From Neophaeotheca triangularis (Eukaryota), in assembly GCA_054600435.1 (NCBI GenBank), contig BAAIJX010000084.1, positions 1 through 63,779 of the forward strand: a stretch of DNA of 63,779 nucleotides, in the 5' to 3' direction. The first letter of the stretch is position 1. Every line of letters starts with the position of its first letter. The translations under genes were made by a program, and so were the position numbers. Below are positions 1 through 63,779 of this stretch, piece by piece. The notes below the pieces were generated by a model that was not told where the DNA came from, ran no database searches, and saw only the letters and a list, made by a program, of their open reading frames with translations.

Positions 1-206
<206 letters not shown>

Positions 207-223
207 AACCCCCCACTCCGCAG

Positions 224-873
224 ACCTAACAAAAGCCACCCAAGACCACCTCCACCCCCTCATCCACGTCGCCTTCATCCTCTCCATCCTCCTCCTAACC
301 GCCATACTCCTCCACACCAGCCTACGACAATGCGTGATGGGCAAAACCCTCTCCCCCCCGTCCAAAATCTGGCTCCCCCGCTCCCGCAACAACCCTCCCG
401 CCCAAACCCAAACCCAAGAACTACAACCCCTCCCCCAAAACGACCCCTATCCCACGCCCGAAACCCCCAACCCTCCACCCCCCGCTTACGGCAAATGGCG
501 AGGCTCCATAAGAGTAAGCCCACAAATCCTCGACTCGCACTGCCGCCGTCCCAACCCCACCAATCCCTCCAACTCCTCCAACGCTTTCACCCCCTGGCCC
601 CCCTCCGCCCCGCACCTCCAACCCCCCTCTTACACCCCCTCCCCCCTCCCTAATTCCGCCATCACCGACTTGCGAGCCCAGAGTCCCGAGCTCGCGCGCT
701 TGCCGCTTGCTAGCCGCGAGCGGGTTTTGGCTCTGGTCGCGGCTGAGGTTGCCGCGGGGAGGCCGGTGCCTGTTGTTGAGGCTGAGAACTTGGGTGTGGG
801 GGAGCGCGGGTTGGTGCGGGTTTTGGTTAGAGGGTGGAGGGAGGGTGGGGGGGTTTGGGAGGTGGGGTTTTAG
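224..873 (+). CDS. Last exon of a 5'-truncated hypothetical fungal membrane protein
   Basis: Frame is open from the acceptor at 223: LTKATQDHLHPLIHVAFILSILLLTAILLHTSLRQCVM (TM-like), then a Pro-rich part with PPPAYGKWRGSIRV. Same frame as ORF 334..873. Confidence 0.6.
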
Positions 874-1167
874 GGTTTTGCTGGGGTGGGGGGACGGGTG
901 GGGGTTTGGAGGATAGGGGAGGTGGGAGGGATGGGGGTTTGAGATTTGGAGGGGATGAGAGATGATGGGGGGGGGGAAACTGCTGGGGCGGGGTTTCTTT
1001 TACTTTTCTTTTTCGCCCTTCTGGTGGCCATTTTCGTTTTTTCCACTTGGGGCTGCAGGTGGTCCGGCGAGGCTGATGAGAACGCTTTCGTACTCCTCTT
1101 GCTTCTCGATACACTATCTATGGTATAGACCGCTTTCCTATCCAACAGGCGACTCCCGGAACCCCTC

Positions 1168-3738
1168 TCAAATCCCCTCCCCCTCCCCCTCAAGATACCC
1201 CGGCTTTCCCAACTCCCCACCCCCCTGCACAAGCACCCCCCTCAACTCCCCCTCAATCTCATCCCTCCGAGCCTTCCACTCCCCAACCCTGCTCAACCGC
1301 TCCTTAAGCTCCGCCAACTCCCTCTCAACCCCCAACTTCTCATCCGCGCTTCCAATCCTCAAAAACTCGTACTCATCCGCTCTAGCGCCTAAGCCGAGAG
1401 TCAGGGTGAATTCGTGGTATTTGCGCAGCGAGAAACGGGTCGAGGTTGTTATGAGAGCTAGTTGTAACACTTGGGTTAGTAACGGGGGTCAGCTGGGATG
1501 ATAGGTGGGGGCCAACTTACTGATGCCTTTGGCTTTGGCGGTCTCGTACAACAACCCCTCGACGTCGGAGCTCACGGCGCTGGTGCCCTCGTCTACGAAA
1601 GCGAAACGCGGTTCGTGGTACAGCAGCCGCGCGATGCCCATGCGTTGCTTCTCCCCGCCCGATAGCACGTCCTTCCACTCTTTACGAGTGTCCCAGCCGC
1701 CCTCGCGCGCTGTTAGGTAGCCGAGCTTCGCTTCTTCGAGGACGTTTTGCAGTTCGCGCTCGCTGCGGCCGGAGGCTTGGAAGTCTATGGCGGTGTGTGG
1801 GTAGATGACTTGGTCGCGGAGGGTGCCGGGGGAGAGGTAAGGGCGTTGGGGCAGGAACATGATGCCGTCTTGGCCTGTGTTGCGGGGTCGGGAAGTGAGA
1901 CCGCGGTAAGTGGGCCACAGACCTGCGACGATGCGAGAGACGGCGGATTTGCCAGCGCCGTTGGGGCCGGTTATGAGGAGGTGTTCACCCTTGGCGACGG
2001 AGAAGGTGAGGTCTTCAATCAGCTCTTCGCCGCCGAGGGGGTGGAGTGAGGGTGCGACGACGGGGACGTGTTCGAGGCGCACGCCGTCGTGGCCTTTGTG
2101 GAGAGTGCCTGCTACGTCGGCGAGGGAGTAGAGTTCGGGGTAGGCGTTGCGAGGGGTTGGGTAGGCGTTTGCGTGCACGCGGTGTAGGGTTGCGAGCAGT
2201 GTGTAGACGCGGCTGGTGTAACCGGCGAGTTCAGAAAGGTCTTTGATACTGTACATCATGCGGCCGCCGGCGTCGGCGAGGGAGAGCATGAGGCGTTTGT
2301 TGGTGATGAATTGTTGGGTGCGGCCTCCAGAGCGGTCGGAGACTTCTGCGCCACCGGCTGCGGAGGCTGACACGGCAGAGGGGACTTTCGCCGGTTCGCT
2401 GTTGGGTTGGATGAGGCCGCCCCAGGCTGGAAGGAAGACTGGGAGGGAGGTGATGAGGTAGCCGAACGCGGACCAGCTGTATTTCAAGACGAAGTCTTCC
2501 AGCATGTTGTACTTGACCTTGATGCGGTATATGCCTTCCATCCAGTGCTTGAGCTCTTTGAAGCCTTTGTCGAGGAGGACATGCTCGGTAGGTCCGCCGG
2601 CGTAGAAAGCGACTTCTTCTGCGTTGGCAATCAAACGAGCATGCAGTGCTCTGAATTCGCCTTCTTTCCGTCCTTCGACTGCTTTCATTTTGCCAAAAGG
2701 AGGAGACAACCGTCGCAGAAGAGTGGCTGTAGCGAAGTAGTTGAGCAGAAGAGCGCTCAAAGCCACCGGTCCAAGCGAACGATACAGCTGGAAGTTGAAA
2801 GTAACCAAATCGACCAACGGCTTTCCCAAAGACGAGTACAACGATGCTGCCGAATCACAAAAGAGCGTCAAGTCCTGCGTGATGAACTGATCGGCCCCTT
2901 GTCCAACTCCGCCATCCAGATTGTGCAGCTTATAATACGCCAGACTCGGGTTCAAGTACAAGTCGTGAATATACCTCGTCAATCTCGTCCTGAAAGCAAT
3001 ACTAATCTTCGACTGCAAGAACTTGATCATGCTGTTGGTGTAGCTGCTGATACCACCAATCGCTAGCCACTTGGCTATGCCCAGCAAAAAGGCCTTACCT
3101 TTGCCGGCTACCAAATCACGGACAATCTCGCCGTCCAGTCTCGCTACTACCAAGGAGAGGTATGTCCGGAGTAACAAGAATACGGCATGTGTGCCTAGCA
3201 ACCCCGTCTCTTTGGACGACCATCGCGGAATCATGATACTCATCAGGCTGAGGAACTGGTGAAGAAAAGCGAGGTTCAAGCCGGGCTTGACATTCGACGG
3301 CGGCGCCCCCAACGTCGTCGCATCCTGGCGCAACCCAGCTCTTCGAGGGGGATTGAGGAACAATCTCCTATGCGCGTCGAAAGTTGTGTTCTTTGTAGGG
3401 TAGATGGTCACGCGACTGGATTGGTCCTTGTAGGGCACGAAGATGGTTCGACTGCCGTCTTTGCCTCTCAGCCCGCTGTTGTGCCGTAATAGGCGTCGGC
3501 CGGTTTCGTCTTCTTTCCGGCGCTTGCTGTAGGCTTTGTACCCTCCATAGCTGGAGGCGATGATTGTCAGGGCGAGAGCTAGGGTGGAGAGGAGGCGGGT
3601 TGTTCGCTTTGGGAGGGGACTCTTGTGCTGTAGCTTGTCTAATCGGGCAGTAAGGCGGGCGTAAAAGTCATCGAAGAGGGCTGAGAAGCGGTCCGAGGAG
3701 GAGGAGGAGGAGGAGCGCAGGGTCGATTGCGCTGCCAT
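1168..3738 (-). CDS. PXA1: Peroxisomal ABC half-transporter (ABCD family, Pxa1-like), 2 exons
   Basis: ABC_membrane_2-type region, EAA-like NAEEVAFY, Walker A GPNGAGKS, LSGGEKQR, Walker B FVDEGTS. Intron 1520..1458 (GTAAGT...CTAAC...TAG) gives ...AKGITLITTSTRFSLRKYH... Confidence 0.93.
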
Positions 3739-4771
3739 GGTGGATGTTTAGGGTGGAGCAAGGGAGCAACGTGATGCTGTCAGGTCGGTGTTCTGGGTGG
3801 TTTCATGTCGGCAATAGCTGTTTGCCGTGACGTGCGTGGTGATTGAAAGGGATAGTGACAGTGCTGGGAGTGAGCAAAGAGTACAAGTACCTAGGAGGTA
3901 AGGTCATCTGTGGACATGGCCGTCGTTCGTCTGGTCATCACATGCGCTTCGGTCGGCTGGCAGAGGCAGGCATTCATTCATTGCATGTGAAAGCGAAGCT
4001 CTCGAGTCCCGAGGCTCACTTCAGCCTCCATTTCTTGGCCTCGACTTCACATGAGATTGGGAGGCGCTCGTTGAAAGCTACAGACCATACAGAGACGTCA
4101 GTAGCTTTCAATAGAGCCACCAAAACTTGACGATACTGGTAGTAAAGCAACATCGAGCCGGCCGGATGCTCGACCAGACACAGCCGTCCCTCGCCACCAA
4201 ACATTCAGAGCAACAGCAACAGCAAAGCCTCGTCCCGTCACGCATCTCACAAGAACGCTCTCCAGTGAGCCAATTCGCCTCCAGCTAAAACGAGCACGTT
4301 TGCAAGATATGGATCTGGTCCAGTCCCTCTCCAGGCCCATGAAGACAGCTGGAGCAAGCTGATGAAAGGCGTACCATCAAAAATTCCGCCAGTGAGACCC
4401 CCGTAGGAGACTCATGCGAAAACACCACCGTGTTGTGCAATGAAGAGAGTCTTTACACCTAGAAAGCTTCCGTGAGCGCTCACAGGCCGGCAAAGTAAGT
4501 ATAGAGGGAGAAGAAAGGGTGAGAAAGGTGTTTGGACGGGGGAGCTGGTTTCGTTGCTGCTGTGTCGCGGGAGCTTCGGTAGTTAGGGCTGGTGATGAGG
4601 CGTGAATCCTATGATTTTAGGGGTCGAGAGGACAGCAAATTGGCAGCTTTTGCATTGTATATGTGAATGGCAAAAATGCCGACTACGAGACCTAACAAAG
4701 CCGGTTGACGGTCTTCACCGGCATTGATCACAAGCGAGCCAAGCCATCTCCGTTCCCACTTCCCACTTCCC

Positions 4772-6516
4772 TTAAAGCCTGTTCCTCCGACATCGATTAC
4801 AAGCTTGCAACCGACACTGCCTGCACTCAAAAATATACTGCTTGAGCCAACTAGAACACTCCTCGCATTGATGCCCACCCCGGACCCAGCGCCACTTGTC
4901 GTGGGAGCACTGGTGGTTGGCTCGGAGGTATTCGACAGCAGCCGCGATGAGCTGATCGCGGCTTGGGACTGCTTTCGTAGCGGTATTAGGCTCTAGCCCT
5001 GGCTCGGTTGCTGCTGCAGGACCGGGTGAGGGAGCGATCTCGTCTTCGGATTGGAAGTCCTCTTCCCACATTGAGTGGTCGGAGAAGTCGTCTTCGTAGA
5101 TGGAGGATTCTGAGTGATAGCCAGTGTTTCTGGGCGTTGGGTCATCGGGGTCAAGGCCCATAGTCGCTGCCAAGGACTGGTATTGTAGCTGCTGTAGGGG
5201 TCCGCTTGGCCGGCGGGATCGGGCTGGCGTGGTAGGTTGCTCGTGGTAGGTACGTTGGGGCTGGAAGAGGCGGCGGCCTGGATCACGGTCGACGACTTGG
5301 GTGGCGCGAGCGACTAAGCGGCGTTCGTCCCATTGTTCGCAATTGCAGGTATGCCATTCAGCACCGCAGACGTAGCAGAATTGGGCGCCGCAGGTGCACC
5401 TGGGGAGCGGTTAACGGCGGACCGTTCTGGGGCCATTGCTGATTGCACTTACGTGATGTGGTTGCAGCCATGTGCTAGCTCAACAATGCGGTGGCATTTG
5501 TAGCATCTCTGCCATTGCTGATCGTTCGCAGTGCTCAGCAACTCCTGCAACGCAGTATCTTCCGGGCAATCGCCAGTGTGGGAAGGGTTCTTGCACATTG
5601 CACAGGTTGTTTTTGAGCAAGTCGGACAAGTAGCGACGTCTCCTCGGATGGTGCTATTTGGTATGAAGGTTGAGCATCGTTTGTCGTGGCAGTAGGTGCG
5701 GTTGGAGGTCGCCAACTCGGGCTCTTTGCTTTTGAAGTCCTTGACTAGCTCACGAGGTAAGAAGAAGCTGACCCAGTCGATTTGGACCGGTTTGTTGCAG
5801 CACCGTGGTGGGAAAAGTGATTCGTCGGTCATCGAATGCTGGAAAAGCGCGGCAAGACACTCTCGGCAGTACTCGTGGTCGCAGGGTGTACGGACGACAG
5901 AATAGAACTCGAACTCGTCCTGGCAGATGACGCATCTGGAGAGCTTCGCCTTGGACGTTTGTCGACGCGAAGCTGCCCATGCTGATGATTCGGCCACGAT
6001 GGTATCAGAGTCGGAGCTGCTTGGCAGGCGTGGTGCTTTGTAGGTTGTGGGCATGCCCATGTAAATTGCTGAGGCCTTCGCTAGCATCTCAACATCTTGC
6101 CAGGGGTCACCGCTCTTGTCACACTGTGTCTTTGGTTTGGGAAACGTGCCGCTTGGACAGGCAGCGGTTCTTCCAACTCCTAATGCCTCATCGTTAGTGT
6201 TGGAGAGGCGTAGGGCCAGCTCACGATCACTAGCAAGCTGCTCTTCGGCCTGATAGGCGCGCTGGATCATGGCTCCATCACGGATAACGGCCGTGGCAAT
6301 ACTTTGAGCAAGTGTGCGATCTGCCAATGTAGCGTCACAAGCTCGAAGGTCCTCGGCATACATCTGTAGTGCAAACTCAGCATCATTGATAGTGCCCTCG
6401 CGCTGCTTCCCTTTGGAGCTTGCCAGAAGAGTCTGACTATCTTCAAGTTGCATCTCCACCACAGCTTTGAATGTCAATGGATCCATCGTTTCGTACACGC
6501 CCTCCCATAGAACCAT
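4772..6516 (-). CDS. RBR/IBR-type (Ariadne-like) E3 ubiquitin ligase, 2 exons
   Basis: RING1 CVIC...PCDHEYCREC, FPPRCC, IBR and RING2 GCNHIT|CTCGAQFCYVCG across intron 5452..5400. Frame continues into the Cys-rich tail ending CRQCRLQACNRCRRNRL. The start may be the second Met (MDPL). Confidence 0.88.
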
Positions 6517-8270
6517 CTTGAGAGACGAAGCGCCAATGTGCCGCTCGACGGTCGTCTAGGGTTTTCTGTGCCTCAATCAAGGATGGGGGGGAAATGAAGG
6601 AAATGAAGTAGACTGCAATAGAGAAGATCGATGATAGCTTGGGGTGATTGGGGTGAGTCCCCCGTTTGAGGCTTGTGTAACACTAGGAGCCCGAGACGCT
6701 GGGATGTTATGGAGTGCTCAAACGGCTCGCATAACACTGATAGGCTTACCTACCAAACTGTCCATACTCACTTGAGGTTTACTGCATGCAAGGTCGCGGC
6801 TGACACCCCTCCCCCCTCCTTCCCCTTTCCGAGGACAGGGTAAAGTAGCTCCAGTCCTAAAGCTGTTTGTATCGCGGGCGATTCAGGGCCGCGCTGAAGG
6901 TGCGGCAGAACTGACATGTTCATTTCTGAACCACTTATGTGGGCTGGTTTGGGTGTGTAGAGATGCTCGCGATCAGCAAATGATGCTCAAACAGATTGTA
7001 CTGGTCTCATCGGTGCTGCTGGCCAGCAGCCCTAAAAGGGATGCCATGTCGAGCGATTTATCGCCCAGGGAAACCAAACGTGATCGTGTCTGCGTATGAG
7101 AACGACAGACGCATCAAAAGACATATTCGGACGCGACCCAGTATCTGAGATAAAAGACACTTGCAGAGAGAGCAGAGAGACGGAGAGTCTTCTCGCATCT
7201 TGTAAATCCGAATACATACCTATCGTGAAAGCGACAGATCGGATCTGGAAGATAAAACGCAACTCAAACCCGAGCCCTACGAGCCCGCATTTGGAAGAAA
7301 CACCCCCTAGACTCGGCAAGAAAGAACACGCTCAGCCCCGATCACTAATTCACAGACCCACTAGAGCGCACTTCATTAGCACAACTCGGCCTTATACAAC
7401 CTGGAACTAGAGCCCAAGACGTAGGTGGCCGCTTGCCGGATAACTTTTGAAAAAACTATATATGTTTTTGGCCAAAGATGTTGTCCATCGTTCGCTGGTT
7501 GTAAGATCAATCTCCGACAATTCCCTCGTGGCGCAATTGGATAGCGCGTTCGGCTGTTATTCACTCTCGAGTCAAGCAACCGGAAGGTTGGTGGTTCAAG
7601 CCCACCCGTGGGAGGTTCTCTTTTTGCCCTTTTTTTTCGCCCCTTTTACCTTTGGAGAACATTCACAACAGTAGACAGTAAAGGATGGAATGTTTTGTGC
7701 GTAACTGGTACCATACCTTGAACCCGACAACGGAATAGATTAAATATGTTTCAAGTCCTATTTACTATAAGGCAACATCATCAGTTTTTTTTTTCAACGA
7801 ATCCCTCGGCAGACAACGCAAGACAGATGTTGAAAACTGATTTTGGAACCTATAAACCCCAGCCCAGATATACAAACCCAGCCAACAACGCCTTCGCTTT
7901 GCTATCGAGAAAGAAGAGGAAAACTGGTATCGACCTTCGCCTTGCCCTGTCTGTACAAAAAACATAGAAAGAGATGCTCAAGCCTTTGAACTCAAAACTG
8001 GCAAAATTCCCGCCGTGATGGATAGCCAATACGCCGTTGCCGTTGCCTTTGAAACCGCCTGCCCTTGTAATCGTCGCATCGTATCGTATAACAGCAGAGT
8101 CTGGCGTGGGAGAAGAGGTAGAGAAGTTTGCGGCCGGCCGTTTCGTTACTCTCGAGTCGGAGTCTCAAGAACACAGCCGTTTTCGCGTGAGACCAATCGG
8201 CAGGATTGACAGTGGAAAAATTCCACACCGACGCCGTTCCCCACCAGATCCACGCCACTACCCCCCACTC

Positions 8271-10218
8271 CTACCGCCCCAAACTAGGAAACACTCCGCC
8301 AGCCACTTTCCGCCACCGACTCCTCGTCCTCGCCTCCTGCTCATCCGGATCCTGCACTTCCCCCCTTCGACCAAGCATCGCCAGAGCGCGCTGTCTAGCC
8401 CACTCGCGTCTGCCAGCAGTGTTCTCAGGTTGTACATTGCTGCGGCTTTGCTGCTGATGACGCTCCGAAACGGACCGCGCGAGACTAGCGTCCGGACGTT
8501 GGGGAGTGTTGCGAGATGAGAGGTCCGTCATGGGCTGTGCCGGAGCGGAGGAGATGCGTCTTTCGTTGCTGCTGTTGCTGTTGCTGTTGCTGCCGTTCCA
8601 TCTCCTGTAGCCTCTTCTCAGACGGTCGCTCACGGCGCGGAACCCAGGTGCTGGAGCGCGTTGGCCTTCTTCGGGCGGAAGGGCGGGGAGTTCGGATTCT
8701 GGGTCCGTGTGGCCTCGTTCGCGCATGCGGCGCATAAGGCGTTCGCGGCGGACCATGGCGTTTGTGATGGTCTTGGGGCAGTAGCCAGGAGGAAGGGCGG
8801 TCTTTTTACAGAGGGGGCAGAGAGAGGAGTTGTCGCGGAGGAAGGCATCGACGCATTCGGGGTGGAAGATGTGGTGACAAGGAAGTTCGCGGACGGTGGT
8901 GCCTTGGGTTGCGACGGGAGTCGTACTGGAGGGGACGAAGTCATCGAGGCAGATTGCGCAGGTGGGTTGAGCAAACGGGTCGGGGGTGTGGTGGTTATTT
9001 CTTAGGGCTGGTGTGGCGTGCGTTGCGGAAGAAGGGGAACCTGGGCGGTCGGTTTCTTGCCAGGTGGGAGACTGGCGCTTTTCCCTCGAGGCAAGGTGGA
9101 TGTTGGCGTTGTGGTTGGCAGTTGAGGAATTGTCGTATTGGCCCGGCGCGCGGCTTCCATATGTATACAGGGGCATTTTGTCAAGAAGTTCTTGAGGGAC
9201 CGTCAACCTCTTGATGCCGAGGGCTTCCAAGTCGACTCGGCCATGTGCGACACGATTGCGCAGTTCGTTTCGGCGCCGACGCTGAAGGTAGTGCATGACG
9301 ATCGACGTGAGGCCAATGACGCCAAGGAGAATGGCGAGGACAATCAGTAGGAAGACCCAGAGAGAGGGCAAAGAAGAGCCGGAACCTGAGCCTGGTAGTG
9401 TCAGTATCCGAATGAACAATTTATGAAAACGGGCTGCGTACCCGACCACCGTGATCCCCTACCTGTATCAATGTCGACCACCAATCGCACATAGGCATCA
9501 TCGTTGAACTTCGGCGGTAAGTTTCCGGTGAGTGGTGCTTCTTCGACACTGCCACTCCAATATTGGCTCTCATTCATCAATTGCTGTCCGTAATTTCCAG
9601 GCAGAGCGTAAACTGGGTATTCGTTGTCACGTTTCCATTGTCCGCCGTCGCTCAACGACCACATATCTGAATTTGCCAAAGGAGGCGTGCCAGTGTTATT
9701 GAACGGTAGGTAGAAGATGAAGGCTTCAACTCTACCATCGCCACGCGCGGCTTCGAGGTAGGAGAGGGTGCATCTCTGCGAATCCCACGGTGCCAGTGCA
9801 ACGAGTGGATAATCGCCCGAAGGCAAGTCGGCTTTTCTAGTCACATTTCGAGGGATATGTTCATCGCAATCCTCCGTATCGAGCGTAGGGACGTAAAGGA
9901 GGCCTCGGAGGGATCTGCCATCACTCGCGCCGTTGACAGAGAGGGTTCGGATATCGTACTGGGAGAGGGAGTAATAGGAAATGTTGCGGTCAAGTGGCTC
10001 CGAGGGTGCTTGACGGCCACTGAGAGCGGAGCGGGTTGAGCTAATGGCGTAGGTGATGACTTGAATTGTTTCGGCGCCTGTGAATGACGAAGGCTGTAAG
10101 TCAAAGATACCATCATGTGTTGGGTGAACGGTAGGGTACGGGTGTGAAGGCATAAGGGAGGGCATGGGTGGGAAGACGGAGTTGACATGGTGGAGGTTAT
10201 CGGAGGCGACGTACTCAT
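8271..10218 (-). CDS. Single-pass membrane RING-H2 E3 ubiquitin ligase with a PA-like luminal domain, 3 exons
   Basis: TM LWVFLLIVLAILLGVIGLTSIVM; RING-H2 CAICLDDF...LPCHHIFHPECVD...CPLC. Intron 9462..9392 joins ORFs 9401..10282 and 8271..9449. Predicted first exon ATGA (10218-10215), then intron 10214..10078. Confidence 0.85.
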
Positions 10219-10538
10219 GTTGATTGATCGGCCGAGGGGTCGCAGCGAGCGTCTCTGCGTGAAGCCGGGCGCAATGTTGCACTCTGTGCTATGTGCGACT
10301 GGATGGTGCGAGGTGTAGTCTCAATTTTGCCTCCCGAAACACGGGCATAAAAGATAGGCCTGGGCAGACTCGAGCGAGTACAGCTACGTCACCATGTTCC
10401 GCGGGCGTGGAGTGTAATAAGCAGAGGTGGTGTCGCCGAGGTAAGGTAGGTAGGGTATGAGAGGTCGTCGGTGGATAGAGGCGCGATAGGAGGGTGAAGT
10501 TGCAGTGAGGGTGGGTGGCGTGGTAGTGAAGAGAGAGA

Positions 10539-10564
10539 GTAGTAGTAGTAGTAGTAGTAGTAGT
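10539..10564. repeat. (TAG)n microsatellite upstream of the RING gene
   Basis: About 8 tandem TAG units following a GA run. Confidence 0.8.
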
Positions 10565-11126
10565 GATGATTACAGTAGGTAGGTAGGAAGAGGCCGGGTA
10601 GGCCGGGGAGCTGGAGGTTACCGAAGGTGTGTGGAGGCTGAGGTGGCCCAAGACAGACGGGCGGGATCTTCAGACGAGCCTGCTCTCGAACACAATAATG
10701 CGACCGTCGACTTCCTCGGCAGTGACAAAGCAGTTGACATGTCACTACTATGCCGTCTGCCAATACTATATAGTTCATTCAGGATTGCACTGGTTTAATT
10801 CATTCTTCTACCCAAGTTATTATACTCGAGCATTTGCCTGAGACTTGCTACATGTAATCGCGATGGCATCGTGGAGATGGACACGACTCGACTTTAAGCT
10901 TTCCTTTATATAGATATAGCGCTATGCGGGGATAAGCGGGCGGGCCAACGCCGAACACCGACATGGCCAACATCGCGTCTTCAATTCACTACTACCTACT
11001 GCTACTGTACCTTACCTACCTCTCTCTAGCTACTTCCCAATCCGGTCTCTTGGTAGACCTCACCTCACCTTACTTCACTTATTTTTGATGTGACATACTC
11101 TATACTAACTCTCCCCTCTCATAACC

Positions 11127-13963
11127 ATGCCTCCGTCGTCCTCCAAGAGAGGCAGCGCAGGCCCCAAGGCAACTGCGCGCGACCGCCGCTCCATCTCGCG
11201 TCACAGCACCCCAGTCTCCGCTCTCACAGATACCACCGCTCCGCCCACTCCCCTCCAAGGCACTCCCTCGACAGCGCAAGCTCCAGTACCTGCGTCTACA
11301 ATACCAAAAGAAACCCCTTATACTCACACACCGACCGCTGCTATCCTCAACACCTCCTCCACCGATCAAGTAACCCTCGAGTCCCTAATAGATCGATGTA
11401 ATGCGAATGGCAAGAACGAACTTCCCTCCGCCCGCGCTCTGCACGAGCTGGAGTCGAATATCCGCGAGAGTCTTCTGAAAACGTTCGTTAAGAGGGGCGA
11501 GACTGCGAATGCGTCTATGAGACAGCTCGTGCAGAGGCGCAAGGAGCGCGAGAGGGCCGAGCGCGAGGTGGAGGCAGCGAGGGCTGAGGAGGTAGAGGCG
11601 GGAAGACTCAAGCGTGAGAAGGAGGAGCGGAAGAAGAGCGGTAGTGGCACGGGCAAGAAGAGGGCGCATGAGGAAATGGAGGGCGTGGAGCAGGAGGGCA
11701 GTGGTGATGAGGAGGACAAGGAGAATAAGAGAGATGCGCCTACTGTCGGCGCGCATGGGCTTGCTAGACAGGACGGTGTCGGTGTGCATGAAGGTAAGTT
11801 TAATAAATTTTATTTGTTCGCTGGGGGCCTTTTTCTGTTTCCCCTTCATTTTGTAAACACTATGGTAACCCACCCTGCCCTTCACCACACCGTCTACGAT
11901 CTCCCTTGGCGTGCACGTCGACCCGCGTCATTTGCGTGAGCTCGACGTTGCGCTGCGCGAAATGGGGGTCCTAGCTCCTGCGTTCTTGGCGTGTTCCTGT
12001 CAAAATCAAGAAGCCCGCGTCTCTCTACTTCCACCTCTCCCAACATCAGCACCACTCATCCATGTCCTATACCCAACACCAGTACATCGATATGGAAGAC
12101 CCACCACGCACCCCTTCGAGAAGTCCCTCGGACAAGAGTATGAGCATATCTTCTGGGCCTTCGCCTGAACCCCGTCCTCGCCCTTCACCCGCCCCCAGCT
12201 TCGAAGGTGTTGTCATGAGTACTTCTGGAGGACAAGACTCTGGTGGAGTACCGCCAGGGGTCACACTCTCACGCGCTCACTCTTCGGGAGCCTCCATGAG
12301 CGTCTCTGGTGGAGAAGGCCCTGTTGACACATCGTCCGGCGACCTCTCATTCCCTGGCACCAGCGTTTCCAGAAAATCCATGAGCATGCCCAGCGCTGAA
12401 GGGCTAGGCAACATCACCTTGCATACCACTATTTCGCCTCGCTCTTCTTCTTTCAACGCAGCAATCAGCTCTAAGTTTCAAGAAGAACCATCCGAGCTAA
12501 CATCAAAAACAATTACAGCCGCGCCACCACCGCCATCTCCACCCGTTGAGCCAGGCACAGCAGCCATCGACCCGATGGACACCGCCGAATCGCCATCCGA
12601 CACCGACGGGCAGCCACAAGAGCCATCTTCCACAGCGCCACTCTACGAACGCGCGTTCGGCAAGGATCCGACCCAATTCGACGATCCCACCGTCTACGAC
12701 ATCCGCCCAATCTCCGAAAACTTGAGCAAAGACGAGATTCGCGACATTTTGAACGTCGCCACGTGGCCAGAGTCAGACTTGCGTGACCTCACTGCCGGTG
12801 ACCCTCCAGACCAGGACTTCAGCAACGCCAAGCCTGCAAACCAAGTCAACTTCTCAACCTTTCAAACCTACGTCGAGCCGTACATCCGCCCCTACACTGA
12901 GGAGGACGTCTCGTTCCTCAAAGAGCGTGGCGATCGTTTTACTCCTTACGTCATCCCGAACCGTGGTCCCAAGGGCTACAAGGAAGTATGGGCTGCCGAA
13001 GACGGGTTGAGCAGCATGGGTGTCGACGCGCCAAAGGATAAGACCTTGGATCCGAACGAAGCCAGAGGCTCTATCGAGAACATGGATGACAGCGTCGCCG
13101 AAACCGACGAAGTCAGCCTTGGCCCACTAACCAGCCGCCTACTCTCCCTCATCCGCCCTGTCCCCTCCACCAACACCAACGGCACTGCACCCGACAACTC
13201 CCAAGAGGGCAACAAAACCGAGACAACCCAAACCAACAGCGTTGACACCGACATGCCCGACGCCAACAACACCACAGACGAAGCTGGAAACCCCCTCCAA
13301 AGCGCCACCCCACGCGACACACAAACCAAACCTACCACCTACCTCCCCCCATCCGCCCCTCGCCCTTCTAACCTCCCAAACCCCGACCATGCCACCTACG
13401 AAGCCCGCGCCCTGGCCGAACTCCGCTACATCGGCTTCCTCCCAGCCGACCAAACAACACCTCCCGACTACAGTGAAGCCACCGACGACGAAGTCTGCGC
13501 CCGCCTGCGCACGCTCCAACACGCCCTCCGCGACGTCAGCGCGCGCAACAATCTCCGCCGCCAGCGCGTCCTCGAGCTCACGTACGAACGCATGGCCATG
13601 CAAGAGTACGCCAACATCGCCGACGACCTCGACAACCAAGTCAACGCGGCTTACCTCAAGCGCAACCGCTCGCTCGCCAAACCGGCCGGCAAAAAGGGCG
13701 CGGCTGCGCGTTCTGGTGGTGGGGCCCAACAAAAGGGCGTCGCGAGTGCTGCGGGCACGGGCGCCGGCGGCAGGGGCGTCAGCGAGGGCGTGAAAGCGCT
13801 GATGGAGAAACGCGGCGCTTGGCGTGGCATGATCGGCGGTGTTGTGGGTTTTGGCCGACAGCCGATCTTGGACGACGACGAGACCGTTTTTGGGGAGGAG
13901 GATATGAAGCGTGCCGAAGCGGCGGAAAGGGAGTTGGAGGCTGGCGAGGAGGGCGAGGCTTAG
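11127..13963 (+). CDS. NGG1: SAGA/ADA complex subunit Ada3/Ngg1, 2 exons
   Basis: GAHGLARQDG, GDPPDQDFSNAKPANQVNFSTF...PYIRPYTEED, GPLTSRLLS, ELRYIG, DDEVCARLRTLQ, QEYANIADDLDNQVNAAYLKR. Intron 11794..12518 (GTAAGT...GCTAAC...CAG) is phase-compatible. Confidence 0.9.
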
Positions 13964-15927
13964 GAGTCTCCGGCCTCTCCGATTGTTGCTGCGGAGGCTG
14001 CTAGTGCAAGTGCTAGTGCCGGTGGTGAGGAGGCTGCGCTGACCGAGCAAGGCACGGAGACGCCAAATAAAATGCGCATGAGGTATACTTTGTTTCTGCG
14101 GAGTCTGGGCGTCGAGCCTTCGTCGCCGCCTTCAAGAGGGCGCACGGGTCTGAGGTCTGCCAAGAGGCGTTAGCGGGTTGAAGACTCGGGATTACGATGT
14201 GGTATCACTGCACGCGGACATGAACACGGACACAGATGGTGGGAAGTAAAAGGCGTCAGAGGCGGTTGCATTGTTATACTAGACGCGGGTATACCCCTGT
14301 TGCTTTCCGTCCTCATCGACAGGCTCGTATGTACATACATACGTATGAATACCCAGTAGATTCTTCCACATGTGCTTCGGCTATAACCACGCTCGCCGCC
14401 GAAAGACACACCAGCAAAACACAACATCGACCACGTCGACCAAAAAAAAAAAGACCTGCCTGTCCCTTACTCACCGTCCCCTCCACTACACTTTGTCTCA
14501 CGCACCCCACACCCCTCCCTTCCAGGCGCTAAATTCCCCCATCGCACCACGCGCCCACGCTTGCCCGCCGCTCCCCCTCCCCCTCGCGTCCCCAGTTAAA
14601 ATCGCCCACCTACTCAGTCACTCACTCACTCACTCACTCACCTGCCAGCTCCCCTCACAACCTGCCCTCCATACCCTCTACACACCCCACCCACCTCTCC
14701 CAGCACTCCTCCTCCCATCACCCATCCCACCCTCTTACCTCAATCTATCACCTACCGCACCTCACCTCACCCTACCACCTACCACCTACCACCTACCGCA
14801 CCCTTACCCCCCGACCCGCAACCCCCTCTCGCAACCCCACTTAAGCACCTCAGCACCCAAACACGAGCCCTCAGCCGCCCAAAACCCCCTCGCGCGGCTC
14901 TGTTGTTGCCGTTGCCGTGGCCACTCCGGCGGCTGAAGCTCTAGCGATGGCGAAAAGCGGTTTTTTTTTTTCGCAGGCGGCGGGTAAGTGGTTGATTTGG
15001 CGAGGGGGGAGGGAGATGAGGGGGCAGGGACTCCGGGGGATGTGGCTTGTTGCTTGTTGAGGTAGGATATGGAAGGGGGATTGAGGATGGGGAGTGGAAA
15101 GGATGGCTGGGGGCTTGGTTGGTGGGGGGATGGGTTTGTTAAGCGGGGTGAGGCAAGCGGGTGAGCTTGTTTGGGAGGGATGTAGCTACGTTGGTTAGGT
15201 AGTCTTGTTACGTACACTGGTGATCTAGGTGAGAACTGTTTTTCCGTGTGCGGGAACCGCTAGAGTGGGGAGGAGGGTGTAGTATCCTCCTAAGCAGGCA
15301 CCGGTGGGACTCACCCGTTGGCTTTCGACGAGAGGAGTCCCATGGAACCCCCCCCCCCCACCTTGTACCGTTCCCACCACTTCCCGCTCTCTTTCCCTAG
15401 CAAGCGCATACGCACAAACACTCCCCCGCCGCGGGAAGCCTGCCGTCAAAGCCGCTGTCAAAAAACCGCTCTCGTCCGTCCGTCTATCCGTCCCGTTCGT
15501 CGGTAGGCTTCCGCGTGCGACGTTACACAACACACAGACCCGACACACTTGCATGCGAAGCCGCGCAAGCCGCAGATGATTGCTTGCAGGCTTCGTTTTT
15601 TGACAGCTGCGGGTTTCCGATAGTGTCTGCAAGCAGGCATGCAGGCATGCATGCACGCAGACGGGCGGCATTTGGGCTGTGGGTAGGGGTGGTGTTTGTT
15701 TGGATTCTTTGCAGGGGTGGGTGGGTGGGTGGGTGTAGCTGTGGTGAAGCTACAAGGGTTCAGGGAGGCTAGACCTCGAAGCGGGTAATGAATGGGATGA
15801 TGCATCCTGATGGCCAGCGCACTGACTCGTGGTGTTGAAAGCGACGTGGAAGCGGTGAAAGAGCGACAGGGAAGTCATTTCTTCTTTTTCCTCAGTTGAT
15901 GGGAGAGAAATTCCGCTCGGACCAAGA

Positions 15928-17133
15928 TTAGACGAGAAATGTCCAGAATGAAGGGTAGACGAATTCATCTTCAAAGATACGCTGCACTTGCTCCAAGATG
16001 AATTTCTCGATTTTGCCGACGTTTTTGAGCACTTGCTTGCCATCTGCCGTCTGCCCGATTTCGGTCTCGATTTTGATATCTTCTAGTAGACCTCCGGGCC
16101 GTTTTTGGAACTTCTCGTCGCTTTGCTGGGTTTTGACGCCTTCCCCACTGGTGGCGGTGGAATGTTTCTCGTCTGTGGGAGAGTCGAGATCAGCAGTCTC
16201 GCCACCGATAAGGGCGTCGGCGTCTTCGGGGTTTAGGAAGCAGAGGTGGGCGCGGCGTTTGATGTAAGCGAGGACTGCGACGCCGTCGAAAGAGAGACCC
16301 GTGATGGTGAGTTTAAGCGGGATGCCGACGAAGCTGGGCATGGGGTAGTCGAGGAAGACTTCGGCCGTCATGCCGAGTTTGACGTCGCCCGAGTAGGAGA
16401 CGTGGGTGACGATTTGAATATCTTCTGGGCTTGGCTCATGGATGGAGTCGGCTTGTTCAGTGGAGTGGGAGGCCGGAGAGAGGGCGCGTTGGTGGTAGGA
16501 GGCGCTGTGGCTGTGGTCGCGGGATGGTGGCGGGGAGACGGAGGGAGGGCTTATGGAGTTGAGTGATTCGGAACGTTGGTAATTGCGGAATTCTGATGAA
16601 GCAGCCTGGGATGTGCCATTGGTATAACGGGCGCCGGCTACTGCTGCCAAAGGGGTGGCGGTGCCAGAGAGGCCTGCGGAGAGGGGGAGATGGAAGTATC
16701 CAAGGTTTGAACTCCCTCCTAGCATATTCGACTGGTGTCCACGAGATGGCGCTGGGCTGGCAGCCTGCGTTCTAGGGACTGGCACGGACGGTCGACGCCT
16801 GGAGCGGGCATCTTTGCTGCTTGGTGCAGTTGCGGCAGATGGCTTGACGGCTGCAGCGTCAGGGCGAGAAGAGTCATGTTGAAGAGCATGTTCGCTTTCG
16901 TCAACGCTGCTGTGATCGTCGTCGTAGAAGTCCGGCAGAGGGTCACAGATATCTTTAAGCACAATGTCCGGTGCTACGGAGCCAAAGTCAAAAGCGTGGA
17001 CCTTGACAGAGCGGATGATCTTGGGCAGGGTAATGTGTTGGAAACGGTCGTTGATGCTTTGGCGAATGGATTCGGCCAGAGCCTCGCCGTCGGGGCCTTG
17101 GGTGAGAGTCTGCCAATTGATATCGACCGACAT
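15928..17133 (-). CDS. MDM12: ERMES subunit Mdm12 (SMP domain)
   Basis: MSVDINW...IRSVKVHAFDFGSVAP...DICDPLPDFY, LDYPMPSFVGIPLKL, VLKNVGKIEKF, C-terminal VYPSFWTFLV. Confidence 0.95.
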   Translation of the reverse strand: MSVDINWQTLTQGPDGEALAESIRQSINDRFQHITLPKIIRSVKVHAFDFGSVAPDIVLKDICDPLPDFYDDDHSSVDESEHALQHDSSRPDAAAVKPSAATAPSSKDARSRRRPSVPVPRTQAASPAPSRGHQSNMLGGSSNLGYFHLPLSAGLSGTATPLAAVAGARYTNGTSQAASSEFRNYQRSESLNSISPPSVSPPPSRDHSHSASYHQRALSPASHSTEQADSIHEPSPEDIQIVTHVSYSGDVKLGMTAEVFLDYPMPSFVGIPLKLTITGLSFDGVAVLAYIKRRAHLCFLNPEDADALIGGETADLDSPTDEKHSTATSGEGVKTQQSDEKFQKRPGGLLEDIKIETEIGQTADGKQVLKNVGKIEKFILEQVQRIFEDEFVYPSFWTFLV

Positions 17134-17927
17134 GATGTGTTATTACGCCGTTGATTATGATATTATTTTTCTTACTTATTATAAGTTAGTAGCTTAAGGC
17201 AGTACTACAGCTCGTCGGAGTCGGAGTCGGACGTGTCGAACTTGTCGTCGTCGGGCCAGACGTGCGATTGGCCCGCAAGGCGTGGTCAGAAGTCAGTACT
17301 AGTACAGTTAGTAGTAGTAGTACAGTACCAGAGTACCTCCTAGTAGTAGTACCTAGTACCTACCGAGCTACCCACCTTATTAGCCTTCCTACTATCCTAC
17401 TATAAACAAATGGATGGCCTCGGAAGACGAACTGTTGGTCTGACCACTCGTCATCTCCGAACTTGGACGAATAATCATACCATACCTACATACATACCTA
17501 CTACTTCCTCCCTCCCTCCCTCCTACCTAGGTACGTACCTAACGCATTTTATTGATTGACAACAGCCTTCACTAGCACGCCCGTCCAAAAGCCAGGCCCA
17601 AAACGGTCGTCGTGTGGAACGTCGTTCCTTGTCATTAATAACCATCAACCATCATTTATTTATTAGCGCGAGACAAACAACAAAAAGGCCCCGACCCGTG
17701 GACGGGACCGTTGGCTGCGTGTCATCATGAGTACGACTACGACTGATCACCTCAGCTTCCATCTGTGCTTGCTATGCCCACCCTGGCTGGCCTGGCACCC
17801 ACACCACCACCACCACCCGACACGCCCGTGGGCCGTAGCACCTCAGCCGTCACCGGCTCGGGCCATGGCATTGACAGGGCGCACCACTTGCCCACTGCCA
17901 CACCCATGTCCGGCCGCAAGCAAGGAA

Positions 17928-17938
17928 AATAATAATAA

Positions 17939-17998
<60 letters not shown>
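17928..17998. repeat. (AAT)n microsatellite
   Basis: About 23 AAT units with one interruption. Confidence 0.95.
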
Positions 17999-18000
<2 letters not shown>

Positions 18001-21000
18001 TCATAATGGCCCATTCTACAAGGCGCTCGGAAACCTTCGTCGAGAGTCCATGAATAACGAATGCCAATTGCAGCAAACAATCCTTTTTTTTTTTTTTCGA
18101 CTTCTTTCTTCTTTTCGCGCAAAGTTCAAGATCGTCTCGTTATTCCCATGGCGGTCGAGGACTGGTGAAACGGACAACGGTTTCAATGGCCAAGGTGCCC
18201 AAAGTCTGCCACGAGCTAGGTTTTCGATGGAAGCCACTACCCATCTCGATAGTTCGATACATTATTGATTACTTTCTCTCTCGAATTAGTCGGCCGCTTT
18301 CGCTAATCAAAGCCCGCCCGACTCTCCTGTTGCAAGATAGTATTAAGTTGTAGCTTTGTGTGGCGAACAACGCCTCACCGCCTATCCCCGCCGCCCTTGC
18401 TCCTCCATTTGCCTGCTTCCCATCTACCAACGCCCCTTTCCCGCGCGTCGTCGTGAGACTGGCCAATCTTCCCGAACACGCCCAAGTGCGGCAATATTAA
18501 GTGCTGGTTCTGCTAGCGATGCTGGTGGACTGTCGTGTAGTCGTCGGTAATAGTGATCGATCATCTCTCGAGACGGGAGTGAGCTCCATTCGATCAGAGT
18601 CGCTGGGATACATGTACAGGTCCCGTCATGTCTGGGGGTGGCGGTGATTAGAAGATGCCTGGAATGCAAGGCATATGTTCAAACTCACCTATCGTTCAAT
18701 GGCCATGTTTTGCGCATTTCTGAGGGTGGCTGACGCTGCGTTGGTTGTTCACGCCGCAGTTGGATCGCATGCTTGTCGCGCAGGGTATCTTCTCCGTCCT
18801 TGTGCAGCCGCAGGAGTATTTGTGGGTGATGTTCATGCACATGTTTGTGAAGGGCGGCGGAGAGAGGGCTTCGTTGCATCAGCATCATCATCTATGCTTG
18901 ATCGAGGTCGGAGCTCGACAACTTACGACACTGGAGGTTTTGACACATGGTGAGCGGGACGGGAAGGAAGCCGTGATATGGGTCGAGGCAAAGTGTTTCC
19001 CTTTGGGAGAGCGAGGGGGGGGGGGAAGTGGAGAGGCAGAGGCTGTGATGCGAGAATTGAGAAGTGGTGGTTAGCTCATGGCAGCTGCCTTATTATATGT
19101 GTTGGCGGAGATGAATCGAAACCTTCCACAAGCGCCGCTTCTTGCACGACAGAACTGTCACTTGAAGATGTTTGCGCAACAGATGGTTGTGTGACGAGGC
19201 GGCGGACGGACAAGGGCAGAGGGATGGAGGAGAATGGTAGACAGCATTTTGGAGCAAAAGTTGTGATGGCATTGGCATGCAACGGCGGCATGCTAGGGCC
19301 TAGCGGTCGGATGCCGGCCAGGGATGGTGTTGAAATCAGATAGTAGTTTTGGAGGGGGAGGGTTTAATCATTTGGGGGGGCGAAGGGAGGGGAGTGTAAG
19401 AGTGTTGTAACAAGCTAGAAGCTTGGAAGTCGACATGGTGCACATGTGGGCTCCAAGGTTCCAAGGTTCCTTCTGAACGTCGTCCTTCACTCTCACTGAC
19501 AGATTGCCGGGGATGTACGAGGTGCGTTGCCGGCGGAGAAGAGAGAGCAGTTGAGCAGGACCGATTGGTCCTGAGGGCAGTAGGCATGCGTTGGCATCGC
19601 CATGTCGCGCGCCTCGATGCAGAGCCGTTCCAACGTTATTTTTACAAGTCAGGACTAATGTAAGTACTACACACGGTATAGCTAGTATTATTACCTACCT
19701 ACTGTAATAAGAGTGATTGTTATGCACGTTGATGATTTGCCACTATATAAGCAAACCATTCTCTTTTCTTATTACCGGGCTAGCTTGCTACACATCTTCG
19801 TATATGCTGTATACCTAGCTATACTGTACAACCTTACGCATGCATGCAGCAGCAGCATACATACTGTACTGTAAATACCTACATCTCTCTCTTCTCTCCC
19901 TCTCCCACTCACTCACTCACCTAGTCAAAGTGCGACAGCCCTGCTACAAACGCCGTTACAGGCTACAGTCTACAGACCACAAGCAGACAAGCTCTCTCAT
20001 CATCAGACTTTAATAATGACACGCGAAGAAATAAACTTTCAATCTCCCACGGACCTCAATATGGCATTTCGGCCCAAGGCCAAGCGGCAAATCGCTGATG
20101 CGACATGATTATTTCCAATGCCCTACCTAGCTATTCCAGCAGCGAGAAATTATCACCACGGCCGGCCCTTACTCGTACCACCCGATTGCTTGGAAAATCA
20201 AGGTATTCCATTATTATTACTATTATCATCATTGATGAGCCTTTGCATTCTCTCACCGCCAGAGCAATCATCCGCCGGGACAGCTTACGAGTGCCGTCGG
20301 CGAGCCGCCGACCTTATTAGGCCTCGCCTCGTCGCACAACACGCAGATCACTTAGGTACACCCAGGTACATGAGTCGAAGCATTGAGCCTTGCAGCAACC
20401 AAGGTAGCCAGCTTTTATAGTAGACTTGGCATGTTGACGTTAGCCTTGCGAATCTCCATACCACGGCAGGTCCGACCGCCAGTCTGGAGACGTCGGGTGG
20501 TCAATGTTGGCCATGGCGACTGACTCGAGTCTAATAGTTACCGCAGTATCAACGGCGGTAATCTTCGCACCGCGACTCGACTACCTACCCCGAATCACGG
20601 CTACAGGAGCGCCGCAGACGACCAGCACACCCGTGATATGTGTCCATGATTGCATTTTGCTTTCGAGACGGAAAGCGCACCTCTCATGACAAGCGCCCTG
20701 GCTACCAAAGCGAATTGACTATGCAAAGTCAACGCGACCCTGATGGCGACAGTGCCGTCAAGCCTCCCCAATGTCGTGCCATGGCAGACACGGAGCCATC
20801 GCCGGAATCGCCAGCTCCGCGTAACGTCGCGAACTCCTGCGAACCTTCACCGTTGCTATGGCAGATGCCTCCCAGGCCATAATAGCCCTCCAGGTCTAGG
20901 AAGGCCCTGCCGAATCCGCTTTTGGCGTTGCCGACACCTGACCCTTGACCTCATCCGTGCAATGTAAGTGTTTCATAACGCCAGGGTAGAACCCTTCCTC

Positions 21001-23861
21001 AGGAGCAGACGATATGCGTTGTCGAGCTTCTTCGATGCGTCTCAACAACTTCCAAGATGGATTATCGTGAACACCAGGTGGATCTGGCGCTACTGATCAG
21101 TTCGTTGGCTTGCATAGGTATGATGGGGACAACAAGTCTTGCTTTCACGACGTTCGATGTTCGGTAGGTGCTCCACAGTTTGGGCGTCGATGGTCTCCGT
21201 TTTTGAGGTCCACGTCGCCACGTGTTGCGAACATGCTGCATACTAGTAACAGTACAACTGTTAGGTAAGCCGTCTTGTTAACTACGAGGGAAGGATGGCC
21301 ACTCTGTGCAGGGTCTTGTTGGATTGGGCCGTGGCCGTGTGGACTACCGAAAACGTTCGCATGGCCCTTATTGGCACAGATTGCTCGAGAGTCTGCGGCA
21401 GCGTCTAGGCGCTGGGGATGATCGTGCTGATGCATCGAAAGGAAACGATTTGAAGAAGACCCAGCAATAGGAGAGTCAAGCCCTAGGTCCTGCCAACCCT
21501 GGACCTGACGACAGCATGAATCTACCCAACCCAGATCTCACAAATTCCACCGGCTTGCGGGAAACACAACGTTCACTACCTACCACGATTATTGACGACT
21601 TTGCATTGTATATGGCCACTCTAGAATCGAAGACCAAGCCGGACAACCCTTCACTGGACTCAGCGAGAGCAGCTTCGTAACGGGAATGGCTCCCGCGAAC
21701 GTAGTTGCCTGGACTCTGCTTGCCTGCAATAGGTGAAAGCTGCTGATCACTGCTGGTTAGAGGAGAGTACCTCTAGGAGATCGAATACCAACACCTGGCC
21801 CTTCATTTGCATGGCTTCTTCCAGATGCTAGTAGGCTCGGGATGCCAGCGCATCTTGCTACAAGACATCACTTGTAGTGGCTCAACGAGAAAGCGAATGC
21901 CTTTAGGAGGTACCTCATCCTAAGGATAGATCCTGCGACTGAGGCTTCGGCATAACAGGTCCTTTTTTGTCTCCGCACTGTTCGACTTCTTCATGCCGAG
22001 TTGCCTTGAAGCACCACCCTGGCCCCGCTCAGTGGGCTTGCGTAGATGCTTGAAGATTCTAATGTAGTGGAGAGAATCGCCTGTACCTAATGTTGGCTCG
22101 GCTTAGTCGGCTAGTCTCGGACCGAGGTAAGCGACAAGTATCTTTCGACCTCATCTCGTTCAGCTCGTGACAATTACCCGCTTACAGCAATACCTTCCAG
22201 CCAGCCAAAGCGACATCTGACAGCGAACGGCAACCTCAAAAATACTTTCTTACAGGAATACAGCATGTCTTTCGTAAAACAAACGCTCCCCCAGAACCCC
22301 CAAGTGGGTAAAGATCGCGGTACCCTCGCTGTCAGCGTCCCGAACCTAACCTTGTCCAAACAACCTTCACCACACCAAAACAGCACCTAAGGAGCTCCAG
22401 AGTTCGAGACTTGCGGTCATTGGCCTGCAAGCTCGACGACATCAGCTATAGCTACACTCCCACCTCCGGAAACTCTTCGTCAATCGTCTGCAGCACGTAA
22501 CGAAAAGACCGCGAAACACTTCCAGCCCACATGTCGCGCGGTCTTATAGGTCAAAGCGGTAGGTCATTAGGTACGAGGCATTTCCTAGCGTCGTATTGCG
22601 ACAGCCTCTCCATCGAGGTAGCAACGGCGGTAAGTAACTCGTAAAAGGCGGCATAAAGGGGCCGTGATCCTCGCCACACACATGGTGACCAAAGCAACCG
22701 CCCTCTACACCCCATGCCCCGCTACTTCCCCAGTTTCCTGAGCCCTCAACTGCAGAAAGCAATCCACTCGGCCTCCTCTCCCTCTGCAGCAAATTCCACC
22801 GCCAATACCAGCTTCGACTACCAGTCTCGAACCCAAACCCCCTCCACGCAACCTTCCAACCCACAAGCCCCGACCGTGACCCAAATTCCCACCGCCAACC
22901 ACTTCCAGACCCAACAAGCTCAATCCCACCACCACCACCGACAACAACAACAACGACAATGCCAACAACAACAATGACCACCCACACGACAACCTTCCTC
23001 CCCCTCTCCGCCACCCCCTCCTCATTGGCCCCGACCCCCCATGACCCAACGACTCTTGCAATCCGCCCGATAAGTCTCACAGCTTCGACGGATTCTCTCG
23101 GGCCGTCGACCGTCAAAGCAAGGAGGTCTAGCAGCAGCAGCAGCGGGAGCGGGATTAGTGGCAGTGGCAGTGGGGTCGTGGGCCAGTTTCTGAGGCTGGG
23201 CCATGAGGATGTGGGGGTTTTTGTCGAGGAGTAGGGATGCAGCTCCTTTTTTTTTTTTTTTACGGAGAGGGATAGGCGCAGGGGGTAATGGGGTGGGGTA
23301 GTGGAGGAGGATGATGATGGAGGGGCAAAGGGCGAAGAGGATGGGGTTTGGGAGGGGCTGATGCTCGGGTGGGAGAGGGAGCGTCGCTGCTTGCGGGTTT
23401 TTCGAGTGAGACCGGGAGGGAGCTCTTTGGGTTTCGCTGGTAGGACACATGGGGGATTCGGCGGCGTATCGGTTTGAGCTTCCACGGTCGAGTGGAATGG
23501 GTCTGCTTATGTAATCGTTCGTTCCGGACCAAGAAGGAATGAAACGAGTCGAATGGAAATATGCCGTCGTTCCTCATGTCTCTTTATAAGTCCTGTCACC
23601 CGGAGACTTGATCGTATCGAAACTGCAACGCGAGAGCAGACTGTGGGGACGTCAGACATCGCACTGGGGTAATGTAAATTCTGCACCAAGTCTGGTATCG
23701 TGTGGTGTAAGCGACGTCAGCGTCCTCCTCGCAGCCTCGAAAGAGAAGCCAAGTTTGCGATTCCCATGACCGCGGACACAAGTTCCACAGCAGCAAAGAA
23801 AGGGAATGCCTCGAAATTGCAATTCCCACACTCCCCCCCACCTCCCGCCACCATCATCCGA

Positions 23862-25221
23862 CTAAAGACGCAAGTCACGCACCTCCCCAGCCAAGACCGA
23901 AACGGCGCGGAACTTCGCACGACATCCCTTGGCCTTGTCGAGCATCACTACAAGGTTCTCGGGGCTGTGATCGACCTCTGCGGCCGCGCGCTTCTTCTCT
24001 TCCGTCCGCTCGCCCTGCTTGTCGAGTGCGTTGACGGATTCCACTCCCCCGAATTCGCCGGGGACACCACTGGGTTTCTCGTCGTGGAGGTCGAAGTAGG
24101 GGAGGCCGTGGCGGGCGTGGGTCTGTTGCGTGATGGGTGTCTCCGGGGGCGCGAAGCCGAGGACTCGGCGGCAGGCGGCTGCGTTCGCGATCTGCACGTG
24201 GAAGGCGATCTGGTTGTCGATGTCCCAGGTGATGTGGGGGGGGGGGGGGGTTCTTGTCGCTCATGATGGTTTGCTTGATGAGCCCTCCCGCGGCGATGCC
24301 CATGGCGTCCTCTTGCTTGGCTGGACCGGTCTCGTGGCCACCACCGTGGAGTCTGAGCGCGAGGTGGAGCGTCGCTAGGGCTGGGATACCTTTGTCTTGT
24401 AGAGTCCTCTCTGCGAGTGACTGCTTCGGGCCGTAGATCAAGCGCTGGTGGTGGGTTGGATTGTCGACCCTGTCCTCGATCTGGCACATGAGCTTAGCTG
24501 GTCGATGGTCTCGGAGAGGGCGGCGTTCAGTGTGATGGTTTTGCCGCTGAGGGTCTTGACGAAGATTTGCACGTAGCCGGGTGGAAGGGAGTGAGGGTTG
24601 ATTCGTACGTGGCGGGCAACGTTGTCTCTGCATTCTTTGGCTGGAATGACTTCGATTTGATTGCCGCCGACGATTTCTTGACTGGTCAGCTGGGCCTCGA
24701 CAGAGTGACCGGTGCCAAGAGGCATAGCGACAAACTGGCGCACCGATGCATTCTCAGCAGCAATCCCATCGATCCAGTCTTGATCAGGAGTGACGATGTA
24801 ATCTTGGATGGACTTCCTCGCCCGAAGACGCGCAGCTCTGGACCCCAGCGTCTTCTGTGTCTCGACCATAGATAGGCTCACCCGAAATAGCGTTGACTCC
24901 ACCGACGTAGATTCTGATCGCAAAAGTGGAAGCGGACTTAAACTGGATCCACAAAGCTTCGCGCTGGTACATCGGAATGAAGAAGCCCCCTTTCGCAACT
25001 TGCTGAGGGCTCATTTTCTTCTTATGCTCATCGACGCTGTAGATGGGGAAACGACCGAGCGAAGGAGGTAGCTTCGCGATTCCCCCGTTGTCGGCGACGC
25101 GAACGGTGCGGTGAAGTCGGAAATCAACGCGCTACTTGCCACGCTCTACGGTGATGGCTTTGCAGCCCCCATGCTTCTTCACGAAGCCGGAGGTAGCTGC
25201 GGTGAGTGGGCCGCTAGCCAT
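23862..25221 (-). pseudogene. Disrupted gene for a fungal protein with an internal ubiquitin-like domain
   Basis: Colinear blocks in shifting frames: HRTVRVADNG, GGFFIPMYQREALWIQF...IYVGGVNAISGEP, QDYIVTPDQDWIDGIA...VRQFVAMPLGTGHSVEAQLT, Ub-like QIFVKTLSGKTITL...QRLIYG...TLHLALRLHGG, MGIAAGGLIKQTI, GLPYFDL. Stop at 25134-25132; frameshifts near 25070, 24870, 24495 and the G15 run at 24236-24250. Confidence 0.75.
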
Positions 25222-26141
25222 CGTGGAAGTAGTTGTAGTGGTGCAGGAGGTATCGATTTTGCAGCAAAAGGAAGGGCCGGCAGATGAACTCGCGAGGAGA
25301 GGAGATGAAGGTGATGGCAAAGTCGCAGACCAGCGTCGAAGAGTGGAGGGCCTGAAATAGGTAGGGAGGATTTGGGACGTGCACAACAATCTAGTGAACT
25401 TGGTGTTGTGAATCTTGACATGTCTTAGCTTTTTGTAGGGATTTACAGTTTGCTCTTTCAGAGTGAGACGACCCTCCTTACATGCTCTCGCGGACAGGGT
25501 GACAACACAACACCTGAGGTCGAAGCTCACGTGGTGATGAGCTGTTGATTTCGCGTCCACGATACAGATATGTATGGTAGGCGAGCCTCTTTTCACAACC
25601 AACGAGGTGGAAAACGTGAAGATGAAAATCGGAAGAGAGACTTACCTTATATCTACTCGCCTCGATTAATCAGCACTCAGCACAGACACTTGATCCGCCG
25701 GCAAATGACCAAGTACTACTGAAACGGTCTGAAGAGACCCAAAGAGAAAACAGCCGTTGCGGGTGCAGTAGTAGTGATCCATCTAATACCCTACAGCCCT
25801 TAGCATAGAGGCTGACGAGAAGTGATCTCTCGCCGTGCAAGCCTGCAGATCCCTCCAGCAAAAAAAAAAAAAAAAGCTCGAAGCAGTTTTTAGGACGAAG
25901 TGATGTGAAGGGAACACACTCTTGGATAGCAAGAACCCTATGGCTGAAAAAAAAAAAGCAACGCTCATCTCGCTAGCCCCTTATCCATCACCCGGTCCGG
26001 GAAATATTGACCATTGTCGTAGTCGTGGGTATTCGTGTACGTTCGCGCTCTCCTGTTGCATCACTCGGTGCTTGTGCATGGAATGTGATCTTTCGTTCAT
26101 TTGTCTGGAGGGCGGGAAAGTGGTGGTGAGGTGCGAGACTT

Positions 26142-27000
26142 TTACAAGTCGGGGTCCTCCTCGTCGGGAAGCGGCATGTCCGCGGCCTCCTTCATCTCCT
26201 GCTGGTACTTCTCCATGGCGGCCTGGTCGACCTGGACCTCCGGTGGGGCCAAGGCGGGGGCAGCAACGAACTCCTAAAGAGGGCGTTAGTGGGTCTGTTC
26301 TTCCGTCTCCTCAACTCCGAAGTGATACGTACAAGAGTCTGGTTGCCGACAAGCTTGCGTGCGAGCCAGAGGAAGGGCTTCTCGAAGTTGTAGTTGCTCT
26401 TGGCGGAGATGTCGTAGTACTGGAGGTTCTTCTTGCGGTGGAAGGTGATGGTCTTGGCCTTGACCTTGCGCTCCTTGACGTCGACCTTGTTGCCGGTGAG
26501 GACGATTGGGATGTTCTCGCAAACACGGACCAAGTCACGGTGCCAGTTGGGAACGTTCTTGTAGGTGATGCGCGAGGTGACGTCGAACATGATGACACCG
26601 CACTGGCCGTTGATGTAGTATCCATCACGCAGACCGCCGAATTTCTCTTGACCCGCAGTGTCCCATACGTCGAACTGAATCTGGCCAAGGTTCTTGATGA
26701 TTGCCCATGTTAGTTTCGTTTGCGCTGGCGGGTAGTGGCGGGGTAGAGGAGGAGCGTACGGTGGTGAAACCGAGAGGGTGGACTTCGACACCGAGCGTGG
26801 CAATGTACTTCTTCTCGAACTCGCCAGTCAAGTGACGCTTGACGAAAGTGGTCTTGTAGTAGTGATATTTTGTCAGTCTCATGCTCTTGCGTTGAACTTG
26901 CTCACTGCGCGTGAAGGCCCCGAAGTGGTAGACAAACCTTTCCGGTACCGCCGTCACCGACGAGGACCAACTTGAAGGTTGGGGTCTCCTGAGCAGCCAT
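26142..27000 (-). CDS. GSP1: Ran GTPase, multi-exon
   Basis: [75 protein letters not shown], acidic tail [10 protein letters not shown]. Confidence 0.97.
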
Positions 27001-28269
27001 CTTTTTGTGACTGTGTGCTTGGAGGTTTGTTTTGTTTTGCGGCTTCGCTGTGGATGTGGACGGAGCTGGGTATTGTTAGTGTCTGAAGCTTGATTCCGTC
27101 GAGGCCGTGGTATAGCGTACTGAAGGTGTTGTTGTTGTCGTAGTTGTGGAAAAGGTAGTGTTGTGGGTGAGGTCACAAGTGGGAGATGGGTCGAGTGGAG
27201 GTGTTGTTGTTGTGTTGCAGTTTGCGAAGTTCCAACAAGGCTAGCGAAGCAGGTGAGGCGGTGGCAGAAATTTTGGTCACGTGCCGGCTACCTGCTGACT
27301 GCCTGCTGACTGCCTGCTGTGCCTGCTGCATTCACACCTCACCTCACCTCACCTCACCCCTTCGAGACCGTGTCATTTATATAGGTAAGGTAGGTATATA
27401 ACATCAAACTCACCAATGTCACGATTTTCCCACTGAATGATGATTGCGTCGAACTCATCGCCCCTGTCCGTTGACCGCCTGCTAGCTTCGCCGGCCCACG
27501 CACACGTCTCTTTCTCGTCACATGTTCCCCCAGAGTACAGATAAAGGCTCGATGATCATCACGATAAACTTGAGCGGTGTAGGAGCACCTTGTCACCCAC
27601 CGGCTTGTTGCCCGGGTCAGCAGCGTCTTGAGCAAGTGGACCAACAGACGACTACACGGGAGTCGGACGTCTGCAAGGTCAGACTTGATCAGACGTTATT
27701 ACGATTATTTGGGCGAGTCGAGGGTCTACGTGTGGAGCACCGGTATGGCATGCACCGGTGGGACGTGGTGAGACAGCCCGAGACCTCAAGGCTGATATCC
27801 ATGGATCAGCCAAAGACCACCGGCAGCGTGCTCCTCAACTTACCTACTACCTACTTACCGCTGTGACCGCTCTCCAAATAACGCCAAGGATTCAAACGCA
27901 GCAAAGACCGAGATACGCCCGCGGCTTCTCGTTGTGCATGCACAAACAGCAGGGCTTGAATCGCACCATCTGCCGTCTTTGCGGAGGTTGTGAGTATTCA
28001 CAATAATAATTATGAACATTGCCTCTAGCTTAGCTTTCGGCCGTCTCCACCATCCATCTCCATCAGGGTCTGGATTCTAACCGAGGAGACCGGATGTGAG
28101 ACCGTCAGACACAGTCAGAACCCCGCCCCCACCTTCGTCGAGGCACTGTAAAGTTCCATATAATAACAAAGAGCCCGGTCTGCTGAACCAAACACTCGAC
28201 GTTATTGCCTCTCTACATCAAAGACTTCTACCCCCAAACTGACGACATTTTCGATAAAGATACCCGACA

Positions 28270-29771
28270 ATGTCTCCCTCCAAATCCTCAAGCGTCAAGT
28301 GGGATTCGTTCTCCAACATCATTGACGGCCAGCAGCGCGGTGCTAAGAGCCAGCACCAGGGCATCAACCCTTCTACCGGCGAGGCGCTTTGGGACGTCCC
28401 AATCGGTACGCAGCAAGATGTTGACGAGGCAGTAAAGAGTGCCACCAAGGCCTTCAAGTCATGGAAGAACGTGTCGATGGACGAGAGGAAGAAGTACCTT
28501 CAACAGTGGAACGAGCTCCTGCAGGCCCACAACGATGAATGGACCGAATTGCTGTGCAAAGAGACTGGCAAGCCGGTAGGTTTTCATCTCGACATTGCGA
28601 GGCATGGAAAAAACAGCATCTGACAACCATGTAGAAAAACATTGCCCAGATGGAGACAAAGGGTGTTGCTGGGTGGTTCGCCCACCACTCCCAGCTCACT
28701 CTACCAGAGGAGCGCGACGAGGATGACGAGAAGGTCATGACGACTCGCTACACTCCCCTCGGTGTCGTCGGTGCCATCTGCCCTTGGAACTTCCCCATCA
28801 TCCTCTCCATGGGCAAAATCATCCCGGCCCTCTTGACCGGCAACACCATCATCGTCAAGCCTAGTCCTTTCACTCCTTACACTACCCTCAAAGCCGTCGA
28901 GCTTGCCCAAGAGATCTTTCCCCCGGGTGTCGTTCAAGCCATTGGTGGTGACGACAAGCTCGGCCCCATGTTTACCCAACACCCAGACATTGCGAAGATC
29001 TCTTTCACCGGCTCCATCGCCACGGGTAAGAAGATCATGGCCGCTTGCGCCAACACTCTGAAGCGTGTCACTCTCGAACTCGGCGGCAACGACGCCTCCA
29101 TCATCCTCCCTGACGTCGATATCAAGAAGACCGCCCCGGAAGTCGCCATGGGCGCTTTCCAGAACTCCGGCCAAGTCTGCGTCGCCACCAAGCGCATCTA
29201 CATCCACCAGGACATCTACAAGGAGTTCGTGCAGGAGATGGTGAACTTCACCAACAGCATCACCGTCGGTAGCCCTGAGGAAGGCGCCCTCCTCGGCCCC
29301 ATCCAGAACTCCATGCAATACGAGAAGGTCAAGGAGTTCTTCCAGGACACCAAGAACAACGGCTACAACTTCGCTGCGGGCGATGACACCCCGGCCAAGG
29401 GCAAGGGCTACTTCATCAAGCCAACCATCATCGACAACCCGCCCAACAACTCGCGCATCATCACCGAAGAGCCCTTTGGCCCCATCGTCCCAACCCAGCC
29501 CTGGAGCGACGAGGAGGAAGTCATTCGCCGCGCCAACGACTCCAACGCCGGCCTCGGTGCCTGCGTCTGGGGCAAGGATGTCGAGCATGCCGAGAGGATT
29601 GGCAAGCAGCTCGAGGCCGGCTCGGTCTTCATCAACTCTTTCGAGAAACCCACGCCGCAGGCTTTCTTCGGTGGTCACAAGGAGAGCGGTATCGGTGGCG
29701 AATGGGGCCGTGCTGGGCTGTTGGCTTACTGCAACGCGCACGTTATGCACACTTACAAGTCCAAGTTGTAA
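28270..29771 (+). CDS. NAD(P)-dependent aldehyde dehydrogenase, 2 exons
   Basis: PWNFP, FTGSIATG, LELGGND (catalytic Glu), NSGQVCVA (catalytic Cys), EEPFGP, FGGHKESG. Intron 28576..28634. Confidence 0.95.
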
Positions 29772-30275
29772 GGGTGTGCTGTGTAACATGGGTGGTTGCT
29801 TGGAACAGTCACGTAGCAAAATAATGAGTGATTATGATTGATCAATGGCATTTTCCACATCGTGCGGATTGTACTTTCTATCTTGGAAACCGGCGCGCAT
29901 CGCAAGGTCGCATGTGTACACGATAGAGGCTGTATGATTTGAGTGCGATGGGGATCGAACTACAAGTAGCAATTCAGCTTCACGAACACTACCATGGAGA
30001 AGGGCTTATTACTTCCTATACACGGTTCGAATTCGAGGTTGACAAATGTTTCAGGGGCAAGGAAATGGAAGTGATCCGTCAGGAGGGTAGAAGACCTTTC
30101 TCTCTTCACTATCCCGTATGACAAACTAGCGGGTACAATGTAAGCTCACAGCCTCACAAGTACCCAAGTGAAACCTCCCTATGCCACCTTACCAACGCCT
30201 CGCTGCAACAAACACCCCTCACCGTGGTATTACAAATCCGCAAAGCAGCCAAAAGACCCACCACCAAAGCGCACC

Positions 30276-32960
30276 TTACTCCTTAGCCATCTCCCGACAA
30301 AGCGCCAACCTAACTAACATAACCAACTCCTTACCAGTACCCTTGACCCCATGCACCCCCACAAAGCCCTTGCGCCAGTCCCACCCCTTGCTGCCCGGTT
30401 GCTTCCGACCCAGCTCATAAGCCTCCAGACTCTGACTGAGAAGCGCCGCATTCCGCTCAAAAATATACGCAGGCCCTTGCTCCAAGTACTCGACGGCGGG
30501 CATGAGATGGGCGAGGACGGCTTCGCGGTTGAAGACGCGGCGGCGGTCGTTGAGAAGCGGCAGTGTCTCGCCGAGGAGCGCGAGCAAGCAGTCGACGGGG
30601 ATGAGCGAGCGCACAGCTGGGTCGAAGAGCCCGCCGTGGATGCTGTCCGCGGCGCTCGAGAGCAGTATCATAAGTTTTTCGCCCATGGCGCCGAGGGTTT
30701 GGAGATTTTGCTGGTTCGCGGAGGCGGAGTCGCGCAGTTCGTAAAATTCTTTGAGCATTGCGCAGCCGGCTAGGCGGGTTGAGAGGTTCTGGGTGCCGTC
30801 TTGGAACTGGGAGAGGAGGGCGTGCTGGTTGTCGGCGGTGTTAAGGGTTCGCATGCTCTCGAGGCGGGAGAGGGAGGCGCCCAATGCGGTGCCGCTCGAC
30901 TCGGTGATGCAGCGGAATGTTAGCGTGTTGGTGATTTGGTCGAGTTTGGCCCAGGCGTTAGCGTAGGAGTAGTAGAGCATGGCGGAGCAGTAGTCCTCGC
31001 CTACGGAGGCGACTTGGTCGGCGTAGCGCTCGCAGACAGCGCGGGCGTGGTCGTGGAGATTGGCGCGGTTGCAGATGGCCATGACTTGGTTGACTTGGTC
31101 GTCGTTTTCCAGAGAGACGCTGTTGAGAACGTTGGAGATGTGTCTTTCTGCTAGAGACGGATCCGCAAGTCGAGAGAGGACTAATATCGCGAGTTGCCAG
31201 CCGCTTTCTGTAGACGAGTTCGTTTCTTGCTGTCTTGACAGGGTACTCGCTAGCGTAGCGAGCATACGGTCACGACTGAGACCTTTGGACTTCTGCGACG
31301 GCGGTGCGCCATACGACAGCACCCCGAGGTCTTGAGTAGAGAAACCGTGCTGCAGTAAGTCTTGACTTTCTGCATCCTCGTAGGGCAACCAACCGCACAG
31401 TGTTGCGACCTCGATCAGAACCGTACAGACGCCGACGCTCCAACATTGAAGCATGTAGACGACGCTCTCGATGTCATCTACCATCGCACAAGCGAGTCCG
31501 ACTTGCACAGGGTCCATAGTGTCGACACTGAACACCGCATCCTCTGGCTCATTGGTAACGCGAGCGAAAGCGGTGCGCATGCGGCGCTTATAAGCTGGCA
31601 TTGGCGCAACATCCACTTCTCTCGTGTGACGATGATTGGCGATTGCTTTCCGAGCTTGAGGTCCTGCGCTCGCTGTGTACGGCTCTGCGGTATCTCCATC
31701 CCACCACACTGTGCAGAAGATCGTTGCCTCGAGCCAGTCCTGAGAAGGTAGCACAATCTCGTCCACTTGGCCGAGGACCATTCCGTAGACCACTTTCAGA
31801 TTCTCATAGATGCTCCAGGGCACCCTTGAAGCTGCTCTGCGCATCGAGTCTGCAAAACCGGGCTCACTGCCACGGCTTGCGCCGAACACATTGCTACGCC
31901 TGCCGATCCCACTTTCCTCTCCATCAAAACCTGGGTCTTCAACGAGAGCCTCGAGGTCTTCTCTCGCCCGGCGCACGTGCTGCCGGAACATGGCCCATTC
32001 AGCTCCAACCACGTCCCAGTTCTGATTCCGAGCAGCAGGACACCTTGCAAGCACTTCCACGCACTGCGTAGCCACTTCGCGCGTTGTATCCAACTGCTGA
32101 TCCGCGTAGCCTTCTACATCCGCCCCGTCGTCGATCGCAGTGACAGCCTCCTCCCACCCCGCATTGTCCAAAAGCTCTTCAACACGTTCGAACCTTCCCC
32201 GCAGCAGAGATCCATATACGCAATCCCAAAAATTGTCATGATGTGAAGGAGTCGGATCGTTGTTGATGATGGTCTCGTAGTCGTCGCCGTACGGTACGTG
32301 GTTCTCGTTGATCCAGGTCATGAGGGAGGCCGGCAGAGACGCAGAAGCTGCGGCGAAAGGTTCGTGTAGCTGGAGCATGAAACTCGCAAGGTATCCAGCT
32401 TTTGCGACTGGCGCATCTGAAGCAGGTCCAATCGAGCCGCCTTTCGTGCTTAGCCCACCATGACGTCTCCTCTGATCGCGCATCCATTGCATGCCCTCGC
32501 GGTTCGCTCCACGGGCAGATGAAGCTCCTGTGCCCCTTGATTGCGGCCGCGCAAGCTTTGTCACTAAACGCGCAGCTGCTGTCACTACAGGGTCTTCATC
32601 TCCAGACTGCGGTCCTTCCTTTGAAACCAGATCCCGGCCAATAGCTCCCATCCCTGAACTCTGTGGCAATGCATCGGCCCCCATGATCATGTCGTCGTCT
32701 CCGTCCATGTCCATTTCACTGGCTTCTTGCGGCGGGCTGCTGGGCAAGCCGAAGCCTTTTATTGACCGGTTTTGGTTGAATGTGTTCGCGGATGGTATGG
32801 CAGAGCTACCAAAGGCAGATTTCGGTGGCTGGCCAGCCGGTGTGAACGATTTGTGCGTAAGATGCGAAGGGGGTGGGCCTGCGGGGGTGGTAGAGGGTTG
32901 GGAAAAGCGGAAGTTGTGCCCATTGGGTGTCGACGGAGGCTCTTGCGCGAAGAACGCCAT
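30276..32960 (-). CDS. NUP85: Nucleoporin Nup85
   Basis: 894-aa ORF with STTPAGPPPS/FTPAGQPP, FWDCVYGSLLRG, W..FR, SRVPWSIYENL, DWLEATIFCTVWWDG, GGLFDP, WDWRKG, RLALCREMA, all typical of Pezizomycotina Nup85. Confidence 0.85.
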   Translation of the reverse strand: MAFFAQEPPSTPNGHNFRFSQPSTTPAGPPPSHLTHKSFTPAGQPPKSAFGSSAIPSANTFNQNRSIKGFGLPSSPPQEASEMDMDGDDDMIMGADALPQSSGMGAIGRDLVSKEGPQSGDEDPVVTAAARLVTKLARPQSRGTGASSARGANREGMQWMRDQRRRHGGLSTKGGSIGPASDAPVAKAGYLASFMLQLHEPFAAASASLPASLMTWINENHVPYGDDYETIINNDPTPSHHDNFWDCVYGSLLRGRFERVEELLDNAGWEEAVTAIDDGADVEGYADQQLDTTREVATQCVEVLARCPAARNQNWDVVGAEWAMFRQHVRRAREDLEALVEDPGFDGEESGIGRRSNVFGASRGSEPGFADSMRRAASRVPWSIYENLKVVYGMVLGQVDEIVLPSQDWLEATIFCTVWWDGDTAEPYTASAGPQARKAIANHRHTREVDVAPMPAYKRRMRTAFARVTNEPEDAVFSVDTMDPVQVGLACAMVDDIESVVYMLQCWSVGVCTVLIEVATLCGWLPYEDAESQDLLQHGFSTQDLGVLSYGAPPSQKSKGLSRDRMLATLASTLSRQQETNSSTESGWQLAILVLSRLADPSLAERHISNVLNSVSLENDDQVNQVMAICNRANLHDHARAVCERYADQVASVGEDYCSAMLYYSYANAWAKLDQITNTLTFRCITESSGTALGASLSRLESMRTLNTADNQHALLSQFQDGTQNLSTRLAGCAMLKEFYELRDSASANQQNLQTLGAMGEKLMILLSSAADSIHGGLFDPAVRSLIPVDCLLALLGETLPLLNDRRRVFNREAVLAHLMPAVEYLEQGPAYIFERNAALLSQSLEAYELGRKQPGSKGWDWRKGFVGVHGVKGTGKELVMLVRLALCREMAKE

Positions 32961-33676
32961 AGCTAGGACGTGCGCTCAGGTCTACAACCGATATTATTGA
33001 GACTATGGTTAAGCAAGTCGGGCGGTGGTGCAGGCGCGCGGAATTTTGCTTGTAACAAGAAGTTGGAGATGCCAAACATTGAACCGCAAGCAGAGAAGAA
33101 GTCGAGTCGCGAGAGCTTAGGTACGGCTTGGCATTCGCGCAGTCACGTGTCGTGTCTGTCGCCGTGGTCTGTCTATGTGTCGATGAGAATGTTAATGGGA
33201 AGCTATTAGGATATTCTACTGATTACACTATATCTACATGAAAATCAGCAGTGGCTTTTCGTTGCGAAGGTTTTCAATCCCTCGTCCACTCGTCCCGTTT
33301 TAGAACCAAGCTCAAGTACCATGATATAACGCTCAACACCTTCTCCGAATCACATTGCTTGTCGCTCGATCCTTTGCAACAGAACATTGGTCTTTCGAGA
33401 GGCGCAGGGTCCTCTCATGGCTCTTCTCGACGTTCGCCCCAGGGCGCATGCCTTGCATATCAATACCCAGCGATATAGCCTCCGCGAAAATGGAAGAAGG
33501 GTGCTGGCTGTTCTGTTACATTCTTTGACGACCGAAAGAGCAAAACCTTAAAGCTCAAACGTGGGCAAAGGGTTCATCCCCACAACGCAATAATTGTCCT
33601 GGCATCAAAGCAGCATGTCCGCAATTGCAGCCAGCATTAAGGGTATCTGTTCTGCAGCTCCACCACAGCAAGCACC

Positions 33677-34615
33677 TCACTCCGGCCGCATCTTCCCCCT
33701 CCTCTTCCGCATCTCCTCGACCTTCCTCCTATCCTCCTCAAATCCCCTAACCAAACTCCTCGCCTCATCCTTCTTCTTCTCTCGCACCTGAAACCTATAG
33801 AAATCTGGCATAAGCCTCTTCTCGGCTCTTTTCCGAAACTCGGCCTCCTTCGCCTTCGCCTCCTCCTCCCGCCCAGGACCCGCGCGCCCTCCTCTCGTAA
33901 CAGTGATGAAACCGTCCTCGTCCGGCTCGCTGCGCTGCCTCGCGAGCTGCTTGCTGCGAGCAGCCTCCCGAGCAGCGAAAGCCGTCATGTAAGCGTCGAC
34001 GCTGGACTGGAGTGCAGCGTGCGAGGGGTAACGGAGAGCGTGATGGGCTTTGTAGCGCGCGAGCCCGAGCGGCGGGACTCTGCTGTCCACGCTCTCGCCG
34101 GCCCAGGGAATTTTTCGCCCGGTTTTGGCAGCTTTGCGCGCTTCACGAAGCGCCAATTCCGCGCTCGCGGTATCTATGAAAGTGACGACGGCCGTGCTGC
34201 CGCTGCGGTGAACTTCGCGATCCCAAGTCTCCGGCAGCAGGCCTACTTCTGGCGCTTCGCTCGTGGTATCATCTTCCGCTCCGCGCTTTCTCTTTTTGCC
34301 CTTTTTGGCTGGTGCGACGGGCGCGCTGATGCCTTTGCCCACTCGTGCGCTTTCGAAAGCCACATTCTCTATGCGCGCGCCGCCAAGATTTTCTGCGAAG
34401 AGCGAGCGGAAATGGTGTTCGGTGGAGTCTATGGGGACGTTTACGGCGAAGACTTCTCGGGGTGTGTCTTCTGTTGGGATTTTTGGCGCATTCGCGCGGA
34501 GGTAAAGGTAATGCGTGGAAGGTCTTGAAACGGACGGCGAGGTCGGGAGCTGTAGTGGCACCACGGTGAACTCGTTGACGGCGTTAGGAATCTTTGACTT
34601 AGATTTGGGTACCAT
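33677..34615 (-). CDS. RRP7: Ribosomal RNA-processing protein 7
   Basis: THYLYLR, FAVNVPIDSTE, LQSSVDAYM, PDEDGFITVTRGGR, DFYRFQVREKKK, FEEDRRKVEEM. ATG at 34615. Confidence 0.92.
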   Translation of the reverse strand: MVPKSKSKIPNAVNEFTVVPLQLPTSPSVSRPSTHYLYLRANAPKIPTEDTPREVFAVNVPIDSTEHHFRSLFAENLGGARIENVAFESARVGKGISAPVAPAKKGKKRKRGAEDDTTSEAPEVGLLPETWDREVHRSGSTAVVTFIDTASAELALREARKAAKTGRKIPWAGESVDSRVPPLGLARYKAHHALRYPSHAALQSSVDAYMTAFAAREAARSKQLARQRSEPDEDGFITVTRGGRAGPGREEEAKAKEAEFRKRAEKRLMPDFYRFQVREKKKDEARSLVRGFEEDRRKVEEMRKRRGKMRPE

Positions 34616-34927
34616 GGTGGGCTCTAATCTGTCATGTCTGGCGAAATGTCTACAATCAATCTTCAATCTTCACTTTTTACTTTTGAGATGAAGTCGGAGT
34701 TCAAGAGAAAGCACGCTAGTCTACTTCGGGTAACAACATCAAGGATGCTCCCAGACTAATCAAACCGCTACAGGTAACAAGGCCGTGAGTTTTGGGTCTT
34801 ATGGTTATTGAGGAATAAACAAGCGCAAATGCAAATGCTACAAAAAAGCAATCCTTCCCTTGCAGCGATCGAAAGCAAAAGCAGAACGGGTATATAGCGA
34901 ACACATAACAAAACCTCGCGCGATCTA

Positions 34928-35028
34928 TTCTCAGTTTCAAGTAGGGTGGGATTCAGCGGGGGCTTGGCGGATTTGCGCAGCAAAAAACGCGCTTTTTGCC
35001 TGAATGTGCCCATATCCATTGAATAGAC
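34928..35028 (+). repeat. Left terminal inverted repeat (101 bp)
   Basis: TTCTCAGTTTCAAGTAGGGTGGGATTCAGCGGGGGCTTGG...CCATTGAATAGAC is the reverse complement of 39008..39108. Confidence 0.95.
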
Positions 35029-35149
35029 TCTAATACTTCTTACATCCATATCATATGCTCGTCGTTGTTAGAGGTGTTGTTCCTATACCATAGGGTCAGG
35101 GTTTGTGCGCACGTAGGGTCGCTACCGACGTTCTACGACCCTCTACACT

Positions 35150-36151
35150 ATGGCGCCCTTAGATTCAGACGACCATGCAGTCATTGAGGGTATGCTCCTA
35201 GATAGTTGTTCGCCTTTAGATATTGTCAACACCTTGGTACCACTGAAAAGAGGCTCTCGCTCTACTATATACTGTGCTACCTCATACTAGAAGGACTATA
35301 GTAGTACTCGGCTAATTACTAACACTAAAAAAGGACTAAGGCCTCGAATTGAGCCTCTAATGCGTACCCTTTTGATCGATACCCTTACTCGTAAGAGCAC
35401 ATATTGGCTTGACGAGCTCCAGGCCTTGCTGCTTAACGAATTTAGAGCCTAGATTAGTGTCCCTACTATTAGTAGGTGCCTCTATGAGGTCGATTTCACG
35501 CATAAGGTCGTCACTCGAGTGGTAGAGCAACGCAACGAGGTATTAAGAGCTGAGTTTGCCTCTAAGCTGTCTACTATTGAGCCGCACCAATTAGTCTACG
35601 TAGACGAAGCGAGTGCTAGCGAGAAGGTGACTTATCGCCGCCGCGGTTGGTCACCAAAAGGGGTCGCTGCTGTCGACAAGAGACACCTCCATTCCAGTCC
35701 TAGATTCAGTGTCTTGCCGGCCTATACTATAGAAGGTTACCTAGATGAACCCCTTATTATCGAGGGCTCAATCGACGGTACCCTATTCGAGACATGGTTG
35801 CTTAAGACTGTCTTACCGCAAACAACTCCTTACCCTAGCCCACGGTCCGTTATAATACTCGACAATTGCTCCACTCATAACCGCACAACGGTGCGGGAGT
35901 ACTGTTAACTACATGGAGTTAAGGCCATGTTCTTACCGCTATATTCACCAGACTACAACCTAATTGAACTAAGCTTCTACCTCCTAAAGCAGTGGCTCCG
36001 TCGGCATGCTGATCAACTACCTATCTATAGCGACCCTGAGTACAAGGAGAAGTTCAGAAGCATGCTCTTTATAGCATGTGCGGCCTAGGGGTATGGTGTT
36101 GATCATGAGAACCTCTTTCGGAGGTGTGGTGTGAATTTTGATAACCACTAG
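35150..36151 (+). pseudogene. IS630/Tc1-like DD34E transposase (DDE_3 type), inactivated
   Basis: One 333-codon frame with 4 internal TAG/TAA. HTH-like YWLDELQ...ISVPTISRCL; catalytic VYVDEA, IILDNCSTH and YSPDYNLIE, with 34 residues between the second D and E. Confidence 0.92.
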
Positions 36152-36795
36152 TATTGTTTGGCCTATAACACGGTCAATTTTGGACCAAACTGGTTCATTT
36201 TTGGTTCATAAGAAAGCAGTTGACTCTATGAATCGATTGGGAGCCGTTTTAAACGAAAGCAAAAATACTAGGGGTGTCAAGGAGTCGTTGAAGTTGAGGG
36301 TAAATGGCTATATTAGTAGATAAGCCCATAATCTACCTTTCTAGTTAGCTAACTTTAAACTGCTGCATCACCACTAATATACATTCGTTTTGCTTCATTG
36401 TAACACTAAATGATACCTAATGCATTGCTCTATCGATCCTATATACCACATTTAGAATGTATAGTGAATTGTAGGTGTAATGGGGTTGTCAGTCTTGAAG
36501 GTATGAAGACGGATGTTTTAAAGCAGAGCTCCGATAGGCTCGGCTGCTCCCGATCCAATCAGACCAGCTGAGTTTTGACTTCATGTGATGGCTAGTTTAG
36601 GGTACTACCCGAAGTAGTATATTGCGATTGGCCACTACTACATCAATACTTAACGAAATCAAACGAAAATAAGTCGAGTGAGATCGTACGGAGGTATAGA
36701 ACAATTGTTGTCATATAAAAGAAACACCATACCTATCCAATAACCAACGCCAGCCCTAAACGCTACACCAAATGGGATGTTAATATGATCCACTA

Positions 36796-38976
36796 TCATA
36801 GCTCGTTTTCTTCGTTGTCTGACAGTAGATCATCGATGCCGTTAGCCTCTATATACCTCTTGAACTCACCACGGTGTTTAGTGAACAAGCGCCTTATGCC
36901 AATCGCAGGAATGACCTCCTTAAGTGCCTCTTGTTCAGTAGTAAGTATACTTAAGGTCCACTAACCGGCCACTAGACCAACCTCTACTACGTCAATAGGC
37001 TCTATATATGCAGGTATCTTGCGGCGGAGCCATTCGCAGAAGGCCCTCAATGTAGCGTTAGGTCTATAGCCTTCTGAATTGATTGGCGAGCTACCTTTAG
37101 GAGGTGACGAGCGGTTATGTCTATAACCGCCGCCTCCAGTATGCGGTGGTGGGTACCTATGCTGCGGAGGGTAATAATAGGGTGGCGGGGCCTGTGGTAG
37201 CGGTTGTGCGTATATTATTTGAGGCGTTGGAGTAGGTGTCGGAGCCGGTGATTTAGTAAGCCTCTTACTCCCCCTAGCCTTTAATTGATCAGTCTCTTTG
37301 GCTGCTCTCTATGTAATCATAAGGGCAATAAGCGACTCCGGCATGGCTTCAACGGTAGCCTAGCTTGTGTCGTATAGGTAGCGCCATTTATTGACAATAT
37401 TGCTCGTGATCTCGTAGTGTTCGTTGCTGAACTCATAACAGCCAATTACCCCTATGCCTACACGGTTCCTACACCTCTTGTCGTTACACCTATACCTCTG
37501 AACTACCTCCGTCTAAAAGCCGGCCTTCTTAACGTTCTCCCGCGAAAGAGCCTGCGTTGATGTCTCCCTACCTCTCCTAGGGGGAGCTAGCTCTAATGGC
37601 GTCGATACCGGTAGTGGCGGTAGTGTTAGCATAGGAGCGGCTTCAGATATTAGCGCATAGTCAGACGATGTGTTAGGCACAACACCGTCCTCGTAGTTTG
37701 AGAAGGCCTATGCGACCTCTACCGTGACTACGTACTTGGGGTCTTACTCCTTGAAGTGGTTAGCCAAGTGGTATATATTCCTAGACTAGTAGAAGCCGTT
37801 CTTGAAAGTCACCTGCTTACGGACCCCCTTATTACGCGTTGAAGACACCAGCATAACAGCATCACGGCTAACCTCCTAATAGGCTATACCGACCTTCTTT
37901 GCATACTCCTCGGCTACTGTTAGAGCGTCTATGACCATTACGCTGGCCTCTAGTGCACTGTCATCGAATAGGCGTGTCTGAGAATATACTACCCTGGTAT
38001 TGAAGGTTGCAACCTAGGTAATAGGGTATTTTGTAGGCTCTATAGGGGGCGGTGTCTTCTTCGGCGGCAGTGTCTTTTTAGACCGCTTGGACGGTCTTGG
38101 AGTCTCATCGTCAATATCATAAGGGGTTTCCTGGCTGTCTCCTACCGGATCTCCGGCAACACTCGAATCAGTGTTAATTGACACCGGATCTAGACGAGGA
38201 AGCTCCTTAGACTTGCCCTTCCTTGGAGTGTGTGACTTGGTAGGTATAGGTGGCTTTAAAGGTCGGTCCGAGGCTAGTTTACTAGACTTTAAGGAAGAGC
38301 GTTTTGTGAGCTTAATGGTTGGACGAGGCCGCTCTGTCTTGTTAGACTAAGAAGCCTTTCTCGCTTTACCCTCTTTAACAGCCTGTTCCTTCGCACGAGC
38401 TATAGTAAGGACCTTGTCCCCTACTATTTCATGTAGGTGCTCGGTATTCTCAGTAGCAAAACGGACCCTTAGTGTGTCGGCCGTAGGTTGACTGGGAAAA
38501 ACTCCTTCGGCTTTAGGGGGCATAGTAGTCCTTGACCTTGTTATGCGTACTAGCGGCTCCGTTAGCTTAGGAGTAGCAATAGCAAGCTCCTGGGGACCCT
38601 CTTAAGTCTACTCTTACTCCTGAGGTTAGTTGTGTATCTACTCTTGTTCTGCATGCCGCTCCATATCCCTTTAAAGGGCCAATTCAGCTAGATCTTAGTC
38701 CATGAATCGTTCGTATTACGTCTCTGTTTCGAACGTTAGTAGCTCGTATGAGGCTACTGAAACTGACGAAGAACACTAAGGCCTAGGAGGAGCTGAATCT
38801 GCGTTGATATCGAAGTCTATGGACTATGACCAAGGGGGTAATGGCAACTCGGAGTCGCTGATATGGTCCGTCCTAGGTAGAGATGACGGTATAGACGGTG
38901 AATCGATGCTCTGCGTGCTCGTACTGGCCGGAGCACCTGCACATAGGTACCTAATGTTGTAGTCTGCGTCTGACAT
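36796..38976 (-). pseudogene. Second transposon gene (ORF2, 726 codons, function unknown), inactivated by point mutations
   Basis: ATG 38976 to TGA 36796 in one frame (2181 nt) with no frameshift and about 20 internal stops, all TAA/TAG. Protein-like translation throughout. Confidence 0.82.
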
Positions 38977-39007
38977 CTAATATGAACATGATATTGATGA
39001 TATATGG

Positions 39008-39108
39008 GTCTATTCAATGGATATGGGCACATTCGGGCAAAAAGCGCGTTTTTTGCTGCGCAAATCCGCCAAGCCCCCGCTGAATCCCACCCTACTTGAA
39101 ACTGAGAA
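39008..39108 (-). repeat. Right terminal inverted repeat (101 bp)
   Basis: Reverse complement of 34928..35028 with one C/T difference. Confidence 0.95.
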
Positions 39109-39185
39109 TAGGTGCGAAGGAATAGCGAAAAGACTCCATTGACCGCGTTCCTCACCAAAAAGCAAAAACCCTCTCACAAGAGATC

Positions 39186-40547
39186 TCATACTTTGTCCGG
39201 GTCGTTGATGCCGCCGGTGGTGATGATGTAGGTCGCTTCTTTTTCCGGACAGTCTACGCATGGTTGTCAGCATATACCTTGCGACGCAACGAGAATCATC
39301 TATCTGGTGATCGGCACTAACCTGGCGAATCCTGCACCTTGGCCACTCGCTCCTCCCCTCTACCCTTCCGCAACAGGATCCTAGTTGTCGAAGCGTGCGC
39401 CAGGACATGGCCACCGATAGGCTTACGCCCGTCAACGCTGGCGAAAAGAGCGCTCGCGCCTGGGTCCGACTGGACTTGATTGGTAATGAAGACGGTGATG
39501 TTGAACTCCTCAGCCATTTGGATGATCTTGCGCAGATGTTGGCCGAGTTTCCCTTGGCGTTCGTTGAGTTCACCGCGGCCGGAGAAGTCGGTGCGGAACA
39601 GTGCGCAGATGCTGTCGATGACGAGCAGTCGGTACTCGCCGGTTGCGAAGGGCTCGGAGAGTGAATGGAGGCCCTCGTGTTGTTGTTCGCTGTTGAAAGG
39701 GCGGGCGATTAGCATGTTGTCGAGGGCGGCTTCGGGGTCCACTGGGAAGGCGTTAGTACTTTGATGAGGTCTTGACGTTGGCAGCGGCTTACAGCCAAAA
39801 CGCTCTGCAATCTGGACGATCCTTTCGGGACGATAAGTACCCTCGGCATCTGGAACTCTGGTCAGCCTTTCCACTGTCAGAATGTGACAGGAGGAAGCTC
39901 ACCAATCCAAGCGACCTTGCCGTTTGCGCCGCCCAAATCCTTGGGCAGTTGTGCGATAACAGCCAATGTATGTGCCAACTGCGTCTTCCCGCATCGAAAT
40001 TCGCCGAAGACTTCATTGATACTGCCACTCTCGAACCCACTGTTGAGTGTCAGTATTGGCAAGGGGTCACATCCATCGGAAATACACTGACCCGTTCAAG
40101 ATAGCATCCCACTGCGAACTACTAGTACTCAGTCGGAAGCACTTCTTGCGGTCCTGCTGCACTTCGAGGCCAGTCTTGAACCCGGCACCATGCGGCAAGC
40201 ACTTTCTTACGGCCTCTTTGATCTTGTCGACTTTGACGTCGGAGAGGCCCCTGATCTTGCAGAGAGTCCTCGTTGTTGCGGCTGAGACCGACTGTGGTGA
40301 TTGAGGGTAAGTAGTTGGACATTGGTCGTTGTGGCTGCAGATGTGGGGATCTTCACCATCACTGTGTGGTATCCAGCGAGTTTGATTTTGGCAATGTCGG
40401 CAGCGCCTATGCCATGGGCTTGAATGTCGTCAATGTCGACGATGTTGGCGTTCTCCTGCGGCAATGTCAGTGGCTCGTGCGAGGCAACATTACCCGTGCC
40501 TGCGTCCTTACCTCTTCGCCATCGCTGCTGGCCACGGAGCCAGGCAT
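39186..40547 (-). CDS. DMC1: Meiotic recombinase Dmc1, 7 exons
   Basis: [23 protein letters not shown], Walker [80 protein letters not shown]. The [15 protein letters not shown] motifs favour Dmc1 over Rad51. Confidence 0.93.
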
Positions 40548-41582
40548 CTTGAACTGGGCCTATGACTGCCGCACTTGATCGGCCAAGGCTGAGATCTTGA
40601 GCTTGCTGAGGGATCGATGAAATGTTCAAATGCGACTGGTACAAAGAAGCAGAGAAGAACGGCATGTCGATGGGAATGTAGGCGGTTTTGATAATTCGAA
40701 GGCGAGCTCCATCGTAGGCAACCATCTCATTTTGGGAAGGAGCTGCTGCTGTTTTGGGAAGGGACAAAGTGGATACAGCTGGTTTTCGACTTCATCTCTT
40801 GGCGGTCATCGAAGAGAGGCTTTCACCCCAGCGGAGCTCAATACTTTCTACAAGGGAGGCAGCAAGGACATCGTGCTCGCATTAGCATCTAAGTAGCCTG
40901 CTGTACCTCTTGCTGAGGCGTTTTTAGTCTTTTAGGTGCCACCAACCTCCAAAACGCGCACTTGAAAATCTTCAGAGGTCTGCAAGAAACGCGACCAACT
41001 CACACAATGAAGAGGAGAATCGACGCCGCCCTCACTTACTCTGTTACATGGCGTTAAAATGCCACCAAAAGCTGAAGAGGAACATGATAGTACACTCCTT
41101 GAGATGCAGATACAAACGATTGTTCCCACTGCGCCAGTTGAATGCAAGCCAATGGGTGTTCTTTCAGTGTAGCCACCGCACTTGTAATGAGATTTGTAAT
41201 ATGTTTTGGGTTCATTTTGACAGCACGCCCAACGTCCGGCCGTCTCCCACTTGCGACCACTTCCAGCCCACTTTGCCGCTACCTTCCTTTCTCTCTCGAC
41301 TTTTTGCAGCATGCCAAAGATCTTTAGGTGCAAGGTCTAGTTGACCGCGCAAAAGTCTCGCTTCGTTCGCTTCGGTCTTCCAAGGTGTAGGTGTGTGATG
41401 TTGGGGTTTCATAATGGTCGTGAGGAAACTTTTGGTCGTTGTTCGTAACCGTTTTTGAACGCCCGGTGTTTATGTGAAGGGGTGAAGTTGGGTTGTTCGG
41501 AATCGGGTTGTGAGGAGCAAGAAGTCGAGGCGACTGAGAATCACCCCGCATTTCTGCATCCGGAATTGGTGCTATATCGGCT

Positions 41583-42468
41583 CTAAGCGATAATGGGAGC
41601 TGGCGCAACCGGGGCGTTCTGGACGTTGGTCGCGTCAGGGTTGGGAACCGCGGCGGGGGTGATGTTCGGCTCGCCGTTGACGGGGATCTGAGTGCCAGCC
41701 TCGGCAAGAGCCTGAGGGCACTCCCTGCTGATGTGGCCGGTCTCGCCGCACCTGTAGCAGGTCTTGCCAGCGGTGTTGAGAGGACCACCGTTGGGGGCGG
41801 TGCAGTCGCGGGAGATGTGACCAAGCTTGCCGCAGGCGTAGCACTTCATGGCCTGAGCCTGGCAGTCGCGGGCGAAGTGGTTAGGTCCACCGCACTTGTA
41901 GCAGGTAGCAGCGCGGTTGCCGCCTTGGGGGAAACCGCCGCGGCCAAAACCGCCCTGGAAACCGCCTCTAGGGGGACCAGCGGCACCACGACCCATGGGA
42001 GGGCCACCCATGCCTGGGGCTGGGCAGTTGCGCTTTGTTCGTTAGCTTTTGCGCAAAGAGCGGAACACGTTTCAAGTGAGTCTTACAGCCAAGTGACCCA
42101 TTTGACCGCACGAGTAGCAGCGGCCGCCTGGAGCACCGCCGCTTAGACGAAGAGTGGGGCAGTCAGCCTGAACGTGACCGAGACCCTGGCAGTGGTAGCA
42201 TTGCTTGGCTGGATATCTTGTTAGGTCCATCTTAAGTCGTCTCCCGACAGGTGTTCAGGCTTACTCTCAGTGGTCCTAGGGGACGGGCAGTTGTTGCTCT
42301 CGTGGCCTTCATCTCGGTTAACTATTATCCTCATGGGATGCGCTCTCCCTTGGAAATCTTACCCGGCTGCTTGCAGTTGTAGCACAGACGCTCAGTGCTG
42401 GAGCAAACCTCGGCGTAGTGGCCAACGTTGCCGCACTTGTAGCATGCTCTGCGCGCGAGGGAAGACAT
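41583..42468 (-). CDS. GIS2: CCHC zinc-knuckle RNA-binding protein (Gis2/Byr3/CNBP), multi-exon
   Basis: MSSLARRACYKCGNVGHYAEVC, CYNCKQPG, CYHCQGLGHVQADC, RGG-rich linker, CYKCGGPNHFARDC, CYACGKLGHISRDC, CYRCGETGHISREC. Confidence 0.92.
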
Positions 42469-43082
42469 ATTGTTCCTTCCTGGTAGCATGTTGTGTCAGA
42501 TTTCCAAGTCTTGCTTTGTTCCACGCTATGTTCAAGTCTCGGATGGTGGGTTTGCTCAAGTCGCAGCTCGGATTCGAAAGTGTTATGAGGTCGTAGTCGG
42601 GGAGTCGAAGGGTTCGTACCTTTGTAGTTTCTTTTGAAGCTTCGCACGTGCAAAGTCAGCCATCCTGTTCATTCACGAGGGAATTCTTGAGGCCTCATTC
42701 ACACATGCGCCTGAATATGCGCGCACGTGCGACGTTCGCCTTTAGTCGTCAAGACTCACTTCTTTCAGCAGCAGCTCCTAGCAAGCCTCTTCTACTTCTC
42801 CTCCTTCGACGACTCCTGCTCCGGCGACGACGAAAAGTAATGTAAGTGCGATTGCTGAATGCAACAGGTGTATGTATAAGCAGGGGGAGAATGTACAAGC
42901 TGAGTTGAAGTGGGATGGACGTGAAAAACACAGGTCCATCGTCCGAAAGAGCTTCGGCGTTCGGCCATCACACGGACCAACAAATTTAATGAAGATCACG
43001 TGCAACGCAATTCGTGAAACACATAACTTTATATCATTATGAAGCCCTCTGCCCAACGTCGTGCAAGCCCAGCATCAGTCTA

Positions 43083-44627
43083 CTAATCCTCCTTCTCAAT
43101 GACAGCAGGAGCTTTGATCTGCCTGCCTTTCAAGAAGTCCAGTCCCTCTCCACCATAGCTGATGAGCGGGCTAACCTCAACTCCCGTGTCCTCGCCCTCA
43201 CTGGTCACAGTCGCTCCCGCTTCCTCCAAGAAACGCCTCCCCTGTGTGAGAATATCCATCTTGCTCGTGTCGGGGTCGTCCTCACCAGTCCCCTTGGCGT
43301 TCTTGAGTGGGGAGAATTCGTCGTCACGCTTCACCTCCATGCAAGCGAACTTGTCCATGGGCAAGAAGGGGAAACAGTCAAACACAAATTGCTCAAGCTT
43401 AATGCCGTTGGGCTTCTCGGGCTTGACTTGCTCGCCAGTCTTGGAGTGCATGTCCACTGAGGGGATCTTCTTCTTGGCGACATGGTGCGGGAGCTTGTGC
43501 GCCCAGTCGGGTATGGACTCCAGGAATCGGAAGGAGTAGTAGTGGTTGACAATGTTGGCGGCACGGAACTTGAGCAGGTTGCTGTCTCTGGGGTCCTTGG
43601 CCTCTGCCGTTTCTTCGTCGATCTCCGAGTACTCTACTACGTCTGGCTTACCGTTCTTTTGCAGGATCAGGCCTACGCTCTCTTTGGCGTTGCGCTTGCG
43701 GACGACCTTGGTAGCAATGTCGACATCGTGCTCCGCGCTGAAACCGATGAAGGTCGGGTCTGCAACACGCACGAGGCAGTTGTCGACGCAGTAGGCGTGG
43801 ACGTGCTGGACACCGCGCTTTTGCATGTCCTGTACCATGCCTTCCTCGATGAGAGCTCTGTAAAGACCACCGTTGCCGTCAGGTGCCACAGCCACTTTGC
43901 TCTTGGTCTCCAGCAATATCTTGCCATCCATGCCGACGCAGGGGAGTGTGCCCTGTTCAAAGAATTTGACATCGTTGCGGTCCAAGCCGAAGTAGTGGTG
44001 CTCCTCGAAGAATTGCTCAGTAGGCTTGCGTGTCGGGCCAGAAGTCATAATGTACCATGGCACCGTCACCGCCTCCTTGCCGTGTGTCTTCGCAGCGAGT
44101 TGTTGTAGCTTGCCGATGCGCTCAGCTTGAAGTTGGAACAGGCTCTTGTGACTAGGTAGTCCGATGTCAAAGCACCCCTTAGGCGCAGAGCTACCCAACC
44201 GGGTACCTTGCCCACCAGCCATCAACACCACTCCCACCTTGTTCTGTGAAATGAGCTCCAGACCATGATCGTACCACTTCTTCAAGTCATCCTCCTTGCT
44301 GTCGATGACGGAACATTGTGCGGATTCGGGGAGTTGCTCGAGCTTGGGCTTCTGGTCTGCCTCCTCTGACTTGGCCGGGTTCAATGCCTTGTTTGTAATT
44401 TCGTTGATGTAGTCGGGGCTGAGAGGGTGGAGCTGTTGGTAGAGTGCAGCCTTCTCTTGTCCCTTGAGATCGTCGAAGAAGGTGAAGACTTGTCCTTGAC
44501 CGGCCTTTTCGAATCTGTGCTTCATCTCCTGGACCTCAGCGTCAGAGGGTTCAGGGAGGGGAGCTTCGCCCTTTTCCCCACCCAGGTTGAGGGCTGAGAG
44601 CACGTTGTTGACGATGCCGGAAGCCAT
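43083..44627 (-). CDS. UAP1: UDP-N-acetylglucosamine pyrophosphorylase
   Basis: [49 protein letters not shown]. Confidence 0.96.
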
Positions 44628-45549
44628 AATCGCGTGTAACTTGGTTCAGTGTGTTCTTGGTGCTGAAAGTGAGACTTGTCGCTGTTTTCTCGAGGGTGAT
44701 CAAGGTACCGTGAAGACCCAAGATATTCAGAGAAGGTAGCTTCCATTATTAGCTGCGGAACACCAACACGAGCCCAGAAGCTCTGAACCCCACTTGAACA
44801 AGTGAACCTTGGGACCTCCCCTGCGTCACGCCACAGCAAGCGGGTACAATATCGCTTGGCATCCTTCGACCCATGGAAATTGGAACCTAAGGCTATCAGT
44901 ACTAGTATCATCGCTTCACGACTTTCCAAACTACAGGACAGGACTACTGATAAATTTTCTGCGTCTCATCTGCCTCTCTTTGAGAATATCGCCATTCGCA
45001 ATGCTACGTCGGGCAAGCCCGGCCCCATGCTCTAGTCGATTCCATACCCAGTCTCCAATTCAATACGCCCCGCCGCCCATAAACAGGGTCGACCAGAGTC
45101 GGTTTCCAAGGACAATAAATTGACCAACATGGCACCCGCGCACCAAAGCCAGTGACCGACAGAACCGTCGAGATCAGTGCAATTCACTTCAACTTCCTCA
45201 CTCTGATCGTGAGTCTCTTTTGTCGCACTCAAGCCGACCCAATCGAGCTCGTGCATGTCGCTGTCCTACAGCGCTAGGATCGGTGAGCGATGTTCCCTGT
45301 AGCAACTGAATGTTGGAGATGGGTCAACATAGTCTTGGTTGTGCGAGTCTAGACACACAACACACAGGCCTAGTAGTAGGTAGATATCGTAGTCAACCTG
45401 GAGTGAGACACCAGCTTTGTTGCATCGAGAAGATCATCTCATTCGTAGAAAGAAATTAATACTACTGCTATCAAGAGAAAAAAACACTTCTTTGGTATCA
45501 TGGCAATCTCCCTCCCAACCATTCTGTCCCCTCTTTTAACTAGATCACT

Positions 45550-47919
45550 CTAATAAGCAACCATAAGCGGAAACCCCTTCAACTCCCTCTCGAAATTCTT
45601 GTGCATAGCAATGTTGTAAGTGTAAGCATCAACAAACTCGGCAGCCCCCTTGACCATCTTGGGCACCTCCTTCCAGCTGTCGGCACTCGTCTTCTTCGCG
45701 GTCACAACACCATAGCTATCAACAACACCCGCGTCGTCAGTGACGGAGAATTGCATGCCCTCGAGCTCGCAAGCGTCGCGGACGAAATCCACCGCCTCGC
45801 CCACAGCGCCGATGGCCTTAAGGTGTGCAAAAGCCTCGCGGACCCAGTGGAGCGCGCGACCGTTCTTGCGCAAGGTCGCAACGCTCTCGGCACCGCCGGG
45901 GATGAAAACGCTGTCGAACATTGTCGAGCGCATGCCTTCGAGGTGGTGCTGGGGCTTGACGCCAGCGTTGGGATCGTTGCGGTCCTCGCCTGCGGCATAG
46001 ATGGGGGTGCGCCTGGGGCCGATGGTGTAGGGGAGGGCTCGGGCGCCTTGGAGAGCTCCCAGCATCCCGGCGTAAGCGACTGGGTCGTAGCCGTCGGCAA
46101 TGATGATGGCGACGCGGCGAGATTCAATAGTGGGCGTCGAGGGCTGAACTTCGGTTTGGGAGAGGTTTTTGGAGGTTCTGCCGTGGTTGGCGCGAGTTTG
46201 GGTTTGGGGAGCTTTGCCGCCAACGAGAGACGCGACGTTCTGAGCGAGCGAGATGTCGATCTCAGCCAGGCGCTCACTCCACATTTGGTAGACGAATTCG
46301 TCGTCGCAGTGGTCGAGCTCGAAGCCGAGCGCGAACTGCATATGCGCTTTTTCCGCCGCAGACATGGAGTTATAGAAGAGTTGGGCTTGGCTGAAGTGCT
46401 CGCCAAATTTCTTGGACAGTAGACGAGTCTTCATCCCGGCAACCTTTTCGGGGTAGTCAACGTACGCGCCTTCTTCGGGCTTGGCCGGAGGTGCAGCGCT
46501 GAAGCGGTTGGGCCAGTAATTGACGGTGCCCTTGGTAATGGTGTGACGTTTGGCGCCGTCGCGGTTGTGGTTCATGACCGGACAGACTGGACGGTTGATT
46601 GGTAGTTCTTGCCAATTGGTACCAAGTCGGCTGAGCTGGGTGTCGGCGTAGGAGAAGTTGCGGCCCTGCAGGAGAGGGTCGTCGGAGAAGCCAATCCCCG
46701 GGACAACATGTCCAGTGCAAAAGGCGACCTGCTCGGTCTGGGGAAAGTACTCGTCGACGTTACGATTCAGCTCGAGCTCACCAACGTATTGAATTGGGAC
46801 TTCCTCTTCCGGCCAGATCTTGGTCGCATCGAGAATGTCAAACTCAAAGTCGTTCTCTCGGCTCTCAGGGAGGACCTGAACGCCAAAGTCCCACTTGGGG
46901 AACATGCCGTTGTCAATGGCCTCGTAAAGATCCTTGCGATGGAAGTCGGGGTCCTGGCCACCGAGCTTGAGCGCCTCATCCCAAACCATCGAGTGAACAC
47001 CGAGCTGGGGCGTGAAATGGAACTTGACGAAGAAGCGCTCTCCCTGGGCGTTGGTGAGGGTGTAGGTATTGACACCGAAACCCTGCATCATGCGGTACGA
47101 GCGAGGGATGGTGCGGTCAGACATTTGCCACATGACCATGTTGGTGGATTCAGTAGAATGTCCAGACCAATCCCAGAAGCTTAATTACATTAGCCTGCGT
47201 CTTTTGCATGAGTGAAAAGGGCATACATACTTATTATGGGCGCTCTGCGCTTGAGGGACGGCGTTATGAGGCTCTGGCTTCACAGCGTGCGCCAAGTCTG
47301 GAAATTTAGCGGCGTCTTGAATGAAGAACACCGGGATGTTGTTGCCCACGATGTCCCAATTGCCCTCCTCGGTGTACATCTTGACTGCAAATCCACGCAC
47401 ATCTCTTACTGTGTCGGCGCTGCCAGAAGAGCCAGCGACGGTACTGAAGCGGAGGAAGACGGGGGTGGTGCGGGAGGTGTCGTTGAGAACGCCGGCGGAG
47501 CTGAACTCGGAGAGCGACTTGTGCATCTTGAAAGTACCAAAGGCAGCGGCACCGCGTGCATGGACAACTCGCTCTGGGATACGTTCGTGGTCGAAGCGGT
47601 GGATCTGCGATACTCATGTGAGCATTCCCAGAGCTAGCAGATCAAGGTGGCGAGAGTGGCATACCTTCTCCCTGGCAGCGTGGTCCTCAAGCAGCATTGG
47701 ACCGGTCTTGTCCTCGGTAGCGACCCTGAGCCAGTTCTCGGTGTTGCTCTGCTTGACGCCATAGTCGGTGGTTATCCTGTTGTCCTTTGCGTGGACGTCC
47801 TTATAGTCTGGCGACATGGCGGACAGCTTCGTGTCCAAGCCATTGGGAGCGCCAATGACGGTATCTTTGGCCATTTGTTCAAGCTTCGCCATGCCGTCTG
47901 AAACAGCTCCTGGTGCCAT
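45550..47919 (-). CDS. catA: Large-subunit monofunctional catalase (CatA-like, no signal peptide) with C-terminal DJ-1/GATase-like domain, 3 exons
   Basis: [15 protein letters not shown] (distal His), [24 protein letters not shown] (proximal Tyr), C-terminal FDSVFIPGG...HLKAIGA. First intron 47664..47605; second near 47230..47181. Confidence 0.92.
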
Positions 47920-49057
47920 GTTGAGTTGAACGAGAGGGTTGTGTGGTAGTGGAGGGGAGGGTAATGTGTTGGAGGAGTGAAGGAAGGAGAGAGAAAGGGC
48001 CCAGGGAGTGGAAGAAAGGTGAAGTTAATACCTTATGTACCAAGCAATAGAACATCCATAGCAGCATGCCACCTCAGCCCTAGCTAGGTACCTTAGCTTA
48101 ACTAAAGTAGGTGTCGCCACCGCTCATCATTAGCTCTGTCTGTTTAAACAGCCGTGTTTCTCGAGCTAAGTACAGGTAGTCCTCGGGGTGCACACGTGGG
48201 AGAGCAAGTGCAACGGTTTGCCCTGGCGTCCCGACCAATGGACGATTACCATTACTACACCAGCTAGCGCATCGCCTTGAAAATGGCGGAGATGCGCAGG
48301 CGAAGAGACAGAAAACGCAACAAATCGTCAGGACACCCACTAACACCCTTCCAAAGTTGCTGTTGATCGTGATGGTCGCCGAAACTAGCCTTTTTTGGGA
48401 GCTACCGTATCCTGCGGGGGCCAATAATATGCAATGTGTTGTAACGTCATGTTTGCGTCGTGGGCTGCATCTCGGCATCAGGGTCGGTCTGGCAAAACCT
48501 CAACCTCGTTAACGGAGCAACGGAGTTGTTTTCTGTTGCAGTATGCTCTGCTGTAAGCGAGTCGGATATATACCGTTGGGATTGGGTGTGAGGTGTAGCT
48601 AATAAGGTAGACCTTACCACGTGGTCGACAGTGGCGTGGCGGTACTAGTAGTCTCTTTGCCACATCTTATTTGAGCCGCACCTTATTCACGCTTTATCGG
48701 ATTCTTATCGATACCTTATAGCTTCGAGAACCGATCTGACCGGGTAACGTCTCTCACTTCTTCACCTTTGCCATCCTTTATCTCAACATATGTTCTTATG
48801 GTTTGCTTGCCAAACGTTAATCTCATCTAGAGCTATCGTCGCCATTGTGCAGCCACAGCCAAGTCCAGAAGTCTGAGCAGTACCTGAGCAGTGAAGTAGC
48901 AAAAACCCAATTCCCGCTACCATCTGAAGATAGCCTTGGCATTAAGCTCGCCCCGCGTTTGGTTCCGACGTACAATCACTCCACAACTGAGCAAACGAAT
49001 CACAATTGGAAGTTTTCATCCCAAACAAACGCCAATCCTTCAACCGAACTCCCTCAG

Positions 49058-49884
49058 ATGGGCCGCCAACATCCAACCATGGACAGCAACAATAACATCC
49101 ACGCTCCAACCGTCTCCTCCGGCCCCACAAGCACCGAACCCACCACTTCCCACGCCAACAACCCCCAGACCCTGCACCAACTCATTGTTCGAAAAGAGTC
49201 CGCCGAAGCCGAGCTCTCCGCCTTGGGCTCCGTGCTCGACTCCCACAATGTCACTATGACCACGCCTTTGACCACTGCCGACGGTTTCCCGCGAGCCGAT
49301 TTAGACGTCGCGCAGATTCGGACAACGAGGGCGAGGATTATTCGGCTGAGGAATGATTACAAGGTGTTGATGGGGAGGGTGGAGGAGAAGGTTTTGGAGG
49401 GCTTTGCTAAAGGTGGAGAAAATGGGACAGTGATGGGAAATGGGGTTTCGCACAGAAATGGTGCTGCTGCTCCCGCCGAGGGTGCGGCGCAAGAGGGCGG
49501 GAACGTTGAGAGGGCGCGGAACATGGTTGCTGAGGTGCCGTTTGCCAAGGTCAATGCCGTTGTTGAAGGGTCGCCGGCTGCGGTTGCTGGGATGGTGGCT
49601 GGTGACAAGGTTACCGAGTTCGGGGATGCGGATTGGAGGAATCATGAGAGGTTGGCGAAGGTTGCGAGAGTCGTGCAGGAGAATGAGAATGTAAGTTGCT
49701 ACTTCCTTTCGGAGGGGGTGTGAAGGTGATTTGCTTGCTGACAAAGATTTAGAGGACTGTTATTGTCAAGGTCCTTCGAGAAACGTCTGCTGATGCTGCT
49801 TCACGGAATATGGAGCTCAGCTTGACTCCGAGAAGGAATTGGGGTGGAAGAGGATTGTTAGGATGTCATTTGCTGCCCTTGTGA
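49058..49884 (+). CDS. NAS2: 26S proteasome assembly chaperone Nas2/PSMD9 (PDZ), 2 exons
   Basis: IHAPTVSSGP, DGFPRADLDVAQIRTTRARIIRLRND, PFAKVNAVVEGSPA. Intron 49691..49752 gives the terminal LTPRRNWGGRGLLGCHLLPL*. Confidence 0.93.
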
Positions 49885-50462
49885 CTGGCGATGGAAAGCT
49901 GTGTATACAGGCTGAAGACAATTGAAAGTGGTCAGGGATGAGAGGCGTTGCAGAGTTACGAAGTCCCAACGATATGCTGTGGTCAAAGTAGGGCCTGAAC
50001 ATACGAGCGGTCCGCGATGCATACAACTCACTTCCCCTCGGTCTCAAAGGGCGACATTTGCTACCAGAGACGATGGCTGTCCAGCACCATCCTACCTCGT
50101 GCCCTTCTCGTGCCGAATGACCGTCACTACGAATTGCATCCTCACTTCCACCTGAGGCCAGTGGCGTGCTGTGCATTGAATCACGGAGCATCATCCTGGC
50201 GACAAGTAACAACACAACGCTGCTGCTAGAAAAGATTGCATTGCAGTGACACCAACCTTCCGTGCCCTCCAGAGAGCCGCCGTCACACCTTCGAGCGTTG
50301 TCACCGTCGCCCGGGAGAACGTGCTAGCAACGGCCTCAGGCATCGGACTAGCGCTCAGGCTCCCAAAACGTCGCCGAAGCTTGGGCCCCTCTCGCGCGTC
50401 AACAAGTCACACCTACACGAGGAATAGATCCTTTCTCCTGCAAAACCAACCAAGCCACAAAC

Positions 50463-50981
50463 ATGGCCACAAACATGGCTATCCAGGAGAACCTCACGAG
50501 GTTCCCCCACCACCAGCTCCTCACCATGATCAAAAGCGCCTTTTAAAACCGCGACTATAACCTGGCCTTCACGCTAGCCACGCATGTCACGTCCGTAAGC
50601 CAGCCCAGCCTACCCTTACTCTCAGCCTTCAAAAGCTAAAAGACCCTCCCAAAGCGCCCCACAACCACCCCAACCGAGATCTTCTGCCGCGCCGCCGCCT
50701 TCAAAGCTCTGGGTATCGTGGCGCGCCCTACGAACAAAGGACTCTGCATGTTCCACCACGCGACGTGCGTAGAGATTCTCGACATCGAACTGCGCCGCTC
50801 CGCTCAAGCGGGCGGTTTCCCGGGCAACTTGGACACCTTGGTAAACATTGCGAAGGTCGAATTGGTGCGCGCGCAGTGTGAATACTCGCAGGAGATCTAT
50901 GAGAATTCTCTCGCGGCGCAAGAGGAGACTTTGAGGAGCCGGATGGCGAAGAATAGTGGAAACCACCAAGGGCCATTCTAG
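50463..50981 (+). pseudogene. Possible small orphan gene with a premature stop
   Basis: ATG 50463, in-frame TAA at 50544, candidate intron 50595..50654 (GTAAGC...AAG), then frame of ORF 50718..50981. Confidence 0.3.
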
Positions 50982-53461
50982 AAGGAAGCTGGGGGGAAGG
51001 TGCTATCATGAGTGAATGGCCTTAATGTGTTGGGCTCTAAGAGCGTTTAGGTCTGCGGTTGAGTAGGGATCGTTATCCTTGCGACTTCTGTTATGCTTCC
51101 GGTCTCACTTTAAAGCCGTGATGTTGTAGTAATGCTCCACAACTGTGAAAGAACGCATAGGTAAAGACACGAGCGAAGGCTTAAGACTTACTTGCCTACA
51201 GACCTTGAGACTGAGTGACCACCTCCTCACTCACGCAGCAGAGTCACCATCGACCTTACATGTCGTTTCTCACGATTTTGCGTCCTGCGGACAATTGATA
51301 TAACTTGACAGCCTCTGTGCTATCAACCCTTGTCTACGGCTGTTATATCCTACCTATCAGAGTACCATTTCTCTATAATAATGAACAGGGCACAGCGAAC
51401 CCCAGAAACCGACGTGAAGAAGATAGAGAGCTGAGGTGCCAGCCAGACGCTGGAAAAGGTGAATCCATGGATGCCAAGCCAATCAAGTCTGCTCTTTCCC
51501 AATTTGGAATGGTAGCGGAAAGCTACCTTCGACGTCTTGCGACTCTGCCGCTTTGAAGACACCGGACAGCAAGGCGACTGAGTGATGAAGTCTTGCAGCT
51601 GGTATCGGTATACTGAGTGTTGATGCCTGCGAACTTGTGTGGCATAATCTTCGCGCTACTGCCTGGACCGTCAACGCCCTGAACCATATCCCTCGCCCCA
51701 GCGGGCCTTGAGCGATTTGAGACAACCCTTTTGGTGCAGGAACGGCGCACCCCGTACTGCTGCCGAATGCATTTCCAGATGTTATTTGTGTCAAGCGAGA
51801 CCGCTTCCGCACCCTGAGCCCGCATCGCCACCAGAGCGTCTACTGCAGGACTCGAGCCAATCCAATCCAGCCTCGAGACGTGGTTCACCCTTCGAGAGGA
51901 GCTTGACTGGACATATCTTGCCAGCGCCGTGGTGCTGTACTTTGTGCTTTGCTGGCTGGCGAAAGTTTGCTTCATAGCTTCTTGGTGGGTTTCACGGTTG
52001 TTATCCTTTTAAGGCTCTCCCCTCTTCCCTCTCTCATGCTTGATTCGCGATCCTGGGGCGTTATTGGAGGCTACATTGGTGATCGCTCTGCTCTAGTAGG
52101 CTGCAAATGCGGCTTGTCGGGAAAGATAGCGTTGTGCGTCTTACTCGCCTCTAGGGGCTGGTTCTAAATGTCGCGGCAATGGGTGGGAGACACCAGAAGA
52201 AGAAAGATGGTTGCCGAAGAGTGTTGACGTTCGATCGGTGTCGTGACGATCACTGGACTCCGGCTCCAAGGCCATCTTGATACCACTTGACCTGGTCAGA
52301 TGTTGAGGGGATTTGATGCGCAGTCAGTCGCTTCGATGCAGCTTCGTCTGCCCGTTGAACGACTGTTTTGAGGCGAGGGGGCATAGCCCAAGCGAAAGAA
52401 TAACAAGCTTCTGCGACCGTCACGGCTCTTCTCCGAATCTCATCATGGCCAATCTTACCGGTCGCATGCCAGCATAAAGGCCCTCCTTGTCCTCGGCCAG
52501 CTAGAGAGCACCTTGATATAAGCAACGTCCCATCTGCTCTTGATCGGAAGTGTTCCTGACTCCAATTCTTGTTCAACGTTCTCTACCGCATTTGCTCGGA
52601 TTTTTGCCCGAGAGTTTTGCTGATACGACACTGTCGCGATGGGGATGGTACTCTCGGTCGCGAGGTAGGCCTGTGACTTCATCAACAACATGCGTGCTTT
52701 GTAAACTACTGGAACTTCTACTACTGTGCTATGCGAAGACATGCTACCGTAGTACCGAGAAGCCTACAGACGGGAGGACAACTGGTTGAGATGACGGGAG
52801 GCATGCATCGCGGCGTCACTACCTGCCTTCAACCATCCAACCAGCCAGAGCTCGGCAACCATTTCGCCCATTGAGCATACATTGGTCGCGCAACAAGCAC
52901 CACGAAGAAGGAAGAGTTTCGTGTGCCGAGAAGGTATACCAATCGACATATAGATTTCCCCCCTGATCATCACAGCAAGATAAGTGATGCTCAGCGCCTC
53001 AGGGCCTCGACTGAATAGATACACTATTATGGAATATACCAGTACTCGGCGGTTACCTATCTAACGATAGCCTTTAGAGCACACGCCTACCAACTATGAC
53101 GGTTGGTGCTGTTCTGGTGGCTGGCTGATGGGTGGCGTGCTTGTTGAGACCGTGCGCTGGGGCGCTGGGTTAATACTTCGCAGCTTCCGCTTTCTCCTTC
53201 CTCTTCCTCTCTTCCTTCCCCAAGTCGATCTTCACAGTAGCAAGAGCATTTGAACACTGTTTCCAAAACCAGCAAGCCACAAGTGAGTTTCTTGGCACGC
53301 TTTGATGACTGCAGCCATTTCGGCATCTCGAAGATGTTCGAGGCCGTTGTCCCATTGAAGGCATTGTACTAACCATGGCGACTGCAGGATCCACTTTTGA
53401 AAACCACCCGGGAACCACAAAGAACCCAAGAGACCCTCCGTAACAAGAGACTCTCGGCGAA

Positions 53462-56273
53462 ATGTCTTTCCCAACTCGCCAAAGCTCGCGTTATCGCAAC
53501 GCCACGAGCACCACCCTCGAGTCGACCGTCCTGGAAAGCCAGCTGCCACTGTCCACCCAGATGGCTCGTCTCACTCGCCTCGCCAATGCCGTGTCTGAGC
53601 CGGCCGGACTGCCATCCGAGCCGACCTACGACTCCACGAGCGCCTTCCTCGCTCCGTCTCCCACCCCGGCCAAACGCCGCATCCGCGTCGGCCGCAACTC
53701 TCGCTTCGTCAGCGCCTCCACTCGCTTGGGTGCCGACAACACTGCCCGCTCCAATGGGACCACGTCCTCCGCTAGCGCCGAGAACGCTGGCACCTACAAC
53801 CAACAGCAGATGGACAACTCTGCTTCACAGTTGTTTGAGTCCCAGCACTCTGCAAGTGGCCTCTCGGCGAGGCCCAGCACCCTGTCCAGCCGCCGCAACA
53901 CTCGCTTTGTCAATACCTCAATTCGCTCAGGTCGCGACAACACCACCGGTCCCGCCAGGACATCTGCCTCCGCCAGCGCCGAGAGGGCTGGCAGCTACAC
54001 CGAACAGTCGATGGACAAGTCGGCTGCACAATCGTTTGCGAACCAGCGGAGCTCTGAGACCGAGGCTTCGGTCTACGACAATCTCTTGTACAAGCCCATC
54101 GAGCGGTTCGACACTTGGGCGCGACAGACCGGAGACCCCGACTTCTTCTGGAAGACCCTCGTTATTTACTGGGACGTTTGCCCAGACGCTCCAAAGGACG
54201 GGCGCGCACCCGATGGCACTTACAATGTGCAATTCAAGGCCATTCGCTACTTGATCAGTGGCGTCGTCGGCCTGATCCACCACATTCGCTGCGGAGTCGT
54301 GATGGCTCAATCAGAGACCAAGCATGCCAATTTTAACGACGGCATTTTCATCTACTATCTTTTCTTCAAAGCTTTCAGCGTCGAAGACTCCCTGCACATG
54401 TCCGCCGTTGAGGGGCGCGACATCCTTATGCCGTGGTGCCGCGCAGTCGCTCGCGATGGACCATACGTCGATCTCTTTATGCCTCGCAGTTTCGTTGCCG
54501 GGGACAGCCTCACCAAGAGGGTTCAATCGTTCACGGCGCCTCCTCCGGCCACTTGCCTTCACTCTATCGCATCCAGTGATCAATCCACCACTCATTTGGA
54601 TTCCACTATTCTTTCTAACGTTGAGATCTCGCGTCACATCGACACCCTGCACATGCAAATCCTCGAAGCTCTCAGAACCATGGACCTACCAATCATTGAA
54701 CACACTGCTTCAAACATCGCTCCCTCGGTCCAATCTGATGATTTCAACACCTCCTCGCTCGAGGCAGGATCCACAGTCGCTACCGCTGCCCCTGCCGAAG
54801 CCGCCTCAGTCCAGTCCGACGACTTCAACACCTCCTCGCTCGAGGCCGGATCTACAGTCGCTACCGTGGCCGCTGCCGAGCGTTGTTACGCTGAAGACTT
54901 CTCAATCGGCTCATACCTGCACGAGTCTCTTCCCAGCAACCACAACAGCTCTTGTTCCTCTGGCGAGTCTTTGCAGGCTCTACCGCAAGGCGTCCGCCTT
55001 CAGGACAACGAAACGATCGTTTGGAACACTTCTGCCTTCCGCAATTTCTCTGGGAAATGGGCACCGACAACACTCGCTACTTCAAGACACTCTTTGTCCT
55101 CGGCCAACACTTTCGTTTCTTCCAAGCGCCACGATTCTCTCTTTTCTTCCAAGTGCCAAGACTCGACGCAAGAGACTTTGGACGATACTCTCGCCTCCGT
55201 GCGCTGCGCTTCACCGGAGAGCGAACAAGGTTCCCTTTCTGGTTTCGAAGAACCGAAGCCACCAGCCCCTCGCTTGTATCCTGCTCCCAAGACTTACTAC
55301 CCACCAGACGGTTCAGGCCTCTTGACAATCGGCTTCGGTCGTGACGAGGAGAAGCTGGTTTCTTGGGAAGAGCATTGTCGCCGCTGTGCCTGGATCAAGT
55401 GGGACGACGTGGAGAGAGCGCCGGTTGCCGCCATTGCTCTTACCGAGGGCCTTCCAGTAAGTCACGCTTTTGGTGTACCATCTTAGTACCTATTAGCTGA
55501 CAATACATTCACAGGTTGACAGAGTCATTGACTGGGCCTGGTTGAGGGAGGTCCAAAGACATGACAGGCAAGAGAAAAAGCAAGCCATCAGGATGGCTGA
55601 AGAGAAGAGGCTTAAAGAGCAAGAGGAGGCCCGCAAGCGAAAAGAGAGGCTCGAAGCTGAGGATCACGCCCGAAGGGAGTCGCATCGTCAGTGGTGGGCC
55701 AATTTTGTGCGCCAACGGGAAGAGATCATCGAGTTCCACCAAGCCCAGCGAGAGCGCTTGCAACTCCTGCGCGAGCAGAACGAACAGGCCGACTTCGAGC
55801 AGGCTCAGTGCGAGCTCCGGGAACCCCTCCCTGAGCAAGAGGAGGAGCTGGAACAACTTGAACCTGCCGCCGCGCGCGAGCCCGAAGGAATGGGGTAGTG
55901 CCCGCCTTCTGAGCGCCCGAGCGTCGGCAAAGATCTTGAGTATTCCTCCGACTCCCCTCCCTGCGCTGACAATCTTGAAGCTTCTCGTCACAGCGCCGCC
56001 ATCGAAGAGGAACGCATTGCGGCGTCTGCTGCGGCAGAGGCCCGTGCTGCCCTCCAACACGAGCGCAAGATGGAAAGGAAAAGAAGAGAGAACAACCGGA
56101 TCATGGCTGAAATCGTCGAGCTCAAAGCCAAACAAGCAGCCCGCGGTCTACCCGTAGCACCCCGACCTCCTCCATCTTCTGGAAAGAGGTTTGTGGGCGT
56201 TGCTGGGAAGATTGTGGCGGTTGCTGGCTTGCTAGCTGTCGCCGGCTCAGCTTTGTCTTGGTTCATGGGTTAA
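53462..56273 (+). CDS. Hypothetical protein (about 885 aa) with internal repeats, coiled coil and C-terminal hydrophobic tail, 3 predicted exons
   Basis: 665-codon exon 1. Intron 55457..55514 (GTAAGT...CTGAC...CAG) and intron 55895..55993 join ORFs 53462, 55542 and 56070 in frame. Ends FVGVAGKIVAVAGLLAVAGSALSWFMG*. Confidence 0.62.
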
Positions 56274-56355
56274 AGGGTTCGTCCCCTTCTCCCTCTCTCT
56301 ACTGACAACTCTTCAGGGTCAATCTCTTCTCAGCCGCCCGACGCTTGAAGGCCGT

Positions 56356-56875
56356 ACTAACATACTCGTCATCATTCAACATCACCGCTCCGTCACCAGC
56401 GGCTTTGGGTCAACAAACTTCAGGCACTCCTATGTCGCAGCATAGGTTTGATTCCGGGAGCAATCGCTGGCCTTCTAACCTCTCGTCACAGCTGGTCTAC
56501 CCGCTCCTTAATAAGCGGCTCTAACTTCTCGTCACATCTAGTCTACCCGCTCCTTAATAAGCGGCTCTAACATTCTCGTCACAGCTTACCAAGACCGTTT
56601 CGTCACCAGCGTGTCTCAGGCCACCGACCGTCTGGCATTCTTTTGTGGCAGCAAAGGTTTGATACCGAGACGGATCGCGCTGACCTTCTAACTTCTCGTC
56701 ACATTTAGTCTCACCGCTCCTCAATAAGCGGCTCTAACATCCTCGCCGCAGCACTACATCACCACTCCGTCACCAGTGGACCTTTCAGCATCCTCGGCTA
56801 TCTGGCACTCCTTTGTGGCAGCAGGGGTTTGACACCTAGGCTGGCGAGGATTGCTTTTGCTAACACCCAACGCAG
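56356..56875 (+). repeat. Degenerate triplicated 170-210-bp unit with nested 46-bp repeats
   Basis: CGTCACCAG at 56391, 56601 and 56768; GGCA.TC.T.TGT.GCAGCA..GGTTTGA three times; GTCTACCCGCTCCTTAATAAGCGGCTCTAAC...CTCGTCACA at 56495, 56541 and (variant) 56708. Confidence 0.85.
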
Positions 56876-58892
56876 CTCTACTGACGTCTGGCAGTGCCTT
56901 GCGGCGGCTTGGTAGTGTCTCTCAGACGGGTGGGCAGCTAACGTGTGTTAGTGCAGGACTTGGTTCCGTCTGGCAACTCGCTCACAGCGATTGAGATGAC
57001 GGCCGAGGAGCCTGAACTGCTTTGCTCTGCAGAGAAGAATGTAAGTCCCTTCACTTCCCCTTGATGAGCTCCCCGCTCAAGATCACATACTTCACTAACA
57101 AACCCACAGGTTGCAGCCGGGATGCCGTCCCCTCAACGGGTAACGCGAGGCTTGAGCATTCCTTCTTCGCTGCCCCTTCTAACAAGTCGCAGCGCCGGGG
57201 CGCCGTCTCGTTCGCGAGACAACAGAGGCTAGAGCGTCCCAACCCCCTTATCGCTGACCACTTTCGTGCTAGGTGATGCCAAGATGCCGCTCCCTCAACG
57301 GAGAAACAGAGGCCAGAGCATCTTTTCCTTACTACCCATTCAACATGGCGTCGTAACCAACCTTACACTCGTTTGACCCCTACTCCCCCGTCTTGAGCCT
57401 CTTGCTAACTTGGTCTTGCTATAGGTTTTACAATGGCATGAGCGCTGGAGAAGAAAGTAAGTACCCCCTCCTAACTGGGGCTTTGCGTCTCTGAACATTG
57501 ACTTCACTAACAGACCTCTGCAGTGCTGCCCAGGACGCCGACCCTCTCAACAGTGCCAACAACGGCGAGAGCGTCCTCACCATGCCGCCACTCTCCAACA
57601 GAGTCGGCGCAGTCAAGTATAGCCACAGCCACTCACTCATCCCCCACACGTTCGCTGTGCATCCCCCAGTCTTTCGCTAGATTCTAATAACACCGGGACC
57701 CACGCGTTCCTCAAAGACTCGGCGCAAATACTCTCCAGTCCTATGGGCGGACGAGTCGCCTTCCAGGCACTGTCACAAGGATTCCATGCTAATAGCAGGG
57801 GTCTGCGGTGGTTTTCAGAGGGGCCATGGTTACACCTAGGGGTCTGTCGATGGCCATCACTTTCGCTCTTTCGCTCCTTGCTGAGAGGTGGTGGAGGTCG
57901 TTCTCGGCTTTTTTTTTTTTGGCCTTTTGAGAAGGGTTTTGTTGAGTGGAGGGAGGGTGCGCTGGTTGGCTACTGTGCGACTTTCTTAGGTGGGGTGAGT
58001 TGATACCTGCAGGCTCCTTCTCCACCTGCCTATCGTGCTGACATTGTTTAATAGGGTGTCTCGTTTGGGTGCTAGGAGTGGCGGCAGAGGACAACTTGGT
58101 TTTATAATTTAAGGAATACGCTGAGGTGAAGCAAGTTGAGCGGAGAGGGTACCTGAAGCAAGTTGAGCGGAGAGGGCTGTATTGATATGGAAGTGGATGG
58201 CCTTGGGTACAATGGGTGTTGGTGCGGATTGAATGGAGGGGAGCTTGTTGAGAAGCTGAACGATCTAGGGGCCGGGAGACCAAGATTTGGGCATTGTTAT
58301 TGGTGATGGATGAAGGTGTTTGGCTGAGGAGACTGGTGTTATTGTTACTATTGTTATAATGCGCAGTGCGCTCAATACTCTCGCTACAAATGTGTTCTAT
58401 TCCATACTATTGCCGAAGATCTGAAGTCTCGTTTATGTTTCATTTACGCCAAAGGCACGCGAATCGCGTGGGTTGGGCGAGAACGCCCCGGGCCGTTGCG
58501 CGCACGCACGCGCGAGCTGTCGGCCTCGGCCTCGGCCTCGCAGGCCGAATGTTTACTCTCGTTGCTGGGGTCTTTACCTTATCCACGGCCTTTCAATTGA
58601 AGAAATTCAACAGTCTCGACCCTTCAAACCCTGCACTCCTAAACTTACACTTTCTCAATCTCTCCGTCATCTCACAACACTCTTCCAAGTATTCCTTGAG
58701 CTATTCCTTGCAGAGCGTTCAGCGGAAAGCTCCCACATCACCAACAACACGACCACGAGCGTCGATCCCATCAGCGAGCGGCAGCTTACCCGTCGACCCA
58801 ACCATACCTTACGTCCCCAAACTCGACGTACTTCGATCTACATCCCTACGAACTCTCCCAGACCTACCACACGAGCAGCACACTAGCCCAGC

Positions 58893-59715
58893 ATGGCCAA
58901 CAGGTTAGACACAACAACGTCAAACCCCCAACCCTCCACAAGCCAGAGCACTAAAAAACCCCTTCAGCACCACAACCAGCAACGGCAACACGATCAAACG
59001 GTACAACGACCACTCTCCACCGACCCAAACAGCTCCCAATCTCAACTAACCACCACAACTCCCAGCCTCCAAACCGAACTAATGACCCTCATGACCTCCC
59101 CCACCCCCGGCATAACCGCCTTCCCAACCTCGGACATGACCCTCTGGACCGCCACCCTCGCCGGCCCGACCGAAACCCCCTACACCAACCTCACTTTCAA
59201 ACTCTCGCTCTCCTTCCCTTCCAACTACCCCTACGCGCCGCCAGAAGTGCTGTTCAAGACCCCCATTTACCACCCCAATGTGGATATGAGCGGCAGGATT
59301 TGTCTGGATATCTTGAAGGCTGGTGGGGAGGGTAAGGAGGGCATGTGGAGTGCGGTTCTTAATGTGGGGAGTGTGTTGTTGAGTATTCAGAGTTTGCTTG
59401 GGGAGCCGAATAAGTGAGTTTCATGGGCTTTTCTTTTCTGGGTTTTTTTGTTTCGCGGATCAGGGGACTTGGAGTGGGTTGGTAAGGGCGGTCGGGAGGT
59501 TGGGAGGATGCAGATTGGCTTGGTAGAAGAGATGGCAACTGTTGTGTTTTGGATATGGAAGACGTGGCTTGGAGGATCACAGTCTTGCTGACTTGGGCTT
59601 AAACAGCGCCTCCCCTCTCAACGGCGAAGCAGCCATCCTCTGGGACCGCGATCAGACGGAGTTCAAGAAGAAGGTGCTGGCCAGGCACTTGGAGCCGAAT
59701 GAGCTGGACGAGTGA
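58893..59715 (+). CDS. UBC11: Ubiquitin-conjugating enzyme E2-C (Ubc11/UBE2C-like), 4 exons
   Basis: Spliced product MANSTTTSNGNTIKRLQTELMTLMTSPTPGITAFP...YHPNVDMSGRICLDIL...SLLGEPNNASPLNGEAAILW. Introns 58904..58967, 59001..59065, 59414..59606. Confidence 0.88.
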
Positions 59716-61287
59716 AAATCAGCATCTTCCCGACGATCAACCTCTTCGCAACGAGACGAGCGGAGGAGCGGCGCTATTATGGCGATTTTGGACATCAACC
59801 GCGAAAGGGCATCACCCTCTTCCAGAGGCGTTGGCTATATCGTGACATCCCTTATCTCAGCACACGAGAGCGGACTCCCACTCGCGATAGATGTACCGCG
59901 GAATTTCCTCGGGCGTTCAAGGAGCAAGGGCAAGATACCAAGCCGTCTACCTCTCCTAGCACATGCACTTGTGGGACGAGAGTCTTTGGACACAGCGATA
60001 GCCACGGGCATAACTTGCATGTGCATTGCTGTCCATGGCGCAGGGGGCCCTGCTTGTTTTCACGCTGGATACCCTTTTCTTTTTCTTTTATATACCTAGT
60101 TGATGGGTAGTCTAGCTCGCTACCTTTCTTTCCACTACACGTCCAATGTAAGAATCTGCTGGTTTTCCATGATGCTCTCAACGACGGAAATTGGCATCCA
60201 AGTATGCCACGGCTTGCCACGGCGTGCGATGTCGATGCGACGCAGTGTTGTGAAGCGCTAACTGCGGGCTGCGAGGGCGGCTCACAAGAGAGGTACTGTA
60301 CTAAAATGATGTACTTTTGCTTGGTATTCTCCTGCTCGAGCACTTGGATACACGCCCAGTACCTAGAGGGTGAATGCTGAGGAGAATAACAAGAACGAGG
60401 TGCTCTGCCGGCGATGCCGAGACGGGCTGAATCGTTGCTTCAATACTCCCATTCCCGCGCGGCTCATCAAGCTGTAGCGAATGGTACTGACGGTAGGTGC
60501 GGTAGCTTGGGGGTACGGAAATACCTACAACATAGGCTAAGGGAGTAGTGAGATTGACCTTTCAACGGTTTTTCCGTAGCTAGGTACCTCCCGGTACATC
60601 CTTGGGGTATGTGAACGTGCCTAGGTGGATTTGTACCTCTCTCCTCGCTCGCACAAGTGGCATAACTTAATAGTAGAGGGGAAGAAAAAGAAAAGTAAAT
60701 CTCGCAGCGAGCAACGTGGTCGCTAGTCAGGCAAAAGTGTAAATCGTCCAAAAAGTCTAATTAAGGTAGGGTAGGGTAAGGTAGCGAGCTAGCTGGTGAC
60801 CATGGCGACGATCTGTATATGAGATGAGGTGGATCTGCATCTGGGTATGACTTGTTTTCATCGTCGAGTAAAGAGTAGTTGGCTACCTTGTGCTTTATTA
60901 TACTACGGTACCTTACCTACTAGTGATATCCCTATGCGGAGGTAGTGCTTTGCCTCGTTCTAACTAATAACTTGGCTCTCGGGTCTTGTGAGTTCCGGGA
61001 ATGGGAACCGAGATGCCCGTCCCCCAAGATTTGATTTGATGGCGGCGGCGGCTGATGATGATGGCCGGTGATCATCAGATGACAGGGCATGATGCATGCT
61101 CCCGTCCTCTCCACAGCGTACCCAGGTGGTCTTCCGCTTGTTAGGGCCGTTGGTTGGTTGCTTGCCGGTAGAGTAGAGTATGTATGTTGTGTACATACTA
61201 TAGGGAAGAGGGAGTCTCCTACTGCTTCCATGTCTTCCAAGCTTGTCTCCTATCTGCCATCATCATCATCGTCAATCATCAATCATC

Positions 61288-63291
61288 ATGCCACCGCCCT
61301 CTTCGTCGACGTACACAACCCTCTCGGCCTCACCCGACCCTCTACCGATCGCACGTCGTAACAACACAAAGTCCTCCTCCGCCTCCTCAACCTCCGCCTC
61401 AGCCTCAGCCTCAGCCTCAACATCCGCGACTCCAGATGGTTGTCATGTCTCTGGCATCGATACTTCGGCCTCGTCCTCCTCCAACACTCGCTCTGCTCTT
61501 GGCCATTCCTCGAAACGGAAACCGCGCAAGATCAACACCAACATGACATCGCTCGCCGCTGCCGCCCCTTCGAGGTCGACATCGGGGAGGGCAAAGCTAC
61601 ACAAGAGAGCTGCTAGCGGCTCATCCATGCCACCATCTCCCTCCGTCTTCGCCGGCAGACCAACACCTTACGCTACCTACGAAGACCAACCCTTCCCCGA
61701 CCTCCCCGACCCGCATTCCACAAGCTCGACAGACAAGATCAAACCTTATCTGCGCAAAATCTCAAACCCAAAGGAAAAGGAAGACCAAGGGCAGATCGAC
61801 CTATCAATGTCAACGGCCGAGAATGAAAGACTAGCAGGACTGGGGATCCAAGACTTTGGCGCCTCGCAATCCCCCCTCGACATCTCCTTTATCAACACCT
61901 CCCGCCGCTCGCACACGCGCACCACCAGCGTCGGCTCCAACACCTCCAACTCCTTCCGCCCAACCCAGCCCTTTGTCCATCCCATGCGCCAGACACCACG
62001 CCCCTACACTCCACCAACTGGCACCTCCTACACCTCCTCATTTACCAGCCTCAATCCCCACAACTACGATACAAACGAAAACTACGACTCTGAAACGGCC
62101 GAAAGCAGCGACGTAGTCGACTCAGACTTCAACCCGACCAACCGCCGCCGCAGCACCTCCTCCACCAACTACAACGCCATCTCCTCCTACATCCCCCCCA
62201 CCCCGCTCTCCCAAACCCACACTCTCGAAGCCCTAGGCGACATCCCCAAACTCACCACAAGCCTAACCCGCAACAACACAACCCCGCCGACAACCACGCC
62301 CGCCAGCCTCACAACCACCAGCGCCAGCAACAGCTCCCACAAACCCCGGGCCCCGCGCACCTCGACATCAACTTCCATCTCCACTCCCACTCCCACTCCC
62401 CACGCTACCCGCTCCTCCCTAGACAAAGCCCGACACCTGCTCTCACATCACCACAAAGACCCCAACAACAACACCACCCACTTCCCCCACCGCCACCGTC
62501 GCTCTTCAGACCTCTGCCACGACGGCGGCAAAAGCAGCAGCGAAACGACTTCCCGCGAAGAACGAATCCGCGCCGCTCGCCGGAAATTCGAAGCCAAAGA
62601 AGCCGGGAAAGCGCAGAAAGTTCTTGAGAGGGAGAGGAAGGAGAGAGACGTGGAGAGCGCGAGGGGTTGGAAGGGGGCGAGAGCTAGGGCGAGGAGGGGG
62701 AGGAGTAGTGTCGAGGTTGGGGAATTCGGGGGGACGGAAGAGGGGGAGGGGAGGAAAGAGGGGAGCTGGAGCGACGGGGGGAGGGAAAGTGAAGGCGCGA
62801 CGGGTGGTGGGGACACGGCGGCTTTTCCGGCTTTTGCCGAGGACGGTGGTGTCGGTGGTGCTGGAGACGGCTGGCTGGATGGAAGGAATGGCGGCCGCTC
62901 GAGATCGGATGGCGCGCTTACCGCCGCCGCCGCCGTGGATGCTGAGAAAGCTGCGTATCGAGATCGTGACTGCTACCACTACGACAATAACAACAACAAC
63001 AACGACAGAAACAGAAAACCCCAGCAAAACGAGACCTCAGCCGACGCGGAGGATGTCTGGGCCGATGGGGATGGCGAGAAATTTCACTCCGGCAGCGGCG
63101 GCGGCGGTGGCGGCGGCGCTGGTGGTGGTGATGGCAGGAGCGGCAATGGCAATGGCAAAAAGGACGGTAGAAAGGAAAAGCAGCTTTCCCGCAAGCCCCG
63201 GCGCGAGGTCGCTCAGAGCGGGTGGTTGAGATTCGAGACTTGGGTCCGGACTCGGTTGGTCGGGTGCGGTTCTTCTTCTAGTCGTGATTGA
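61288..63291 (+). CDS. Hypothetical, largely low-complexity fungal protein
   Basis: 667-codon ORF from ATG 61288 with ordered-looking islands KIKPYLRK, GQIDLS, FVHPMRQTPRPYTP, RIRAARRKFEAKE, WLRFETWVRTRL. Confidence 0.75.
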   Translation: MPPPSSSTYTTLSASPDPLPIARRNNTKSSSASSTSASASASASTSATPDGCHVSGIDTSASSSSNTRSALGHSSKRKPRKINTNMTSLAAAAPSRSTSGRAKLHKRAASGSSMPPSPSVFAGRPTPYATYEDQPFPDLPDPHSTSSTDKIKPYLRKISNPKEKEDQGQIDLSMSTAENERLAGLGIQDFGASQSPLDISFINTSRRSHTRTTSVGSNTSNSFRPTQPFVHPMRQTPRPYTPPTGTSYTSSFTSLNPHNYDTNENYDSETAESSDVVDSDFNPTNRRRSTSSTNYNAISSYIPPTPLSQTHTLEALGDIPKLTTSLTRNNTTPPTTTPASLTTTSASNSSHKPRAPRTSTSTSISTPTPTPHATRSSLDKARHLLSHHHKDPNNNTTHFPHRHRRSSDLCHDGGKSSSETTSREERIRAARRKFEAKEAGKAQKVLERERKERDVESARGWKGARARARRGRSSVEVGEFGGTEEGEGRKEGSWSDGGRESEGATGGGDTAAFPAFAEDGGVGGAGDGWLDGRNGGRSRSDGALTAAAAVDAEKAAYRDRDCYHYDNNNNNNDRNRKPQQNETSADAEDVWADGDGEKFHSGSGGGGGGGAGGGDGRSGNGNGKKDGRKEKQLSRKPRREVAQSGWLRFETWVRTRLVGCGSSSSRD

Positions 63292-63779
63292 TTGGCGGTG
63301 AATTACTAGAGATGGGTTTGAAGGGGCCGACGGGGTGTCTTTGGGGAGTTTTTGCATGGTGTGGGTGGATGTCTTTGGATGTCTTTACTTTTTTTGTGAT
63401 CTGGAGGGCGCTGGATTGGAATACCCCCCCTCACTTCGACTTGGACTTGGACTTTCAAGTTCAATCGCTTTGGTGCTTTGACTTTTTTTCATGGCTTCTG
63501 GGACACAAAATGCGAAATCCCTTGCCATTGGAATGGAATATGTGTGGAGATTTCCATGCAAGTTCAGGCGTGTAGATGGATACCTGTGGACATAGTGACG
63601 AAATCAAAAAACAGGCACATACGCATGTTATTGTACTTGGTCTCGCTCATGCCTTTCGATTCTGATCCCTAACTTGTCTACCTACCTACTTACTTACCTA
63701 CTTACCTACCGTTTTGATCCATTCCGTTCGTTCCTTTAGGGCAAAATTGTTGCTTTTCCTCGCGGTTTGACCGGGGGGG

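Follow-up and report, generated by a model that had tools for sequence, protein, structure and literature searches.

The window (the whole 63,779-nucleotide stretch of DNA that was analysed) carries at positions 34928-39108 an element with two convergent pseudogenes, one for a transposase and the other a longer gene here named ORF2. Its features are the following.

34928-39108, element of 4181 bp with 101-nt terminal inverted repeats (TIRs) and a TA on either side
34926-34927, no strand, TA, left copy of the target-site duplication, read from the sequence
34928-35028, + strand, left TIR of 101 nt, 100 of 101 positions matching the right arm
35150-36151, + strand, DD34E IS630/Tc1-type transposase pseudogene of 333 codons with 4 in-frame stops (3 TAG, 1 TAA)
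36152-36795, no strand, AT-rich spacer of 644 bp separating both stop codons, 39% G+C, without a long frame
38976-36796, - strand, ORF2 pseudogene, coding 38976..36799 (726 codons), stop codon at 36796-98, with 20 in-frame TAA/TAG
39008-39108, - strand, right TIR of 101 nt, defined by repeat search, end-to-end comparison and terminal word count
39109-39110, no strand, TA, right copy of the target-site duplication, read from the sequence

Boundaries and insertion of the element

The original prediction, made from the sequence, of 4181 bp bounded by 101-bp TIRs and a TA was reproduced with a single mismatch between the arms. This is a T/C difference at position 74 from the element ends, and the likeness of the arms stops past nucleotide 101. 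The repeat search gave inverted-repeat arms at 34925-35035 and 39001-39111 (111 nt, 96% complementary), and in the window the 32-nt terminal word has exactly two occurrences, versus 0 expected from 100 shuffles. The TIRs and the TA target-site duplication are features of the IS630/Tc1/mariner superfamily. Folded as single-stranded DNA, the left TIR has a stability not above that of its shuffles (z 0.23). A bacterial promoter and terminator scan likewise stayed at shuffle level, its models being bacterial and the host eukaryotic.

In a related genome (run X2) one contig runs collinear with the flanks, and the interval that takes up 5450 nt in the window is 1256 nt long there. The difference of 4194 nt compares with 4183 for the element plus TA, while the neighbouring intervals differ by 6 and 5 nt. 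The window element is thus an insertion, because the related genome is without the ~4.19 kb at the orthologous site. Runs X2 and X3 contain almost no element words and none of their pieces matches the element at 80% likeness. The source genome, at a threshold of 80% likeness or more, holds one full copy and one end fragment of 297 bp. The second, partial copy is found on another contig of that genome (record 4), where the match covers window positions 34926-35224 and diverges afterwards, the TA and the TIR end being kept.

The two convergent genes and their RIP-type decay

A DD34E transposase of about 1 kb had been proposed and was recovered as a frame of 333 codons with the catalytic residues D152, D238 and E273, 34 residues lying between the second D and the E. 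It matches Pfam DDE_3 (E 2.1e-24; 86.5 bits, cut-off 28.6) and the NCBIfam IS630 family transposase (NF033545; 112.2 bits, cut-off 100). The helix-turn-helix family HTH_33 scores 14.8 bits in this copy, below its cut-off of 25, and 29.3 bits, above it, in the intact transposase of the independent locus L001 (see last section). The Pfam matches of both transposases are DDE_3 and DDE_1 only, with none of the DDE_Tnp_4 type, and the L001 transposase has no match among PDB sequences.

ORF2 converges on the transposase gene from the opposite end. As first described it is a 726-codon partner in a single frame, hidden by TAA/TAG stops whose number, put at about 20, is exactly 20. An in-frame stop precedes its ATG, which is set 32 bp inward from the inner boundary of the right TIR, the coordinates agreeing with the start position given earlier.

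Both window genes were inactivated by RIP-type C-to-T / G-to-A mutation that left the TIRs intact. TpA/ApT amounts to 1.53 in the transposase gene, 1.68 in ORF2 and 1.40 in the whole element versus 0.66-0.71 in the 5-kb flanks, and (CpA+TpG)/(ApC+GpT) to 0.84, 0.79 and 0.87, respectively, versus 1.23-1.24. The shift of these indices in both genes relative to the flanks agrees with the earlier observation that ORF2 carries the same mutation pattern as its neighbour. The indices of the TIRs are not raised (TpA/ApT of the left TIR 0.43). All 24 in-frame stops of the two genes are TAA or TAG and none is TGA. In the partial copy, run X1 differs at 41 sites, 35 of them by C>T or G>A. Most of the ORF2 stops are in alignment columns that vary; X397 and X488 alone are at positions where homologues mostly carry W.

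The ORF2 family and its predicted domains

A HMMER search with ORF2 against 1.84 billion representatives returned 20 relatives at E <=1e-3, a lower bound as the query is RIP-damaged, of which 5 are at E <=1e-10. The best relative (E 8.7e-35) aligns to query residues 299-719. The matches are 155-751 aa long, and no form fused to a transposase was found among them. The family is distributed in Pezizomycotina (Aureobasidium, Fulvia, Acidomyces, Geoglossum) and metagenomes; scans of viral contigs and prokaryote genomes yielded no relative. Residues C497, C502, C513, H520 and W531 are invariant in all 13 aligned members, window ORF2 included. P0003, P0005, P0014 and P0032 are among the members that are intact.

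ORF2 has no family match in Pfam or NCBIfam and nothing meaningful among PDB sequences. No IS630 or DDE match is present in ORF2 or in its L001 relative, and no Myb or SANT Pfam family is found at E <=0.1 in any of the 13 ORF2-family members. The Pfam scan of these members gave stray weak matches only, such as Tet_JBP in one of the 13 (E 0.0085) and Ribosomal_60s on acidic tails, which were set aside as noise. Two word-based protein searches, with ORF2 and with the family alignment A1, returned nothing, probably because low-complexity words dominate, and given the 20 relatives found by HMMER this does not imply absence.

These empty searches are what would be expected if ORF2 were no gene at all but a long frame produced by chance from RIP-skewed composition. 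Such a reading is refuted by the HMMER relatives, the invariant Cys/His columns and the intact frame of the L001 homologue, to which the high-confidence domain models described below are added. On the same grounds ORF2 is the relic of a real gene belonging to an unnamed protein family.

Three domains are predicted in the ORF2 product.

37693-38028, - strand, PB1-like beta-grasp domain, ORF2 residues 317-428, mapped from residues 41-152 of the model of homologue P0003
37273-37560, - strand, Cys3His module, ORF2 residues 473-568, with invariant columns in alignments A1, A3 and A4
36826-37077, - strand, five-helix SAM-like domain, ORF2 residues 634-717, mapped from residues 372-458 of the P0003 model (pLDDT about 96)

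The PB1-like region (P0003 model residues 37-153) aligns to PB1 domains with VIA-align Z of 5.2-6.6, and SAM domains make up most of the best 50 VIA rows of the SAM-like region (residues 373-453) with Z of 5.2-7.3, all these values being below 8, a range that may reflect merely a common arrangement. Foldseek gave weak beta-grasp rows for the first region (E 0.01 or worse), which has no Pfam PB1 match. In the ESM Atlas the second region has a weak lead to SAM (0.79), and no Pfam SAM match is found in the 13 ORF2-family members. The central Cys3His module is laid out as a helix, Cys-x4-Cys, a hairpin, His and two helices (domain model pLDDT 95). It found no fold match (Foldseek best E 1.6; VIA best Z 4.8) and, having neither a solved-fold counterpart nor a family name, is a candidate new protein module. 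This predicted domain composition suggests that ORF2 is a self-associating accessory protein. For the transposase and the ORF2 relative of L001 the predicted complex scored 0.01 against a mark of 0.34, which is uninformative either way.

Association of ORF2 with the transposase and relation to known elements

A scan with a single ORF2-family protein identified locus L001, an independent metagenome contig of 3145 bp that codes for two proteins.

16-1953, + strand, ORF2 relative, intact, 645 aa
3058-1991, - strand, IS630/DDE_3 transposase, intact, 355 aa, NCBIfam IS630 above cut-off

The L001 genes are organized tail-to-tail with their stop codons 37 bp apart, compared with the 644-bp spacer in the window. 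The transposases of the window and L001 are 36% identical (E 3e-71) and the ORF2 proteins 21% (E 1e-17). Nucleotide similarity between L001 and the window element is not detectable, and L001 is not RIP-mutated. L001 shows no TIRs, its contig ending inside the element, so that the TIR-bounded pair is seen in the window only. Of the arrangement anticipated for ORF2 homologues, tail-to-tail with a DDE_3 transposase inside TIRs, the orientation is thus found again in L001 while the enclosing TIRs are confined to the window. The linkage of ORF2 to a transposase is defined by these two loci, the remaining homologues, some of which come from JGI, ENA and Logan contigs of 2.9-16 kb, being seen as proteins only.

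Because the tail-to-tail pair recurs on L001 despite identities of 36% and 21%, ORF2 appears to be old and co-inherited with the transposase. The earlier view of ORF2 as a constituent of the element, not captured by chance, has in this way gained the support of one independent locus. ORF2 is not general to IS630-like elements, because tblastn found no ORF2-like sequence beside any of three distant IS630-like transposases from viral contigs (L002-L004).

That absence beside all three transposases also fits another origin of ORF2, as a host gene captured by one element, or independently by two (transduplication or cargo), with no role in the life cycle. So do the family genes annotated as ordinary 'hypothetical proteins' on long contigs of fungal genomes (Fulvia fulva, 4.07 Mb; Geoglossum, 258 kb), which could be host or domesticated genes. 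Capture is nevertheless unlikely, since two elements with transposases just 36% and ORF2s 21% identical have the same gene at the same end in the same orientation, and two independent captures with identical layout are not to be expected. A single ancient capture retained ever since would amount to a constitutive component, and the L001 ORF2 frame is intact over 645 codons. Less probable still is a composite origin in which ORF2 stems from a different mobile element, itself unrecognised, whose insertion hit a Tc1-like element with one gene. The frameless AT-rich stretch between the window genes could be read as a trace of such an event, but among inverted repeats of >=20 nt the search of 34000-40000 found, besides the terminal TIRs, a single 20-nt pair (36680/37490, 80%), and this pair does not frame ORF2. 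The short distance between the L001 stop codons, in an arrangement otherwise alike, also speaks against nesting.

Positions 34928-39108 very probably represent one inactivated two-gene, cut-and-paste IS630/Tc1/mariner insertion in a filamentous ascomycete-type genome, with ORF2 as an old co-inherited component. In such an element one end would drive the IS630-like DD34E transposase and the opposite end ORF2, convergently. In the manner of Tc1 and IS630, the transposase would bind the TIRs via its putative N-terminal helix-turn-helix region, cut the element out and paste it in at a TA. For ORF2 a tentative role is that of a non-catalytic nuclear accessory protein that self-associates via its PB1-like and SAM-like modules, while the Cys3His module and a basic disordered N-terminus would bind DNA, chromatin or the transposase. 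It might then aid or regulate transpososome assembly, by analogy with the Myb-like partner of PIF/Harbinger. It is also conceivable, though doubtful, that among transposon-encoded accessory proteins ORF2 stands for a new class, a PB1-like/SAM-like polymerising scaffold around a Cys3His module of unseen fold. Its lineage might then be the first obligate two-component system in IS630/Tc1/mariner, ORF2 being required for transpososome assembly, targeting or protection like the Harbinger Myb-like partner.

IS630/Tc1/mariner elements are the textbook minimal transposons, composed of two TIRs and one transposase that is sufficient in vitro. The retention of a second, unrelated gene while the transposase diverged to 36% identity implies that this gene benefits the element, and the ORF2 lineage is a testable case for accessory factors in the superfamily. 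Note that an annotation pipeline built on one ORF will overlook or split such two-gene elements, and that RIP also conceals ORF2 from ORF finders.

Canonical IS630/Tc1 (DD34E) elements are about 1.3-2.5 kb long and carry a single transposase gene. The window element shares with them the TA duplication, the TIRs and a DDE_3/IS630-type DD34E transposase, in which a helix-turn-helix region at the N-terminus is putative, its HTH_33 score passing the cut-off only in the L001 relative. It differs in its size of 4.2 kb, its 101-nt TIRs and a second conserved gene of 645-726 codons on the opposite strand, and with ORF2 present in both the window and L001 the single-gene layout is not followed. PIF/Harbinger elements duplicate a 3-bp target, and their DDE_Tnp_4-type transposase is accompanied by a Myb/SANT-like partner. 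The association of a transposase with a (here putative) non-catalytic partner gene within one TIR pair is common to both, whereas the window element has a DDE_3/IS630 transposase and a TA duplication, and none of the 13 ORF2-family members is Myb/SANT-like.

The initial statement that Tc1-type elements encode the transposase only is valid for the canonical layout, of which impala is a fungal example in the available text of PMC9977792, but published fungal exceptions are found in Tc1-OP1 (PMC9977792) and the Dici family (PMC13469147). As far as the accessible parts of these two papers go, a transposase accompanied by a second conserved gene is an unusual layout for an otherwise one-gene superfamily, and these nearest cases carry other extras. 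No description of the gene pair was found in the literature covered, including the available portions of PMC5751038, PMC2836289 and PMC11544213, Repbase and Dfam lying outside the search. Tc1-OP1 of Ogataea, a fungal Tc1 element with DD40E spacing, codes for a single 1155-aa protein in which the transposase and an additional Ser/Pro-rich 'domainX' of unknown function, about 680 aa long, are fused in frame (PMC9977792, available text). The window partner is instead a separate convergent gene beside a DD34E transposase, domainX and ORF2 being set apart by description. Dici elements are fungal IS630-Tc1-mariner members with a DD34E transposase, a TA duplication, a length of about 4 kb and more than one CDS, a layout that their authors call unusual for the superfamily (PMC13469147, in the part accessible). 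All these traits are shared with the window element. According to the same text, Dici1 and Dici2 have three CDSs: the transposase is 473-477 aa long (432-478 aa across the family), a second transposase is degenerate, and the remaining product is an uncharacterised protein of 143-146 aa (PMC13469147). The window and L001, compared with them by published description and not by sequence, have two genes, a transposase of 333-355 aa and a partner of 645-726 aa with the predicted PB1-like, Cys3His and SAM-like domains and without an IS630 domain. The 22 other fungal elements of the Dici study average 1.7 kb and, in the text available, all but one have a single transposase (PMC13469147).

Ends, coding frames and decay of the element

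The element has a length of 4181 bp and is built from the following parts:

34928-35028, left terminal inverted repeat (TIR), 101 nt from the element end
35150-36151, plus strand, transposase frame, 333 codons with 4 stops (3 TAG, 1 TAA)
38976..36799, minus strand, ORF2 frame, 726 codons interrupted by exactly 20 stops (TAA or TAG in each case)
39008-39108, right TIR, 101 nt from the element end

The inverted-repeat arms 34925-35035 and 39001-39111 (111 nt, 96% complementary) rank first among the inverted repeats of the 63.8-kb window. Counted from 34928 and 39108, they differ at a single position (T/C at 74) in 101 nt and show no likeness beyond. Exactly two occurrences of a 32-nt terminal word are present in the window, and none in 100 shuffles. 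TA immediately flanks the element on either side (34926-27 and 39109-10), so that the TIRs and TA duplication of the original prediction are borne out.

The transposase frame matches Pfam DDE_3 (E 2.1e-24) and lies above the curated cut-off of the NCBIfam IS630 family (112.2 bits vs 100); its residues D152, D238 and E273 have the predicted DD34E spacing. Transposase and ORF2 are convergent, the start of each being found near one element end. An in-frame stop precedes the ORF2 ATG, whose distance from the right TIR, measured inward from the inner edge, is 32 bp. A hidden convergent partner of this length, start position and approximate stop number had been proposed, and the frame agrees with it in all three respects.

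Both genes carry the same mutation pattern, as had also been anticipated:

Dinucleotide indices, given as TpA/ApT, then (CpA+TpG)/(ApC+GpT)
Transposase: 1.53, 0.84
ORF2: 1.68, 0.79
5-kb flanks: 0.66-0.71, 1.23-1.24
TIRs: 0.43, 2.3-2.5

All 24 in-frame stops of the two genes are TAA or TAG and none is TGA, which together with the shifted indices is the signature of repeat-induced point mutation (RIP) with CpA preference, an established mechanism. The ORF2 stops X397 and X488 (both TAG) fall in columns that are mostly W in homologues, and most other stops in variable columns. Note that the nearly identical TIRs are without the RIP signature, in contrast to the heavily mutated interior (35050-38980). 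One reading is that RIP may have spared the edges of the repeat. Elsewhere in the window, the 1-kb bins 17001-18000 and 60001-61000 are mildly RIP-like (TpA/ApT 1.19 and 1.35, G+C 0.485 and 0.495, respectively) and may contain further degraded repeats.

The ORF2 family and its linkage to the transposase

ORF2 had no match in Pfam, NCBIfam or PDB sequences, and word-based protein searches gave no relative. Relatives did emerge when 1.84 billion representative proteins were searched exhaustively with HMMER, 20 at E<=1e-3 and 5 at <=1e-10, a lower bound because the query was a damaged copy. The best match (E 8.7e-35) covers query residues 299-719. All matches have 155-751 aa, and a transposase-fused form was thus not found among them. 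Named members, listed as “hypothetical proteins”, belong to Aureobasidium species, Fulvia fulva, Acidomyces richmondensis and Geoglossum simile; assemblies of Logan, ENA and JGI supplied the remaining ones, on contigs mostly of 1-6 kb. Five residues (in window numbering C497, C502, C513, H520 and W531) do not vary in a 13-member alignment and are kept in the window copy, and a Pfam scan of these members gave no convincing family in any. Judged by its sequence, ORF2 is to be read as the relic of a real gene, and its assignment, as a conserved gene, to an unnamed family of fungal proteins is supported.

The closest intact relative, P0003, was modelled with AlphaFold2 from a 21-sequence alignment. 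The model features three confident domains separated by disordered linkers. Residues 41-152 form a beta-beta-alpha-beta-beta-alpha-beta unit that VIA aligns to PB1 domains (Z 5.2-6.6) and for which Foldseek returned only weak beta-grasp rows. Residues 372-458 form a five-helix unit that VIA aligns to the full length of many SAM domains (Z 5.2-7.3), with a weak SAM lead in the ESM Atlas. Both fold names are leads, since the tool flags this Z range as possibly a mere common arrangement. A separate model of the central Cys3His module, built from the metagenome contig L001 (see below), reached pLDDT 95, and its fold search gave no match (Foldseek best E 1.6, VIA best Z 4.8). Family sequences have a basic Ser/Pro/Lys-rich amino terminus, an acidic carboxyl terminus and a Pro/Gln/Tyr-rich linker preceding the last domain. 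PB1 and SAM domains are modules of protein-protein interaction and polymerisation. The favoured reading, of low confidence, is that ORF2 would act in the nucleus as an accessory protein, self-associating and contacting DNA, chromatin or transposase, and would aid or regulate transposition. Several members have PPxY-like words in the linker (window ORF2 ~590-612), PPPY being found in the window copy, P0004, P0013 and P0021; by their sequence such words may serve ligase binding or simply reflect composition.

JGI metagenome contigs were scanned with the family protein P0006, which recovered its own contig, the independent 3145-bp L001:

16..1953, plus strand, ORF2 homologue, 645 aa, intact, open to the contig start
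3058..1991, minus strand, transposase, 355 aa, intact, convergent

The 355-aa protein (DDE_3 E 7.1e-28, HTH_33 above cut-off, NF033545 131 bits) is identified by these matches as an IS630-type transposase. It has 36% identity to the window transposase (E 3e-71), and the two ORF2 proteins have 21% identity (E 1e-17) across three conserved modules. L001 shows neither nucleotide similarity to the window element nor a RIP signature, and it is without TIRs because the contig terminates within the element. Recurrence of the tail-to-tail pair in L001 argues against a one-off capture of ORF2 by a single element. It also argues against a nested insertion of ORF2 in a one-gene element, the two convergent genes of L001 being spaced by 37 bp between their stop codons. 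The proposal that ORF2 is part of the element is therefore strengthened, and gene linkage at two loci, a number that is the chief weakness of the case, supports reading the element as a two-gene transposon of IS630/Tc1 type, this copy of which was killed by RIP. None of three distant IS630-like loci of viral contigs has an ORF2-like neighbour, which points to a partner specific to a fungal lineage. The window counterpart of the short L001 spacer is AT-rich and has 644 bp (36152-36795, 39% G+C, no long frame); it could be what is left of a third part, or have been inserted later.

Comparison with known transposons

The element shares TA duplication, TIRs and a DDE_3/IS630 transposase of DD34E type with IS630/Tc1/mariner elements and departs from their canonical one-gene layout by its second gene. 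PIF/Harbinger identity is ruled out: transposase type and target duplication differ, and a Myb/SANT match was found in 0 of 13 ORF2-family members. The view that Tc1/mariner elements encode the transposase only stands as the usual layout, but not without fungal exceptions. According to the portions consulted of the respective papers, Dici1 and Dici2 are fungal elements of ~4 kb with TA duplication and DD34E. Of their three CDSs, one codes for a transposase of 473-477 aa, one for a degenerate second transposase and one for a small unknown protein; the authors call such a layout unusual in this superfamily, and 22 further fungal elements of that study average 1.7 kb, with a single transposase in all but one (PMC13469147). 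Tc1-OP1 of Ogataea has a 681-aa Ser/Pro-rich “domainX” of unknown function fused to a DD40E transposase (PMC9977792). As far as these descriptions go, the separate convergent PB1-like/Cys3His/SAM-like gene sets the present element apart from both. The papers searched held no account of this ORF2/transposase pair.

Insertion site and sister copy

Public assemblies were aligned to window positions 32000-42000 at 80% likeness. Assembly X1 contains every sampled element word and may be the source of the window DNA; X2 and X3 contain almost none. One X2 contig is collinear with both element flanks, with 1256 nt in place of the 5450 nt of the window (33754 to 39205). This difference of 4194 nt, compared to 4183 nt for the element plus one TA and to differences of just 6 and 5 nt in the two following intervals, identifies a related genome without approximately the element length at the orthologous site; the exact empty site is unreadable in X2 because the flanks are only ~83-89% alike. 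The flanking genes of X2 and X3, which have the same organism label, are ~83-89% alike to window 33679-41916 in aligned pieces, and this label seems to cover rather diverged genomes. A frame of 312 codons on the minus strand (33677-34615) has the insertion point (34927) ~310 bp upstream of its start, likely in its promoter region.

In X1 the element interior is a separate 4095-nt contig ending at collapsed TIRs. X1 has other letters than the window at 41 places; read from window to X1, 35 of these changes are C>T or G>A, and T>C and A>G do not occur. Another X1 contig matches 34926-35224 and continues into unrelated sequence; the same TA and TIR end in another flank fixes the left boundary independently. 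At a likeness of at least 80%, a threshold blind to more diverged relics, this genome has one full copy and one end fragment. Oddly, over the 297 nt common to this fragment and the window copy, it is always the fragment, and never the window copy, that has the mutated base of a transition.

Two further features of the window were recorded: long A runs interrupted by few other bases at 1-220, and three imperfect direct copies (62-85% alike, unit ~170-210 bp; repeat families D2, D3 and D5) at 56357-56839.
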